DNA of 64,000 nt from a virus (IMGVR_UViG_3300042154_002208); one strand, 5' to 3'; positions 1 through 64,000 are shown, counted from the first letter of the stretch. Numbers and translations: made by a program. The notes: a model not told the origin generated them from the letters alone.

Positions 1-45
1 ATTGCAATTGATTCAAACATAGCAAACGTATTAAGAAAAGTATAA
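1..45 (+). CDS. C-terminal end of a CDS entering from the left
   Basis: Frame 1 reads IAIDSNIANVLRKV-stop, ending 1 nt before the next ATG. Confidence 0.5.
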   Translation: MAIDSNIANVLRKV

Positions 46-46
46 A

Positions 47-601
47 ATGGGAAAATTTGTAGATTCCATTATTGCATATAGAATTCTAAAACTCTTGGTC
101 ACACCATTTGATCAAACAGATGCTTATAAATTAGGTATCATTGATGCAAAGGGCAAAGAGTTAAAAAGAATGCAAGAATTAAATTCAGTTAATGAAAGAG
201 ATGCATATACTTTATTGCATCGATTGGTCTTTAGATTAAAGAAAATCATTGAAAAAGTGCCTATAGATAACAAAAAATTGCTATCTTTAGCTGCAGCTTA
301 TGCTCTTATCAAAGAGAATTTGGATCAAAATAATGAGCCAATTGACCTAGAAACACAGTATATAAATAAATTAAACGAGGAATTACAATCTGAAGTAATG
401 ATTGTTGAAGAGTTCCTGTATGAGAAAAAATTGTTTACATTTAAGCAATTTAGTGAAGAAGGCGAGGGAATGGCGGCAGCAGCACCTGCAAACAATGCCG
501 CAGTTACTTCAGGTATAAAGGGTTTGACCGGCGAACCACCTGTTAGCAAAAAAGCGCAGAAACGTTGGACAAATAAGAACAGTATTATTAGGAGAAAATA
601 A
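47..601 (+). CDS. Conserved hypothetical protein of T4-like phages
   Basis: 184 aa ORF; N-terminal YRILKLLVTPF..TDAYKLGIID motif recalled from T4-like phage proteins upstream of primase. Confidence 0.75.
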   Translation: MGKFVDSIIAYRILKLLVTPFDQTDAYKLGIIDAKGKELKRMQELNSVNERDAYTLLHRLVFRLKKIIEKVPIDNKKLLSLAAAYALIKENLDQNNEPIDLETQYINKLNEELQSEVMIVEEFLYEKKLFTFKQFSEEGEGMAAAAPANNAAVTSGIKGLTGEPPVSKKAQKRWTNKNSIIRRK

Positions 602-897
602 TGGAAATATTTTTAGGGTTAGCCGCACTAGTTGCAATTTTATATTATGGTTACTTGAGATTTTTCAAGACTGACACTACTGATTTGAAAGAACCAGCGG
701 TTGTCGCAGATACACCAGTAGAACCAGCTGCACCTGTTGTGGAAGCCGCACCTGAACCTGTTGCAGAAAAAGCACCTGAGCCTGTTGTGGAAGCCGTACC
801 TGAACCTGTTGCAGAAGTCGCACCTGAGCCAGTAGCAGTTGCACAAACTGTTGCCAGAGTGAAATCTTCTACTCCAAGAGCTAAGAAGAAAAAATAA
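601..897 (+). CDS. Membrane-anchored Pro/Glu/Val-rich protein
   Basis: N-terminal hydrophobic helix, 8-aa repeats, basic tail; start overlaps the previous stop. Confidence 0.75.
   Translation: MEIFLGLAALVAILYYGYLRFFKTDTTDLKEPAVVADTPVEPAAPVVEAAPEPVAEKAPEPVVEAVPEPVAEVAPEPVAVAQTVARVKSSTPRAKKKK
742..837 (+). repeat. Four degenerate 24-bp coding repeats
   Basis: Encode EAAPEPVA/EKAPEPVV/EAVPEPVA/EVAPEPVA. Confidence 0.85.
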
Positions 898-1202
898 TGG
901 CTACTTCGCAAGAACGAATCGGAGTCTTAGAGACCCGAGTTGAGGGTATCAATGAAAAAATGGATACCTTAAAAGCTGATGTTAAAGAGATGCACGATTG
1001 TTTGGATAAAACACGTGACGATCTGAGCGCTAAACTCGATAAGATGTACGATGCTTCTTGCTCTCAGCATAACGCGCTAAACGACAAAATCGAATCTATT
1101 GAAAAAATAAAAGATAAATGGACTTATATGGCATGGGGCGGATTGGCCGTAATTGGCTTCCTATCTGGCCATATTGATAAGATTCAAACACTTTTTAATT
1201 GA
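897..1202 (+). CDS. Coiled-coil protein with C-terminal TM helix (holin/XhlA-like candidate)
   Basis: Heptad pattern followed by WTYMAWGGLAVIGFL. Confidence 0.6.
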   Translation: MATSQERIGVLETRVEGINEKMDTLKADVKEMHDCLDKTRDDLSAKLDKMYDASCSQHNALNDKIESIEKIKDKWTYMAWGGLAVIGFLSGHIDKIQTLFN

Positions 1203-1227
1203 CCTTATAGCCTAGCTATATTATAAT
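1199..1227 (+). promoter_or_regulatory. Sigma70 promoter of primase
   Basis: TTGACC-17 bp-TATAAT. Confidence 0.75.
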
Positions 1228-1249
1228 AAGGCTCTCCTGGAGCCTTTTT

Positions 1250-2266
1250 ATGTCTTTATTCGTTGATCTTAAATATCTTAAACTAATCAGTAATCGTTTG
1301 CCGTTGTTCAAACAAAAGAACGACCGGTTATACAATTGCCGATGTGTTATCTGCGGTGATTCTTCAGTTAAGAAGAATAAAACGCGTGGTTACTTTTATG
1401 CGGTAAAAAATGAATTGTTTTACAAGTGTCACAACTGTAATGTTTCAATGCATTTTGGTACATTCTTAAAACAATTGGATTCATTGCAGTACAGCCAATA
1501 TGTCTTAGAGCGTTATAGCGAAGGCATGCCAATGAATAAGCCACACCAAAAGGCCGAGCCTGCATTTAAAATGGCAGCACCTGTATTTGAAAAGAAAAAC
1601 ATTCTTGATGAATTGCTTGATCGTTTAGATAAATTGCCGGATGATAATGAGGCAGTTAAATTTTGCCTTGATAGAAAAATCCCAAGAGAAAAGTTTGATG
1701 GATTATATTATATCGATGACATTAGAAAGATAGAACAATTATCTGACAAGTACAAAGGCACATTAAAGACTGATGAGCCCAGGCTTGTTATTCCTTTTTA
1801 TGATGCTGAAGGTGTGTTAACCGGTGTTACTTGTAGAGCATTGCGAGGCGAATCATTGCGCTATGTTACTATTAAGATATCGGAAGACCGACCATTTATA
1901 TTTGGTCTAGATAAAGTTAATCGTAATAAAAAGATATATGTGGTTGAAGGCCCTATTGATAGTTTGTTCATTGACAATTGTATTGCTGTTGCAGGTACTG
2001 CATTTGGTAAACTTGATACGTTGGGCATACCAAAAGACAAATTGGTTGTTATATTTGATAATCAACCTAGAAACAAAGAAGTCTCAAAAATTATAGACAA
2101 AGCTGTGAATAGCAATTATAATGTTGTTATCTGGCCACAAACTCTACAAGAAAAAGATATTAACGATATGATACTAGCGGATAAAGACCCAGCAAAGATT
2201 ATTTCGAAGAACATATATAATGGTCTAGAAGCAAAGATGAAATTTACTGCATGGAAAAGGTGTTAA
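1250..2266 (+). CDS. gp61: DNA primase, T4 gp61 family
   Basis: Zn ribbon CxxC...CHNC and TOPRIM motifs VVEGPIDSLF, FDN and KDIND. Confidence 0.95.
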   Translation: MSLFVDLKYLKLISNRLPLFKQKNDRLYNCRCVICGDSSVKKNKTRGYFYAVKNELFYKCHNCNVSMHFGTFLKQLDSLQYSQYVLERYSEGMPMNKPHQKAEPAFKMAAPVFEKKNILDELLDRLDKLPDDNEAVKFCLDRKIPREKFDGLYYIDDIRKIEQLSDKYKGTLKTDEPRLVIPFYDAEGVLTGVTCRALRGESLRYVTIKISEDRPFIFGLDKVNRNKKIYVVEGPIDSLFIDNCIAVAGTAFGKLDTLGIPKDKLVVIFDNQPRNKEVSKIIDKAVNSNYNVVIWPQTLQEKDINDMILADKDPAKIISKNIYNGLEAKMKFTAWKRC

Positions 2267-2267
2267 G

Positions 2268-2957
2268 ATGAAGGTGAAATTGATTAGTTACAGCAAGCCC
2301 ACACGTGAGTTAGTGTCCGACGGCTTGTATGATGCACAGGACCTAGTAGCGTTTTGTGCGAGAGTTTCAAATCCCGCAAACCAATATAACACAGAAACAT
2401 CTGAGAAGTTGATTAAGTATTTGATTAAGCATCAACATTGGTCACCTCTTGAAATGGTTTCTGCCTGTGTTGAGATTGAAACTACAAGAGACATTGCCAG
2501 ACAAATTCTTCGTCATAGAAGTTTTTCCTTTCAAGAATTTAGTCAACGATATGCGGATCCTACACAGGATTTAGATTTTGTTATTCGTGAAGCACGTTTA
2601 CAAGATACAAAGAATCGTCAAAATTCTGTTGAGATAGATTTACAAAATGATGAACAACGGCAAATTGCTTATCAGTGGCAGAATCTACAACGAGATCTTA
2701 TTAACAAGACTAGAGACATATATACTTGGGCTGTTTCTAAAGGCATTGCCAAAGAACAAGCCAGAGCAGTGCTTCCCGAAGGATTGACAGTAAGTAGACT
2801 TTATATGAATGGAACCTTAAGAAGTTGGATCCACTATATAATACTAAGAGCCGACAATGGAACTCAGAAAGAACATGCTGAGATTGCCCTGGCTTGTGCT
2901 GAAGTGATCGCGGAAATATTCCCAATGACTAAGGACTTGATAAATGAACCCAAGTGA
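2268..2957 (+). CDS. thyX: Flavin-dependent thymidylate synthase
   Basis: HWSPLE and RHRSFSFQEFSQRY ThyX motif. Confidence 0.95.
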   Translation: MKVKLISYSKPTRELVSDGLYDAQDLVAFCARVSNPANQYNTETSEKLIKYLIKHQHWSPLEMVSACVEIETTRDIARQILRHRSFSFQEFSQRYADPTQDLDFVIREARLQDTKNRQNSVEIDLQNDEQRQIAYQWQNLQRDLINKTRDIYTWAVSKGIAKEQARAVLPEGLTVSRLYMNGTLRSWIHYIILRADNGTQKEHAEIALACAEVIAEIFPMTKDLINEPK

Positions 2958-2981
2958 TAATTACAACCTTCCCAAATAAAA

Positions 2982-3428
2982 ATGTGGTATCTATCTCTAT
3001 TACCTAGTATTGTCTTTCATGCTATATTGGCAGCAGGATTGTTGTTTATACTTGTTAGCATGGTGCTCAAGGTAGTGCCATTCATAAGTACATACTACAT
3101 ACCTATTCGCATTGCAGGCTTTGTGCTTTTTGTAGCGGGTGTATACTTTGAAGGCGGCCTTGGAATACAGGCAGAAATGATTAGTAGAATAAAAGAGATG
3201 GAAGCCAAAGTTGCCGCAGCTGAAGCTGAAAGCAAACAAGTGAACATTAAGATACAGGAAAAAGTAGTATACAAGCAACAGATAGTTCGTGAAAAAGGCG
3301 CAGAAGTTATAAAGTACATAGATAGAGAAATAGTCAAATATGATACTAAATTTGCTCCTGGCGGTATTTGTGAACTTCCCAAGGAATTTTTCATATCACA
3401 TAATGAAGCGGCAAAGGAACGTAGATGA
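2982..3428 (+). CDS. Putative inner-membrane spanin (Rz-like)
   Basis: N-terminal TM segments and a coiled coil; overlaps a lipoprotein gene. Confidence 0.55.
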   Translation: MWYLSLLPSIVFHAILAAGLLFILVSMVLKVVPFISTYYIPIRIAGFVLFVAGVYFEGGLGIQAEMISRIKEMEAKVAAAEAESKQVNIKIQEKVVYKQQIVREKGAEVIKYIDREIVKYDTKFAPGGICELPKEFFISHNEAAKERR

Positions 3429-3691
3429 AACTCCACATTGCTCTTTTATTGCTTATATCATTGACAGGATGTTCAACAACTGTCCCTGTTGTTGCAAAAT
3501 TTCCAGAAGTTCCTAAAGTGTTACTAACAAAATGTCCCAATCTACAAGAACTTAGTACAGATGCAAAACTAAGTGATGTGGCAAAAACAATTACGGTAAA
3601 TTATAGCTCATACTATGAATGCGCAGTTAAAATGGATGCGTGGATAGAATGGTATGGCGTACAAAAAATAATATATGAAGGAATAAAATGA
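3425..3691 (+). CDS. Lipoprotein, putative outer-membrane spanin (Rz1-like)
   Basis: Lipobox LTGC, Pro-rich mature part, 4-nt overlap with the upstream gene. Confidence 0.65.
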   Translation: MKLHIALLLLISLTGCSTTVPVVAKFPEVPKVLLTKCPNLQELSTDAKLSDVAKTITVNYSSYYECAVKMDAWIEWYGVQKIIYEGIK

Positions 3692-4050
3692 AAAAATTAT
3701 TAATTTTATTGAGTATTACTTTCCTATCAGGATGTAGTACAATCGGAGATTTACAAAAATATTGGCCCAGACCACACGATCCAATTATGTTTGGATATTT
3801 GGTCAGTACCGATATTGAAATAAACAAAGTTGATTGCGAAAAAAGCAATTGGTCAAATGTATTAATCTACACAGAACAATTGGTAAAATATACAGAATGG
3901 CGAAATGATCCGCAACAAGATAATATCAAGGGATTACACAGTCACGCAATAAAGATGAATAGCGGTGCAAGTAAAACCTTTTGTGAGTTAGGTAAAAAGA
4001 CAGCATCACAAAGAGTAAACGCAACAAGAAAATCCTGGGAGAAACGATAA
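3688..4050 (+). CDS. Lipoprotein of unknown function
   Basis: Basic N-terminus, hydrophobic stretch, lipobox LSGC. Confidence 0.7.
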   Translation: MKKLLILLSITFLSGCSTIGDLQKYWPRPHDPIMFGYLVSTDIEINKVDCEKSNWSNVLIYTEQLVKYTEWRNDPQQDNIKGLHSHAIKMNSGASKTFCELGKKTASQRVNATRKSWEKR

Positions 4051-4238
4051 TGCATCCATTAGAAGAAGAAATTAAATCAATAGTTGAAGAATTTTTAGCA
4101 GGTAAAATTACCTTAGAAGAAAAAACATATTTGCTACAAGAGATTCGAGATGTTCGTATAGCACAAGAATGCGCAGATGATGAAGAAAGAGTTAGAATCG
4201 TTGCACACGTGTGCAGCATGGCGCTAGCATTAAGTTAA
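4050..4238 (+). CDS. Hypothetical protein
   Basis: 62 aa ORF coupled to the previous stop. Confidence 0.65.
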   Translation: MHPLEEEIKSIVEEFLAGKITLEEKTYLLQEIRDVRIAQECADDEERVRIVAHVCSMALALS

Positions 4239-4258
4239 AATAAAAAATTGGAGTAAAG

Positions 4259-6070
4259 ATGACGCAAGAAATTGTGCATGGGATTAATGTCGATTATACT
4301 AGAGATAGTTTATTCGACGAGTTAGGTATTAAGAGATTAAAAGAAAGTTACATGAAAGAGGATGAAGTGTCTCCTCAGGAAAGGTTTGCCTATGTTTCCA
4401 AGACGTTCGGGACTAATGCAAAACATTCGCAAAGACTGTATGAATATAGCAGTAGACATTGGTTGTCATATTCTACTCCTATTCTCAGCTTTGGGCGTAG
4501 TAAGCGTGGCCTTCCTATATCATGTTTTTTACCTTATTTACATGATAGTGCTGAGGGGCTGGTTGATTGTCTCGCCGAAGTAAACTGGTTGTCCATGATG
4601 GGCGGAGGAGTGGGAATTGGTATTGGAATACGTTCATCGGATGATAAATCGGTTGGAGTCATGCCCCACCTTCGCACATATGACGCATCATCTCTCGCTT
4701 ATCGACAAGGTAGGACTCGTCGTGGTAGTTATGCCGCTTATCTTGATATTAGTCATCCGGATATTCTCATATTTCTAGAGATGAGAAAGCCAACGGGCGA
4801 TCCCAATATGCGTTGTTTAAATTTGCATCACGGTATCAATATCACCGATGACTTTATGCACCTAATCGAGCGCGCCATGATTGATCCCGAGATGGATGAT
4901 ACTTGGGAATTAAAAGATCCTCACAACGGCGAAGTCAAAGATAAAATATCGGCAAGAGAGTTATGGCAACGCATTTTAGATATGCGTATGCAAACAGGTG
5001 AGCCCTATTTACATTTTATTGACAGTAGCAATAGAGCTATGCCCGAGTTCCAAAAGAAGTTGGGACTCAGTATTAAGCAATCTAATTTGTGCAGTGAAAT
5101 TATTTTACCAACGGATAAAGATCGTACTGCGGTATGTTGCTTATCCTCTTTAAACTTGGAGTATTATGATGATTGGAAAGATGACAGACTTTTTCTTCGG
5201 GACGTTGCGGAGATGCTCGATAACGTCTTGCAGTATTTCATTGATAATGCTCCTGACAGCATATCACGCGCAAGATTTAGTGCTACTCGTGAACGGTCTA
5301 TTGGTATTGGTGCTCTCGGTTGGCACGCTCTACTACAAAAGAACAACCTCCCGTGGGAATCAGCGTCGGCAACAGGATTGAATCATAAGATATTTGCACA
5401 CATTCGTAAGGAACTAGATAATGCTAACATTCAGTTGGGTAAAGAACGAGGCGAAGCACCTGATGCGACAGGTACTGGACGCCGCTTCTCTCATATGCTT
5501 GCTATTGCTCCAAACGCTTCTTCTTCTATTATTATGGGTAATACTTCCCCTTCTATTGAGCCGCTTCGTGCGAACGCATATAGACAAGATACTTTATCGG
5601 GCTCAATGCTCAACAAAAACAAATGGTTGAATAGAGTTATTGAAAAACATCTTTCAGGTGAAGGTGATATAGTTAATCAAGATGATTACAATGAAATTTG
5701 GTCAAGCATTATTGCCAATGATGGTTCAGTACAACATTTGTCCTGGATGGATGACTGGACAAAGGATGTGTTTAAAACATCTATGGAAATTGACCAGCGT
5801 TGGGTAGTACAACATTCTGCAGACAGACAGCAATATATAGATCAAGCACAATCTGTTAATCTATTCTTTAGACCAGATAGCAATATTAAATATATTCATG
5901 CGGTTCACTTTCAAGCATGGAAACAAGGCCTAAAGACATTGTACTATTGCCGCAGTGAAAAGATTGGTAAAGCAGATAAGATATCAAAGAAAATAGAGCG
6001 ACAAGTCATGGAAGAGATTGACTTGAAAGCATTAGCAACCGAAGACATTTGTTTAGCTTGTGAAGGATAA
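4259..6070 (+). CDS. nrdA: Class I ribonucleotide reductase alpha subunit, short form without ATP cone
   Basis: PISCF, SNLCSEI, CCLSS, AIAPNASSS, KTLYY and C-terminal CLACEG. Confidence 0.97.
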   Translation: MTQEIVHGINVDYTRDSLFDELGIKRLKESYMKEDEVSPQERFAYVSKTFGTNAKHSQRLYEYSSRHWLSYSTPILSFGRSKRGLPISCFLPYLHDSAEGLVDCLAEVNWLSMMGGGVGIGIGIRSSDDKSVGVMPHLRTYDASSLAYRQGRTRRGSYAAYLDISHPDILIFLEMRKPTGDPNMRCLNLHHGINITDDFMHLIERAMIDPEMDDTWELKDPHNGEVKDKISARELWQRILDMRMQTGEPYLHFIDSSNRAMPEFQKKLGLSIKQSNLCSEIILPTDKDRTAVCCLSSLNLEYYDDWKDDRLFLRDVAEMLDNVLQYFIDNAPDSISRARFSATRERSIGIGALGWHALLQKNNLPWESASATGLNHKIFAHIRKELDNANIQLGKERGEAPDATGTGRRFSHMLAIAPNASSSIIMGNTSPSIEPLRANAYRQDTLSGSMLNKNKWLNRVIEKHLSGEGDIVNQDDYNEIWSSIIANDGSVQHLSWMDDWTKDVFKTSMEIDQRWVVQHSADRQQYIDQAQSVNLFFRPDSNIKYIHAVHFQAWKQGLKTLYYCRSEKIGKADKISKKIERQVMEEIDLKALATEDICLACEG

Positions 6071-6072
6071 AA

Positions 6073-6327
6073 ATGAAAAAAGTAATAAGATTTACAGCAT
6101 CATGGTGCCAACCATGTAAAGCAATGGCCAGTATACTTGAAGAAGTTAATACTACTATGAATATTCCTATTGAAGTTGTGGACATTGATGTGCATCAAGA
6201 AGTTGCAATTGAATTTGGAATTAGAAGTGTCCCTACACTTGTTAAGATAGATGAAAATGGTAATGTTGCTGGCAGACTAATAGGCGTTAGAGCAAAAAAT
6301 TTAGTAGAAGAGTTCCTCAATGATTAA
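6073..6327 (+). CDS. Thioredoxin
   Basis: FTASWCQPC active site, cis-Pro SVPT; lies between nrdA and nrdB. Confidence 0.92.
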   Translation: MKKVIRFTASWCQPCKAMASILEEVNTTMNIPIEVVDIDVHQEVAIEFGIRSVPTLVKIDENGNVAGRLIGVRAKNLVEEFLND

Positions 6328-7312
6328 AAAAACAAAATCCAATTTAATGGATACTAGAGACTCATTCAAACCCTTCAATTACCCTTGGGCATATGATGCA
6401 TGGTTGAAGCATGAGCAAAGTCATTGGTTACACACAGAAGTACCAATGGTAGAAGATGTTAAAGATTGGAAAAAGAAACTAAATGCAAACGAAAAACAAT
6501 TCCTCACGCATATTTTCCGCTTTTTTACACAGGGAGATATCGACGTTGCTGGCGGTTACGTCAACAATTACCTTCCTTATTTTCCTCAGCCAGAAGTACG
6601 CATGATGCTATTGGGCTTTGCAGCACGCGAAGCTCTACATATTGCAGCATACTCACATTTAATTGAGACATTGGGATTGCCCGAGACAATGTATAATGAG
6701 TTCTTAGCTTATGAAGAAATGAAAGCCAAGCATGATTATGTCTTAGATATATCACAACAAAACTCCACAAAAGAAAACACCGCAAAGCATATTGCTATCT
6801 TCTCAGCATTTACAGAAGGTATGCAACTGTTTAGTTCTTTTATTATGTTGTTGAATTTCCCTCGTCATGGCAAAATGAAGGGCATGGGACAAATTGTTAC
6901 TTGGTCTATTGTGGATGAAACTCAGCATTGTGAGTCTATGATTAAATTATTCAGGACATATATACAAGAGAATCCCGAGATTTGGAACGATGAACTCAAA
7001 GGTGAACTGTATACAATTGCTGAGCAAATGGTTCTACTCGAAGAACGCTTTATTGATTTGGCATTTGCAATGGGTCCTATGGAAAATTTAGACTCAGCCG
7101 ACGTTAAACAGTATATCCGTTATATTACTGATCGTAGACTTATTAGTCTTGGTCTTAAGGGTATTATGAAGGTTAAAAAGAATCCGCTACCTTGGGTTGA
7201 AGAAATGATTAATGCACCTATTCACACTAACTTCTTTGAGAATAGAGCAACCGATTATGCCAAAGCAGCACATACAGGTAACTGGGAAGATGTTTGGGCA
7301 AAACAAAAATGA
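6320..7312 (+). CDS. nrdB: Class Ia ribonucleotide reductase beta subunit
   Basis: Di-iron ligands QGD, EALH, EG and DETQH; radical Tyr in AAYSH; C-terminal NFFE..ATDY. Confidence 0.96.
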   Translation: MIKKTKSNLMDTRDSFKPFNYPWAYDAWLKHEQSHWLHTEVPMVEDVKDWKKKLNANEKQFLTHIFRFFTQGDIDVAGGYVNNYLPYFPQPEVRMMLLGFAAREALHIAAYSHLIETLGLPETMYNEFLAYEEMKAKHDYVLDISQQNSTKENTAKHIAIFSAFTEGMQLFSSFIMLLNFPRHGKMKGMGQIVTWSIVDETQHCESMIKLFRTYIQENPEIWNDELKGELYTIAEQMVLLEERFIDLAFAMGPMENLDSADVKQYIRYITDRRLISLGLKGIMKVKKNPLPWVEEMINAPIHTNFFENRATDYAKAAHTGNWEDVWAKQK

Positions 7313-7728
7313 AAACTTTTAAAGAACTAAAAGAAAAAAATGATAGTTTAGTAGAGGCAGTTAACAAAGGTTGCCCTATTGCTACTCATGATTTAGATAT
7401 TAATGTTAAAAATCGGCAAGAGGCTATAGACGATCATCATTATGGTCCTGCCAATCCAGATGAACCTGGAGACTATTGGAAAATTTCAGCTAAGCAATGG
7501 GGTATTAGTGAGAAAACAGCGCAGACCATGAGATGCAGTAACTGCGCTGCATTTAATATTACCGATGCAATGTATAAATGCATTGAAGATGGTATGGGCA
7601 AAGAAGCATTTGAAGCTGAAAAAACTAGAGAATCTGCAGATTTAGGATATTGTAACTTGTTACATTTTAAATGTGCTGGTACTAGAAGTTGCGAACTGTG
7701 GATAACAGGCGGCCCTATTATAAAATAA
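7309..7728 (+). CDS. Cys-rich protein, HiPIP-like Fe-S candidate
   Basis: ATGA overlap with the nrdB stop; CSNC, GYC and C..W pattern. Confidence 0.7.
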   Translation: MKTFKELKEKNDSLVEAVNKGCPIATHDLDINVKNRQEAIDDHHYGPANPDEPGDYWKISAKQWGISEKTAQTMRCSNCAAFNITDAMYKCIEDGMGKEAFEAEKTRESADLGYCNLLHFKCAGTRSCELWITGGPIIK

Positions 7729-7729
7729 A

Positions 7730-7906
7730 ATGAATAGTAATAAAGAAATAAGTTTCACATTAAAACGCAGAGAAATTTGTGATAAGTGTGAACATCTTAC
7801 TACTATCATTGGTGCTAAGGTGTGCAATAAATGTGGGTGCTCTATATGGGCAAAGACCATGATACCTATTGCGAAATGCCCCGAAGGAAAATGGGATGAA
7901 AATTGA
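7730..7906 (+). CDS. Small Cys-rich protein (DUF6171-like), 58 aa
   Basis: Hand translation: R.EICDKC...C.KCGC...K......CPEGKW; below the ORF-track length cutoff. Confidence 0.75.
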   Translation: MNSNKEISFTLKRREICDKCEHLTTIIGAKVCNKCGCSIWAKTMIPIAKCPEGKWDEN

Positions 7907-8534
7907 ATTAACTAATAATTTTTTCAACACTAATGGTTATTGGTCTAAACCCATTGATAAAATATTATATACACCTACGCCGGAAGATGTAGAACTGTTT
8001 GACCAAAATGGTTATGATCTAACTGAATTGGAAAAACATTATGCTTATAGTAATAGGCAAAAAGATAAAAAACATAGACCACATCGTTCAGCATTAAAAA
8101 AAGATTGGTTTACACAGTATCCTAAGATAGAAGGTGCAGTTCTAAACCATAGTTTATTATTTGAACGAAAAGGATATACAGGCGAAGCATTAACTGAACT
8201 AACATACTGGGCAAAACAATTACCATTAGTATATAAAGTCATATCATTGCGACCAAAATGGGGGTTAGATTTCTCTATGGATTATGTCGATAGAGAAGGC
8301 AATTGTTTTGAAATATTGCATTGGGAATATGATGGATTTGATTGTGAAGAAGTTCAAGCATGTAAGTTATTAGTACAAGCAGAATTTGCAACTATAGATT
8401 GGGATGATGCTGCTAAAGGAATACTTAAGCATAAAGATGAATGGCATCACTTAGACTTTTTTGCTCAAAGTGATTGGAAATGTAATTACTTCGGTGTACC
8501 TAAAGAAAGATTTAAAATGGTGATTTGGAAATGA
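7896..8534 (+). CDS. Hypothetical protein
   Basis: Long ORF; ATG at 7896 preferred over the upstream non-ATG start. Confidence 0.7.
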   Translation: MKIELTNNFFNTNGYWSKPIDKILYTPTPEDVELFDQNGYDLTELEKHYAYSNRQKDKKHRPHRSALKKDWFTQYPKIEGAVLNHSLLFERKGYTGEALTELTYWAKQLPLVYKVISLRPKWGLDFSMDYVDREGNCFEILHWEYDGFDCEEVQACKLLVQAEFATIDWDDAAKGILKHKDEWHHLDFFAQSDWKCNYFGVPKERFKMVIWK

Positions 8535-8995
8535 ATAAATTTGATTATGCTCATATGATTGTTGCGGAGACTTATGCTAAGTTATCATATGCTAACCGAT
8601 TACAGGTTGGTGCTGTTGTAGAAAAAGACAATAGAATTATATCTATTGGATACAACGGCACACCGGTTGGATGGGACAATACCTGTGAGGATACTTTTGA
8701 AGAGCATTCTACATATGTAATAGATATGGGTGGACCTGAGTATCCCATGATTACTACCCATACAAAAACAAAGCAAGAAGTTATTCATGCTGAAATGAAT
8801 GCTATTGGCAAGTTGGCTAAGTCAAATGAATCAGGTGCAGGTGCTACGATGTATATCACCCATGCACCATGCTTTGAATGTGCTAAACTTATACATATAG
8901 CAGGGATTAAAAAAGTGTTTTATCGCAATCAGTATAGAAGCGATGAAGGTATAAAATTTTTAAATAAGTGTAACATTGAAGTGGAGAAAATATGA
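8531..8995 (+). CDS. cd: dCMP deaminase
   Basis: GYNG, HAE and PCFEC zinc motifs. Confidence 0.93.
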   Translation: MNKFDYAHMIVAETYAKLSYANRLQVGAVVEKDNRIISIGYNGTPVGWDNTCEDTFEEHSTYVIDMGGPEYPMITTHTKTKQEVIHAEMNAIGKLAKSNESGAGATMYITHAPCFECAKLIHIAGIKKVFYRNQYRSDEGIKFLNKCNIEVEKI

Positions 8996-9486
8996 GTGCG
9001 AATAAAAAAATTGGAATTACGTGTTCCACATTTGATCTGTTCCATGCGGGTCATGTGATTATGTTGGAGGAAGCAAAGCGTCAATGCGATTATCTAATTG
9101 CTGCGATTCAGGTCGACCCCACAATAGATAGAAAATCTAAAAACAAACCTGTTCAGTCAATCATTGAGAGACAGATTCAGGTATCAGCATGCAAGCATGT
9201 GGATGAGATTATTGTTTATTCTACAGAAAAAGAACTTGAGGACATCTTTATGGCATTGCCAATTGATGTTAGAATCTTGGGTGAAGAATATAAAGATACA
9301 GACTACACCGGCAAAGACATTTGCATGAAAAGAGGAATAGAATTGCATTTCAATAAACGAGATCATTTCTTTAGTTCATCTGACCTGCGTCAAAGAGTGT
9401 TTGATATAGAAACAAAAAAGAGAGGATTGACATGGCAAGAAAACAACATCACGAATGTGTCGAATGTGATGCCGTCTTCAAGATAA
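8992..9486 (+). CDS. Cytidylyltransferase (TagD/RfaE-like)
   Basis: FDLFHAGH (HxGH) motif; ER..QV, G.EY and SSS.LR. Confidence 0.9.
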   Translation: MSANKKIGITCSTFDLFHAGHVIMLEEAKRQCDYLIAAIQVDPTIDRKSKNKPVQSIIERQIQVSACKHVDEIIVYSTEKELEDIFMALPIDVRILGEEYKDTDYTGKDICMKRGIELHFNKRDHFFSSSDLRQRVFDIETKKRGLTWQENNITNVSNVMPSSR

Positions 9487-9593
9487 ATTTTGATCTTGAC
9501 GAAGACTATTATAAAGTAGAGTTTTGTCCATTCTGCGGGTCGGCAATGGATGAAGACCAACAGGATGAGTACGAAGACGAAGACCTGTCCTAA
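9432..9593 (+). CDS. Small zinc-ribbon protein, 53 aa
   Basis: Hand translation: ECVEC...FCPFCG with acidic tail; AGAGG upstream. Confidence 0.7.
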   Translation: MARKQHHECVECDAVFKINFDLDEDYYKVEFCPFCGSAMDEDQQDEYEDEDLS

Positions 9594-9909
9594 GTGCAGC
9601 ACAGAACATACCAAACCAGGTAAGTTCTGTTCTCGCGCCTGTGCCAACTCCAGACAATGGAATGAAGAACAAAAGAAAGTCTTTTCAGAAAAACAAGCGG
9701 CATACATGGCACGCGAAGAATCTGAAGAGCATAGATATAAGAAATCTATACAAACCCAAATGCTGCAACGAGCCGGCATCATGGGAACCGGCGGATTAGT
9801 TGAAGACGCCGAAGATATAATGACAAATCCCGACGATTACTTCTTTGTTCCACCTAGGGATGATGGTGATAACTTTTCAGACGGAAACGACTATTGGGAA
9901 ACCGTATAA
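9565..9909 (+). CDS. Zinc-finger hypothetical protein
   Basis: CPKC...KFCSRACAN; no HNH domain follows. Confidence 0.65.
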   Translation: MSTKTKTCPKCSTEHTKPGKFCSRACANSRQWNEEQKKVFSEKQAAYMAREESEEHRYKKSIQTQMLQRAGIMGTGGLVEDAEDIMTNPDDYFFVPPRDDGDNFSDGNDYWETV

Positions 9910-9933
9910 ATACTAATTTAATATTGGTATTTA
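9905..9933 (+). promoter_or_regulatory. T4-type late promoter embedded in an 11-bp hairpin
   Basis: TATAAATA at 9905-9912; stem 9907-9917 pairs with 9923-9933, ending 1 nt before ATG 9935. Confidence 0.7.
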
Positions 9934-9934
9934 G

Positions 9935-10336
9935 ATGTGGCTATATAACGGAAACCCTTTAGAACTTATTCCAGACGACGCTTATGGTTATGTGTACTTG
10001 ATTACCAATACTGCCACGAATCGCAAGTATATAGGTAAAAAGTTGTTTTGGTTTCGCAGAACAAAGGTAGTTAAGGGTAAGAAGAAAAGATTAAAGGTTG
10101 AGTCAGATTGGAGAGATTATTGGTCTTCATCTGATGAGGTTAAAGCTGATGTTGAAACGCATGGTGCGGATAAGTTTATACGAGAGATACTGCATATATG
10201 CCCAAACAAAGGCCTGTGCAATTATTTAGAAGCAAGAGAACAAATGGATAGACGAGTTTTAGAAACAGAAGATTATTACAACGGCCAAGTGCAATGCCGC
10301 GTACATAAAACTCATATCAAGAATTTAAAGGTATAA
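9935..10336 (+). CDS. GIY-YIG family endonuclease
   Basis: GYVYLITN...KYIGKK; conserved R, E and N positions. Confidence 0.8.
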   Translation: MWLYNGNPLELIPDDAYGYVYLITNTATNRKYIGKKLFWFRRTKVVKGKKKRLKVESDWRDYWSSSDEVKADVETHGADKFIREILHICPNKGLCNYLEAREQMDRRVLETEDYYNGQVQCRVHKTHIKNLKV

Positions 10337-10348
10337 GAAAGAATTAAA

Positions 10349-11479
10349 ATGCAAATTACAAATGTTAACTTCGCTCTTGGCGGAATGAATATACAGACAT
10401 GGGATCCTCCTGTTCCAACGCTTTACCTTTGGGAATGGGGATATAATCCTTATGGCAATTTAGGATTAGGCGATACTACAAATAGATCCACTCCTACACA
10501 GGTTGGAGTATCTACTAATTGGAATTCTCTTTACGTTACTTCTTATAGAAGTATAGCAACTAAATCTGACGGTACGTCATGGGTGTGGGGATATAATGGA
10601 TATGGTCAATTAGGATTGGGCGCTGGCGGAAATGTATCGAGTCCAGTTCAGTTAGGTTCTGCGAATGAATGGTCAAGTTTCTCAGTAGGCCACAGTACAA
10701 ATCACACGATGGGGATAAAACCAAATGGGACTTTATGGGCATTTGGAAACAATAACCAAGGACAATTAGGTTTAAGTAATACTACAGGGTATTCAAGTCC
10801 AAAACAAGTTGGATTATTAACTAATTGGTTGGCTGCTGCTACCGGATATAGACATACGGTAGCTGTTAAAACAGATGGTACTTTGTGGGCATGGGGCAGT
10901 AATCAAGTATATCATCTAGGCTTGGGTGATAATACAAATAGATCTAGTCCAGTACAAGTTGGAAGTGCAACCAATTGGTTAAAGGTTGTTGCAGGTAAAT
11001 GGCATTCTTATGCAATTAAAACTGACGGAACCATTTGGTCTTGGGGACAAAATTATAAAGGTGCAACAGGTTTAAATGAGGGTGGTACTAACGCAACCTC
11101 AACTCCTACAAAAATAGGAACATTAACTAATTGGTTAAATGTTTCTGCAGGAGAGTATACTGCGTACGCTATAAAAACAGATGGAACCTTATGGGCATGG
11201 GGTTTAGGCACTAGCGGGCAATTAGGATTAAGTGGTACTACAAATAGATCAAGTCCAACACAGGTTGGCGCATTGACTAATTGGTTAAGTGTTGCCGGCG
11301 GAGCATACTGGGCAGCGGCGGTAAAAACCAATGGTACGCTGTGGACATGGGGATATAATCCTTATGGTAATTTAGGATTAGGCAATACTACAGATAGATC
11401 AAGTCCAGTGCAAGTAGGCGCATTAACTTCTTGGACAACAATAGGTGCAGGCTCCTATAATGGCGCAGCAATAGGATAA
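10349..11479 (+). CDS. RCC1/BLIP-II-like seven-bladed beta-propeller
   Basis: Seven W.WG.N..GQLGLG-type repeats. Confidence 0.9.
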   Translation: MQITNVNFALGGMNIQTWDPPVPTLYLWEWGYNPYGNLGLGDTTNRSTPTQVGVSTNWNSLYVTSYRSIATKSDGTSWVWGYNGYGQLGLGAGGNVSSPVQLGSANEWSSFSVGHSTNHTMGIKPNGTLWAFGNNNQGQLGLSNTTGYSSPKQVGLLTNWLAAATGYRHTVAVKTDGTLWAWGSNQVYHLGLGDNTNRSSPVQVGSATNWLKVVAGKWHSYAIKTDGTIWSWGQNYKGATGLNEGGTNATSTPTKIGTLTNWLNVSAGEYTAYAIKTDGTLWAWGLGTSGQLGLSGTTNRSSPTQVGALTNWLSVAGGAYWAAAVKTNGTLWTWGYNPYGNLGLGNTTDRSSPVQVGALTSWTTIGAGSYNGAAIG

Positions 11480-11516
11480 AATAAAATGCCATTAGTTTTT
11501 AACAGGCAATAATATA

Positions 11517-11837
11517 ATGACAATACTACAACTACTTGAATGCGTATTTTATGCGTGGATAATTTGGAATGCAATTGGCTTTATTAGAGCGGTAACTAAT
11601 AAAGACATGCAACAATATAAAATGATTACTCCTCCCAGTGAACAGGAAAAGTATATAGAATGCAGAGTTGAGCATCACGGAGATCAAGTATACTTATGGA
11701 CTTTGAACCCTGAATCATTTCTAATTCAAGGCAAGTCTTTAGATGAGATACAAGAGGCATTGCTAAAGATAATGCCCAACACGACTCTGGTAATAACAGA
11801 ATCAGATCGAGAGTTAGACGGTCTAAACCCTGTGTAA
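11517..11837 (+). CDS. Hypothetical membrane-anchored protein
   Basis: N-terminal hydrophobic segment; 106 aa. Confidence 0.65.
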   Translation: MTILQLLECVFYAWIIWNAIGFIRAVTNKDMQQYKMITPPSEQEKYIECRVEHHGDQVYLWTLNPESFLIQGKSLDEIQEALLKIMPNTTLVITESDRELDGLNPV

Positions 11838-11912
11838 GTTATAAAGTATCTGCACTGCGACAGCAGCTGTGGATACTGCCACGATTAAAACGTAATAAAT
11901 TGTGTGTTTCAT
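11823..11912 (-). CDS. Small hydrophobic peptide, 29 aa
   Basis: MKHTIYYVLIVAVSTAAVAVQILYNLHRV, directly after the GluTR-domain gene. Confidence 0.4.
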   Translation of the reverse strand: MKHTIYYVLIVAVSTAAVAVQILYNLHRV

Positions 11913-11914
11913 TT

Positions 11915-12187
11915 TTAATTATCCCAAGTGACATGATCCGCAACCGGAGATATCATTTTCATTATTTGTTCGTATTCAAGTTTATTTTTATGCACATCAT
12001 AGCTGTAAGGTACTCGGATGCAAGTGAGAATATAATGTTTCATTTTATTTGTGATGCGAATAGACATCTGTTCTAATACTGTGTCAGCGGGCGTTCCGTG
12101 TGCCAATGCTTGCATGGCATAACCGAATTCAAACTGTCTGACTCTTTCAGACCATTGTTCAAATGTCTCTCCGTCTTTGATTTTCAT
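11915..12187 (-). CDS. Stand-alone glutamyl-tRNA reductase (HemA) dimerisation-domain-like protein
   Basis: ERVRQFEFGYAMQALAHG.....VLEQMS.RITNKMKH follows the HemA C-terminal pattern R..EL..A...L..G.....V...L...LTNKLLH. Confidence 0.7.
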   Translation of the reverse strand: MKIKDGETFEQWSERVRQFEFGYAMQALAHGTPADTVLEQMSIRITNKMKHYILTCIRVPYSYDVHKNKLEYEQIMKMISPVADHVTWDN

Positions 12188-12387
12188 TTAAATAATGATA
12201 AAGATGCGAGTTTTGATTCCAAATAGGCAATCTGTGTTACTATGGCATCGAATGATGCACAGGTGCTAGATGAACCTGGTACACCCACAGTATGTTGCAA
12301 TAATACTTCAGCGTCAATTCTAAACTGTTCAATATCTGCGGTGTATCGTGCTGCGGTTGCATCGATGATTTGATTTCTAAAACTCAT
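12184..12387 (-). CDS. Conserved phage hypothetical protein
   Basis: ATG at 12387 (MSFRNQII...); helical, with a VLL...VGV motif. Confidence 0.7.
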   Translation of the reverse strand: MSFRNQIIDATAARYTADIEQFRIDAEVLLQHTVGVPGSSSTCASFDAIVTQIAYLESKLASLSLFK

Positions 12388-12554
12388 TATGTGTTCTTTC
12401 GTGTTTGATGTCGATATTCTCTTTTTATCCACCATTTATATTTGCCCCAATATTCTTGAATAGTTATTTGTTCTTCTTTGTGTAGGAATCTTTCTTCTAG
12501 ATTTTCATGCCATAATCTAAAAACCCACAATCTAAATTTAGAATCTTTATACAT
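12387..12554 (-). CDS. Trp-rich hypothetical protein, 55 aa
   Basis: Hand translation MYKDSKFRLWVFRLWHEN...YWGKYKWWIKREY; fills the gap in the operon. Confidence 0.75.
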   Translation of the reverse strand: MYKDSKFRLWVFRLWHENLEERFLHKEEQITIQEYWGKYKWWIKREYRHQTRKNT

Positions 12555-12738
12555 AATCTTCATACATTATTTTAGCACCATCCTCACCCAATTCATTTAC
12601 AAATATCTCATGAGTACGTTGCATCATGGCACATGCCATCATTAGTATATCTTCTCTATTATCGCACATCAAAATCTGTTGTTCTATAGGAGCCATTAAT
12701 TCTTCCATGCGTTGTTTTGTTGTGTCGTTATTGTTCAT
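12547..12738 (-). CDS. Hypothetical protein
   Basis: 63 aa; GAGGAG upstream. Confidence 0.7.
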   Translation of the reverse strand: MNNNDTTKQRMEELMAPIEQQILMCDNREDILMMACAMMQRTHEIFVNELGEDGAKIMYEDYV

Positions 12739-12902
12739 ACAATCTCCTCAAGAATGCCCAATAGTTCTGCAGTAATTAACAATAGACCGGCAATAACAAA
12801 ATCACCCGTGATTAAGTATGCCCCTGCTATAATTCGCATTCCACTTTTAATCAAACTGATATAAAAGTGACCTTTGCTTGTATCTTTTGGCTGAATATCC
12901 AT
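12735..12902 (-). CDS. Small membrane protein, 55 aa
   Basis: MDIQPKDTSKGHFYISLIKSGMRIIAG...AELLGILEEIV; first gene after the minus-strand promoter. Confidence 0.75.
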   Translation of the reverse strand: MDIQPKDTSKGHFYISLIKSGMRIIAGAYLITGDFVIAGLLLITAELLGILEEIV

Positions 12903-12936
12903 GTAGAATCCCTATATTGTAGATAATATTACCTCG

Positions 12937-13037
12937 ATTATATATTCTTTTTGATGTCTTGTCAAGCACTTTTTTAGCAGAAATTCGAATCTTTTTGACT
13001 AAAAAGGCTTGACAAGATGTGCATTTGCACATATAAT
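12937..13037. promoter_or_regulatory. Divergent sigma70 promoter pair
   Basis: Minus: TTGACA(12960-65)-17-TATAAT(12937-42). Plus: TTGACA(13009-14)-17-TATAAT(13032-37). Confidence 0.85.
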
Positions 13038-13075
13038 TATGACATGATGAAAAGTAAATTTGTGCAAATCAAAAG

Positions 13076-13131
13076 AACCCATAAAGCCAAAAGGGTTATT
13101 GCTTGTGCAAATGTGCAAAAGCAATTATAAT
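13076..13131 (+). promoter_or_regulatory. Promoter with upstream dyad
   Basis: AACCC-N12-GGGTT, then TTGTGC-17-TATAAT. Confidence 0.65.
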
Positions 13132-13162
13132 AGATATATAGCAAACAAAAACAGGAGTTAGT

Positions 13163-14071
13163 ATGCGTGTAAAAGTAATTTTCAACAAAGCAAAGAATCG
13201 TTTCGAAGGTTTTGTTGATGGTAAAATGGTCTCAAGATCACGTCATGAATCTTATGTGCGCGACCAGATTGCTAAATTAGGTTTGCAAGTAGAACCAGTA
13301 AGCGGTACTGTAAATACCCAGCCCAAGGTTGACGAATTTGGTATCAACAAGCGTTTTGACTTTGTTGCACAAATGGTCACAATGGTTGCTAAAAAGACTA
13401 TCGCATCGGCAATTATCACAGGCCAAGGTGGCTTGGGTAAGACACATACTGTTTTGAAATCACTCAAAGCACAGAACTTGATTGACACTACAGACTTAGC
13501 ACAGTTCGAAGAAGGTGCTCGCATTAATAGTGAAAAGAGTTTTCGCATTGTAAAAGGTTACAGTACTGCTAAAGGTCTGTATCGCACATTGTTCGAAGGC
13601 AATGGTCAAGTATTAGTATTTGATGACTGCGATAGCGTGCTCAAAGACCCAGTTGCTCTTAATTTGCTCAAGGGTGCACTTGACTCATACGGCGAACGCT
13701 GGATCAACTGGAATGCAGACATGAAAGATGACGATCTGCCCCGCAGTTTCAAATTTACAGGTAGCATTGTGTTTATCTCGAACATGGATCTTGATCGTGT
13801 AGACCAAGCTGTTAAGAGTCGTGCAATGTGCGTTGACTTGAGCATGACACAAGCTCAAAAGATTGAGCGCATGGAAGTGTTGATTGACGATTCAGAGTTT
13901 ATGCCAGAGTTTGCAACATCGCATAAAGCTGACGCAATTGCATTTATCAAGACAATTGGTAATAGCATTGAGAACTTGAGTTTGCGTTCGTTAATCTCAA
14001 CGACAAAGATTCGTGCAGAAGGTGGCGATTGGAAACAATTGGCTAAGTATGTATTGACACAAGGTGCTTAA
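13163..14071 (+). CDS. P-loop (AAA+-like) ATPase
   Basis: Walker A GQGGLGKT, Walker B LVFDDCD, FISN sensor, SR finger; strong AGGAG RBS. Confidence 0.85.
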   Translation: MRVKVIFNKAKNRFEGFVDGKMVSRSRHESYVRDQIAKLGLQVEPVSGTVNTQPKVDEFGINKRFDFVAQMVTMVAKKTIASAIITGQGGLGKTHTVLKSLKAQNLIDTTDLAQFEEGARINSEKSFRIVKGYSTAKGLYRTLFEGNGQVLVFDDCDSVLKDPVALNLLKGALDSYGERWINWNADMKDDDLPRSFKFTGSIVFISNMDLDRVDQAVKSRAMCVDLSMTQAQKIERMEVLIDDSEFMPEFATSHKADAIAFIKTIGNSIENLSLRSLISTTKIRAEGGDWKQLAKYVLTQGA

Positions 14072-14072
14072 T

Positions 14073-14300
14073 ATGACAGACCGAGATATGGGAAATTTAA
14101 TGTTCTTATTGAAAGCAGACGATGAGACATTTAGACACTGGCTTGAAAATTGTAGCTTTGACGATATTGCATATGCAAATGAATTGATTACTGCATATAG
14201 AAAAGAGAAAATATATCTAGCAGAAGATGTCGATGATTTCTCTCTTGCTAAAGATGTTCTAAGTAAATTCACATTAGGTACGAAACTCAAGAATGGCTAG
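14073..14300 (+). CDS. Hypothetical protein
   Basis: ATG 14073, 75 aa. Confidence 0.7.
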   Translation: MTDRDMGNLMFLLKADDETFRHWLENCSFDDIAYANELITAYRKEKIYLAEDVDDFSLAKDVLSKFTLGTKLKNG

Positions 14301-14547
14301 TCTAAAAGATCATTTTGAATCCGTTAGATACTTTGGTAAATATCAATTAGGTGATAGAGTTACTGGAGTGTACAAAGGTGTTAGGTGGGTAGGCTCTGTG
14401 GGTAATGACAGGGTTATCAACGAACAACAAGGCCCTACAGTAACTATTCATCTTGATTTACCTTTCAAGATCGAAGACGAAATATACAAGCATATACTTA
14501 TTGTCAAACCCAAAGATATTAAAAGATTAACTAATTATGACGTATAA
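14293..14547 (+). CDS. Hypothetical protein, SH3-like beta pattern
   Basis: 84 aa; overlaps both neighbours. Confidence 0.7.
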   Translation: MASLKDHFESVRYFGKYQLGDRVTGVYKGVRWVGSVGNDRVINEQQGPTVTIHLDLPFKIEDEIYKHILIVKPKDIKRLTNYDV

Positions 14548-14824
14548 TAGAGAATTAGTAATAAACACTAAAGATTGTGTTTATCATCCTAAAGCCAAAC
14601 GATTAACTATCTCTACAGAGAAAATAGCTGGCTCGATTATCTTTCCTAATACAGTATATGTCAAATCACATCATACTAATAATCAGATAACATTTAAACC
14701 TATTAAAGAAACTCATAATGATTTTGACCAAGATCAATGGGATGGTGAACAGCAAATATATGAACCAATATATACTGGAGTTAAAGTTAATGTTAAAACT
14801 CTGGTAATATATCGAGGCGAATAA
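14537..14824 (+). CDS. Hypothetical protein
   Basis: 95 aa; overlaps the previous gene. Confidence 0.7.
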   Translation: MTYNRELVINTKDCVYHPKAKRLTISTEKIAGSIIFPNTVYVKSHHTNNQITFKPIKETHNDFDQDQWDGEQQIYEPIYTGVKVNVKTLVIYRGE

Positions 14825-14834
14825 TCAGTGTTGC

Positions 14835-14929
14835 ATTATAACATCGTTCAAGTGTTCTGTCAAGCACGTTATAGTACCCATACAAATTGCTCGGGAATGC
14901 TTGACAGGTTGTCCAAAATGTGCTATAAT
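14835..14929. promoter_or_regulatory. Back-to-back sigma70 promoter pair
   Basis: Minus: TTGACA(14858-63)-17-TATAAT(14835-40). Plus: TTGACA(14901-06)-17-TATAAT(14924-29). Confidence 0.85.
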
Positions 14930-14953
14930 TGAGACATAGCAAAAAGGAAATAT

Positions 14954-15268
14954 ATGAAATTAGTCATTTCAACTCAAGTATACGAAAATTATGGTGCTCA
15001 CGATTGGGATGGTACTGGCGAGTGCCCTCAATACTGGAAAGCCAAAGGCGGTAGCGATTACGCTATTAAGAACTTCAAAGGTGGCGATGAAGAGGCTGTC
15101 AAAGCAATCTTTTGTTTACGTCCAAAGATTGAGAGTGACGACGAGTTCTATCGTGAGTATATCCTAAGCTGGAACATTGTCGGCGACGACTACCTCACAG
15201 AGTTCGAGCAGTCACAGCTTGACTACGAAGGCAAGATTCGTTTCCCCGTCAAGGAGTTGGCATGGTAA
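14954..15268 (+). CDS. Conserved phage hypothetical protein
   Basis: TQVYENYGAHDWDG.GECPQYWKAKGG motif; RBS AAGGA. Confidence 0.8.
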   Translation: MKLVISTQVYENYGAHDWDGTGECPQYWKAKGGSDYAIKNFKGGDEEAVKAIFCLRPKIESDDEFYREYILSWNIVGDDYLTEFEQSQLDYEGKIRFPVKELAW

Positions 15269-15348
15269 TGAATATTTTATTAGGAATGTGTATTGGTGTT
15301 TGTTTGGGTCTAGCAATACATCTTTTTTATATTGACTAAGGAATTATA

Positions 15349-15618
15349 ATGCGTACAAAGACATTGGTTGACGGTTTAAAGAATTCACAAAAGATCCGAG
15401 TCATTATAGATGGCTTTGGAATCTATACTACGGTCGGCAATATATTCAATGTATATGCTCATCACAGCTTGAAGCAGGCAGCATGGGATGGGTTGTTGCG
15501 TTTGAGTAGCGATCGCTATTTTGCTGAAAGAGCAAACAAAGAATTACCAACGATGGTTAGCATAAAGAGTATGAATACTACTCAGATTGCTAAGCAAGTA
15601 CAAATTGATTTGATTTAA
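15349..15618 (+). CDS. Hypothetical protein
   Basis: 89 aa; RBS AAGGA. Confidence 0.7.
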   Translation: MRTKTLVDGLKNSQKIRVIIDGFGIYTTVGNIFNVYAHHSLKQAAWDGLLRLSSDRYFAERANKELPTMVSIKSMNTTQIAKQVQIDLI

Positions 15619-15627
15619 GGAATAGAT

Positions 15628-16182
15628 ATGCCTAATTGGTGCAGTAATACAGTTCGCCTCACCCATGAAGATCCAGCTATGATTATTCGAGCGCGCGACG
15701 CTTTGACAAATGGTACATTCTTTAATGAGTTTGTTCCAGTACCGAAAGGATTATCTGAATCAATAGCATCGTCAGAAACAGACGAAGCATTGATAAAGTC
15801 AAACATCGACAAGTTTGGTTACGCATCCTGGTATGATTTTTGCGTAAATGAATGGGGAACGAAATGGGATACGGAATGCCATAGCGTCGATATCTATGAA
15901 GAGCATCCTGACACACTCGAGGCAGTATTTGATACAGCATGGGCACCACCTGTTCCGTTTTATGAAAAGCTAGAACGTATGGGTTTTCAGGTTGAGGCAA
16001 AATACTATGAGTCCGGTATGTGCTTTGCTGGAATGTATTCTAATGGTTCAGACGATTACTACGAACTCGGCACAATGTCAGCAGAAGATGTCGAGCGCAC
16101 TATTCCCGAAGAGCTAGATGCCGAGTTTGGCATCAGCGATAATATGTATCAGTATGAAAAGGATAACAATGAAGACGTTTGA
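15628..16182 (+). CDS. YubB/DUF1281-like ferredoxin-fold protein
   Basis: MPNWC.N, WY.....WGTKWD and F.TAW.PP motifs. Confidence 0.8.
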   Translation: MPNWCSNTVRLTHEDPAMIIRARDALTNGTFFNEFVPVPKGLSESIASSETDEALIKSNIDKFGYASWYDFCVNEWGTKWDTECHSVDIYEEHPDTLEAVFDTAWAPPVPFYEKLERMGFQVEAKYYESGMCFAGMYSNGSDDYYELGTMSAEDVERTIPEELDAEFGISDNMYQYEKDNNEDV

Positions 16183-16396
16183 CACATTTGAACAAGTAGA
16201 AGACATGGGCGCTTGCATGAAGCGACCTATTGTAGTACATGCTAAAAAGATTGATGAGGACTTTCGTGTGAATACACTCGAAGGAAATTACAAGCAAGGC
16301 AAAGCTGGTGACTATTTGATGCGAGGAGTAGATGGAGAATTATACATCTGCGATGGTCCGATATTTGATAGAACCTATGATTTTGTAAGTGCTTAA
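16169..16396 (+). CDS. PGDYG-like small protein
   Basis: TLEG....KAGDYLMRGVDGELY.C....FDRTY. Confidence 0.75.
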   Translation: MKTFDTFEQVEDMGACMKRPIVVHAKKIDEDFRVNTLEGNYKQGKAGDYLMRGVDGELYICDGPIFDRTYDFVSA

Positions 16397-16416
16397 TATT
16401 TAAGCAACGAGGATAT

Positions 16417-16728
16417 ATGGAAAAAGTAATTAGAGACGGCAGAGTTGCTGTACTGGTATCGCCGGGTTTCGGTGCAGGTTGGTCTACTTGGAATAGAGAT
16501 GTGCCAGAATTGCTATTTGACCCAGCTATTGTTCAAATGGTTGGCGATGGTACAAGACCTGATACAATTGAATTATATTGCGAGGCCAAGTATCCCAACC
16601 AGTATTTTGGTGGAGCTAGCGATCTGACGGTAGTGTGGGTACCAGTCGGTACAGAATTTATAATAGATGAATATGATGGTGCAGAATCTATCATATTCAA
16701 AGACCAAGAAAAATGGATAACAGCATGA
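16417..16728 (+). CDS. Conserved phage hypothetical protein
   Basis: VAVLVSPGFGAGWSTWN and F.I.EYDG.E motifs. Confidence 0.8.
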   Translation: MEKVIRDGRVAVLVSPGFGAGWSTWNRDVPELLFDPAIVQMVGDGTRPDTIELYCEAKYPNQYFGGASDLTVVWVPVGTEFIIDEYDGAESIIFKDQEKWITA

Positions 16729-16994
16729 ATGAGAATATAAGAAAAATAATGGAAAAGGCTGACATGCCTATGTGGCAAGATGAGCCATGGGGACCTGGGC
16801 CAGGACATGTGGACTGGCAAGGAGTTGACAGTAAATGCTTTGAAGTCTTTTTGCATCACTTGATTAATGAAGCGGTAGGCGTCGTTGCCAATGCCAGCAC
16901 ATCATCTGCATTCACGACATTTGATCAGGCGGTTGTTGTATCTGCACTGGCTAATGCACGCAAAGATATCAAGAATCACTTCGGTGTCAAGTAG
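16725..16994 (+). CDS. Hypothetical protein
   Basis: ATGA overlap with the previous stop. Confidence 0.65.
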   Translation: MNENIRKIMEKADMPMWQDEPWGPGPGHVDWQGVDSKCFEVFLHHLINEAVGVVANASTSSAFTTFDQAVVVSALANARKDIKNHFGVK

Positions 16995-16997
16995 TGC

Positions 16998-17081
16998 ATT
17001 TTAACATCTTTCAAGTGTTTTGTCAATACCCCAGAAGTCTGAAGGGTTATTGCTTGTGCTTTTAGCCCGAATGTGCTATAA
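16998..17081. promoter_or_regulatory. Back-to-back promoter pair with central dyad
   Basis: Minus: TTGACA(17021-26)-17-TAAAAT(16998-17003). ACCC-N12-GGGT. Plus: TTGTGC(17054-59)-16-TATAAT(17076-81). Confidence 0.75.
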
Positions 17082-17088
17082 TTAGGGC

Positions 17089-17391
17089 ATGAGAAAGAAA
17101 AGATCAGACAGACGCCATATCGTTTACATGCTACAAAATGTAGCAACCGGAGATTTCTACATCGGAATTACTCAGGGTTTTCGCAAGCAGGACCTCAAAA
17201 TCCGCGTACAAAAGCACATTAGACGGGCATTGACTGAGCACAAGTCCTGGACGCTATGCGACGCTATCAGGTCCTACGGGGTCTCAGCATTTGTTGCACA
17301 AGAACTTGCCATCGTCAGAGGCAAAGCTCCAGCTCACGCTTTAGAACGCCAGTTAATTGGTGAGTACTCACCAACATTGAACTCGCAGTAA
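17089..17391 (+). CDS. Minimal GIY-YIG nuclease
   Basis: IVY.LQN..TG.FYIG, R...H and E motifs. Confidence 0.75.
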   Translation: MRKKRSDRRHIVYMLQNVATGDFYIGITQGFRKQDLKIRVQKHIRRALTEHKSWTLCDAIRSYGVSAFVAQELAIVRGKAPAHALERQLIGEYSPTLNSQ

Positions 17392-17444
17392 CCCTAGTTT
17401 CCAAAGGGTTATTGCTTGACAAGTTGTCCAAAATGTGCTATAAT
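17389..17444 (+). promoter_or_regulatory. Sigma70 promoter with upstream dyad
   Basis: TAACCCT-N9-AGGGTTA, then TTGACA(17416-21)-17-TATAAT(17439-44). Confidence 0.85.
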
Positions 17445-17468
17445 TAAAGCATGAAAAAGGAAAACAAA

Positions 17469-17651
17469 ATGACAGTATACATTTTACAAGCACAGGGTCT
17501 GGGTGATAACGAATTTGCATTTTACAACACTGGCGTTTATAGCACACTGGAATTTGCACAAAATGCAGAACAGAATCTTATTCGTGAGTCGCATGACGAC
17601 GGGCTTACTGATATCGCAACTAACATAGAAATGCTGGAATTGGATTGCTAA
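17469..17651 (+). CDS. Hypothetical protein
   Basis: ATG 17469 after AAAGGA. Confidence 0.7.
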   Translation: MTVYILQAQGLGDNEFAFYNTGVYSTLEFAQNAEQNLIRESHDDGLTDIATNIEMLELDC

Positions 17652-17652
17652 A

Positions 17653-17946
17653 ATGAGAGACGATAGAAAAGATTACGTAGTTAAAGAGACCTGGCAAGAT
17701 GGTTCTGAGACTTATTTTATTTCCAGAGAGCATCAGCCAGAAGATGCCATTCACAGAGTGAACGTACGCTGGGATTCTATGGCACACGTATTCGGAGCAC
17801 ACGGCACCGTTATTACAAGACCAACAGCATTTGAGATATATAACGCAACAGTAGAAGATATGCCTCATTACTGGCACCCAGCATCAAGCATCAGTTCGCT
17901 TGTGAAACGTGTTTATCTTTTAGACGAAATGGAACATTATGGTTAA
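17653..17946 (+). CDS. Hypothetical protein
   Basis: 97 aa within the operon. Confidence 0.65.
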   Translation: MRDDRKDYVVKETWQDGSETYFISREHQPEDAIHRVNVRWDSMAHVFGAHGTVITRPTAFEIYNATVEDMPHYWHPASSISSLVKRVYLLDEMEHYG

Positions 17947-18160
17947 TAATATAGTTGTACCAGAATTTGGAATGTTCACCGAAGAAGGTGATTACGAAGT
18001 ATATCGCATTGTCGATTTAGCTTTAAGAGCGAATCTAACCTGGAATCAGGTAAAAGGATTATTAGAGCAATTGGCTACGGATCTGGGTCACGAAGAAGCC
18101 ACAGATACAGTAGTTCGCGAACGAGTTTGGGAATATCTATTTTATGAAAGCAGACCATAA
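17939..18160 (+). CDS. Hypothetical protein
   Basis: 73 aa; EA.DT.VRE.V motif. Confidence 0.65.
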   Translation: MVNNIVVPEFGMFTEEGDYEVYRIVDLALRANLTWNQVKGLLEQLATDLGHEEATDTVVRERVWEYLFYESRP

Positions 18161-18161
18161 T

Positions 18162-18332
18162 ATGAGTAAATACGAATTTTTAGAAATGTTAAACGACGAA
18201 TATCCGCCAGTCAATCTAGCTGGTATTGAATACAGTTTTGGATATGCTCTGAAAGAATTAGATCCAATTCGACTCGACGTAATGTACAATGATTATTGCT
18301 CAATGCTGGAAGAGGAAGAATATGAATCTTGA
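18162..18332 (+). CDS. Hypothetical protein
   Basis: E.L...YP.V..AG..Y.....LKELDPI motif. Confidence 0.7.
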   Translation: MSKYEFLEMLNDEYPPVNLAGIEYSFGYALKELDPIRLDVMYNDYCSMLEEEEYES

Positions 18333-18501
18333 TAATCTGATCGACGAATACGTCACAATATTAGATCGAGATCCCTTAGATCATTCGGAATCAACTGATG
18401 TTATTCTGCAAGAGTTCGCGAATAAAGTAATTGAACTCACTCGTCACGATCTTGGTCAAAGTAATTATTACAAAAAGCAACACAGTCTCTGGATAGATTA
18501 A
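18322..18501 (+). CDS. Hypothetical protein
   Basis: ATG 18322 after GAGGA. Confidence 0.6.
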   Translation: MNLDNLIDEYVTILDRDPLDHSESTDVILQEFANKVIELTRHDLGQSNYYKKQHSLWID

Positions 18502-18502
18502 A

Positions 18503-18622
18503 ATGATATTCTACGTTATTGCTATAATCTTTTCAGCATACGCAATATCCACGAACGATGTTTACTATTTGGCTTTGTCATTAATCGCATGTGCTATAGC
18601 AATTATTGTGGAACGAGACTGA
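18503..18622 (+). CDS. Small hydrophobic peptide, 39 aa
   Basis: Hand translation MIFYVIAIIFSAYAISTNDVYYLALSLIACAIAIIVERD. Confidence 0.45.
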   Translation: MIFYVIAIIFSAYAISTNDVYYLALSLIACAIAIIVERD

Positions 18623-18694
18623 TGCCAGAATTAGCATTCGTTGTATTAATGATACTGATAATAGCAATCGTACTAAACGATAAAGGTCCACCAT

Positions 18695-19069
18695 ATGATT
18701 AAAAGAAAATTCGTAGTAGCGGGTAATATGAAAGAATATTATGCATTTCTTGATAAGCATAAAGATGATATTAACGTAATTTATCTATATGTCAACAGCA
18801 CGAGAGATCTAAAAGGAATGCGGAATATAGAAGGATATTTTACTGGTACTTATAACGAGAGATCTGATATAGAAACGATTAAAGAAGTAATAAGAATGAG
18901 CAAGAATAAAACTAATAATGAATATACTGCAGAACCAGTACGAGCATTAGATAATAATCACGTAATAGATTATAGATGGAAAGCATTGGAAACGACCGTA
19001 GATAATGCACATGATCTTCAGCAATTGGCAGATAATAGCATGATAGATAGCATGAGAAATCGAGATTAG
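18695..19069 (+). CDS. Hypothetical protein
   Basis: 124 aa; FVVAGN..EY motif. Confidence 0.65.
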   Translation: MIKRKFVVAGNMKEYYAFLDKHKDDINVIYLYVNSTRDLKGMRNIEGYFTGTYNERSDIETIKEVIRMSKNKTNNEYTAEPVRALDNNHVIDYRWKALETTVDNAHDLQQLADNSMIDSMRNRD

Positions 19070-19220
19070 TAGATAATACTGTGGATAACCTGTGGATAAA
19101 TCGAAGAATAATCGAGCCTATATAGAAATGCTATATAAAGCTATTAAAGCATGAATCAGATCAGATCAGATCAGATAATACTTTATATTAAAGGAATTAT
19201 TATATTTTGATTATCTTTTT
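19067..19220. other. Tandem DnaA boxes, (TCAGA)4 repeat and AT-rich tract: candidate origin or DnaA-binding site
   Basis: TGTGGATAA at 19080-88 and 19091-99; TCAGA x4 at 19156-75; AT-rich 19176-19225; non-coding. Confidence 0.55.
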
Positions 19221-19231
19221 ATTTGTCTTGC

Positions 19232-19328
19232 ATTATAACATCTTTTTCAAATCCTGTCAACCGAAGACCATACGACCCTTGTGGAAAAAAGGTTTTTGCT
19301 TGACAAGTTGTCCAAAATGTGCTATAAT
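19232..19328. promoter_or_regulatory. Back-to-back sigma70 promoter pair
   Basis: Minus: TTGACA(19255-60)-17-TATAAT(19232-37). Plus: TTGACA(19300-05)-17-TATAAT(19323-28). Confidence 0.85.
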
Positions 19329-19352
19329 TGAAGCATGAAAAAGGAAAACAAA

Positions 19353-19541
19353 ATGCAAAAAGAAATTACCGTAAAAGTCGAGCTAAATGCTCAACAAATC
19401 GCCCTTCTGCTTCAGATTCTAGACGAACAAATCTCAATCGGAAATATGGTATCTTCAGATAATGCTTTAGCTTTCGGAGTCTTAGAAATTCTAGAAACAG
19501 CTGAAAATACAGCTTACTCACATCTTCATTATTTTTCTTAA
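19353..19541 (+). CDS. Hypothetical protein
   Basis: ATG 19353, with the same RBS cassette as 17469. Confidence 0.7.
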   Translation: MQKEITVKVELNAQQIALLLQILDEQISIGNMVSSDNALAFGVLEILETAENTAYSHLHYFS

Positions 19542-19553
19542 TAAGGAACCATT

Positions 19554-19757
19554 ATGTCTATTCAATACGGTACATTATCAGAATTCGATATCATTGCTAA
19601 ATATACAAAAGAATCAGGTTTAGGAACCGATTTAATTGCTGGTCTAAAATCAATAAAAGAAAATTGGGATGACCTAGACGAGGATATTACAGACGCCTAT
19701 GACGAAGTCGTTTATCAATTATCTATATTCACCAAGGAAGCTGAGTATCTTGTCTAA
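19554..19757 (+). CDS. Hypothetical protein
   Basis: 67 aa; RBS AAGGA. Confidence 0.7.
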   Translation: MSIQYGTLSEFDIIAKYTKESGLGTDLIAGLKSIKENWDDLDEDITDAYDEVVYQLSIFTKEAEYLV

Positions 19758-19767
19758 TTAAGAAATC

Positions 19768-19825
19768 AATACCCCTTCAGAGATCTGGGGTATTGCTTGA
19801 CAAGTTATCCAAAATGTGCTATAAT
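19768..19825 (+). promoter_or_regulatory. Sigma70 promoter with upstream 8-bp dyad
   Basis: AATACCCC-N11-GGGGTATT, then TTGACA(19797-802)-17-TATAAT(19820-25). Confidence 0.85.
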
Positions 19826-19952
19826 AGAGTCATAGTAAGTAAAAAGGTTGTTGAAGTAAAGAGCATTTAAGCCCGCTTGAGGAACAGCGGTAAAGCCCCA
19901 GAGCACTAGGGCACTTAGATGGGGCAACGAGTAATCTATATAAGGACCTAGT

Positions 19953-20129
19953 ATGAAAATAGAAACAGCGATCAAGCATTTGGAATCAGATGCAGATTTC
20001 TTGGGAATGGAGTTTTTCGACTTCGTGGCTTTTGTTAAAGCAAATCCCATGGCACAGACCGCCAAGACCATTGAGGCTTATGCAGTATTCGCAATCGAAA
20101 GTAAAAAAGCATGGAACAAAGTAACATGA
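19953..20129 (+). CDS. Hypothetical protein, 58 aa
   Basis: Hand translation MKIETAIKHLESDADFLGM...; RBS AAGGA. Confidence 0.7.
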   Translation: MKIETAIKHLESDADFLGMEFFDFVAFVKANPMAQTAKTIEAYAVFAIESKKAWNKVT

Positions 20130-20341
20130 ATAAAGATCTAAGAGAACTAGCACCAGTACCGAAAGAAGTCGCCCGCGAGATGCAAGAAGATGCAGTCGCA
20201 AGGTTCCTAGCTGCCGGTGGTTCCGTTCAAGAACTCAAAGGCCGTAAGAACCCAAAGCCGGTTTCGGCCAAAGGCAAATCAAACTCTGGCATGAAGCTCA
20301 GAGCGGATCCAACTGCCCGGTTCCCCTCAAAAAGCTATTGA
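20126..20341 (+). CDS. Hypothetical basic protein
   Basis: ATGA overlap; A.FLA.GG.VQ motif. Confidence 0.7.
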   Translation: MNKDLRELAPVPKEVAREMQEDAVARFLAAGGSVQELKGRKNPKPVSAKGKSNSGMKLRADPTARFPSKSY

Positions 20342-20366
20342 CAAGATTTCTACATGGTGTTATAAT
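20338..20366 (+). promoter_or_regulatory. Sigma70 promoter
   Basis: TTGACA-17-TATAAT with extended -10 TG. Confidence 0.85.
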
Positions 20367-20398
20367 ACTCTATGTAGCAACACAGAAAGGTCTATATT

Positions 20399-20659
20399 AT
20401 GAGAATGTTAACTGAAGCTGAAAGCAATCTGATCAACAACACAGAATACACTGTAGATTGGTCTGATCAAATTGATACTGACGACACTTTGTCTGGAGCA
20501 CAATGGGACTATGAGCGCGAACTCGAGCATCGCTTTGAAGTACTCGTTGCTGGCAAGTGGGATTCTCGAGATGATTTGGGTGGTCTCACAGTATTCTTCA
20601 AAGAGAATAAACTCGTGGCATTTTATGACTACGAACAGTATGCTGGCACTGTATTTTAA
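20399..20659 (+). CDS. Hypothetical protein
   Basis: 86 aa; RBS GAAAGG. Confidence 0.75.
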   Translation: MRMLTEAESNLINNTEYTVDWSDQIDTDDTLSGAQWDYERELEHRFEVLVAGKWDSRDDLGGLTVFFKENKLVAFYDYEQYAGTVF

Positions 20660-20806
20660 TGTTTGCTGGCGCTAGAAAGTGAGAAAACGGCGTTATAAGT
20701 CTATGAAAACATTAGCTTTTTTACGCCGTTTTTCTAAAAACATGCTAAAAGATGCCGTCCGTAGGGGTAAATACCCTATTCCCGCGTATGGTCTTTGATA
20801 AAATGC

Positions 20807-20835
20807 TTGACAGGTTGTCCAAATTGTGCTATAAT
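20807..20835 (+). promoter_or_regulatory. Sigma70 promoter
   Basis: TTGACA-17-TATAAT, same family as 14901, 17416 and 19300. Confidence 0.85.
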
Positions 20836-20871
20836 AGAGTCATATTAAGAAACAAACAACAGGAGTAGATT

Positions 20872-21105
20872 ATGACCGATTCAGCAGCCCCAATGATCCC
20901 AGATCACATTACCGTAGCAGACATGATTGCGGCATTGTCGGCATTGCCCGCAGACGCTCGCTTGGTTGTGACCCACTCCGGATACTACTGTTACGACGAC
21001 TTCGCAGACATCTTCACCCCACGGCCTGTAGATTCCAATGGATCCACCTGTGCAGACGGTGACGCTATAGCGTACGCTATTGGTCACTCTCATCAGTCCT
21101 ATTAA
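20872..21105 (+). CDS. Hypothetical protein
   Basis: 77 aa; RBS AGGAG. Confidence 0.75.
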   Translation: MTDSAAPMIPDHITVADMIAALSALPADARLVVTHSGYYCYDDFADIFTPRPVDSNGSTCADGDAIAYAIGHSHQSY

Positions 21106-21114
21106 CCACACGGG

Positions 21115-21143
21115 TTGACAGGGTATTCAAACGGTGTTATAAT
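21115..21143 (+). promoter_or_regulatory. Sigma70 promoter
   Basis: TTGACA-17-TATAAT. Confidence 0.85.
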
Positions 21144-21264
21144 AAAGACATGAACAAAGGAACACAGATGATTAAAGAGCTAGCGATAGAAGTATCCCAA
21201 GCAGCGCTGTTCGTAGCAGTTGCATTCGGTCCGTTTTTCTACTACATTTTGACAAAGGTTTAAG

Positions 21265-21561
21265 ATGACTATCAATTACAAAGCAATGGGTGAGATGATT
21301 ACAAGCAACGAAAAATACAAGCGTGAGATCGCAATGTACGGTATGACCACAGACCAGATTAAAGTGGAGTACATGGCCATCGGTCGAATGACAGGCCTAG
21401 AGATGGTCGTTGCTGGCATTCTGTCAGATGTGCAAGAACTTACTGCGTACCAGCATGCGGCGGATATAAACAGCAAGGCTACAAAGGAACTTATTCGCCA
21501 GCAGTTAAACATCGCGAAATTTGTGTTATTTGAAATGATGGATCAAAAGGAAACAGCATGA
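21265..21561 (+). CDS. Hypothetical protein
   Basis: 98 aa; MYG motif; G.LSD.QE motif. Confidence 0.75.
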   Translation: MTINYKAMGEMITSNEKYKREIAMYGMTTDQIKVEYMAIGRMTGLEMVVAGILSDVQELTAYQHAADINSKATKELIRQQLNIAKFVLFEMMDQKETA

Positions 21562-21743
21562 GCAATATGAAGAATCTATATCTAGAACTCGTAGAGTGCG
21601 TAGCAATGGGACTTAGCAACGAATCGATCGCTAAGATTACAGGTCTTCCCAAAGAGGCCGTAGCGGTTCTAGCTCACGATATCGAGACAGAACAGATGGC
21701 GAACGATCTAGCCGAAGCGTACGGCGAATACTACGGCGCCTGA
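21558..21743 (+). CDS. Hypothetical protein with possible HTH
   Basis: GLSNESIAKITGLP pattern; ATGA overlap. Confidence 0.65.
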   Translation: MSNMKNLYLELVECVAMGLSNESIAKITGLPKEAVAVLAHDIETEQMANDLAEAYGEYYGA

Positions 21744-21747
21744 GAAC

Positions 21748-21905
21748 AGGGGTACCCTAAATTATAGATAGGGGTACCCGTTGCTAGATCAGGGGTTAAA
21801 CAACCGCCACCTTATATTCGTGTTTACTCTATTCTCAAAATTCTCTCTCTAAAAAAATTTCCCAGAAAAAATTTGCCCCAAAAACTCCGTCTAAAAAACA
21901 CTGCT
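21748..21905. repeat. Iteron-like AGGGGT(ACCC) repeats followed by A-tracts
   Basis: AGGGGTACCC at 21748 and 21770, AGGGGT at 21791; G-poor A-tract segment 21835-21900; non-coding. Confidence 0.65.
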
Positions 21906-22319
21906 ATGAAGACATTCGTTCAATCCCCTCTTAACTCCGCATTTGGTCCTGCACCCACATTACCCTCTATCAGACAAACACCCACCGCTAGCTGGCCCTC
22001 AGTAGATGCTGATGCCAAACCCGCTGTACGTCACCCAATTTTTAGAGCACCCCAACTCAACAAAGTCTACTTCACTAGAAAGATTCTCAAAGAGACCGTA
22101 AAACGCTATAACGCTAATACGTTACGGAATGAGATTGCCGAGGTATGGGAGATTCCTTTCTCTGTAGATGTAAATGAGCCTGTTACTGAACTTACACAAA
22201 GAATACAAGCTGTAATGACTGCTAAGAAGATATACAAACATTGGGATATCAATTTCAATACTTTTTTAATTATTGCTTCACAAGTAACTGATACTGATGA
22301 ATGGTCTACAAAGTACTAA
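21906..22319 (+). CDS. Hypothetical protein
   Basis: ATG 21906 preferred over TTG 21873. Confidence 0.6.
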   Translation: MKTFVQSPLNSAFGPAPTLPSIRQTPTASWPSVDADAKPAVRHPIFRAPQLNKVYFTRKILKETVKRYNANTLRNEIAEVWEIPFSVDVNEPVTELTQRIQAVMTAKKIYKHWDINFNTFLIIASQVTDTDEWSTKY

Positions 22320-22320
22320 T

Positions 22321-22548
22321 ATGAAATTTAACGACGTCATTCAATGGCTGGGTGCAGTTGCTATTATAATAGGACACGTTGCCAATGCTATTGGACCTGA
22401 TGCTTATCCCTGGAATATTGTTGCTTTTACACTAGGTACCGCTATGTTTCTAACATGGGCTATACGTGCGAGAAACAATCCGCAGATGGTGGTAAATATT
22501 GTAGCAATCGTTACTTGTTTAATTGGTTTAGTTAATGCATGGAGATGA
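22321..22548 (+). CDS. Small multi-TM membrane protein
   Basis: Three hydrophobic segments; YPWN motif. Confidence 0.7.
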   Translation: MKFNDVIQWLGAVAIIIGHVANAIGPDAYPWNIVAFTLGTAMFLTWAIRARNNPQMVVNIVAIVTCLIGLVNAWR

Positions 22549-22549
22549 T

Positions 22550-22777
22550 ATGAAAAATTATGAACCAGACGATGGCGCTTTAACTCGCGATCAGATCGAA
22601 CAAATCCGTGATCGAGTGCGACAACAGGATGAGATTGAATTGGTAGACTTTATTAGACTGGCCGTTCTAGAGGAACGCGAGGCGTGTGCAAAGTTATGTG
22701 ATGACTTGGATAAGATGCGCGGATATTCTTATGCCGACAAATGCGCCGCCGCCATCAGAGCAAGAGGAAATAAATGA
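22550..22777 (+). CDS. Hypothetical protein
   Basis: EREACAKLCD...CAAAIRARG motif common in phage small ORFs; RBS GGAG. Confidence 0.75.
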   Translation: MKNYEPDDGALTRDQIEQIRDRVRQQDEIELVDFIRLAVLEEREACAKLCDDLDKMRGYSYADKCAAAIRARGNK

Positions 22778-23061
22778 ACGAAGATGATGTAAAACGAGAG
22801 GTTGAGTTTATGCTCAACAATCGTAAACAACAAAAACAATGGATGGAGAAAGAATTCGGGCAATGGGTATACTTTGATACTGCGGATGGTAAGATTATTG
22901 GAGCAGTCTATACTGTCGGTACTAAAACAGGTATCTGGGGTGGTCGTGTATACTTGGAGAACAATATGGAAAAAACGCTTGGTCAGTTTATTGATTCCGA
23001 TTGGGCCCGTAAGGGTGTAGAGCGATACTGGGAAATTGATGGACGTACTCTACTGGAGTAA
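22774..23061 (+). CDS. Hypothetical protein
   Basis: 95 aa; ATGA overlap. Confidence 0.7.
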   Translation: MNEDDVKREVEFMLNNRKQQKQWMEKEFGQWVYFDTADGKIIGAVYTVGTKTGIWGGRVYLENNMEKTLGQFIDSDWARKGVERYWEIDGRTLLE

Positions 23062-23064
23062 TTG

Positions 23065-23316
23065 ATGAACGATTTAAAATTTACTACCGCAGGAAATTAT
23101 ATGGATACTAAATTTGAAGACCTGATGTATCGGTCGGGTCTAACTGCCTCTGGTTGTTGGGATCAGCTAGACGAGTATGATCGTAAAGCTATTGAGAAAT
23201 TTGGTGAGTTAATCGTTAGAGAATGTGTCGAGGTTGCTATAGATAATGGATGCGGAGATTTTGTAGATATCGAGCAATTACTATTAGAACATTTCGAAGT
23301 TAGCCGTGATATTTGA
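23065..23316 (+). CDS. Hypothetical protein
   Basis: EKF.ELIVREC motif; RBS GGAG. Confidence 0.7.
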   Translation: MNDLKFTTAGNYMDTKFEDLMYRSGLTASGCWDQLDEYDRKAIEKFGELIVRECVEVAIDNGCGDFVDIEQLLLEHFEVSRDI

Positions 23317-23439
23317 CCTTATTATAAAACTATTGGGAACTGCGTTTATGACAGCAGTGTTATCCTTTTGGGGATTGATACTGATTGTTATTGTATATTG
23401 GATTATATACTGGATAATTAAACTTTGGAGTTACTTATT

Positions 23440-23646
23440 ATGAATGAAAAAATTAAAAATTACGCAAAGCAATCGGGGCTTGATGTATATGGTCTTGGCA
23501 CAGACTATGCTAAATGGAACGATGTGCTGGAAAAATTTGCCGAGTTGATTATTGATGATGTATGTGACGATATGATGTCTCTCGAACCTATGTATCCCGC
23601 GAACATCGTTGCTTTGAAGATTCGACAAAAGTACGGAGTAAAATAA
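23440..23646 (+). CDS. Hypothetical protein, related to 23065
   Basis: LEKFAELII motif; RBS GGAG. Confidence 0.7.
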   Translation: MNEKIKNYAKQSGLDVYGLGTDYAKWNDVLEKFAELIIDDVCDDMMSLEPMYPANIVALKIRQKYGVK

Positions 23647-23942
23647 TGAACAACTATCTGATACGCTTTAATACGAAACACAACGGCTCAAAATTAGTAT
23701 GGCGAGTGTTTGAAAACGGCACAGAGAATCTGGTCGAGAATATCGACATACGTGTTCCGGTCTTTACCGAAACTTCTCGGGAAGCGGGTGAAACCAAATG
23801 GAATATCTCTTGTTCTGGCGAAATGCGGATTGTCGATGATGTAGCTTATATTAGAGACAGTTTTGTTGAGGATCGGAATCTCGGGGCTCTAGATCTAGAT
23901 CTAGATCAATATGATGATCCTGCTTGGCATGGTAAGCAGTAG
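23646..23942 (+). CDS. Conserved phage hypothetical protein
   Basis: IRFNT......L.WRVF...E.L...I.I.VP motif. Confidence 0.7.
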   Translation: MNNYLIRFNTKHNGSKLVWRVFENGTENLVENIDIRVPVFTETSREAGETKWNISCSGEMRIVDDVAYIRDSFVEDRNLGALDLDLDQYDDPAWHGKQ

Positions 23943-23981
23943 GATTTCGGCCGTTGAAAAAACCGGGAAATAGGGGAACTT

Positions 23982-24146
23982 ATGAGTATCTTTAGACATA
24001 TGTATTATGCGATTCGATATGGTAAATGGGAATGGGGATTTGACAACCATTCTGATAGATATCGTTTTGGCTTTAAACATAGTTATTACGACGGTGACTG
24101 GGTTACGATCTGGTTTTTTAAATTTTATATTGCGGTAAACTACTAA
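23982..24146 (+). CDS. Aromatic-rich hypothetical protein, 54 aa
   Basis: Hand translation; RBS AGGGGA; stop overlaps the next ATG. Confidence 0.6.
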   Translation: MSIFRHMYYAIRYGKWEWGFDNHSDRYRFGFKHSYYDGDWVTIWFFKFYIAVNY

Positions 24147-24457
24147 TGAATATCTCACTTGATTACGATGACACTTATACCAGAGACCGATATCTTTGGA
24201 ACGGATTTATTAAACTTGCCAAAGCCTCTGGGCACAATGTATATTGTGTCACGATGCGATCCAATGCAGAGGGTGACGAAGTACGAAATCAATTGGGACC
24301 CATGGTTGATGGTATTATCTTTACTGCTCGCAAGGCCAAAAAAGAAGCATGCTATAAATTGGGAATACATATAGATGTGTGGATTGATGACATGCCCCTA
24401 TTTGTCATTAAGGATGCACCGCCAGACCCATACTACGATGCCTCATTGGGAGATTGA
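24146..24457 (+). CDS. HAD-superfamily phosphatase-like protein
   Basis: Motif I DYDDTYT, motif II VT.R, K and IDD. Confidence 0.8.
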   Translation: MNISLDYDDTYTRDRYLWNGFIKLAKASGHNVYCVTMRSNAEGDEVRNQLGPMVDGIIFTARKAKKEACYKLGIHIDVWIDDMPLFVIKDAPPDPYYDASLGD

Positions 24458-24485
24458 TATATAACACATACTATGGAGATTCAAT

Positions 24486-24737
24486 ATGTCAAAAGAAGAA
24501 GATCGTTTTAAACATTCTAAACGAATTTACCAAAAAGAGACCAAAATACATAAGCAAGAAGTTATTGCTAAAACATTTGGAATCCCTGTTAAAGAACCGC
24601 ATAAATTTAATAAACACCATGCCATGGCTTGCGGAAATCCAAATTGTGTAATGTGCGCAAATCCCAGAAAAACATTTGGTGAGCTAACATACCAAGAACA
24701 AAAATTATATCAACATGACAAGGAAATTGAATTATGA
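24486..24737 (+). CDS. Small Zn-binding hypothetical protein
   Basis: HH...CG.P.C..C.NPR motif. Confidence 0.7.
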   Translation: MSKEEDRFKHSKRIYQKETKIHKQEVIAKTFGIPVKEPHKFNKHHAMACGNPNCVMCANPRKTFGELTYQEQKLYQHDKEIEL

Positions 24738-24943
24738 GTACAACCTATGATATTGAAAAATACGGTCACGAAATGACGTCTCCGTATAATGATGGATACA
24801 CTGCTTTCCATTACAAACAACAAATCATGCAAACTTTATGGGAATGTCAATATTGGTTGTCCAAATCTCCCACATTTGCCGGTGAAGATGAGTGGATTGC
24901 CGAAAATAAACCAAAAAAATTGGATAACCTCAGTACAATTTAA
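24734..24943 (+). CDS. Conserved phage hypothetical protein
   Basis: SPYNDG.T....KQ and P.F.GE.EW motifs. Confidence 0.7.
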   Translation: MSTTYDIEKYGHEMTSPYNDGYTAFHYKQQIMQTLWECQYWLSKSPTFAGEDEWIAENKPKKLDNLSTI

Positions 24944-24967
24944 ATAAAAAGATGTTATAATAGTAAC

Positions 24968-25147
24968 ATGGAAGATAAACAATCTATAAAAGAATTGTTA
25001 GAAGAAATCCATTTCGCACTCACTAAAGATAGAATTTTAGTACGTAAGAAATGGGTATGCAGACTACTAAGTCCCGATAACTATAACCACCTAATTCCTA
25101 AATTGGAAAAAGCAATCGAACAACTTGAGAAAGAAAGTAAAAAATGA
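24968..25147 (+). CDS. Hypothetical protein, 59 aa
   Basis: Hand translation; follows TGTTATAAT at 24953-61. Confidence 0.55.
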   Translation: MEDKQSIKELLEEIHFALTKDRILVRKKWVCRLLSPDNYNHLIPKLEKAIEQLEKESKK

Positions 25148-25611
25148 TGGAAGAAGACGACGAGCAATATACAGACTTTGATATTAATTACGACAATGTG
25201 ATTGCCAGCAAAGAATGTTTATCTATGACACGTATTCTTGCTGCAGATTTGAAAGCCAACCCATATATGACGGTTGGGGATTTTCTAATGAATATTTCCA
25301 AAAGTGATTTGGCAATTCTTAGTGATATCGTTGAACAACATATGGGGTTTGACGAAGACGATGAAGTGACCGACGAGCGAATGGCAGACTTTGTTCTTAT
25401 GACAGAAATGCTTTCTCGTGCAGAAGGTTTAATATCTGAAGATGACGATGACCTAACACGAAAAATTAGTCAATTCATGATAATGGTTACAATGGAGAAC
25501 CTTTATCGAAAAGGACTGATTAAGTTGTACCATGAAAATATGTCATTTGGTAAAGATGTAGAACATAGAATTGTTGCAGAAAAAATTAAAGGTGCGGGGG
25601 ATGAGGATTAA
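25144..25611 (+). CDS. Acidic hypothetical protein
   Basis: 155 aa; LE.L.RKG motif. Confidence 0.7.
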   Translation: MMEEDDEQYTDFDINYDNVIASKECLSMTRILAADLKANPYMTVGDFLMNISKSDLAILSDIVEQHMGFDEDDEVTDERMADFVLMTEMLSRAEGLISEDDDDLTRKISQFMIMVTMENLYRKGLIKLYHENMSFGKDVEHRIVAEKIKGAGDED

Positions 25612-26431
25612 TATAGCGTCTGATATTCATTTAGAATTCGGACCAATTGAAATTAAAAATACAGAGAGGGCAGATGTCCTTATTCTGTCTGGTGATATTT
25701 GTGTTGCGATTGATGTAATGCATAAAGATGATTTAGATAACAAGTCTAGAAAGATTCACGATTTCTTTGAAATGTGTTCTAAAGAATATAAAAATGTAAT
25801 TTATATTGTTGGTAATCATGAACATTATAATGGCGACTTTCAACAAACAATTCCTCATCTAAAAAGATCCTTTGAGTATTTGGATAATCTACATATTCTC
25901 GATAAAGAAATTGTTACTATCGAAGATGTTACATTTATCGGCGGAACCTTGTGGACTGATATGAATAAAGAAGATCCATCAACCCTAATTAGTATTAGTG
26001 GTATGATGAATGACTTTATAAAAGTGTCTAATGGTAAATTAGATAATAATTCTAATAAACCATATTATCGTATTAGCAGATTAAAACCTGACGATGTAGT
26101 AGTTGACCATAAAGAACTGTTGGAATATATTCGAACAATCGTTAAAGGTAAATCCGATCAAAAGTTTGTAGTTGTTGGTCATCATGCACCAAGCAAGTTA
26201 TCTACAAAACCAAGATATCAAGATGATTATCTTATGAATGGTGCATATTCATCTGATCTATCAGAATTCATTTTAGATCATCCGCAAATTAAAATGTGGA
26301 CACACGGACACACGCATGATACTTTCGATTATCTTGTGGGTAGTACTAGAGTAGTTTGTAATCCGAGGGGATATGTTAATTATGAGCAAAGAGCTGATGA
26401 TTTTGATCCCAATATTATTTTTGAAGTTTAA
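25601..26431 (+). CDS. Calcineurin-like metallophosphoesterase
   Basis: SDIHLE, GD, GNHE, HH.P, HGHTH and NPRGY. Confidence 0.93.
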   Translation: MRINIASDIHLEFGPIEIKNTERADVLILSGDICVAIDVMHKDDLDNKSRKIHDFFEMCSKEYKNVIYIVGNHEHYNGDFQQTIPHLKRSFEYLDNLHILDKEIVTIEDVTFIGGTLWTDMNKEDPSTLISISGMMNDFIKVSNGKLDNNSNKPYYRISRLKPDDVVVDHKELLEYIRTIVKGKSDQKFVVVGHHAPSKLSTKPRYQDDYLMNGAYSSDLSEFILDHPQIKMWTHGHTHDTFDYLVGSTRVVCNPRGYVNYEQRADDFDPNIIFEV

Positions 26432-26443
26432 GGAGTTTATATT

Positions 26444-26719
26444 ATGAGTAAAGTTGAGCAATATTCGCGTCCATGGGTAACATTTAATCCAACCGATAAA
26501 ACACACCGTGAAATTTTCCATACAGCATTAAAACATAATACGTGGGGAAAATCCCCTGTTCGGTTTTGGCTAGAAGGAGAAACATCTAGTTTAATGGATC
26601 AATGTACTCAAAAAATGGCCAGATATTATATGGAACAAGAATTTGGTAGAATCAAAGATAAAACGATTGCAGATGAAATTAATGTTATTAATCAATATCG
26701 ATATGTTTCTACAGCATAA
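26444..26719 (+). CDS. Conserved phage hypothetical protein
   Basis: RP...F.P....HR......WG..P.RF motif; RBS AGGAG. Confidence 0.75.
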   Translation: MSKVEQYSRPWVTFNPTDKTHREIFHTALKHNTWGKSPVRFWLEGETSSLMDQCTQKMARYYMEQEFGRIKDKTIADEINVINQYRYVSTA

Positions 26720-26720
26720 T

Positions 26721-26759
26721 ACCCTTACGGTTGACAGGGTTACTAAAAGATGTTATAAT
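26721..26759 (+). promoter_or_regulatory. Sigma70 promoter whose -35 lies inside an ACCCT-N10-AGGGT dyad
   Basis: TTGACA(26731-36)-17-TATAAT(26754-59). Confidence 0.85.
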
Positions 26760-26779
26760 ATAGCATGAAAAGGAAAAAT

Positions 26780-27085
26780 ATGACAGATACCGAAAAATAC
26801 ACAGGAGCATGGTACGCCTCTGCTTCAGACCAAGAACGCGATATATTTAAAAGTTGGATCAAGAGTCATCTTGCAATGGGTGAAATGAAAATTAAATTTA
26901 CCAAAAAAGATAACACGATTCGAGATATGCGTTGCACTCTCGGTGCAGGATATTTGCCTGTAACTGAAGAAAAAGAAATTAAACGAAAAGAAAACACAGA
27001 AGTACTTGCAGTGTGGGATATGGATAAAGGTGCATGGCGTGCTATTCGATATGAAACAATCAAAGAAATCCGCTTCGACATTTAA
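26780..27085 (+). CDS. WYL-like/DUF2693 Sm-fold protein
   Basis: F.KKD.T.R.M.CTL and V.D.....WR.. motifs. Confidence 0.75.
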   Translation: MTDTEKYTGAWYASASDQERDIFKSWIKSHLAMGEMKIKFTKKDNTIRDMRCTLGAGYLPVTEEKEIKRKENTEVLAVWDMDKGAWRAIRYETIKEIRFDI

Positions 27086-27187
27086 GCCAACAAAATTGAT
27101 TGAAAATAAACGCAAGTTTATTCCTGATCCGTTACTAAATAAACGTGATCTTAGAGAATTTAAAAAATTAGTAATTAAGGAAAAATA

Positions 27188-28276
27188 ATGGCACGTGTAT
27201 CACTTGACGCTGAACCTAGCATTGCTGTACTATCTCCAGAAGAAAATACTTATAATGTTCAATTGATGAGAATCATGAACTGGTATTCTGCTGAGAAAGC
27301 AAAAGCTGACGCTCGCAAGTATATGCGAGAATATGTCAAAGCTAAAATGCCAAGTGAGTTGAACACATTTGACCAGGTTAAAGATGTAAACATTGTAAAT
27401 ACATATGGTTGGATTTCTCGTATTATTATGCGCAATGGTAAAATATCAGATAAGCATGTGACAAAACTTACAGGTTATCTAAAAGATACTTTGGCTTCTA
27501 CGGTTTATATTCCAGAACCAGTACAACAAAAGGTTGTTGTATCTGCACCCAAGCCTTCAATCCAAGATGCAATGAAAGAAAAGATTTCAGAATACTTGGG
27601 TGAATTAGAAGGATCGTTTGATTCTGTAGTTAAGAATAAAGAAGACTTTTCGTTGTATAAAAATATGCAAGCGAATCAAATTCCAAAACCTTATGTTGCT
27701 GATATTCAAGAATGGTCCAAGCGTAAACTTCGCGAATATATTCAAGTATATGAAGGCAAGGATTCTCAGATTGTAGAAGGTTATTCTAATATTACAAAAC
27801 GAGACGTAAAAAGTATTGTAAAAATGCTTGCACAATTTATTGAAGATTGTGATAAATATTCAGAGTTCAAGAAAGCAAATCGTAAACCCCGAGCAGTTAA
27901 GGCAAAGCCTGCGAGTGTTCAAGTTAAGAATCTCAAGTATAAAAAAGAAGATACGGAGATAGGCATTACATCTGTGGATCCTGCAGAGATTATTGGCGCG
28001 CAACAAGTATGGGTGTTTAACAGTAAAACTCGTAAGTTGGCTCTGTATAAAACAGACTCGGCTATGGGTATTATTGTTAAAGGTTCTAGCTTTCAGAACT
28101 ACGATCCAGAAATGGGTTGCCAAAAGACTTTGCGTAAACCTGCAGATCAACTTAAAGATTTGATGGGTGCTACAAAGGTACAATTAAGAAAGTATATGGA
28201 TAGTGTAAATTCTAAAGCATCGCCTGCAAATGGCAGAATGAATGCTGATACATTAATCCTTCGAGTTATTAAATAA
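27188..28276 (+). CDS. Conserved T4-like phage hypothetical protein
   Basis: 362 aa; EGYS, P..IIGA...W.FN.K.R.L and KTLRKP motifs. Confidence 0.8.
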   Translation: MARVSLDAEPSIAVLSPEENTYNVQLMRIMNWYSAEKAKADARKYMREYVKAKMPSELNTFDQVKDVNIVNTYGWISRIIMRNGKISDKHVTKLTGYLKDTLASTVYIPEPVQQKVVVSAPKPSIQDAMKEKISEYLGELEGSFDSVVKNKEDFSLYKNMQANQIPKPYVADIQEWSKRKLREYIQVYEGKDSQIVEGYSNITKRDVKSIVKMLAQFIEDCDKYSEFKKANRKPRAVKAKPASVQVKNLKYKKEDTEIGITSVDPAEIIGAQQVWVFNSKTRKLALYKTDSAMGIIVKGSSFQNYDPEMGCQKTLRKPADQLKDLMGATKVQLRKYMDSVNSKASPANGRMNADTLILRVIK

Positions 28277-28284
28277 GGTTTCAA

Positions 28285-29193
28285 ATGGCGTTAAAAATAT
28301 CATATTGCCAATTAATTAAGATTGTTCTTGCACAGATTGGCGGTAGTCCATTACAACAGGTTTATACCCAATTATCACAGGGCATGAAGCAAATATCTAC
28401 ACGAGGAATTATTCCTTCGGAGATTGCACAAATCAAAGCATTTATTGATCAGGTAACTACCACACTAAATGGAATATCGGGTGACGTAAATGCCATGCAA
28501 CAAATGGCTAATCAGTTTTTCTACAATCCAGTAGGAACGGTTACTACAGAAACTATAACACAGATTAATTTGCGGCTTGCTCAAATTACACAAGATCTCG
28601 GTGCCGGCCCGGTAGTTATATCTGGTAATGAGACTGAATATGCATATTTAAATAGTTTAAAAACTGAAATGACAAATTTTAAAACTCATAGTGATAGATT
28701 GTCAGGCCAAGCTGATCCCGAAGATGGTAAACCATTTGGTGGGTGTACGCTTGCAGATTTGTTGGGAGATGGATGTAGTCCGGCAGGTGATGTACCAGAT
28801 GTTGACCTTCAAGTTCTTGTAGATGGATTTAAATCTGGCGCTATTATTACCGGTGCAAAGAATGCACTGACTCAAGCAGTACTTGCTAATACTGGGGGTG
28901 CAGCATTAATTAGTGCGCTTGGAAATTTACAATCAACAGTTAATACTTTCAATACTACGGTGACTACCAAGATTAATAAACTTGCAATTAAACGAGCGGT
29001 CGAATCTTACGTAAATTATGTTGTTTTTAACTTATTAACAGGATGTAGCAACACGTTATTAAATGCAACACTAATACCTTCAGTAAAAGAAGCTATAACC
29101 CCGTATGCTCAATATATACAGAAACAACAACTTGATGCGGCTTTGGATGGCGCAACCGGTCAACCGTTTACAAATACTACACTCGCAACCTAA
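28285..29193 (+). CDS. Hypothetical protein, possibly structural
   Basis: 302 aa; Thr/Gln/Ala-rich. Confidence 0.7.
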   Translation: MALKISYCQLIKIVLAQIGGSPLQQVYTQLSQGMKQISTRGIIPSEIAQIKAFIDQVTTTLNGISGDVNAMQQMANQFFYNPVGTVTTETITQINLRLAQITQDLGAGPVVISGNETEYAYLNSLKTEMTNFKTHSDRLSGQADPEDGKPFGGCTLADLLGDGCSPAGDVPDVDLQVLVDGFKSGAIITGAKNALTQAVLANTGGAALISALGNLQSTVNTFNTTVTTKINKLAIKRAVESYVNYVVFNLLTGCSNTLLNATLIPSVKEAITPYAQYIQKQQLDAALDGATGQPFTNTTLAT

Positions 29194-29208
29194 ACAGAAA
29201 GATATATT

Positions 29209-30096
29209 ATGATTGTTGTTGATTACAGCCAAACGGCTATTTCAAATTTGATGGCAGAAATTGGCGGTAGAAAAGATATTGAAATTCAAGTGCCACTATT
29301 GCGTCACATGATTTTAAATTCAATTCGAGGTTACAAACAAAAATTCGGAAAAGAATATGGGCAGTTGGTTATTGCCGTAGACAATAGAAATTATTGGAGG
29401 AGACAAGAATTCCAATATTACAAAGCTGGCCGCAAAAAAGCTCGTGAGGATTCTGGTCTAGATTGGAAAACAATCTTTGAGGCTCTTGATCTAATCAGAA
29501 ATGAGATCGATAAGTTTTTCCCCTATAAGGTTGTTAACGTCGATGGCGCAGAAGCAGATGACGTTATTGCAGTTTTAGCAGAGTGGTCTCAGACAAATGA
29601 TTTTGCCGGTGGTGGAGTATTTGAAGATGATCCTAAACCGTTTCTAATTGTTTCCGGTGATCATGATTTCATTCAACTTCAAAAGTTTAAGAATGTCAAA
29701 CAATTTTCCCCGGTACAAAAGAAATATGTTAAACCTGAGATGTCACCTAAACAGTACATCTTTGAACATACAATTAAAGGCGATAAGGGGGACGGAGTAC
29801 CTAACGTATTGTCAGCGGATGATAGTATTGTTGCAGGTGAACGACAAAAACCAATTACAACTAAAAAATTAGAAGTGTGGTATAAAGATGCAACTACCAT
29901 GCCGCAGGATGATGAATTTAAAAATAGATTTGAGCGCAATCGCAAATTGGTTGACTTTACCTGCATCCCAGAAGAGATTAAAAATTCTATTATAAATAAC
30001 TACACAGGTCAGCCTGATAAAAACAAGAGTATGCTTTTGAACTTTTTCATTGAGCATAAAATGAAGAATATGTTGGAATTAATTGAGGAGTTCTGA
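29209..30096 (+). CDS. rnh: RNase H / 5'-3' exonuclease
   Basis: VDYSQ, D..NYWR, YKA.R, EADD, SGDHDFIQL and GDKGDGVPN. Confidence 0.95.
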   Translation: MIVVDYSQTAISNLMAEIGGRKDIEIQVPLLRHMILNSIRGYKQKFGKEYGQLVIAVDNRNYWRRQEFQYYKAGRKKAREDSGLDWKTIFEALDLIRNEIDKFFPYKVVNVDGAEADDVIAVLAEWSQTNDFAGGGVFEDDPKPFLIVSGDHDFIQLQKFKNVKQFSPVQKKYVKPEMSPKQYIFEHTIKGDKGDGVPNVLSADDSIVAGERQKPITTKKLEVWYKDATTMPQDDEFKNRFERNRKLVDFTCIPEEIKNSIINNYTGQPDKNKSMLLNFFIEHKMKNMLELIEEF

Positions 30097-30608
30097 TGCG
30101 AACAACTATACCACAAATTTTCGAGGAAGTCGAAAAAACAAACGGCAAAGATAAAAAGATTGCTGTATTACGATCATACCATAGCCCACAGCTTGAGGGT
30201 GTTCTACAAATCAATTTTAACTCAGATGTTAAATTAGATTTACCAGAGGGTGAGCCACCATTCAAGAAAGATGAGAAAATTCCAATTGGATATTCTGAAA
30301 CAAACTTGTATGCAGAATTTAGACGTATGTATATTTGGCTAGAACCAAATATTAACCTATCCAAAATTAAAAAAGAACAACTGTTTGTTCAGATGCTTGA
30401 AGGTATTCATTGGACAGAGTCTGAAGTAATATGTTTAGCTAAAGATAAGGCTCTTGAAACTAGATATAAGACACTTACTGAAGATTTAGTTAGAGAAGCA
30501 TTTCCGAATATTCTTCCTCCTGCTAAACCAAAAACTGTTGTGGATATTATCCCAGTTCTCAAGAAAGAATCAAAAGCAAAAAAAGCCGCAGTCTCTTTGA
30601 AAGATTGA
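30096..30608 (+). CDS. Conserved T4-like hypothetical protein (DUF6433-like)
   Basis: LPEGEPPF, E.LF...LEG.H..E and KDK motifs. Confidence 0.8.
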   Translation: MRTTIPQIFEEVEKTNGKDKKIAVLRSYHSPQLEGVLQINFNSDVKLDLPEGEPPFKKDEKIPIGYSETNLYAEFRRMYIWLEPNINLSKIKKEQLFVQMLEGIHWTESEVICLAKDKALETRYKTLTEDLVREAFPNILPPAKPKTVVDIIPVLKKESKAKKAAVSLKD

Positions 30609-30742
30609 CTAGGTTCTTCAAACGAGACGAACCCGAACCAGTCGTAAGTAATTGGTTAGTTTCGGATGATATGCCAGATGACCCAATGTATGACAGTAGA
30701 ACGGTAAACCACCACAAATATCGAGCATTTGACAAATATTGA
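30605..30742 (+). CDS. Small ORF (TTG start) or -1 frameshift extension of the previous gene
   Basis: Frame open 30527-30742 and fills the gap; no ATG/GTG before 30667. Confidence 0.5.
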   Translation: MTRFFKRDEPEPVVSNWLVSDDMPDDPMYDSRTVNHHKYRAFDKY

Positions 30743-30757
30743 AAAAGATGTTATAAT
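30729..30757 (+). promoter_or_regulatory. Sigma70 promoter
   Basis: TTGACA-17-TATAAT. Confidence 0.85.
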
Positions 30758-30776
30758 ATAGTATGGGAGATTTAGT

Positions 30777-31172
30777 ATGACAATGCACATCGTTGGACCC
30801 TGGTTATCTACAACCGGAAAAAAGAAATCAAAAGTTAAATTTAAAAGTGCAGACGCGGCACGTAATGCTCGAGATCTTGCACAGGAGTGGTCTTCTATGA
30901 AAAAGAAGTGGGGCGTTGAGATTGATGATACAAAACGCAAACGTGCAATGGCGGCCGAGATATATTCCCCTCCGGTATCTTCTAATCCCCGAGGCGTTAC
31001 ACATAAAAATATTCAAAGTTTAAATGATAAAATAACAGGTGCGGTTTCTAGCAAGCCAGCATCCGTGTATACTGGAACAAAGGTTCTAGGTATTGGTACA
31101 ATGCACAAGTCTAATGCTGTCCCTATCTTTAGTGATGACGAGGCAAAAGAAATTTCTACAATGAGGCGATAA
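30777..31172 (+). CDS. Conserved T4-like hypothetical protein
   Basis: YTGT...GIGTMHKSNAVPIF......EIS.MRR motif. Confidence 0.8.
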   Translation: MTMHIVGPWLSTTGKKKSKVKFKSADAARNARDLAQEWSSMKKKWGVEIDDTKRKRAMAAEIYSPPVSSNPRGVTHKNIQSLNDKITGAVSSKPASVYTGTKVLGIGTMHKSNAVPIFSDDEAKEISTMRR

Positions 31173-31945
31173 TGAAAAAAATAGTTTTAGTCACAGGCGG
31201 ATTTGATCCTGTGCATTCTGGGCATATTGCATATTTTAAAGCAGCCAAAAAGTTAGGAGACTACTTGGTTGTAGGCGTAAACTCTGACGCATGGCTAACA
31301 CGTAAGAAAGGCGCACCGTTTATGCCAGTATGGGAGCGGGTTGCTTTATTACAAGAATTTAAATGTATCGATCAGGTTGTATTCTTTGATGATAATGCAG
31401 ATGCTGACGGAAGCGCCAAACACTTTATAAAAGAAACATTAGATATCTGGCCAGACTCTGAGGTTATCTTTGCTAATGGTGGGGATAGAACTGATAAGAA
31501 TATTCCAGAAATGGATATACAAAATCCTCGTCTAAGTTTTGCGTTTGGCGTAGGTGGTGAAGATAAAAAGAATTCTAGCTCTTGGATTTTGCAAGAATGG
31601 AAAGCTCCTAAGACCTCGCGCGCGTGGGGATATTATCGTGTTCTACATGAACAAGGTAAAGATGTTAAAGTAAAAGAATTAACGGTTGCTCCTGGCAAAT
31701 GTTTAAGTATGCAACGACATAAAGATCGAAGCGAGCATTGGTTTGTATCAGAAGGAACCGCTACGGTTTATACGTTAAATTGTAGCACAGATGTTGAACT
31801 AATTGGAACATTCAATAAATTTGAAAATCTCCATATTGGTAAAACAGAGTGGCATCAGCTTTGTAATGAAACTGAGTCACCATTGAAGATTGTCGAAATC
31901 CAGTATGGCGACAATTGTATTGAAGATGATATTGAAAGGAAATAA
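31172..31945 (+). CDS. Cytidylyltransferase fused to a cupin (type II mannose-6-P isomerase C-terminal-like)
   Basis: GGFDPVHSGH, GVNSD.WL.RKKG, ANGGDR; then R.WG.Y..L, LSMQRH..RSEHW and EIQYG..C.E.DIER. Confidence 0.88.
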   Translation: MKKIVLVTGGFDPVHSGHIAYFKAAKKLGDYLVVGVNSDAWLTRKKGAPFMPVWERVALLQEFKCIDQVVFFDDNADADGSAKHFIKETLDIWPDSEVIFANGGDRTDKNIPEMDIQNPRLSFAFGVGGEDKKNSSSWILQEWKAPKTSRAWGYYRVLHEQGKDVKVKELTVAPGKCLSMQRHKDRSEHWFVSEGTATVYTLNCSTDVELIGTFNKFENLHIGKTEWHQLCNETESPLKIVEIQYGDNCIEDDIERK

Positions 31946-31948
31946 ATT

Positions 31949-32221
31949 ATGGCAGGTATCCCATCCAGTCCAACGGATCGTAAAGCAATTCTTGATTGTA
32001 TGAAAGAACTATCGGCGAGCATGACTCGTACTGAAGGTGAACGTGAGTTTCAGCGAGAAGCAATTAAAGAGTTATGTGACAATCTAGAACTTAGCAAAAA
32101 GACATTTCGTCGTATGGCTAAGGTATATCACAAACAAAATTTTACCAAAGAAATTGAAGAACATGAAGAATTTGAAACAATGTATGAGACCATTACAAAT
32201 TCTACAAGAATGTCTGCATAA
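31949..32221 (+). CDS. dsbA: dsDNA-binding protein, T4 DsbA-like
   Basis: K.F.R....YHKQ.....E.EE....YE motif. Confidence 0.75.
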   Translation: MAGIPSSPTDRKAILDCMKELSASMTRTEGEREFQREAIKELCDNLELSKKTFRRMAKVYHKQNFTKEIEEHEEFETMYETITNSTRMSA

Positions 32222-32222
32222 T

Positions 32223-32411
32223 ATGAAAAACTTGTATATTTTAGAAGCTGAATGGCGAGACACTATTGGTCGTACTCGAAAACAAGATATTATTGGTGTT
32301 TATGATGATATCGAAAAATTAGAAAAAGCCAAACAAGCGGTTGAAGATACTCCTCATAAGTATACAAGTATTACTTACAAAATCAACACCGAAATGCGAC
32401 CATTTGCTTAA
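32223..32411 (+). CDS. Hypothetical protein
   Basis: ATG 32223; IGVY motif. Confidence 0.65.
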   Translation: MKNLYILEAEWRDTIGRTRKQDIIGVYDDIEKLEKAKQAVEDTPHKYTSITYKINTEMRPFA

Positions 32412-32430
32412 AAAATGAGCACTTTTATGC

Positions 32431-32459
32431 TTGACACTAATCGAAAAAGGTGTTATAAT
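32431..32459 (+). promoter_or_regulatory. Sigma70 promoter of ligase
   Basis: TTGACA-17-TATAAT. Confidence 0.85.
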
Positions 32460-32482
32460 AAAGTATATGAAGAAAGGCTAAT

Positions 32483-33817
32483 ATGACAACGGTATATGAT
32501 ATTTTAGATCAACTTGCATCCGACAATTCTCGCTTGGCTAAAGAAGCTATTCTTACAACCAATAAGAATAATGCTGACCTACAAGAAGCGTTTCGAATTG
32601 CTCTAGATCCTCTTATCAGTTATTATATTCGCAAAATTCCAGCATACACCAAACAAGCCAAAGGCAAAAAATCTTTAACTTGGGCAATGCAAGAACTACT
32701 TAATGAATTTGCAACCCGCAATTTTACGGGAAATGCAGCAATTGAACATCTAACCTTTGTATTGGAGTCAGTGAATGAAAAAGATGCCAGCGTTATTGAG
32801 CGTATCATCAAGCAAGACCTTCGTTGTGGAGTCAGTGAAGCGACCGCAAACAAAATCTGGCCCAAGCTTATCTCAACATACCCGGTTATGTTGGCTTCTG
32901 GATTCGACCAAAAGCTTGTCGACAAAATTAAATTCCCGGCATATTGCCAATTAAAATTAGATGGCATGCGTTTTAACGCAATCGTTCGTAATGGTACAGT
33001 AGAATACAGGAGCCGTAATGGTAAAGAACTTAATATTCCAAGTAAGCTATTTAGCGATGCTTTACTCAAATTGGCTTCTTATTACGGTGCCAATTATGTT
33101 TTTGATGGCGAGCTATTAGTTGTAGATTCTGCAGGAAAACCGCTTGATCGCAAAACCGGCAACGGCATCTTAAGTAAAGGTGTTAAGGGCACGATGTCAG
33201 AAACAGAAGCAAGTTCTGTTCGTGTAACATTGTGGGATGCTATTCCATATGATGATTTTAAAATTGGTAAATTTACCACACCGTATGTAGATAGATTTCA
33301 ATTTTTAGTTAAACGCGTTATTAATCTAAAAACATCAAATAAAGCATTAGGTGCATTGATTGATTGTGTTTGGACTAAAGAAGTTGATAATCAATTTGAA
33401 GCACAAACGATTTTTGAGAAATTCTTAGCAGAAGGTCAAGAAGGTACTATTCTTAAATCTAAAACAAACATCTGGGAAGATAAACGCTCTAAGGAGCAAA
33501 TTAAATTCAAAGGTGAATTGGAATGTGATCTTGTTGTTGTTGATTGGGAAGAAGGTACAGGCAAAAATGTTGGTAGGTTAGGAGCATTGGTTTGTGAGTC
33601 ATCTGACGGATTAATTCAAGTTAATGTAGGGTCAGGATATTCCGATGAACAACGTAAAGAATTTACCAAACAAGCTGTACTTGGAAAAGTTGTAACTGTT
33701 AAATATAACGCACGCATTAAAGATCGCGGAGACGGCGTAGAACGTCTATTCTTGCCTACATTTATTGAAATGCGTGAAGATAAAGATGTAGCAGATTCGA
33801 GCAAAAAAATAAAATGA
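32483..33817 (+). CDS. gp30: ATP-dependent DNA ligase
   Basis: KLDGMR, FDGEL, EG.ILK, K.K and GSG motifs. Confidence 0.95.
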   Translation: MTTVYDILDQLASDNSRLAKEAILTTNKNNADLQEAFRIALDPLISYYIRKIPAYTKQAKGKKSLTWAMQELLNEFATRNFTGNAAIEHLTFVLESVNEKDASVIERIIKQDLRCGVSEATANKIWPKLISTYPVMLASGFDQKLVDKIKFPAYCQLKLDGMRFNAIVRNGTVEYRSRNGKELNIPSKLFSDALLKLASYYGANYVFDGELLVVDSAGKPLDRKTGNGILSKGVKGTMSETEASSVRVTLWDAIPYDDFKIGKFTTPYVDRFQFLVKRVINLKTSNKALGALIDCVWTKEVDNQFEAQTIFEKFLAEGQEGTILKSKTNIWEDKRSKEQIKFKGELECDLVVVDWEEGTGKNVGRLGALVCESSDGLIQVNVGSGYSDEQRKEFTKQAVLGKVVTVKYNARIKDRGDGVERLFLPTFIEMREDKDVADSSKKIK

Positions 33818-34062
33818 GTAAAATAACAAGTACGGAAATAAATAATACTCTATATAATAGAAAATATGGAATAATTGAATATGATCGTAAACTTGAAAGA
33901 TTTGAAAACGAAAAACTAAAAGAAGCTACGGAACAAGCACGACGCATTCTTGCAATTCAATTAATGAAAGAAATCGAAAAAATACGAGAGTATGAACGTA
34001 TTAGACAAAAGAAACAATTCGAGATTCATCAAAGAGGTTCTAATATTGATACTTATACATGA
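33814..34062 (+). CDS. Hypothetical coiled-coil protein
   Basis: 82 aa; ATGA overlap. Confidence 0.55.
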   Translation: MSKITSTEINNTLYNRKYGIIEYDRKLERFENEKLKEATEQARRILAIQLMKEIEKIREYERIRQKKQFEIHQRGSNIDTYT

Positions 34063-34068
34063 AAAACT

Positions 34069-34097
34069 TTGACTTGTTCGGCAATTTGTTTTATAAT
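34069..34097 (+). promoter_or_regulatory. Sigma70 promoter
   Basis: TTGACT-17-TATAAT. Confidence 0.7.
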
Positions 34098-34174
34098 AAA
34101 GATGACGCAATATTTTTATTTGTAGTAGTATTATTTGAGATTGCCTTTGTTGTTTTTGCCATATACTGTTTATT

Positions 34175-34717
34175 ATGAATATTTTTTATCTACACAATGA
34201 CCCTAAAATTTGTGCCGAGCTACACAACGACAAACACGTCGTTAAAATGATACTTGAATATGCTCAACTTCTTTCTACTGCTCATCGTGTTCTTGATGGT
34301 GTTCAATCTGTGGGTGTCAGTAAAACTAATCGAAAACAAACCAGGTATGTTATTTCCGATGAGCGTGAATATACTTTGTACCGTTCTACTCATACTAATC
34401 ATCCTTCAGCGATTTGGGTAAGACAATCCTATGAAAATTATGAATGGCTATATAAGCTATTCATTGCAGTATTAGAAGAATACACGTATCGATATGGTAG
34501 AACACACGCAACTGCTCGATTAGTAGATGCATTGTATAAGCCGCCTACTAATATTCCAAAAGGCGTAGGATTCACTGAACCCACTCCGGCAATGCCAGAT
34601 GAGTATAAGGTATCCGGTAATTCCGTCAGATCATATATAAATTATTACCTGGGTGCAAAGCAGCATCTAGCATCTTGGAAAAAACGACAAATACCTGAAT
34701 GGTTTACATATGCCTAG
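34175..34717 (+). CDS. Pyrimidine-dimer DNA glycosylase-like protein (DenV-like family)
   Basis: MNIFYL..DP...A..H.DKHVVKMILEYAQLLSTAH; H.NHPS..W. Confidence 0.8.
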   Translation: MNIFYLHNDPKICAELHNDKHVVKMILEYAQLLSTAHRVLDGVQSVGVSKTNRKQTRYVISDEREYTLYRSTHTNHPSAIWVRQSYENYEWLYKLFIAVLEEYTYRYGRTHATARLVDALYKPPTNIPKGVGFTEPTPAMPDEYKVSGNSVRSYINYYLGAKQHLASWKKRQIPEWFTYA

Positions 34718-34967
34718 TTATACATTAAAATGCAACGATTGTGAGACAGTATTCGACGTGCTATGTCGTTATGATGTTCGTCCAGAACAACAATGCCCAT
34801 CCTGCAAATCAACAAATCACGAAAACATCATCACAGGTGCTCCTGCACTAGGTGACGCCGTTCGTCTCGGTATCACTCAACCTGATGGTGGTTTTAAAGA
34901 AGTCTTGTCTAAGATACACTCTAATAATTATAAGAGTAACTTGGCAGACAAATTAAGTAGACGATAA
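34710..34967 (+). CDS. FmdB-family zinc ribbon protein
   Basis: MP.Y...C.DC...F...CPSC. Confidence 0.85.
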   Translation: MPSYTLKCNDCETVFDVLCRYDVRPEQQCPSCKSTNHENIITGAPALGDAVRLGITQPDGGFKEVLSKIHSNNYKSNLADKLSRR

Positions 34968-35047
34968 AATGTTTCAATTCAATTTTTTACCTGAGGGGGC
35001 AATAGCACGGTAGGCTAATGTCCTTTCTTTTTCTTAAGAGGGTATAC

Positions 35048-35800
35048 ATGGCAAAGTCTAAAAATAATCTTCAATTGCAGCCAACTCATCCACCGCTCAA
35101 TTTAGTTGTTAATAACAAACTAAAAATGAGATTAGATGATATGAAAACAATTGATCCATTGACAGACAACCAGCGGCGAGTCTTTGATGCATATGATAAT
35201 TCTAAAATCATGTTGCTTCATGGGGTAGCCGGGACAGGAAAAACATTCATAGCGCTCTATCACGCATTGGAGGAAGTATTAGATAAATCAAATCCATATC
35301 GACAAGTAATAATCGTTCGATCAGCTGTTCCTAGCAGAGAAATCGGACATCTACCGGGAGATGAAAAAGAAAAAACAGAAGTGTATACTGAACCGTACGT
35401 TGGCATTTGTGAAGACTTATTTGGTCGTAGCGATGCATATCAAAGACTGTCAGAACAAGGTGCAGTAAAGTTTTTAATTACGTCGTTTGTCAGAGGCATT
35501 ACTCTAGATGATTCTATTATCGTTGTAGATGAATGTCAGAATATGACGGATATGGAACTTAATTCAATTATGACTCGCGTAGGAGAGCGGTCAAAAATTA
35601 TATTTTGCGGCGATTTTCGCCAAACGGATTTGTATAGAAAAACCGATATGTCTGGACTAAAAAAATTCATGGCAATTGCCGACCTTATGCCCTCTTTTAA
35701 GGTCTTCGAATTTGGTGTAGATGATATCGTTAGATCAAAACTTGTTAAGGAGTATATTCTTGCTAGATTAGACTACGAAAGTAGACACATCGTTCATTAA
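35048..35800 (+). CDS. phoH: PhoH-like ATPase
   Basis: GVAGTGKT, IG.LPG...EK, RG.T, DECQN, GD..Q.DL and DIVRS. Confidence 0.95.
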   Translation: MAKSKNNLQLQPTHPPLNLVVNNKLKMRLDDMKTIDPLTDNQRRVFDAYDNSKIMLLHGVAGTGKTFIALYHALEEVLDKSNPYRQVIIVRSAVPSREIGHLPGDEKEKTEVYTEPYVGICEDLFGRSDAYQRLSEQGAVKFLITSFVRGITLDDSIIVVDECQNMTDMELNSIMTRVGERSKIIFCGDFRQTDLYRKTDMSGLKKFMAIADLMPSFKVFEFGVDDIVRSKLVKEYILARLDYESRHIVH

Positions 35801-35808
35801 TATAAATA
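35801..35808 (+). promoter_or_regulatory. T4-type late promoter
   Basis: TATAAATA upstream of the secreted-protein/endolysin genes. Confidence 0.7.
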
Positions 35809-35839
35809 AAAGAGTCGAGCTAATAATTCGACTCTTTTT
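35808..35839 (+). terminator. Intrinsic terminator after phoH
   Basis: AAAAGAGTCGA-N9-TCGACTCTTTT followed by T. Confidence 0.75.
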
Positions 35840-35856
35840 CATCCAAGGAAACCAAA

Positions 35857-36159
35857 ATGAAAAAACTTCTAATTCTTATTACTTTATTATTTTCAGCAAC
35901 TGCATCAGCGCAATATATGCATTGGCAGTCTAGATACACCCCATATTATAGTGGGGGAGGTAGCGGATGGATTGCTCCTGTGATTATAGGAGGTGTAATT
36001 GGGTATAGTATTAATAGAGCACAACAACCCAATACAATTATAATTCAACAGTCGCAACCTAGTGTAACTGTAGAAAACAATATGGAATGTTCTGCTTGGA
36101 GAGAAACACAACAACCTGATGGCACAATAAAACGAGAAAGAATTTGCTATCAACGATAA
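35857..36159 (+). CDS. Secreted Gly/Gln-rich protein
   Basis: Signal peptide ending ASA, hydrophobic Gly-zipper-like segment, C-terminal Cys pair. Confidence 0.75.
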   Translation: MKKLLILITLLFSATASAQYMHWQSRYTPYYSGGGSGWIAPVIIGGVIGYSINRAQQPNTIIIQQSQPSVTVENNMECSAWRETQQPDGTIKRERICYQR

Positions 36160-36171
36160 AGGAAAATAAAA

Positions 36172-36810
36172 ATGTCTGATGGATTTGATTTCGATTTTAA
36201 TTTAGAAAAAGTACAGCATTTATTGCCAAGAGTTAAAAATCACCAAGAATGGTATGACTCTATGGTAGAAACATTGCCGCAATATGGTATTAACGATATC
36301 GCGCGCGTATCCGCATTTATTGCACAATGTGCTCATGAATCAGGCGGATTTGCAGTTATGCAAGAAAATCTAAACTATAGTGCAGATGGCCTACAAAAGA
36401 TATTTGGTAAGTATTTCCCGAATCCTCAAATTGCAGCACAATATGCAAGACAACCTGAAAAGATTGCTAATAGAGTTTATGCAAATAGAATGGGTAACGG
36501 GGATGAAGCAAGCGGAGAAGGTTGGAAGTTTAGAGGTCGCGGACTAATTCAATTGACAGGTAAACATAATTACACAAAATGTTCCGAGGCATTTTTTGAA
36601 GACCACACCCTATTAGATAAACCCGATATTTTAGTTCAACCTTACTATGCTTTAAATTCAGCATGCTGGTTCTGGAATGCTAATAATTTAAATGTGCTTG
36701 CTGATGCGCAAGATATTAAAATGATGACAAAGAAAATCAATGGTGGATTTATTGGTCTTGAAGATAGACTTAAACACTACAATCACGCAGTCGAAATATT
36801 ACAGGAATAA
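36172..36810 (+). CDS. GH19-family endolysin
   Basis: FIAQ..HES, ENLNYS, YANRMGNG, FRGRGLIQLTG..NY and INGG..GL.DR. Confidence 0.93.
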   Translation: MSDGFDFDFNLEKVQHLLPRVKNHQEWYDSMVETLPQYGINDIARVSAFIAQCAHESGGFAVMQENLNYSADGLQKIFGKYFPNPQIAAQYARQPEKIANRVYANRMGNGDEASGEGWKFRGRGLIQLTGKHNYTKCSEAFFEDHTLLDKPDILVQPYYALNSACWFWNANNLNVLADAQDIKMMTKKINGGFIGLEDRLKHYNHAVEILQE

Positions 36811-36812
36811 GA

Positions 36813-37487
36813 ATGATCTATAATCATGTTAAGGTGAAAGAATTTGAGGAACTGGAACAAGTTACTCGAGAAGATGGAGTAAGATTTTACGCAACACCCA
36901 AAGGTAAAAAATATCCTTCGGTGACTACTGTTTTATCAGCGCATGGTAAACAAGGATTAATGGAATGGCGTAAAAGAGTAGGTGAAGAACAAGCAAATAA
37001 AATTTCAAGCGCTGCCGCAAGACGTGGCACTAAAATGCACTTGCATTGTGAAAATTATCTTAATAATGTCAATGTGCTAGATACAATTCCAGTATTTCAA
37101 AAAGAATTGTTTGAAAGTATTATCCCATATCTACATAAAATTAATAATGTTCATGTTCAAGAACAAAGATTATATTCTGACCATTTAAGATTGGCAGGAA
37201 CTGTAGATTGTGTTGCCGAATATGAAGGTCGCTTAGCAATCATAGATTATAAAACATCTAGCAGACGAAAAGCTAAAGAACACATTCATAATTATTTTAT
37301 GCAGTGTGCTGCATATGCAGTTATGTATGAAGAACGAACAGGTACACCTGTAAGCAAATTAGTTATTATTATGGCAGTCGAAGACGATGAACCTCAAGTA
37401 TTTGTCGAAAAACGAGATAATTGGGTAACCAAATTATTGGAGTACAGAGATTTGTACGAAAAGGACAAACAACTTTTGACTTCTTAA
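36813..37487 (+). CDS. PD-(D/E)XK exonuclease
   Basis: YPSVTTVL, RGT..H, AGTVDC, IIDYKTS and Q..AYA. Confidence 0.9.
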   Translation: MIYNHVKVKEFEELEQVTREDGVRFYATPKGKKYPSVTTVLSAHGKQGLMEWRKRVGEEQANKISSAAARRGTKMHLHCENYLNNVNVLDTIPVFQKELFESIIPYLHKINNVHVQEQRLYSDHLRLAGTVDCVAEYEGRLAIIDYKTSSRRKAKEHIHNYFMQCAAYAVMYEERTGTPVSKLVIIMAVEDDEPQVFVEKRDNWVTKLLEYRDLYEKDKQLLTS

Positions 37488-37504
37488 ACAAAAGGCATTA
37501 TAAT
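37476..37504 (+). promoter_or_regulatory. Sigma70 promoter of tmRNA
   Basis: TTGACT-17-TATAAT; predicted start near 37510-37511. Confidence 0.85.
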
Positions 37505-37510
37505 AGAGTT

Positions 37511-37854
37511 ATTGCTGTATGAAGCAAAGAGAAACAGATTCTGGACGCGGGTGCGAATCCCGCCAGGTCCACCATAAAGATTTACCGCCCGAACCGCAGA
37601 AGCCAAATTCTTGTTGCGGTAAAGGATGCGAGGGTTGTGTTTGGATTAGTTATTTTGAAGCACACAACCTTTGGAAAAGTCTTTATGATGGGCCTGAAAT
37701 AGATTCGACAGGGTAAAGAGTACCAGAGTGGACAGCACATCAGAGTAGATGTTAAAACTAAAACAAAGTAAACGCAAACGACTCACAGTTCGCATTAGCA
37801 GCCTAAACTCTGCTTAGGGTTTCGATAGGTTTCCTCGTAACAGAATAACCTATC
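37511..37854 (+). ncRNA. ssrA: Circularly permuted (two-piece) tmRNA; tag ANDSQFALAA
   Basis: Acceptor piece with T-arm and CAGGTCC-A-CCA ends at 37574. Coding piece starts GGGCCTG at 37690 and gives a 7-bp stem with G3-U70. Tag frame 37774-37806. The ends of the two pieces are approximate. Confidence 0.93.
37519..37716 (+). CDS. Oxidored-like (PF09791-type) four-Cys protein overlapping the tmRNA
   Basis: PPEP....CCGKGCEGCVW..Y.E....W lies entirely in the tmRNA intervening segment; translation is unproven. Confidence 0.55.
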   Translation: MKQRETDSGRGCESRQVHHKDLPPEPQKPNSCCGKGCEGCVWISYFEAHNLWKSLYDGPEIDSTG

Positions 37855-37889
37855 ATTTCACAAACACTCATACACACAAGGAGATTAAA

Positions 37890-38162
37890 ATGAGTAATAT
37901 GACACCGTTCGAAATTAGATTAGAACTTTTAAAAATGGCCAAAGATATGCTTGGTGACGATTACTACGGTAAACGTGAAGTAATATCTAACGATTGGGCT
38001 ACTAAGGTAGAGACAGCTAAACATGCTGGCCAAACACCTCCAGAGCATCCGGGCTATCCTGCCTACCCCTCAGAAACTGATATTATTGCAAAGGCTCATG
38101 TATTGAATGGCTTTGTTTCTAACATTCCTCAAGATAATATAAAGACTATTAGTAAAAAGTAA
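37890..38162 (+). CDS. Conserved hypothetical protein
   Basis: MTPFEIRLELLKMAKDML...II.KA..LNGFVS motif; RBS AGGAG. Confidence 0.85.
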   Translation: MSNMTPFEIRLELLKMAKDMLGDDYYGKREVISNDWATKVETAKHAGQTPPEHPGYPAYPSETDIIAKAHVLNGFVSNIPQDNIKTISKK

Positions 38163-38169
38163 TCTGAAG

Positions 38170-38192
38170 GCAGGGGGAGAAATCCCCTTGCA
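38170..38192 (+). terminator. GC-rich GAAA-tetraloop hairpin
   Basis: GGGGGA-GAAA-TCCCCC; the U-tract is poor, so the terminator role is uncertain. Confidence 0.45.
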
Positions 38193-38199
38193 TAGATAA

Positions 38200-38730
38200 A
38201 TGAAAACATATACACAAACATTTTTAGTAGCAGTATCTGCAGTATTGTTGGTATCAATACTAACACAAGTAACAACATCGAAATTACATAAGTTAAAACA
38301 ATCGAACTTTGCAGATACTACTGCAACGGTTGCAGTTAGAGAACAGCAATTAGATTGTTTGGCAAAAAATATTTACCACGAAGCAAGAAGTGAACCATTT
38401 GAGGGCAAGGTCGCTGTAGCGCAAGTTACAATGAACCGGGCCGCCAATGCAGGTTTCCCAAACGATATTTGCCGTGTGGTGTATCAAAAGAATGTGGTAT
38501 ATGAAAAAGTTATTTGTCAGTTTAGTTGGTACTGCGAGACAGCTACAAAAACAAAACCAATTCACCAATCCGCATATAAAGAATCTTATGAAGTAGCTAA
38601 GAAAGTCTTACTTGAAGGATTCCGATTAGCAGGATTAACTGACGCACTTTATTATCACGCAACATATGTTTCTCCTGGATGGAAACGACAACAAATCGCA
38701 CAAATTGGCAATCACATTTTTTACAAATAA
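38200..38730 (+). CDS. SleB-like cell wall hydrolase (Hydrolase_2)
   Basis: CLA.NIYHEAR.E, AVAQV.MNR, CQFSW, YYHA.YV.P.W and IG.HIFY. Confidence 0.92.
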   Translation: MKTYTQTFLVAVSAVLLVSILTQVTTSKLHKLKQSNFADTTATVAVREQQLDCLAKNIYHEARSEPFEGKVAVAQVTMNRAANAGFPNDICRVVYQKNVVYEKVICQFSWYCETATKTKPIHQSAYKESYEVAKKVLLEGFRLAGLTDALYYHATYVSPGWKRQQIAQIGNHIFYK

Positions 38731-38733
38731 ATT

Positions 38734-39039
38734 ATGAAATACCCCACACTACAAGATGTTATTAACTATTGCAAAACAACCTTAACGGTTGCTACTGCAG
38801 AAACAATTGCCTGGATCGGCATTGTACTTATTCATGCGGCAACTGTGCCTACAATGATTTCAATTATGTCTGGTCTATCAGATAAAATGCCGCCGGTTGA
38901 TCTTATTCTATTCATTTGGGGCGGCCTATCAATGTTGTTTGTGCGAGCAGTAATCCTTAAAGATATTCTACACATAGTAACTATTGGAGTTGGATTTATT
39001 ATTCACTCTGCACTTCTTGCTTTAATTCTATTTAAATAA
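38734..39039 (+). CDS. Three-TM membrane protein
   Basis: Hydrophobic segments; W..I..IH.AT.P motif. Confidence 0.75.
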   Translation: MKYPTLQDVINYCKTTLTVATAETIAWIGIVLIHAATVPTMISIMSGLSDKMPPVDLILFIWGGLSMLFVRAVILKDILHIVTIGVGFIIHSALLALILFK

Positions 39040-39041
39040 TT

Positions 39042-39569
39042 ATGTCTACATTAAAAGAACAAACTTACGAAAAACACAAAGAAGCGGAAACCCAAGCTTT
39101 TATCAAAGAGATTTTTCAAAAGAGAGTTGATAAAAATAAGTATGCGGAATACCTCTATCAATTATACTTAGTATATCATGCAATGGAAAACATTGCAGGT
39201 CCAAAATTAGGTGCATATGAAGGTATCCCTGGTCTTTACAGATCTAAAGCAATTTTTGAAGATTTTCAGGAATTGGCAGTACCGGATAAAACATATACCA
39301 TTAAAGAATCCACATTAAGGTATATTCAGTATATCATGGACATTACTAAGCATGATGATTTAATTGCACATATGTATGTAAGATACTTAGGTGATTTAAA
39401 TGGCGGACAAATTTTTGCTAAGCTTGTTCCTGGTTCCGGCAAAATGTTTCAATTCGAAAATAAAGAAGAGCTAACAGAAAAGTTCCGAGCCAAATTAAAA
39501 GACGACATGGGTAAAGAGGCCTGTGTTGGATTTGATTATAATATACAAATTGTTAAGGAATTTAACTAA
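39042..39569 (+). CDS. Heme oxygenase (HO1/HemO-like)
   Basis: LKEQT...H..AE (proximal His), YL.QL..VY..ME and H.YVRYLGDL.GGQ. Confidence 0.9.
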   Translation: MSTLKEQTYEKHKEAETQAFIKEIFQKRVDKNKYAEYLYQLYLVYHAMENIAGPKLGAYEGIPGLYRSKAIFEDFQELAVPDKTYTIKESTLRYIQYIMDITKHDDLIAHMYVRYLGDLNGGQIFAKLVPGSGKMFQFENKEELTEKFRAKLKDDMGKEACVGFDYNIQIVKEFN

Positions 39570-40258
39570 TGTCTTCGGTGTGGGATACGTTAATTAAGAT
39601 TGAACAATATCTTGAACATAAATTTTATGCTACCGGTAGTATTATACACGAACCAGCCATGGAGCGTTTTAATCAGCCGGGTTGGGTAAATAAAGTATGG
39701 GCCAGTAGCCGATACCGAAGAGCACACATTGACGTGGTAGATGCTCGTGAAACTAAAGGACTTTGGATGATGCATTGTTGCATCTTTCCGCATACACACA
39801 ATCCCGCACCTATCTTTGGATTTGATGTTATAGCAGGTAAAAATAAGATTACCGGGTGTTTTATTGATTACAGTCCTGCGGGCGATGTGAACCACCACAT
39901 GATTAAATATTTTGGTGAAGAAGTTAGAAAATACGAATGGAATAAAAAACGCAAACTACCAGACTGGGCCGAACGTATTTTCAGTGAGCATATGGTAGCT
40001 GCTGGTAACGTAAGTGAAGAAAATGAATTAAAACAACTTACAAGTTTGGCACATATCCTAGTTAATCATTATGTAGACACAGTAGATGAAACTAATCAAA
40101 CTGCTAACGATACAGCACCTGAACAGAATTATTATTGTGAAAATCAAAAACAAAATCCGCACACTCCTAAAGTTATGGTTAGTTTGGGGTTGAGTGAAGA
40201 TGATGTTCGGCATTTTATTCAGGAATGCTTGTTCCCAGAATTACAAAAATTAAAATGA
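39569..40258 (+). CDS. Ferredoxin-dependent bilin reductase (PcyA/PcyX family)
   Basis: RRAH, MHCCIFP (catalytic His), PIFGFDV (catalytic Asp), F.DYSP, LP.W...IFS and YC..Q..NPHT. Confidence 0.88.
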   Translation: MSSVWDTLIKIEQYLEHKFYATGSIIHEPAMERFNQPGWVNKVWASSRYRRAHIDVVDARETKGLWMMHCCIFPHTHNPAPIFGFDVIAGKNKITGCFIDYSPAGDVNHHMIKYFGEEVRKYEWNKKRKLPDWAERIFSEHMVAAGNVSEENELKQLTSLAHILVNHYVDTVDETNQTANDTAPEQNYYCENQKQNPHTPKVMVSLGLSEDDVRHFIQECLFPELQKLK

Positions 40259-40279
40259 ACAACTTGATTTTTAAATCTA

Positions 40280-40308
40280 TTGAACTTTTACCATTATACC
40301 TATATAAT
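40280..40308 (+). promoter_or_regulatory. Sigma70 promoter
   Basis: TTGAAC-17-TATAAT. Confidence 0.65.
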
Positions 40309-40333
40309 ATAGATATTAATAAAATAGGATACA

Positions 40334-40603
40334 ATGACAGAACTTAATTTGAATGAAGTATTGACCGACAGTTTAATTATTACCAAAAGATTTCGATCGC
40401 AAAATGAATTCTCTTTGTATATTGAAGAAAAGGTCTTATCTGAAAGTATAGGATATATGGATGCAGTAATACAATACTGCAATGAAATTGATATAGATGT
40501 TGCAGCTGTTGCCAATCTAATTAATCAATCACTAAAAGATAAGATTCAAAATGAAGCAGAAGAGCAAAACTATATGAGGCCGCGTGGTAAATTACCCCTA
40601 TGA
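40334..40603 (+). CDS. gp33: Late transcription coactivator
   Basis: FS..IE..V.....YMDAV..YC....ID......I...LK.KI..EA; lies upstream of 59 and 32 as in T4. Confidence 0.88.
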   Translation: MTELNLNEVLTDSLIITKRFRSQNEFSLYIEEKVLSESIGYMDAVIQYCNEIDIDVAAVANLINQSLKDKIQNEAEEQNYMRPRGKLPL

Positions 40604-41220
40604 TAATGGATGAATACTCAGTTTATAAAATGTACTTAGCTTTGCGATTACATTTCACAACAGACAATTATGATGTAATTCAACAAAAAGGCAGAGTGCG
40701 GGCAAGTCGTCAAGCATATGCCAAACGCAAAGATTTGTTTTCAATTAGAAAAATTGCCAAAAGTTATTCAGATGAAGAAGTTGCAAATTTTCTAGTAGCG
40801 AATTTTGTGTCAGGTGATCGCTGGGGCGGAATGTTTGATCTAGAAGCCGGACAAAGATATAAAGAATGGAAAAAGCGAGTCGAGAGTTTATCGTATAATT
40901 TTGAACAAGAATTAGATAATATCGTCAATGATTTAGAAGAATCTAATCTAAAAATTGAGGGTATTTTTACCGTGTCAAAAGGTCAGCATCCATATATAAT
41001 TAAAGCATTCTTACGAAACACAATTAGTATAGAAACTTTAGTGATATTGGAAAGACTAAATAAATTTACCGAGAGGTTTGATCGAGAGATCAGCGACACC
41101 GTGGTGTGGCCTGATGTTTCTAGACTTATTAAAAAGTACAAACCATTTCTTTTAATCGACATGGAAAAATACGATGCAATCTTTAGAAGACGAGTTGGAA
41201 CTAAAAACGCAGAAGATTAA
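40600..41220 (+). CDS. gp59: Helicase loader
   Basis: Y..YL.L.LHF....YD, RKD..., IS.ETLVIL and KY.PFL. Confidence 0.9.
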   Translation: MIMDEYSVYKMYLALRLHFTTDNYDVIQQKGRVRASRQAYAKRKDLFSIRKIAKSYSDEEVANFLVANFVSGDRWGGMFDLEAGQRYKEWKKRVESLSYNFEQELDNIVNDLEESNLKIEGIFTVSKGQHPYIIKAFLRNTISIETLVILERLNKFTERFDREISDTVVWPDVSRLIKKYKPFLLIDMEKYDAIFRRRVGTKNAED

Positions 41221-41395
41221 GCGTTTAGAACAAGATATTTTAATGTTACAAGAATCGCTTTTTACAACACAGGAATCTTTGAAAGAGACTCAGAGATATT
41301 TAATTAAATTGGCACATAGCCAAATGGAATTAAATAAAAGAATGGCGGCTTGGCCTTTCCTCAAGGTTAAAGCTAAAGGAAAAGAAGATGTTTAA
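41174..41395 (+). CDS. Coiled-coil hypothetical protein
   Basis: Heptad pattern; WPF motif. Confidence 0.65.
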   Translation: MQSLEDELELKTQKIKRLEQDILMLQESLFTTQESLKETQRYLIKLAHSQMELNKRMAAWPFLKVKAKGKEDV

Positions 41396-41424
41396 CTTTA
41401 AGGTAGGAGCCTTGATTTTTTAAA

Positions 41425-41613
41425 ATGGAAAAGTTTAAGAAGAACGATTATAATGATCGTGAAAAGAAAATGCGCCGAGTTGAAAAGGGCACACAGAAGA
41501 TTGACAAACATCGAAAGATTATATATAATGTAGCATCGTTCAATAAAGACGACGATGCGTTTGATGAGTACCTAGATTATGCATACGCTAATCAAAAATT
41601 TAAAAAACGTTAA
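41425..41613 (+). CDS. Small charged hypothetical protein
   Basis: 62 aa between 59 and 32. Confidence 0.65.
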   Translation: MEKFKKNDYNDREKKMRRVEKGTQKIDKHRKIIYNVASFNKDDDAFDEYLDYAYANQKFKKR

Positions 41614-41658
41614 TACTAAAACGAAAAACCATACACCGTTAATACGAAAGGACATACT
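41608..41658 (+). promoter_or_regulatory. Gene 32 leader with direct repeat (possible autogenous operator)
   Basis: CGTTAATAC at 41608 and 41637; A-rich and unstructured. Confidence 0.45.
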
Positions 41659-42591
41659 ATGGCTTACACTTCACTAGCAGATCTCCGCAAATCCCGCGGC
41701 GGCTTCGATTCTTTAATGAAAGAAGTTGAAAAGATCGCAAATCCACAATCCGAATCTAACAATAGAAATGACGACCGCTTCTGGCAACCCGAGGTTGACA
41801 AAGCAGGCAACGGCTACGCTGTTATTCGTTTCTTAGCTCCTCCTAAGGGCGAAGAACTTCCATGGGTTAGAGTTTGGAATCACGGTTTCCAAGGCCCAAC
41901 CGGGAAATGGTACATTGAAAATTCACTAACAACTATTGGCAAGACCGATCCTGTATCTGAGTTTAATACTGAGTTATGGAATTCAGGCTCAGAGGCCAAT
42001 AAAGAAGTTGCTCGAAAACAAAAGCGTAAACTAACTTACTACACAAATATTCTTATCGTTCAGGATTCTAAACACCCTGAAAATGAAGGCAAAGTATTTT
42101 TGTTTAAGTTTGGTAAAAAGATTTTCGACAAAATTAAGGATGTTGCTGAGCCACAGTTCGAGGACGAAAAGCCACTTAATCCGTTCGACTTTTGGGAAGG
42201 TGCAAACTTTAAATTAAAAATTCGTAATGTGGAAGGATATCGCAATTACGATAAATCAGAGTTTGATACACCAAGCCCAATTTCCGAGGATGATTCTATT
42301 ATCGAGAACATTTGGAACAAGCAACATTCTCTTACAGCGTTTCTTGACCCTAAAAACTTCAAGTCATATGAAGATCTTAAGAAAAAACTAGATATGGTTC
42401 TTTCTGGAGGCACAACTGCAATTAAGAAAGCAGAAGAAGTTACATTGGGCGAAGATGCAAATTATGTGCAACCTGCAACACCTGCAGCACGCCCAGCAGC
42501 CGCGCCAAAGGCAGCTCCTACTAAGGAAGTTGACTTTGATGATGATGACGAGTCATTGTCATATTTCTCAAAACTAGCGAGCGATGATTAA
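41659..42591 (+). CDS. gp32: Single-stranded DNA-binding protein
   Basis: DDRFW....DKAGNGYAVIRFL, HGFQG..GKWYIENS.TT, F.FGKKIFDKI and acidic tail. Confidence 0.97.
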   Translation: MAYTSLADLRKSRGGFDSLMKEVEKIANPQSESNNRNDDRFWQPEVDKAGNGYAVIRFLAPPKGEELPWVRVWNHGFQGPTGKWYIENSLTTIGKTDPVSEFNTELWNSGSEANKEVARKQKRKLTYYTNILIVQDSKHPENEGKVFLFKFGKKIFDKIKDVAEPQFEDEKPLNPFDFWEGANFKLKIRNVEGYRNYDKSEFDTPSPISEDDSIIENIWNKQHSLTAFLDPKNFKSYEDLKKKLDMVLSGGTTAIKKAEEVTLGEDANYVQPATPAARPAAAPKAAPTKEVDFDDDDESLSYFSKLASDD

Positions 42592-42622
42592 GCTTGCGAC
42601 TATTCTTTTTGGAGAAGATAAC

Positions 42623-42868
42623 ATGAAATCCCTTATTGTATTTCTAGCCGCAATGGCTATGGCTCATTCTGGTTTTGCAGCAGAACCTGCAGAAAAGAAA
42701 AAAGAGCCAGCAAAAACTACCAAGGCAAAGCCTGCAGCACCGACACCCACAGCAACACCGGGTGTTATTAAAATAGAGAAAAAAGAAGGGGCGGCCAAAG
42801 AAGAGAAACTTCCAAAGCCAACTGTTAAACGACCTGAAGAGTTAGCTGCTGAAAAAGCGAAGAAGTAA
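42623..42868 (+). CDS. Secreted Lys/Ala/Pro-rich protein
   Basis: Signal peptide; GGAG RBS before ATG 42623. Confidence 0.7.
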   Translation: MKSLIVFLAAMAMAHSGFAAEPAEKKKEPAKTTKAKPAAPTPTATPGVIKIEKKEGAAKEEKLPKPTVKRPEELAAEKAKK

Positions 42869-42872
42869 AAGG

Positions 42873-42900
42873 AAAAGCCCAGTTAATTCTGGGCTTTTTT
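42873..42900. terminator. Bidirectional intrinsic terminator
   Basis: AAAAGCCCAG-TTAATT-CTGGGCTTTTTT between convergent genes. Confidence 0.9.
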
Positions 42901-42917
42901 GTGACAGCATATGTAGA

Positions 42918-52830: not shown

Positions 52831-53232
52831 ATGGCAACCGTAAATCGAATCGTACGAAGATATACAGATTTAAATCTGTTATTTAAGCCACATCCTTATT
52901 CAAAGGATGTTTTAACTAGAACAAATGCTGACGCAGTAAAAACTGCTATTCAGAATTTAATTCTGACAAAAAATTATGAGAGACCGTTTCACCCCGAAAT
53001 AGGTAGTCAAGTTAATGCGTTAATTTTTGAGAATTTTATACCATCTACAATTACCGCATTAGAAAAATCAATTGAAACTACTATAAGAAAATTTGAGCCA
53101 AGGGCAAGAATTTTGGATATTCATATTAATGATAATTCCGATAAAAACGCAATTGATATAGAAGTAACATTCGCACTTAGTAATACCGAAGAACCTATAA
53201 CCGTAGCAACAACTATTAGCAGAGCAAGATAA
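52831..53232 (+). CDS. gp25: Baseplate wedge subunit
   Basis: DL.L.F..HP, A.K....NL.LT...ERPF.P.IG and FEPR. Confidence 0.93.
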   Translation: MATVNRIVRRYTDLNLLFKPHPYSKDVLTRTNADAVKTAIQNLILTKNYERPFHPEIGSQVNALIFENFIPSTITALEKSIETTIRKFEPRARILDIHINDNSDKNAIDIEVTFALSNTEEPITVATTISRAR

Positions 53233-55106
53233 TGTCCAATCTAAGAATAGCGGAATTAGATTTTGATACAATAAAATCAAATCTAAAAGACTTTTTAAAA
53301 AATTACGTTGATGACGATGGTGCACCATACTTCACAGACTTTGATTATGAAGGATCTGGATTATCTATTCTGCTGGATGTACTATCTTATAATACACACT
53401 ACAATGCTTATTTAGCAAACATGGTAGTCAATGAGATGTTTTTAGACTCCGCGGTTAAAAGAGCATCGGCAGTTTCTATTGCAAAGCATTTGGGATATAC
53501 TCCGATTTCAACACAGGGAGCAAGAGCGTTATTATCATTCGAGGTTGATTCCCCTACAAATAATCCAAACTTTTTAACACTCGAAAGATTTACCCCATTT
53601 ACAACTACTATAAATGATAATACTTTAACCTTTGTTAATTTAAATTCTGTAACGATTCAACCCAATGTTGGAACATATACATTTACTGATGTAGAAGTTG
53701 TAGAGGGGATTCCGTTAGAATACGTATTTACTGTAGATGTTCCTAGTACTGCAGAAAAATATGTGATACCCAATGAAAATTGTGACGTTTCATCTATTCA
53801 AATTATTGTGCAAAATTCATTATCAGATACAACAACTACGGTTTATTCATTAGCCGAAGATACTTTAAATATTGACGGGACATCTAATGTTTATTTCTTA
53901 GAAGAAAATACATCCGATAGATATCAAATACATTTTGGTGACGGCATCTTAGGTAAAAAATTAAATAGAGGAAATCTTGTTAAAGTTACCTATTTAATTA
54001 GTAATGGTACGCTTGGTAATGTTTCCGGTAATATTTCTCAAGAATTTTTTTGCGGTTCTCAAATTGGCGGGGGTTCAGTTACAGGTATAATTACGCCTAC
54101 TTCAAATTCAAGAGGCGGAACTTCTAGAGAAACAATTGAAAGTATTAGATTCAATGCTCCAAAATTTGGGTCTTCACAAAATAGAGCAGTTACTGCAGAC
54201 GATTATAAAGTTCTAATATCTAAAAATTATCCGTTGGTTGAATCTATATCGGTTTGGGGCGGCGATGATAACGATCCTCCAAAATATGGTAAAGTTATTA
54301 TTTCATTAAAACCATATGATGGATATGAGGTAACCCAACAAACTAAAGACGATATTTCAAATTTAGTTTTACAAAGTAAACAAGTATTATCTATTGTCCC
54401 CGAGTTTATTGAGCCAGATTATTTTTATATTAATTTAGCAGTAAATGTTAAATATAATTCTAAAACTTCTACATTGTCAGCAACCCAAATTAAAAATTTA
54501 GTTGTATCTACAATACAAACGTATTTTAGCAATGACTTGCAAAAATTTGATAAAGATTTTGTTTATTCCAAATTATCAAGAACAATTGATGCAGCCGATA
54601 ATTCAATTGTAGGTAATTTGATGACTGTTAAGCTACAAAAAAGAATAACACCTGTATTAAATTATGATAATCACTATGTGGTAGGAGATACTGTTAAATT
54701 TAAAAACGGAATTGAGCCTGGCAGTTTAGAGACTACTAGATTTGTTGTTTCGCAAAACGGCAATTCGGTTGAAGCTAGGATTAAAGATGTTCCCAATGAT
54801 ATCGTCCCTAACAGAGTAGGTTCCGGTATACTTAAATTGGTAAATGCCGATACAGATAAAACTATTATAGCAGATTATGGAACTATTGATTACAATACAG
54901 GGGTAATTTCAATTGATGCTTTACACCCAACAGGATACACAGAAGATAGTACAGATGTTAGATTATCAGTAACCGTGCAAGATTCATATTTAGATGTTAT
55001 GGTCAGTAAAAATGAAATTTTATTATTAGATGATAGTACGTTCAATGGTGCCGCTAATAGATTACAAGGATTAACTGTTAACACGATTGCAGTTGTAACC
55101 GAATGA
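53232..55106 (+). CDS. gp6: Baseplate wedge subunit
   Basis: LDFD.IK.NL, DFDYEGS.LS.LLD.L.YNTHYNA, QNRAVT..DY and PP.YGKV. Confidence 0.95.
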   Translation: MSNLRIAELDFDTIKSNLKDFLKNYVDDDGAPYFTDFDYEGSGLSILLDVLSYNTHYNAYLANMVVNEMFLDSAVKRASAVSIAKHLGYTPISTQGARALLSFEVDSPTNNPNFLTLERFTPFTTTINDNTLTFVNLNSVTIQPNVGTYTFTDVEVVEGIPLEYVFTVDVPSTAEKYVIPNENCDVSSIQIIVQNSLSDTTTTVYSLAEDTLNIDGTSNVYFLEENTSDRYQIHFGDGILGKKLNRGNLVKVTYLISNGTLGNVSGNISQEFFCGSQIGGGSVTGIITPTSNSRGGTSRETIESIRFNAPKFGSSQNRAVTADDYKVLISKNYPLVESISVWGGDDNDPPKYGKVIISLKPYDGYEVTQQTKDDISNLVLQSKQVLSIVPEFIEPDYFYINLAVNVKYNSKTSTLSATQIKNLVVSTIQTYFSNDLQKFDKDFVYSKLSRTIDAADNSIVGNLMTVKLQKRITPVLNYDNHYVVGDTVKFKNGIEPGSLETTRFVVSQNGNSVEARIKDVPNDIVPNRVGSGILKLVNADTDKTIIADYGTIDYNTGVISIDALHPTGYTEDSTDVRLSVTVQDSYLDVMVSKNEILLLDDSTFNGAANRLQGLTVNTIAVVTE

Positions 55107-56893
55107 GCCGAATAACAGAAAAATTATCAAGAATATTTTCAAAGCAGATCCCTGAATTTCTGCGGGTGAGCGAAGCTGAGGCGGCAACCTATTCAATAGG
55201 TTCTACCGTTTCTGGTTCCGATATTGTAACTGTAAACGATAGCATTGATATCGATGTGGGCGATAAATTATCTCATGCTCAAATTTCTAGTTCAATTTAT
55301 GTCATAAGTATTTTATCAAGTACTAAAATTCAAATTAGTGCTGTTGCTCCAGTAACATTAACTTCTGTAAAATTAAATTTTGTAAAAACAAATACTAATT
55401 CTAATTTTATAAAATTTTTAGAAGCATATTATAAGTTCTTAGAACAAGATCAACAGCCGCAAGAGCTATTACAAAACGCAAGGCAATATGCGGATAGTGA
55501 GCAAACAATTGATTCGCTAATTGAGAACTTCTTTAAAAATTATGGTAATGATATTCCTCGTAACATCATTACAGATAAACGTGCGTTCATTAAACATTTT
55601 AAAGATATCCACAAGACAAAAGGAACCGAAGAAGCATACAAATTATTATTTAGAATTATATTCAATGACGAAGCCAGTTTCTTTTATCCGGATACAGTAA
55701 TTTTAAAAGCTTCAGATGGCGTATGGAAAAAAGATTATACTTTAAGAGTTATATCTATAGATAATTCTAATATATTTGATTTTGTTAATACCAAAATTAT
55801 AGGGGATATATCGAAAGCAAGTGCAGTTGTAAACAATGTAGTAAAATTTAAACCTGCAGATGGATTTATAACTGACGTATATGAATTATCATTAGAAAAT
55901 ATTAAAGGTAATTTTTTAATAGAAAATATTACCGCAACTAAACTAATAGATGCTGTAACAAATACAAAAGAAATTATAAACGCAGAAATTATACCGCAAT
56001 TAATTAAGGTGGATATAATTGATGGTGAAAACGGATATAATGCAAACACTAAAATTAGTGTACTTGATGCTAATGTTAAAATAAGCGGGTTTACAAACAC
56101 AGGCGGAATTCGAAAAATAAGTATTGTGAATTCTGCGGCATATCTTAATTTAAAACCTGTAATAAATAACGGAGTTATTTTATCCGGATTAAATATTAAT
56201 GTATCTTTAAGCGATCCTTTAAATATAGTATCGGGAAATATTACACTTAGTAATACTATTGGTACTTTTACTTCAGATGTTCCCCATGGATTATCTAGAG
56301 GTAAAACGGCAAACTTAATTTTTTATGGTAATTCTAGTAGTTATATAAATGGTGCTGAGAATGTAATAACCGTTACCACAGTTTTAGACTCCTCACGATT
56401 TAGATTTAATATGGTTGGGCTGTCACCTACCTCGCTTTCTGCAAATTTAAAATACACCCGAGCAGCAAATCTATATAGTAATGTGGGTGCGGTTTTAGAA
56501 AGTGATGGGTATTGGTTAAATAATAGAGGAAAACTTTCTGAATTAATATACGTCCAAGGACCTGCCTTAGATTCCACAAATAAATCTAAAATATTCTATC
56601 AACCGTATTCATATGTTGTACGAAGTGGGGAATCTATTGATAGTTGGAAAGACATTGCTAAAGCCACAGTTCATCCTGCAGGAATGGAGGTGTTCGGTGA
56701 AATTTATATTAATAATCAAATTTCAGCAAATGTAGAACCAACGGTTGATAACGAGGTCTGGGATTATTTAGGTATAACCTCGGATATGAGTATACCCCCA
56801 TTTGATGCCAGTATGACTACTTATTCAAATAGTAGAGTACAAAATTTACCTATATCTACAGATCATGTGTATTACATATTCAATATACTGTAA
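55103..56893 (+). CDS. Baseplate wedge protein (gp7-like)
   Basis: QIPEF, F..FLEAYY.FLE, KGT......LFR, S.G.W, YQ.YSYV and HPAG...FG. Confidence 0.8.
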   Translation: MSRITEKLSRIFSKQIPEFLRVSEAEAATYSIGSTVSGSDIVTVNDSIDIDVGDKLSHAQISSSIYVISILSSTKIQISAVAPVTLTSVKLNFVKTNTNSNFIKFLEAYYKFLEQDQQPQELLQNARQYADSEQTIDSLIENFFKNYGNDIPRNIITDKRAFIKHFKDIHKTKGTEEAYKLLFRIIFNDEASFFYPDTVILKASDGVWKKDYTLRVISIDNSNIFDFVNTKIIGDISKASAVVNNVVKFKPADGFITDVYELSLENIKGNFLIENITATKLIDAVTNTKEIINAEIIPQLIKVDIIDGENGYNANTKISVLDANVKISGFTNTGGIRKISIVNSAAYLNLKPVINNGVILSGLNINVSLSDPLNIVSGNITLSNTIGTFTSDVPHGLSRGKTANLIFYGNSSSYINGAENVITVTTVLDSSRFRFNMVGLSPTSLSANLKYTRAANLYSNVGAVLESDGYWLNNRGKLSELIYVQGPALDSTNKSKIFYQPYSYVVRSGESIDSWKDIAKATVHPAGMEVFGEIYINNQISANVEPTVDNEVWDYLGITSDMSIPPFDASMTTYSNSRVQNLPISTDHVYYIFNIL

Positions 56894-56922
56894 TAAATAA
56901 TTAAAAAATTAATGGAATTATA

Positions 56923-58233
56923 ATGGCGCAAATCATTACAGAAAATTTTAGGGTATTCAACGCTACTCGTTTCGTAGAGTATGTTGTTGATACCAATAAC
57001 CTGTATCTTTTTATAGGTAGACCTCAAAGTTGGGATAACGAACCAACGGCACCCACACCAGTAAATGTTCCATATCAAGATACAGTTTATTGGGCAGATA
57101 CAGTTGCGCTAAAAAGAATTGTTCCAAATGATTTTAAACAAGTTGTAGAACGTAAGAATTGGTCTGCGGGCATAGTATATTCACAATATGACAATGCAAG
57201 CTCAACTTTATACGGGTCTAATTTTTATGTACTAACACAAGATAACAATGTTTACAAATGTATATCTAATAATTTTGGGGCAGCTTCATCTATTAAACCA
57301 ACCGGAACATCAACAAATATTATAACAACATCCGATAATTATCGTTGGAAGTACTTGTATTCGTTAACTGATACAGACTTATTAAAGTTTTTAACTAACG
57401 ATTATATGCCAGTAAATTTAAACTATGATGTATTAAATACTGCAATTAAAGGAACAATTGATAACTTTGTGGTAACAAATATAGGTAGCAATTATAGTGT
57501 TGCTTCTAATATTTCTGTTAATATTTTGGGAGACGGATTAAATGCAAGAATAGGCAATGTAGTTTTATCCGGAGCAAATACAATAGATCGCATAACACTT
57601 AATACGTCAGGATCAGGTTATACATTTGCAAATTTATCAATATTAGATTCGGGAGGTGGGTCTAATGCAACTGCAAGAGCTATTGTTTCTCCTATAAATG
57701 GGCATGGCGCAGATGTGTTAACTGAGTTAGGTGCTAGATATGTAATGATTAATACTAGACTTAATTATGCTGAAGGTGGCGGAGATTTTCCTGTAGTAAA
57801 TGATTATAGACGAATTGGTATAGTAAAAAATCCAATATCAAACGCAACATCTACAATGGCGACAGAGACAACACTTGATGCGACTATTACGTTAAATCTT
57901 TCAAACGTTACTGGCACATTTGCATTAGATGAATATATTAGAGGCGATAATACCAACTCAAACGCATTTATAGTTAGTGCAAATGCGAATGTTTCATCCG
58001 GAAATGTTACTATTAGATATATCACCCCCATTGAATTATTTGCCGGTAATATTATATTTTCGGCAGGTGAAACAATTCGCGGAGCAAATTCATTGGCGGT
58101 AGGAACTATTAGTACAATAACCCCTGCCGAGGTAAAGAAAAATACTGGTCAAATTTTATATGTGGAAAACCGCGCTAAAATTACAAGAGCTTCAGACCAA
58201 GCAGAAAATATTCATATAGTTATAGAATTCTAA
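56923..58233 (+). CDS. gp8: Baseplate wedge subunit
   Basis: YLFIGRP..W, W..G..Y..Y, YV......VYKC..N, D.Y.WKY.Y, GHG.D...EL and YR.IG. Confidence 0.9.
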   Translation: MAQIITENFRVFNATRFVEYVVDTNNLYLFIGRPQSWDNEPTAPTPVNVPYQDTVYWADTVALKRIVPNDFKQVVERKNWSAGIVYSQYDNASSTLYGSNFYVLTQDNNVYKCISNNFGAASSIKPTGTSTNIITTSDNYRWKYLYSLTDTDLLKFLTNDYMPVNLNYDVLNTAIKGTIDNFVVTNIGSNYSVASNISVNILGDGLNARIGNVVLSGANTIDRITLNTSGSGYTFANLSILDSGGGSNATARAIVSPINGHGADVLTELGARYVMINTRLNYAEGGGDFPVVNDYRRIGIVKNPISNATSTMATETTLDATITLNLSNVTGTFALDEYIRGDNTNSNAFIVSANANVSSGNVTIRYITPIELFAGNIIFSAGETIRGANSLAVGTISTITPAEVKKNTGQILYVENRAKITRASDQAENIHIVIEF

Positions 58234-58245
58234 GGTAAATCAAAA

Positions 58246-61200
58246 ATGGCCGTAAATTTAACAACAAATCCGTATTATGACGATTTTGACAGCACTAAGA
58301 ATTTTTATAGAATTCTTTTTAAGCCAGGCACGCCTGTGCAGGCAAGAGAACTTACACAAATTCAAAGTATTTTACAGGATCAGATAAAGAAATTTGCAAA
58401 TCATATTTTTGTAGATGGAAGCAGAATATTAAGTGACGATCCCGTAGCAGTTACTATTAACGATGCCGGCAGAGCAGTTAAATTACAAGTAGACGCAAAT
58501 ACCGCAAATTTACAGGTATATTTAAACAAATATGTTTCAGGTACTACTTCTAACATTATTGGTAGAGTAGATTTTGTATTTGATGAGGATAATCCTGATG
58601 TAGGAGACCCACCTACTTTTGTGATGTCTTTAATTAAATCAGAAGGAACAAGTGAATTTAATTCCGGCGAAACTCTATATTTTCATAATACAATTGCCGC
58701 TGCAAATTCTAAAACTGCAACTGCGCTAACAGTATCTACTGTTTCAGATTCCTACATTGTAGGCACTGCAAGTATAAACGAATACTCTGATATAATTACT
58801 CTATCTGCATCTGCCGGAACGATTAAAGTAGGTGATCAAATTATTGCATCAAGTTTGGGATCTGATTTATTTGTAGTTGAAGTTATTACAAGCACTAGTA
58901 TTAGAGTTAATAGAAATGTAGGCATTACTGATAGTAACGTTAGTATACAGTTTAAAACAAGAAATACTAGCCCAACATTGATATTTGGAACTAGTGCCGG
59001 CACCTATTATAAAAATGGATTCTTTATACAAACTGCGAAACAAAAAATTGTACCTCAGAAATATACAGCATATCCTACTAAATCTATTGTTTTAAGATAT
59101 CAAGAATATATAGTTGATTACAATGATGATAGCAGTTTGCTTGATCCAGCATTTGGTAGCTCAAATTATTTAGCTCCCGGCGCTGATAGATTAAAAATGG
59201 AATTAATTTTAGACAGTGTAGATTTAAAAGCTGATAATAAGCCAGACATAACTGGAACATTTTTAGAAATAGGTAGATATAAAAATGGTAATTTGGATTT
59301 AGTTGAGTCCACCGGGGATTCTAAATATGCAGAACTTGCAAAAACTCTAGCATCAAGAACATATGCAGAATCTGGAAATTACATAGTTTCCCCGTTTAAA
59401 TTACAGACAGCAGGCCCATCACCTGACGGACAGGATGAAAAATTTTATGTTACCCCTGGAAGAGCATTCGTTGGTGGATATGATATTGCAACTTCTGGAA
59501 AAACTGAAATTTCAATACCTAAAGCAACAACAACCGATACTGTAGAAGCACTGAATATAGATACATTTTTTGGAACTTATGTTGTAATTGAAGCACCTAC
59601 TTTTGGATTGCCGCAATTAGCAGATTTAGATGGCAAAGATTTCTACGAGTGTCATTCTACAACTAATAGAACTGCAATGAATAATTCCACACTTGTGGGA
59701 TATGTGGTACCTAAACATATGCAGTATGAAACTGGATATGGGGCAAATTCATCTTTTAGATTTTATTGGTATTATTATGAGCAAGCATCTACAACATTAA
59801 CTCCTGATAGTATTAGATCTGTTATAGGGGTTCAAAATCCATTCTCAATAAATTATGGCAATAATGGTACTTATGCCAAACCTACATTTTTTGCGAATAT
59901 ACATCCAACGTACGGATTAATTGATAATAGACTAAGATACTATGATGTTGGACAAAATAGAAATGTTTTTAAAATACCAAAAAATAATGTTAAGCAAGTA
60001 TCAAAGAATAAAGTTGTATATTCTCAACTATACCCAAATACTTTAGGTACTGGGGGAATTGTAACTTTAAGTACCGGTTCACCTAATAAATTTGTAGGGC
60101 CACTGGGATCGTCTTTAACTGACTCAATAAAAAGAGAATATTATACCATGGTAGTACGGGATGCTTACACCCCAGGATATCCTGGTAATATTTTTGTTCC
60201 TATGGAAAACATTACAGCTACATTAGATGGTACAGGCACGCAATTAACTATAAATTTTAATAATATTATATTATCCGGCACTGTTGATATTATTGCAACT
60301 TTAGAAAACGATACTTTACAAAGAAGAACAAAAACATTAGTTGAAAATCAAACATTCAATGCCAACATTCAAATTTCTCAAGTAAATTATTCAGTACTAA
60401 AATCAGATGTGTATGCATATAAAGGAATTTATAAGATAGGAAGCAATTCCTACGTAGGAAATTATAATTCAGCTACCACTTATTCTACAAACAATTTAGT
60501 TCAATCTAATGGATTAATTTTTAGAGCGAACACTGCAAGTACCGGAGAATCTTTAACAAATATCGCATATTGGGAAAAGGTCAAAAAAGAATCGCTATTG
60601 TCTTATAGTTTAGATACCGGGCAAAGTGATAATTGGTACGATCACGGATCCGTTAGATTCTTGGGAGCACAAAATGATGTGCCAGGTAATGTATTAATTA
60701 CTTTTGATTATTTCACGCACTCCGGCACCGGTGCATTAGATGCCGGATCATATCCTGCAAATCTATACACAAGAATCCCTACCTATAGATCTGTAATAGA
60801 TGCTGAAGAATTTAATTTAAGAGATTGTCTAGATTATAGACCACGTAGACAAGATGATACTCCGTTAAGCGTTCAACCGGGATACGATGGCAGAACGTCA
60901 AATATATTTTATTTTGATTCTCATATTAAACCAAATCCATCAGAAGTACCAGGTACAGAAGCAGATGTGGAATTTTATTTAGGTAGAGTCGATAGACTCT
61001 ATTTAAATAATAGAGATGCTAGTGTAAACAAAACTCAAAATAAATTTAGTATTGATTCTGGTATACCTGATTTAAATCCAAAAGCACCAAAAGATTTTAC
61101 GGATAGTACTAGACAATTGATTGCTACATTATATGTGGATCCATATACTGCAAGTTATCAAGATATATTGATAGAATATAATGATGCGCCTCGCTATACT

Positions 61201-61875
61201 ATGAAAGATATTTCTATAATTGATCAAAAATTAACCTCATTAGAAAAACGTGTTAAGAAACAAGGATTAGATATTATTGCTTTAAACAATGTGGTGTTTG
61301 ATAGAAATGGATCTCAAGGAAATATATTATACAAAACAGGAATGCTTGTAGATAATTTTTCAGGATACGGTCCAGGATATGTAAAGAGCCCCGATTTTAC
61401 TGCGGCCATAGATACTGCTAGACAAGAATGCCGACCAGCGTTTGCAGCAATAGAACATAATTTGTTTTATGTTACAGATCCGGATGTTTCAATATTAAAT
61501 GATTTAGTCTATATGAATTATACCGAAGAAGAGTTTATTAGTCAAACTATTGCAAGTAGTAGGAATGTGAATCCTAATCCAGATGGTGTTATTGGAGATA
61601 ACGCAAGAGCAGTTATATATCCTCCAGTAATTACCGGCGGCGGAGATCTTGCATCATTAGTATATGACAATATCGTGCAGGAAAATCAATTAACAGTTCA
61701 ACAGCAAAATATTACAATCGATCAAACCTCGGGGGTAACAGGTGCAACATCCACAATTGCTGGCGAAACAAACACAGTTACAACTATTGTTAAATCATCA
61801 TCAACCGGTTCTACTGTATCAAGTTCTGGCGGCGGCAAAGGCGGGGATGCAGATACTAGTTATATGGTAGTGTAA
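58246..61875 (+). CDS. Large baseplate/tail-associated protein (VrlC/DUF4815-like, N-terminal part)
   Basis: PYYDDF....FY.ILF.PG.PVQARELTQ.QS.LQ.Q, APGADR, L..RT..ESG.Y, DFRP-like CLDYRP and G..VDNF. Confidence 0.8.
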   Translation: MAVNLTTNPYYDDFDSTKNFYRILFKPGTPVQARELTQIQSILQDQIKKFANHIFVDGSRILSDDPVAVTINDAGRAVKLQVDANTANLQVYLNKYVSGTTSNIIGRVDFVFDEDNPDVGDPPTFVMSLIKSEGTSEFNSGETLYFHNTIAAANSKTATALTVSTVSDSYIVGTASINEYSDIITLSASAGTIKVGDQIIASSLGSDLFVVEVITSTSIRVNRNVGITDSNVSIQFKTRNTSPTLIFGTSAGTYYKNGFFIQTAKQKIVPQKYTAYPTKSIVLRYQEYIVDYNDDSSLLDPAFGSSNYLAPGADRLKMELILDSVDLKADNKPDITGTFLEIGRYKNGNLDLVESTGDSKYAELAKTLASRTYAESGNYIVSPFKLQTAGPSPDGQDEKFYVTPGRAFVGGYDIATSGKTEISIPKATTTDTVEALNIDTFFGTYVVIEAPTFGLPQLADLDGKDFYECHSTTNRTAMNNSTLVGYVVPKHMQYETGYGANSSFRFYWYYYEQASTTLTPDSIRSVIGVQNPFSINYGNNGTYAKPTFFANIHPTYGLIDNRLRYYDVGQNRNVFKIPKNNVKQVSKNKVVYSQLYPNTLGTGGIVTLSTGSPNKFVGPLGSSLTDSIKREYYTMVVRDAYTPGYPGNIFVPMENITATLDGTGTQLTINFNNIILSGTVDIIATLENDTLQRRTKTLVENQTFNANIQISQVNYSVLKSDVYAYKGIYKIGSNSYVGNYNSATTYSTNNLVQSNGLIFRANTASTGESLTNIAYWEKVKKESLLSYSLDTGQSDNWYDHGSVRFLGAQNDVPGNVLITFDYFTHSGTGALDAGSYPANLYTRIPTYRSVIDAEEFNLRDCLDYRPRRQDDTPLSVQPGYDGRTSNIFYFDSHIKPNPSEVPGTEADVEFYLGRVDRLYLNNRDASVNKTQNKFSIDSGIPDLNPKAPKDFTDSTRQLIATLYVDPYTASYQDILIEYNDAPRYTMKDISIIDQKLTSLEKRVKKQGLDIIALNNVVFDRNGSQGNILYKTGMLVDNFSGYGPGYVKSPDFTAAIDTARQECRPAFAAIEHNLFYVTDPDVSILNDLVYMNYTEEEFISQTIASSRNVNPNPDGVIGDNARAVIYPPVITGGGDLASLVYDNIVQENQLTVQQQNITIDQTSGVTGATSTIAGETNTVTTIVKSSSTGSTVSSSGGGKGGDADTSYMVV

Positions 61876-61895
61876 TAAATTATTTAAGGTAAAAA

Positions 61896-62567
61896 ATGGC
61901 GAATTTTTTCAAACAATTAGTTAAATCATCTGGCGATGTAAATTCTGCATCCACTGCAGTTGCGATGGTAACCAGTTTGGGCGCATCTAAAGATGCTGCT
62001 ATAGATTTAGCAAAACTTATTCTTAAAGATGAGAATAATAAAAACAGCGCAAATACAAACGGCTTATTGCTAACGGTTCAACGTATAAATGTTATTGCTA
62101 CCGCAGATGCTATAAGAGATTTAAAAATAAATGAAACTGATACGGGCCGGGCGCTTGCAGATACGCTTACTAATAAAAGTGCAGGCAATGTCGTAGATCA
62201 AACGGCAATTGAAAATACTATTAGAAGTATCCCTTCAAATTTTAATACCGCAAATGGAATTGTTGCAAATAGTTTTCAAGTGATTATTCCTGAGAAAAAA
62301 TTCTACAGCAATGTTATTGGGTTTTCTTCAAATGTAAATGCTTTAGATTCTTTTGTTAACTCTACATTAAATAATAATGTGTATGTTACATCAAATATAA
62401 CGACATCTTCAGATTATACAATAAATAATGGATACTTAAATTCTTATGTTCAAGTATCTTCTAGAGATTTAGATTTATCCCCGCATACGACAGGTGTGCA
62501 AGATTTAGCAGAAGAAAATTTAGCAAAATTAAAAACTGCATTTTTAACTAACAACTTTTTAAACTAA
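61896..62567 (+). CDS. Hypothetical virion-associated protein
   Basis: 223 aa Asn/Ser/Thr-rich; AAGGT RBS. Confidence 0.65.
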   Translation: MANFFKQLVKSSGDVNSASTAVAMVTSLGASKDAAIDLAKLILKDENNKNSANTNGLLLTVQRINVIATADAIRDLKINETDTGRALADTLTNKSAGNVVDQTAIENTIRSIPSNFNTANGIVANSFQVIIPEKKFYSNVIGFSSNVNALDSFVNSTLNNNVYVTSNITTSSDYTINNGYLNSYVQVSSRDLDLSPHTTGVQDLAEENLAKLKTAFLTNNFLN

Positions 62568-62571
62568 AAAA

Positions 62572-64000
62572 ATGAATAATGTAACACGTTTATCCTCTTC
62601 TGTTGTTAATTTTGATGTATTTAATTTGCCACCTCACACTAGAATTGCGGTTCAAGTTGGCGGAGTAGATCATAGTTCCATGTGCGTAAATGATGATGGT
62701 ACTGCAGGTGATCCATTAATCTCAGATGGTACAGGTAGAATAAAAGGCAAACTTATTTTAAATAAATGGTGGTCTTCTTATACTTCAGGTGATATACAAA
62801 TTACGTTTGGTAGCTCAGAGGGGGCAACACAATCATTTGATCCGCCGATTTATGCTATTGCTAATTTGTCTAATAGATTAGATAATACATTAACAAGCGG
62901 TGGAAAAGTTGTAGCACCTACAAATGCGGCAGGTATACAAGAAGCAACTACCACATTGAGCCCAGTCACTCAAACATTTTTTGTGCCCGAGAGATATAGT
63001 CAAGGAATTGTTGTTACTTCCCTTGAATTATTTTTTGCCACAAAGGATTCAGAATTGCCCGTTTCTGTAGAATTAAGACGTCTTATAAATGGATTGCCAT
63101 CTGCAGGAACCGTTATAACAGATACTACAGTTGTTAAGAATCCTTCAGCTGTGAATGTGCCTGCTAATCCAAATTTTGGCATAGGGTCTTCCACAAAGTT
63201 TTCATTCCCTCCCGTATATTTAGCTCCCGGTGAATATTCTTTTTCTGTTTTGTCAAACTCTCCAAATTATACGTTGTTTGCAGGAAAACTAGGAGAAACT
63301 ATTTTAGGTAGTACTTCTATTGTGAGTAAAGAACCATATACGGGAAGACTATTCAAAGCACAAAATACAAATCAATGGTTGGAAGAAACAAATACTGATC
63401 TTTGTTTTAAAATAAACAAAGCAAAATTTGAAACTGGCGTAAAGAGTTTTGAACTGCAGACTGCAGCTATTCCTAGAACAGAATTTGATAATATCTTTTT
63501 AGATACTGCACAATATAATTTCGGAGATTTAACAAAGATAGATTACGAAGTTAAGGGGATTCGTTGGTCAGATAATGTCCAGCAATCATATGCAGCATTC
63601 AAAGAAAAGACTCCTTTTAAACTTATTGCTAGATGGGTAACGGAAAATGTAGGTGATTCCAAAGTACAAGTTACATTTACAAATAATTCTACAGATGTCT
63701 CCCCTGCAATAGATAAAGCAAGAACTAAACTATACTCATTTAAAAATTTAATTGATCCGTTTGAGGTAGATACACGGGCTTCAGAATTGCAATATAATAA
63801 TGGAGTTGCTCAATCTAAATATATTAGTAAGATTGTTACGTTGGAGGATGGATTTGATTCTACAGGATTGGAAGTTAAATTAGACGTTAATAGGAAAACA
63901 GGTACAGATATAGATGTATTTTGTAGGGTAATTAGTTCTGCAGATAACGGAATAGATGCTTCAATAGAAAAGAAAAATTGGAGATTGTTGCCATTCTTTA
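62572..64000 (+). CDS. VrlC/DUF4815-like C-terminal part, truncated at the window edge
   Basis: Hand translation open to the end: P.TQTF.V, TSLELFF.TKD..LPV, GEY.F.V, G.LFK.QN...W and DL.F.I..AKF. Confidence 0.8.
   Translation, partial: MNNVTRLSSSVVNFDVFNLPPHTRIAVQVGGVDHSSMCVNDDGTAGDPLISDGTGRIKGKLILNKWWSSYTSGDIQITFGSSEGATQSFDPPIYAIANLSNRLDNTLTSGGKVVAPTNAAGIQEATTTLSPVTQTFFVPERYSQGIVVTSLELFFATKDSELPVSVELRRLINGLPSAGTVITDTTVVKNPSAVNVPANPNFGIGSSTKFSFPPVYLAPGEYSFSVLSNSPNYTLFAGKLGETILGSTSIVSKEPYTGRLFKAQNTNQWLEETNTDLCFKINKAKFETGVKSFELQTAAIPRTEFDNIFLDTAQYNFGDLTKIDYEVKGIRWSDNVQQSYAAFKEKTPFKLIARWVTENVGDSKVQVTFTNNSTDVSPAIDKARTKLYSFKNLIDPFEVDTRASELQYNNGVAQSKYISKIVTLEDGFDSTGLEVKLDVNRKTGTDIDVFCRVISSADNGIDASIEKKNWRLLPFF

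Follow-up and report, generated by a model that had tools for sequence, protein, structure and literature searches.

A four-cysteine PF09791 domain with signatures of protein-coding selection in the spacer of a permuted tmRNA gene of freshwater T4-like phages

Two-piece tmRNAs have been documented in aquatic T4-like phages, e.g., in the OM43 phage Melnitz and in pelagimyophages (PMC9004378). Their genes feature the same order of acceptor piece, spacer and coding piece as the gene described here, with a promoter of the sigma-70 or late type located directly upstream, and they likewise encode a host-like proteolysis tag and reside among T4-like replication genes. In published two-piece phage tmRNAs the spacer is treated as non-coding, whereas the spacer analyzed in this study is predicted to encode a selected protein domain as part of an ORF overlapping both tmRNA pieces. 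A tmRNA database paper published in 2025 described a tRNA-Ala gene and a repetitive element as spacer inserts and reported no spacer ORF (PMC11915505). Such inserts likewise represent foreign functional sequences tolerated within the spacer, but they are RNA genes or repeats and not protein-coding. A ribosome-profiling paper on Sinorhizobium concerns the tmRNA tag only. A search of the literature on permuted phage tmRNA, spacer ORFs and PF09791/OXLD1 retrieved no account of any protein gene located within a tmRNA spacer, which agrees with the original prediction for this locus, whose author was not aware of a described case.

Architecture of the two-piece tmRNA gene

The window, i.e., the whole stretch of 64,000 nucleotides analyzed, derives from a freshwater T4-like phage with a G+C content of approximately 36%, and its DNA was found across many lake-water metagenomes. 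Genes in the neighborhood of the tmRNA encode PhoH, a GH19 endolysin-like protein, a PD-(D/E)XK exonuclease, a cell-wall hydrolase, a haem oxygenase, a ferredoxin-dependent bilin reductase, gp59 and gp32. Neither the locus nor the peptide has a close relative in the INPHARED collection of GenBank phages, and no PHROGs family was matched by the 65-aa product.

Based on Rfam and ARAGORN results, a permuted (two-piece) tmRNA, as claimed in the original prediction, was located at positions 37513-37806. The Rfam model RF04321 (tmRNA_permuted) matched over its whole length (model positions 1-213) with 113.1 bits at a cut-off of 47, and RF01850 (beta_tmRNA) matched with 103.6 bits at a cut-off of 84, its alignment extending to position 37860. 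ARAGORN likewise called a permuted tmRNA with the tag ANDSQFALAA, placing the gene start at 37482. The order of elements is permuted, with the T-arm, the 3' acceptor strand and CCA lying upstream of the 5' acceptor strand, which is followed by the tag frame. The 7-bp acceptor stem CAGGUCC/GGGCCUG is retained in 17 of 17 relatives.

All parts of the gene are encoded on the plus strand. The acceptor piece (37513..37574), delimited by means of the RF04321 alignment, ARAGORN and the sequence itself, is composed of a 5' pairing strand, the T-arm, the 3' acceptor strand and CCA (37572-37574), and doubles as codons 1-19 of a 65-codon ORF. It is followed by the spacer, an intervening segment of 115 nt (37575..37689) between CCA and the first G of GGGCCUG that is predicted to be lost when the tmRNA matures; the spacer length, the CCA end at 37574 and the mature 5' G at 37690 proposed earlier agree with the sequence. 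The coding piece (37690..37860; RF01850 and ARAGORN) comprises the 5' acceptor strand GGGCCUG, the tag frame and a 3' hairpin. Within this piece, the reading frame of the tag ANDSQFALAA including its stop occupies 37774..37806 (ARAGORN, gene positions 293-325). A putative sigma-70-type promoter, TTGACT-17 nt-TATAAT, was found at 37476..37504 (consensus scan 11/12), with a predicted transcript start at approximately 37511, and the promoter region of the Rfam beta_tmRNA model aligns onto the same segment, 37476-37504. As part of the explanation favored below, the locus probably represents a working phage two-piece tmRNA gene with a predicted role in trans-translation.

Several further observations were made on related loci. 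The promoter box in front of the acceptor piece varies by lineage, being either a sigma-70-type TATAAT or a T4-late-like TAAATA at equal distance, and these alternating types imply differing expression timing of the tmRNA and the spacer gene. Directly after the tmRNA, the window contains a 90-aa ORF (37890-38162, plus strand) with a strong AAGGAG site; it is kept downstream of the tmRNA in most related loci and was assigned to no Pfam or PHROG family. Some phage permuted tmRNAs (L001-L003, L031, L057, L074/75, L090/91) encode unusually long tags of 27 residues, starting with A-K/N-A-N-T-T-V-T-V-S-G-K-N and finishing with L-A-V or V-L-A, as compared to the usual ANDxxFALAA. One spacer class is paired with both tag types, which suggests a modular exchange of pieces. 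At three loci (L009 on a 68-kb contig, L007 and L060), bacterial-looking transporter genes (SBP_bac_3, SDF, NifU, TctC, DctP) adjoin a phage-type tmRNA; these could be auxiliary genes of very large phages, or the contigs could be chimeras assembled at the conserved tmRNA. The neighbors of the L007/L060 tmRNA encode DctP, TctC, a hydrolase and GATase as well as tRNAs, and the corresponding 72-kb record is a phage fragment of 21% completeness according to IMG/VR and CheckV. None of 401 sampled Burkholderiales genomes matched it closely beyond the conserved tag region. The tmRNA of L007/L060 probably originates from a large phage rather than from a bacterial host ssrA.

The reading frame and the selection acting on it

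The 65-codon ORF (P0001; 37519..37716, plus strand) extends from ATG (37519-37521) to TAA (37714-37716) and consists of a tmRNA-derived N-tail, a four-cysteine PF09791 domain and a C-tail corresponding to the first 24 nt of the coding piece. It has neither its own start nor its own stop inside the spacer, and its frame is continuous with both tmRNA pieces. Start and stop are those given in the original prediction, and translation yields 65 aa including the peptide quoted there. The Oxidored-like pattern recognized at that time was recovered by the Pfam profile PF09791 (E 2.5e-10, 40.3 bits at a gathering cut-off of 24, profile positions 7-39 of 46), and relatives from every gene layout scored 36-48 bits, all above the PF09791 cut-off.

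Among 66 homologues, the residues C32, C33, C37 and C40, which form a CC-x-x-x-C-x-x-C motif, are invariant, and P29, G34, G36, V41 and W42 are conserved in at least 90%. An AlphaFold2 model calculated with these 66 homologues was confident for residues 21-57 only (pLDDT 84-91), representing the cysteine loop and a helix at residues 41-56, and the tmRNA-derived tails remained below a pLDDT of 50. The predicted product would be a 38-residue metal-binding knuckle with a helix, flanked by disordered tails set by the tmRNA sequence. A Foldseek search of the model against the PDB returned no match, and VIA-align provided helical chance matches only, with a best Z of 3.3 or lower.

Homologues of 62-97% identity within a collection of 5.8 billion proteins keep the CCGxGCxxCVW motif, and a permuted tmRNA is found at the corresponding site of their contigs. 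Scanning of IMG/VR yielded 80 loci, and the segment from the CCA end to the coding piece was cut out of each. The 32 distinct domain-type spacers obtained fall into three classes (115, 115 and 109 nt), and many of them differ by synonymous changes only. The frame and the four cysteines are conserved among about 35 distinct relatives on phage contigs of lake and other aquatic origin. Decayed spacer versions also occur: at L065 (3053-3110) an internal deletion removes the cysteine region, and at L061 and L062 the second cysteine is replaced by tyrosine (TGT TAT). Variable sites are distributed over codon positions 1, 2 and 3 as 14, 15 and 31, respectively. Pairwise dN/dS values according to Nei-Gojobori are 0.17 in the ORF frame and 1.9 and 0.95 in the other two frames. 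Under the GY codon model in IQ-TREE, omega was estimated at 0.088, with lnL -866.9 as compared to -962.0 for omega fixed at 1 (2dlnL 190); for the 30 core codons outside the closing stem of the spacer, omega was 0.074 (2dlnL 169). Synonymous divergence (dS) between the spacer classes is approximately 1. The original prediction had proposed to examine homologous spacers for conservation of the frame, the four cysteines and a dN/dS below 1, and it held up in this respect, the frame being open in all 32 spacers.

A second functional copy could have maintained the spacer copy by gene conversion. The complete, terminally redundant 346,856-bp genome of a T4-like phage contains a single PF09791 match, namely the spacer copy, and the window also contains only one. 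Gene conversion from a second functional copy is excluded, since the spacer copy is the sole PF09791 match both in the complete phage genome and in the window. The sequence comparisons strongly support the view that the spacer domain codes for protein and that strong purifying selection acts on it in no fewer than three diverged classes of spacer.

A sample independent of the domain was obtained with a DNA-pattern scan relying on the T-arm and the acceptor strand only, which resulted in at least 117 loci. Among the matches listed, 109 have a complete spacer, and 15 of these carry the domain. The other spacers among the matches listed are 25-385 nt long, mutually unrelated and mostly interrupted by stops in the ORF frame. 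Because stops mostly occur there, the frame is not kept open by the tmRNA context.

Part of the spacer is shaped by RNA structure. RNAalifold analysis of 17 relatives recovered the acceptor stem and a closing stem of approximately 10 bp, which is formed by the two spacer ends, extends over CCA and the final spacer bases, continues the acceptor stem and features compensatory changes at two pairs; no covariation was observed for interior spacer helices in these relatives. Due to the closing stem, even unrelated spacers begin with H/Q-K and end with F/Y-D in the ORF frame. The first three and the last five spacer codons are shaped by RNA, and the middle is shaped by the protein. The precursor is predicted to fold with -53 kcal/mol, and the spacer of the window folds unusually well (z -5.7).

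RNA contigs from metatranscriptomes of four lake studies, all representing mixed communities, covered 37510-37602 and 37696-37850, and none covered 37603-37664. These contigs mix in relatives with other spacers, and RNA ends are not visible from them. A search with the spacer alone identified one run with one 151-nt contig (37529-37679) reaching from CCA into the spacer, the library of which is probably DNA.

These data bear on the view that the spacer is an untranslated relic, i.e., that a captured gene lost its start and was kept for the sake of spacer length or fold during processing. The absence of a start codon of the domain's own, the decayed versions at L065 (deletion) and L061/L062 (Cys-to-Tyr), the RNA contigs devoid of the spacer and its low folding z-score of -5.7 are in line with a relic, but this explanation is considered highly improbable. 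Omega values of 0.07-0.09 at a dS of approximately 1 between classes, with changes mostly at third positions, form a pattern that RNA constraints do not give. Moreover, interior helices are devoid of covariation, and dN/dS is near or above 1 in the other frames. The unrelated content and the range of 25-385 nt found for related tmRNA spacers among the matches listed imply that no particular length or sequence is needed, and there is no second copy by which the spacer could be overwritten through gene conversion.

Gene layouts around the tmRNA and the start of translation

The domain gene was also encountered outside the spacer. At L070-L075, L077 and L078, it immediately precedes the acceptor piece and starts with an ATG of its own; the acceptor piece is read in the same frame, up to a stop 13 nt behind CCA. 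The upstream gene of L064 and L066 reads through a different acceptor piece in another frame, at L067 the gene ends just before the acceptor piece, and at L068 (354-kb contig) it occurs with no tmRNA within 3 kb. Judged by these layouts, the domain gene is an autonomous small phage gene that was joined to tmRNA genes in at least two ways. An origin of the upstream layout from a decayed first acceptor piece was also considered and rejected, the L074 upstream alignment reaching a score of 17 as compared to 16 +/- 2.7 for shuffled sequences.

In other phage tmRNAs, longer spacers accommodate entire small genes of the form CCA-UAAGGA-N4-7-AUG ... stop, the stop often being a UGA one base ahead of GGGCCUG. 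L086, L103 and L155, among others, have spacer genes equipped with a ribosome-binding site and an ATG. A 284-nt spacer at L103:2967-3224 (minus strand), L114:9750-10007 (plus strand) and L184 encodes an 86-aa Cys-rich protein of family PF03692 (CxxCxxCC, putative Zn/Fe-chelating), i.e., a second, unrelated Cys-rich domain in the tmRNA spacer slot. The 382-nt spacer at L155:10241-10606 and L188:4248-4613 (both minus strand) is taken up by a conserved 122-aa ORF that matches no Pfam family; its UAAGGA-N6-AUG immediately follows CCA, and its stop precedes GGGCCUG by 1 nt. Further slot products comprise 101, 59 and 52 aa, and several are membrane peptides. According to these sequences, the tmRNA spacer is a general slot for small phage genes. 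The gene of the window shares with them the position between CCA and GGGCCUG, enclosed by the closing stem. In contrast to the self-contained slot genes, it features no ribosome-binding site and ATG of its own within approximately 20 nt after CCA and no stop at the spacer end, its frame continuing to 37714-37716.

Two side observations concern these slots. The 122-aa ORF contains a G-x-G-K motif reminiscent of acetyltransferases. Moreover, the 385-nt spacer of L187 features tandem acceptor pieces, each followed by an ORF-bearing spacer (one ORF of 41 aa, the other encoding a 32-aa membrane peptide), before a single coding piece.

For the ORF of the window, the only canonical in-frame start is ATG 37519 in the 5' part of the acceptor piece, located approximately 8 nt from the predicted transcript start and lacking a clear Shine-Dalgarno sequence. 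Within the spacer, no in-frame ATG, GTG or TTG precedes the cysteine motif in any of the three classes. Free-standing and upstream copies of the gene start with M-Y-P-x-P-x-x-P-T-x-CCG, where the spacer copies have F-Y-P-R-P, L-P-P-E-P or L-E-P-I-P; from this alignment we infer that the spacer version lost the ATG that free-standing copies have. Since the spacer lacks an ATG of its own, the start would have to be AUG 37519.

Of 35 distinct domain-bearing genes, 34 possess an ATG 56 nt before the CCA end that is followed by an open frame, and the remaining one has ACG at this site and an in-frame ATG 63 nt further upstream. In genes without the domain, ATG and an open frame were found in 62 of 83 cases, and 21 of 83 carry a stop or no ATG. 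The difference in upstream in-frame ATG with an open frame between both groups (35/35 vs. 62/83) is significant when shared ancestry is ignored (Fisher p 4e-4). A fused start at ATG 37519 is supported by these sequence counts, but they stop short of proof because ATG is common in this tmRNA clade. AUG 37519 occurs in 75% of domain-less relatives and may simply be part of the RNA.

An alternative view likewise assumes translation of the domain, but places its start elsewhere than at AUG 37519 of the transcript that yields the tmRNA. Initiation would occur at a non-canonical codon near the Shine-Dalgarno-like UAAAGA or UAAGG after CCA, or long read-through mRNAs from the exonuclease gene would be translated by coupling or re-initiation, with the promoter transcript being purely a tmRNA precursor, as in the two-transcript model of the original prediction. 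In the three contexts inspected, the upstream gene lies on the same strand, the distance from its end to the ATG is 18-51 nt, and no terminator was predicted in between. Furthermore, the sequence right after CCA resembles the Shine-Dalgarno sequence of other spacer genes, and the frequency of AUG 37519 in domain-less tmRNAs also fits this view. It is nevertheless deemed rather unlikely: the three spacer classes offer no in-frame ATG, GTG or TTG upstream of the domain, the frame from the AUG is open in every domain-bearing gene, as opposed to the 21 of 83 other genes with a stop or without ATG, and AUG 37519 would serve read-through transcripts as well.

In the preferred explanation, which is considered probable, the spacer of a working two-piece tmRNA gene became the coding sequence of a small four-cysteine PF09791 domain, started at AUG 37519. 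The ribosome would begin at this codon in the acceptor piece, read the T-arm, the acceptor strand, CCA and the spacer, and encounter the stop nine codons into the coding piece. Either the primary transcript before processing or a transcript reading through from the upstream gene would serve as messenger. Cleavage by RNase P at 37690 and trimming of the 3' side back to CCA would destroy this messenger, so that each transcript would give either tmRNA or protein. As a point against this explanation, the stable T-arm and the precursor fold of -53 kcal/mol would have to be read through by the ribosome.

Two mutually exclusive products from one locus are plausible in view of the arrangement of the sequence. 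The division of labor suggested at the outset, with the sigma-70 transcript yielding tmRNA and the read-through transcript serving as mRNA, is a conjecture. A more far-reaching version of the preferred explanation is possible, but tentative: the tmRNA precursor would act as a conventional mRNA, with the mature acceptor piece providing the start and the first 19 codons. Nucleotides of the acceptor piece would be doubly selected, as tRNA-like structure and as codons, and competition of translation with RNase P and 3' processing would set the ratio of tmRNA to protein. Leftovers of cleavage would represent non-stop messengers to be cleared by the tmRNA system.

Possible function and comparison with known systems

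In the window, the genes for haem oxygenase and ferredoxin-dependent bilin reductase are located at 39042-40258 (plus strand) and overlap at a TAATG junction. The window lacks photosynthesis genes, and the gene pair fits PcyX-type cassettes of non-cyanobacterial phages. The original prediction had speculated on a redox role of the spacer protein for these enzymes, encoded 1.3 kb downstream. Under such a reading, the protein, possibly a small Fe-S carrier, would be the redox partner of the haem oxygenase and the PcyX-type bilin reductase. The four invariant cysteines are in line with such a role, and 18 of the 41 loci with the domain, as compared to 6 of 63 others, feature both genes in the 3 kb downstream. 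This enrichment tracks phage lineage, however, and many loci are near-duplicates. The remaining 23 of the 41 spacer-domain loci, including the whole 109-nt class, lack the two genes within approximately 3 kb downstream; L001 and the complete 347-kb phage also possess the domain without having these genes nearby. Conversely, six loci, L009 and L010 among them, have the genes but not the domain. The redox role for these enzymes is therefore not obligate. PF09791 is, moreover, widespread in organisms lacking bilin synthesis, and to our knowledge the CCGxGCxxC spacing differs from that of known ferredoxins. A dedicated redox partner of the two enzymes appears very improbable.

Relatives in other organisms provide a different hint. 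Among solved structures, the only one containing a PF09791 protein, as judged by sequence, is that of the Chaetomium thermophilum complex I, where it is chain o (7zm7, 7zmb, 7zmg). One atypical subunit was described for this complex, sitting atop the peripheral arm at the site of NDUFV3 (PMC9699679); we infer that it corresponds to chain o. Human OXLD1 is imported into the mitochondrial matrix (PMC8664129), and its knock-down lowered complex I and V activities in one study, a weak cell-biology paper (PMC12413873). A biochemical characterization of any PF09791 member was not found in the literature. By analogy, the phage product might dock on a host redox or respiratory enzyme, a proposal made with low confidence.

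Screening the genomes of 185,579 species identified five free-standing relatives only, in Variovorax, other Burkholderiales and Competibacteraceae. All five were checked for a nearby tmRNA, and none was present at the four loci with a full flank of +/-3 kb. The neighborhoods of bacterial PF09791 genes (TctC, DctP, patatin, PRC-barrel, rpsJ-tuf) provided no consistent functional clue. In a single instance (L214:492-731), a bacterial free-standing PF09791 gene is oriented divergently from the adjoining rpsJ and tuf genes.

If the interpretation favored here is correct, several consequences arise. Spacers of tmRNAs are regarded as throw-away sequence, and tmRNA genes are masked as non-coding during automated annotation. 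Small phage genes such as the spacer domain would be systematically missed, or called with their overlap unnoticed. The locus would provide a compact natural system for studying how transcripts are partitioned between RNA maturation and translation. Furthermore, the PF09791/OXLD1 domain becomes tied to phage infection in three gene layouts around the tmRNA, and the phage version offers a minimal 38-residue form of PF09791 for biochemistry. If the protein indeed acted on respiratory or redox enzymes of the host, this would be a new auxiliary function of abundant freshwater phages. Likewise, if the precursor served as mRNA, such phage tmRNA genes, together with those in the upstream layout, would constitute a new class of bifunctional coding/stable-RNA genes.

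With OXLD1, the complex I subunit and the Variovorax proteins, the predicted product has in common the P-x-P...CCGxGCxxCVW segment followed by a helix, and it is 61% identical to the Variovorax proteins over the domain. It differs from these PF09791 proteins in being a bare domain that is encoded inside a tmRNA gene. The slot genes of other phage tmRNAs have the slot, the closing stem and a small product in common with the gene of the window, but carry their own UAAGGA Shine-Dalgarno sequence, ATG and stop within the spacer, where the latter has neither start nor stop.

Beyond tmRNA, intervening sequences of bacterial 23S rRNA containing an ORF of the S23p family (Pfam PF05635) are known from Leptospira and Coxiella. 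There, too, a small protein gene resides in a segment closed by a stem and cut out of the precursor of a stable RNA; these sequences differ in the host RNA, in excision by RNase III and in their self-contained ORF, which does not enter the mature RNA parts. Dual-function RNAs acting as regulator and as mRNA, such as SgrS/SgrT and RNAIII/hld, likewise combine an RNA function and a small protein in one transcript. In these cases both functions reside on the mature RNA, whereas maturation at the locus described here would eliminate the messenger. Genes residing within segments excised from stable RNAs are already known; the unusual feature of this locus is that the codons overlap functional tmRNA structure.
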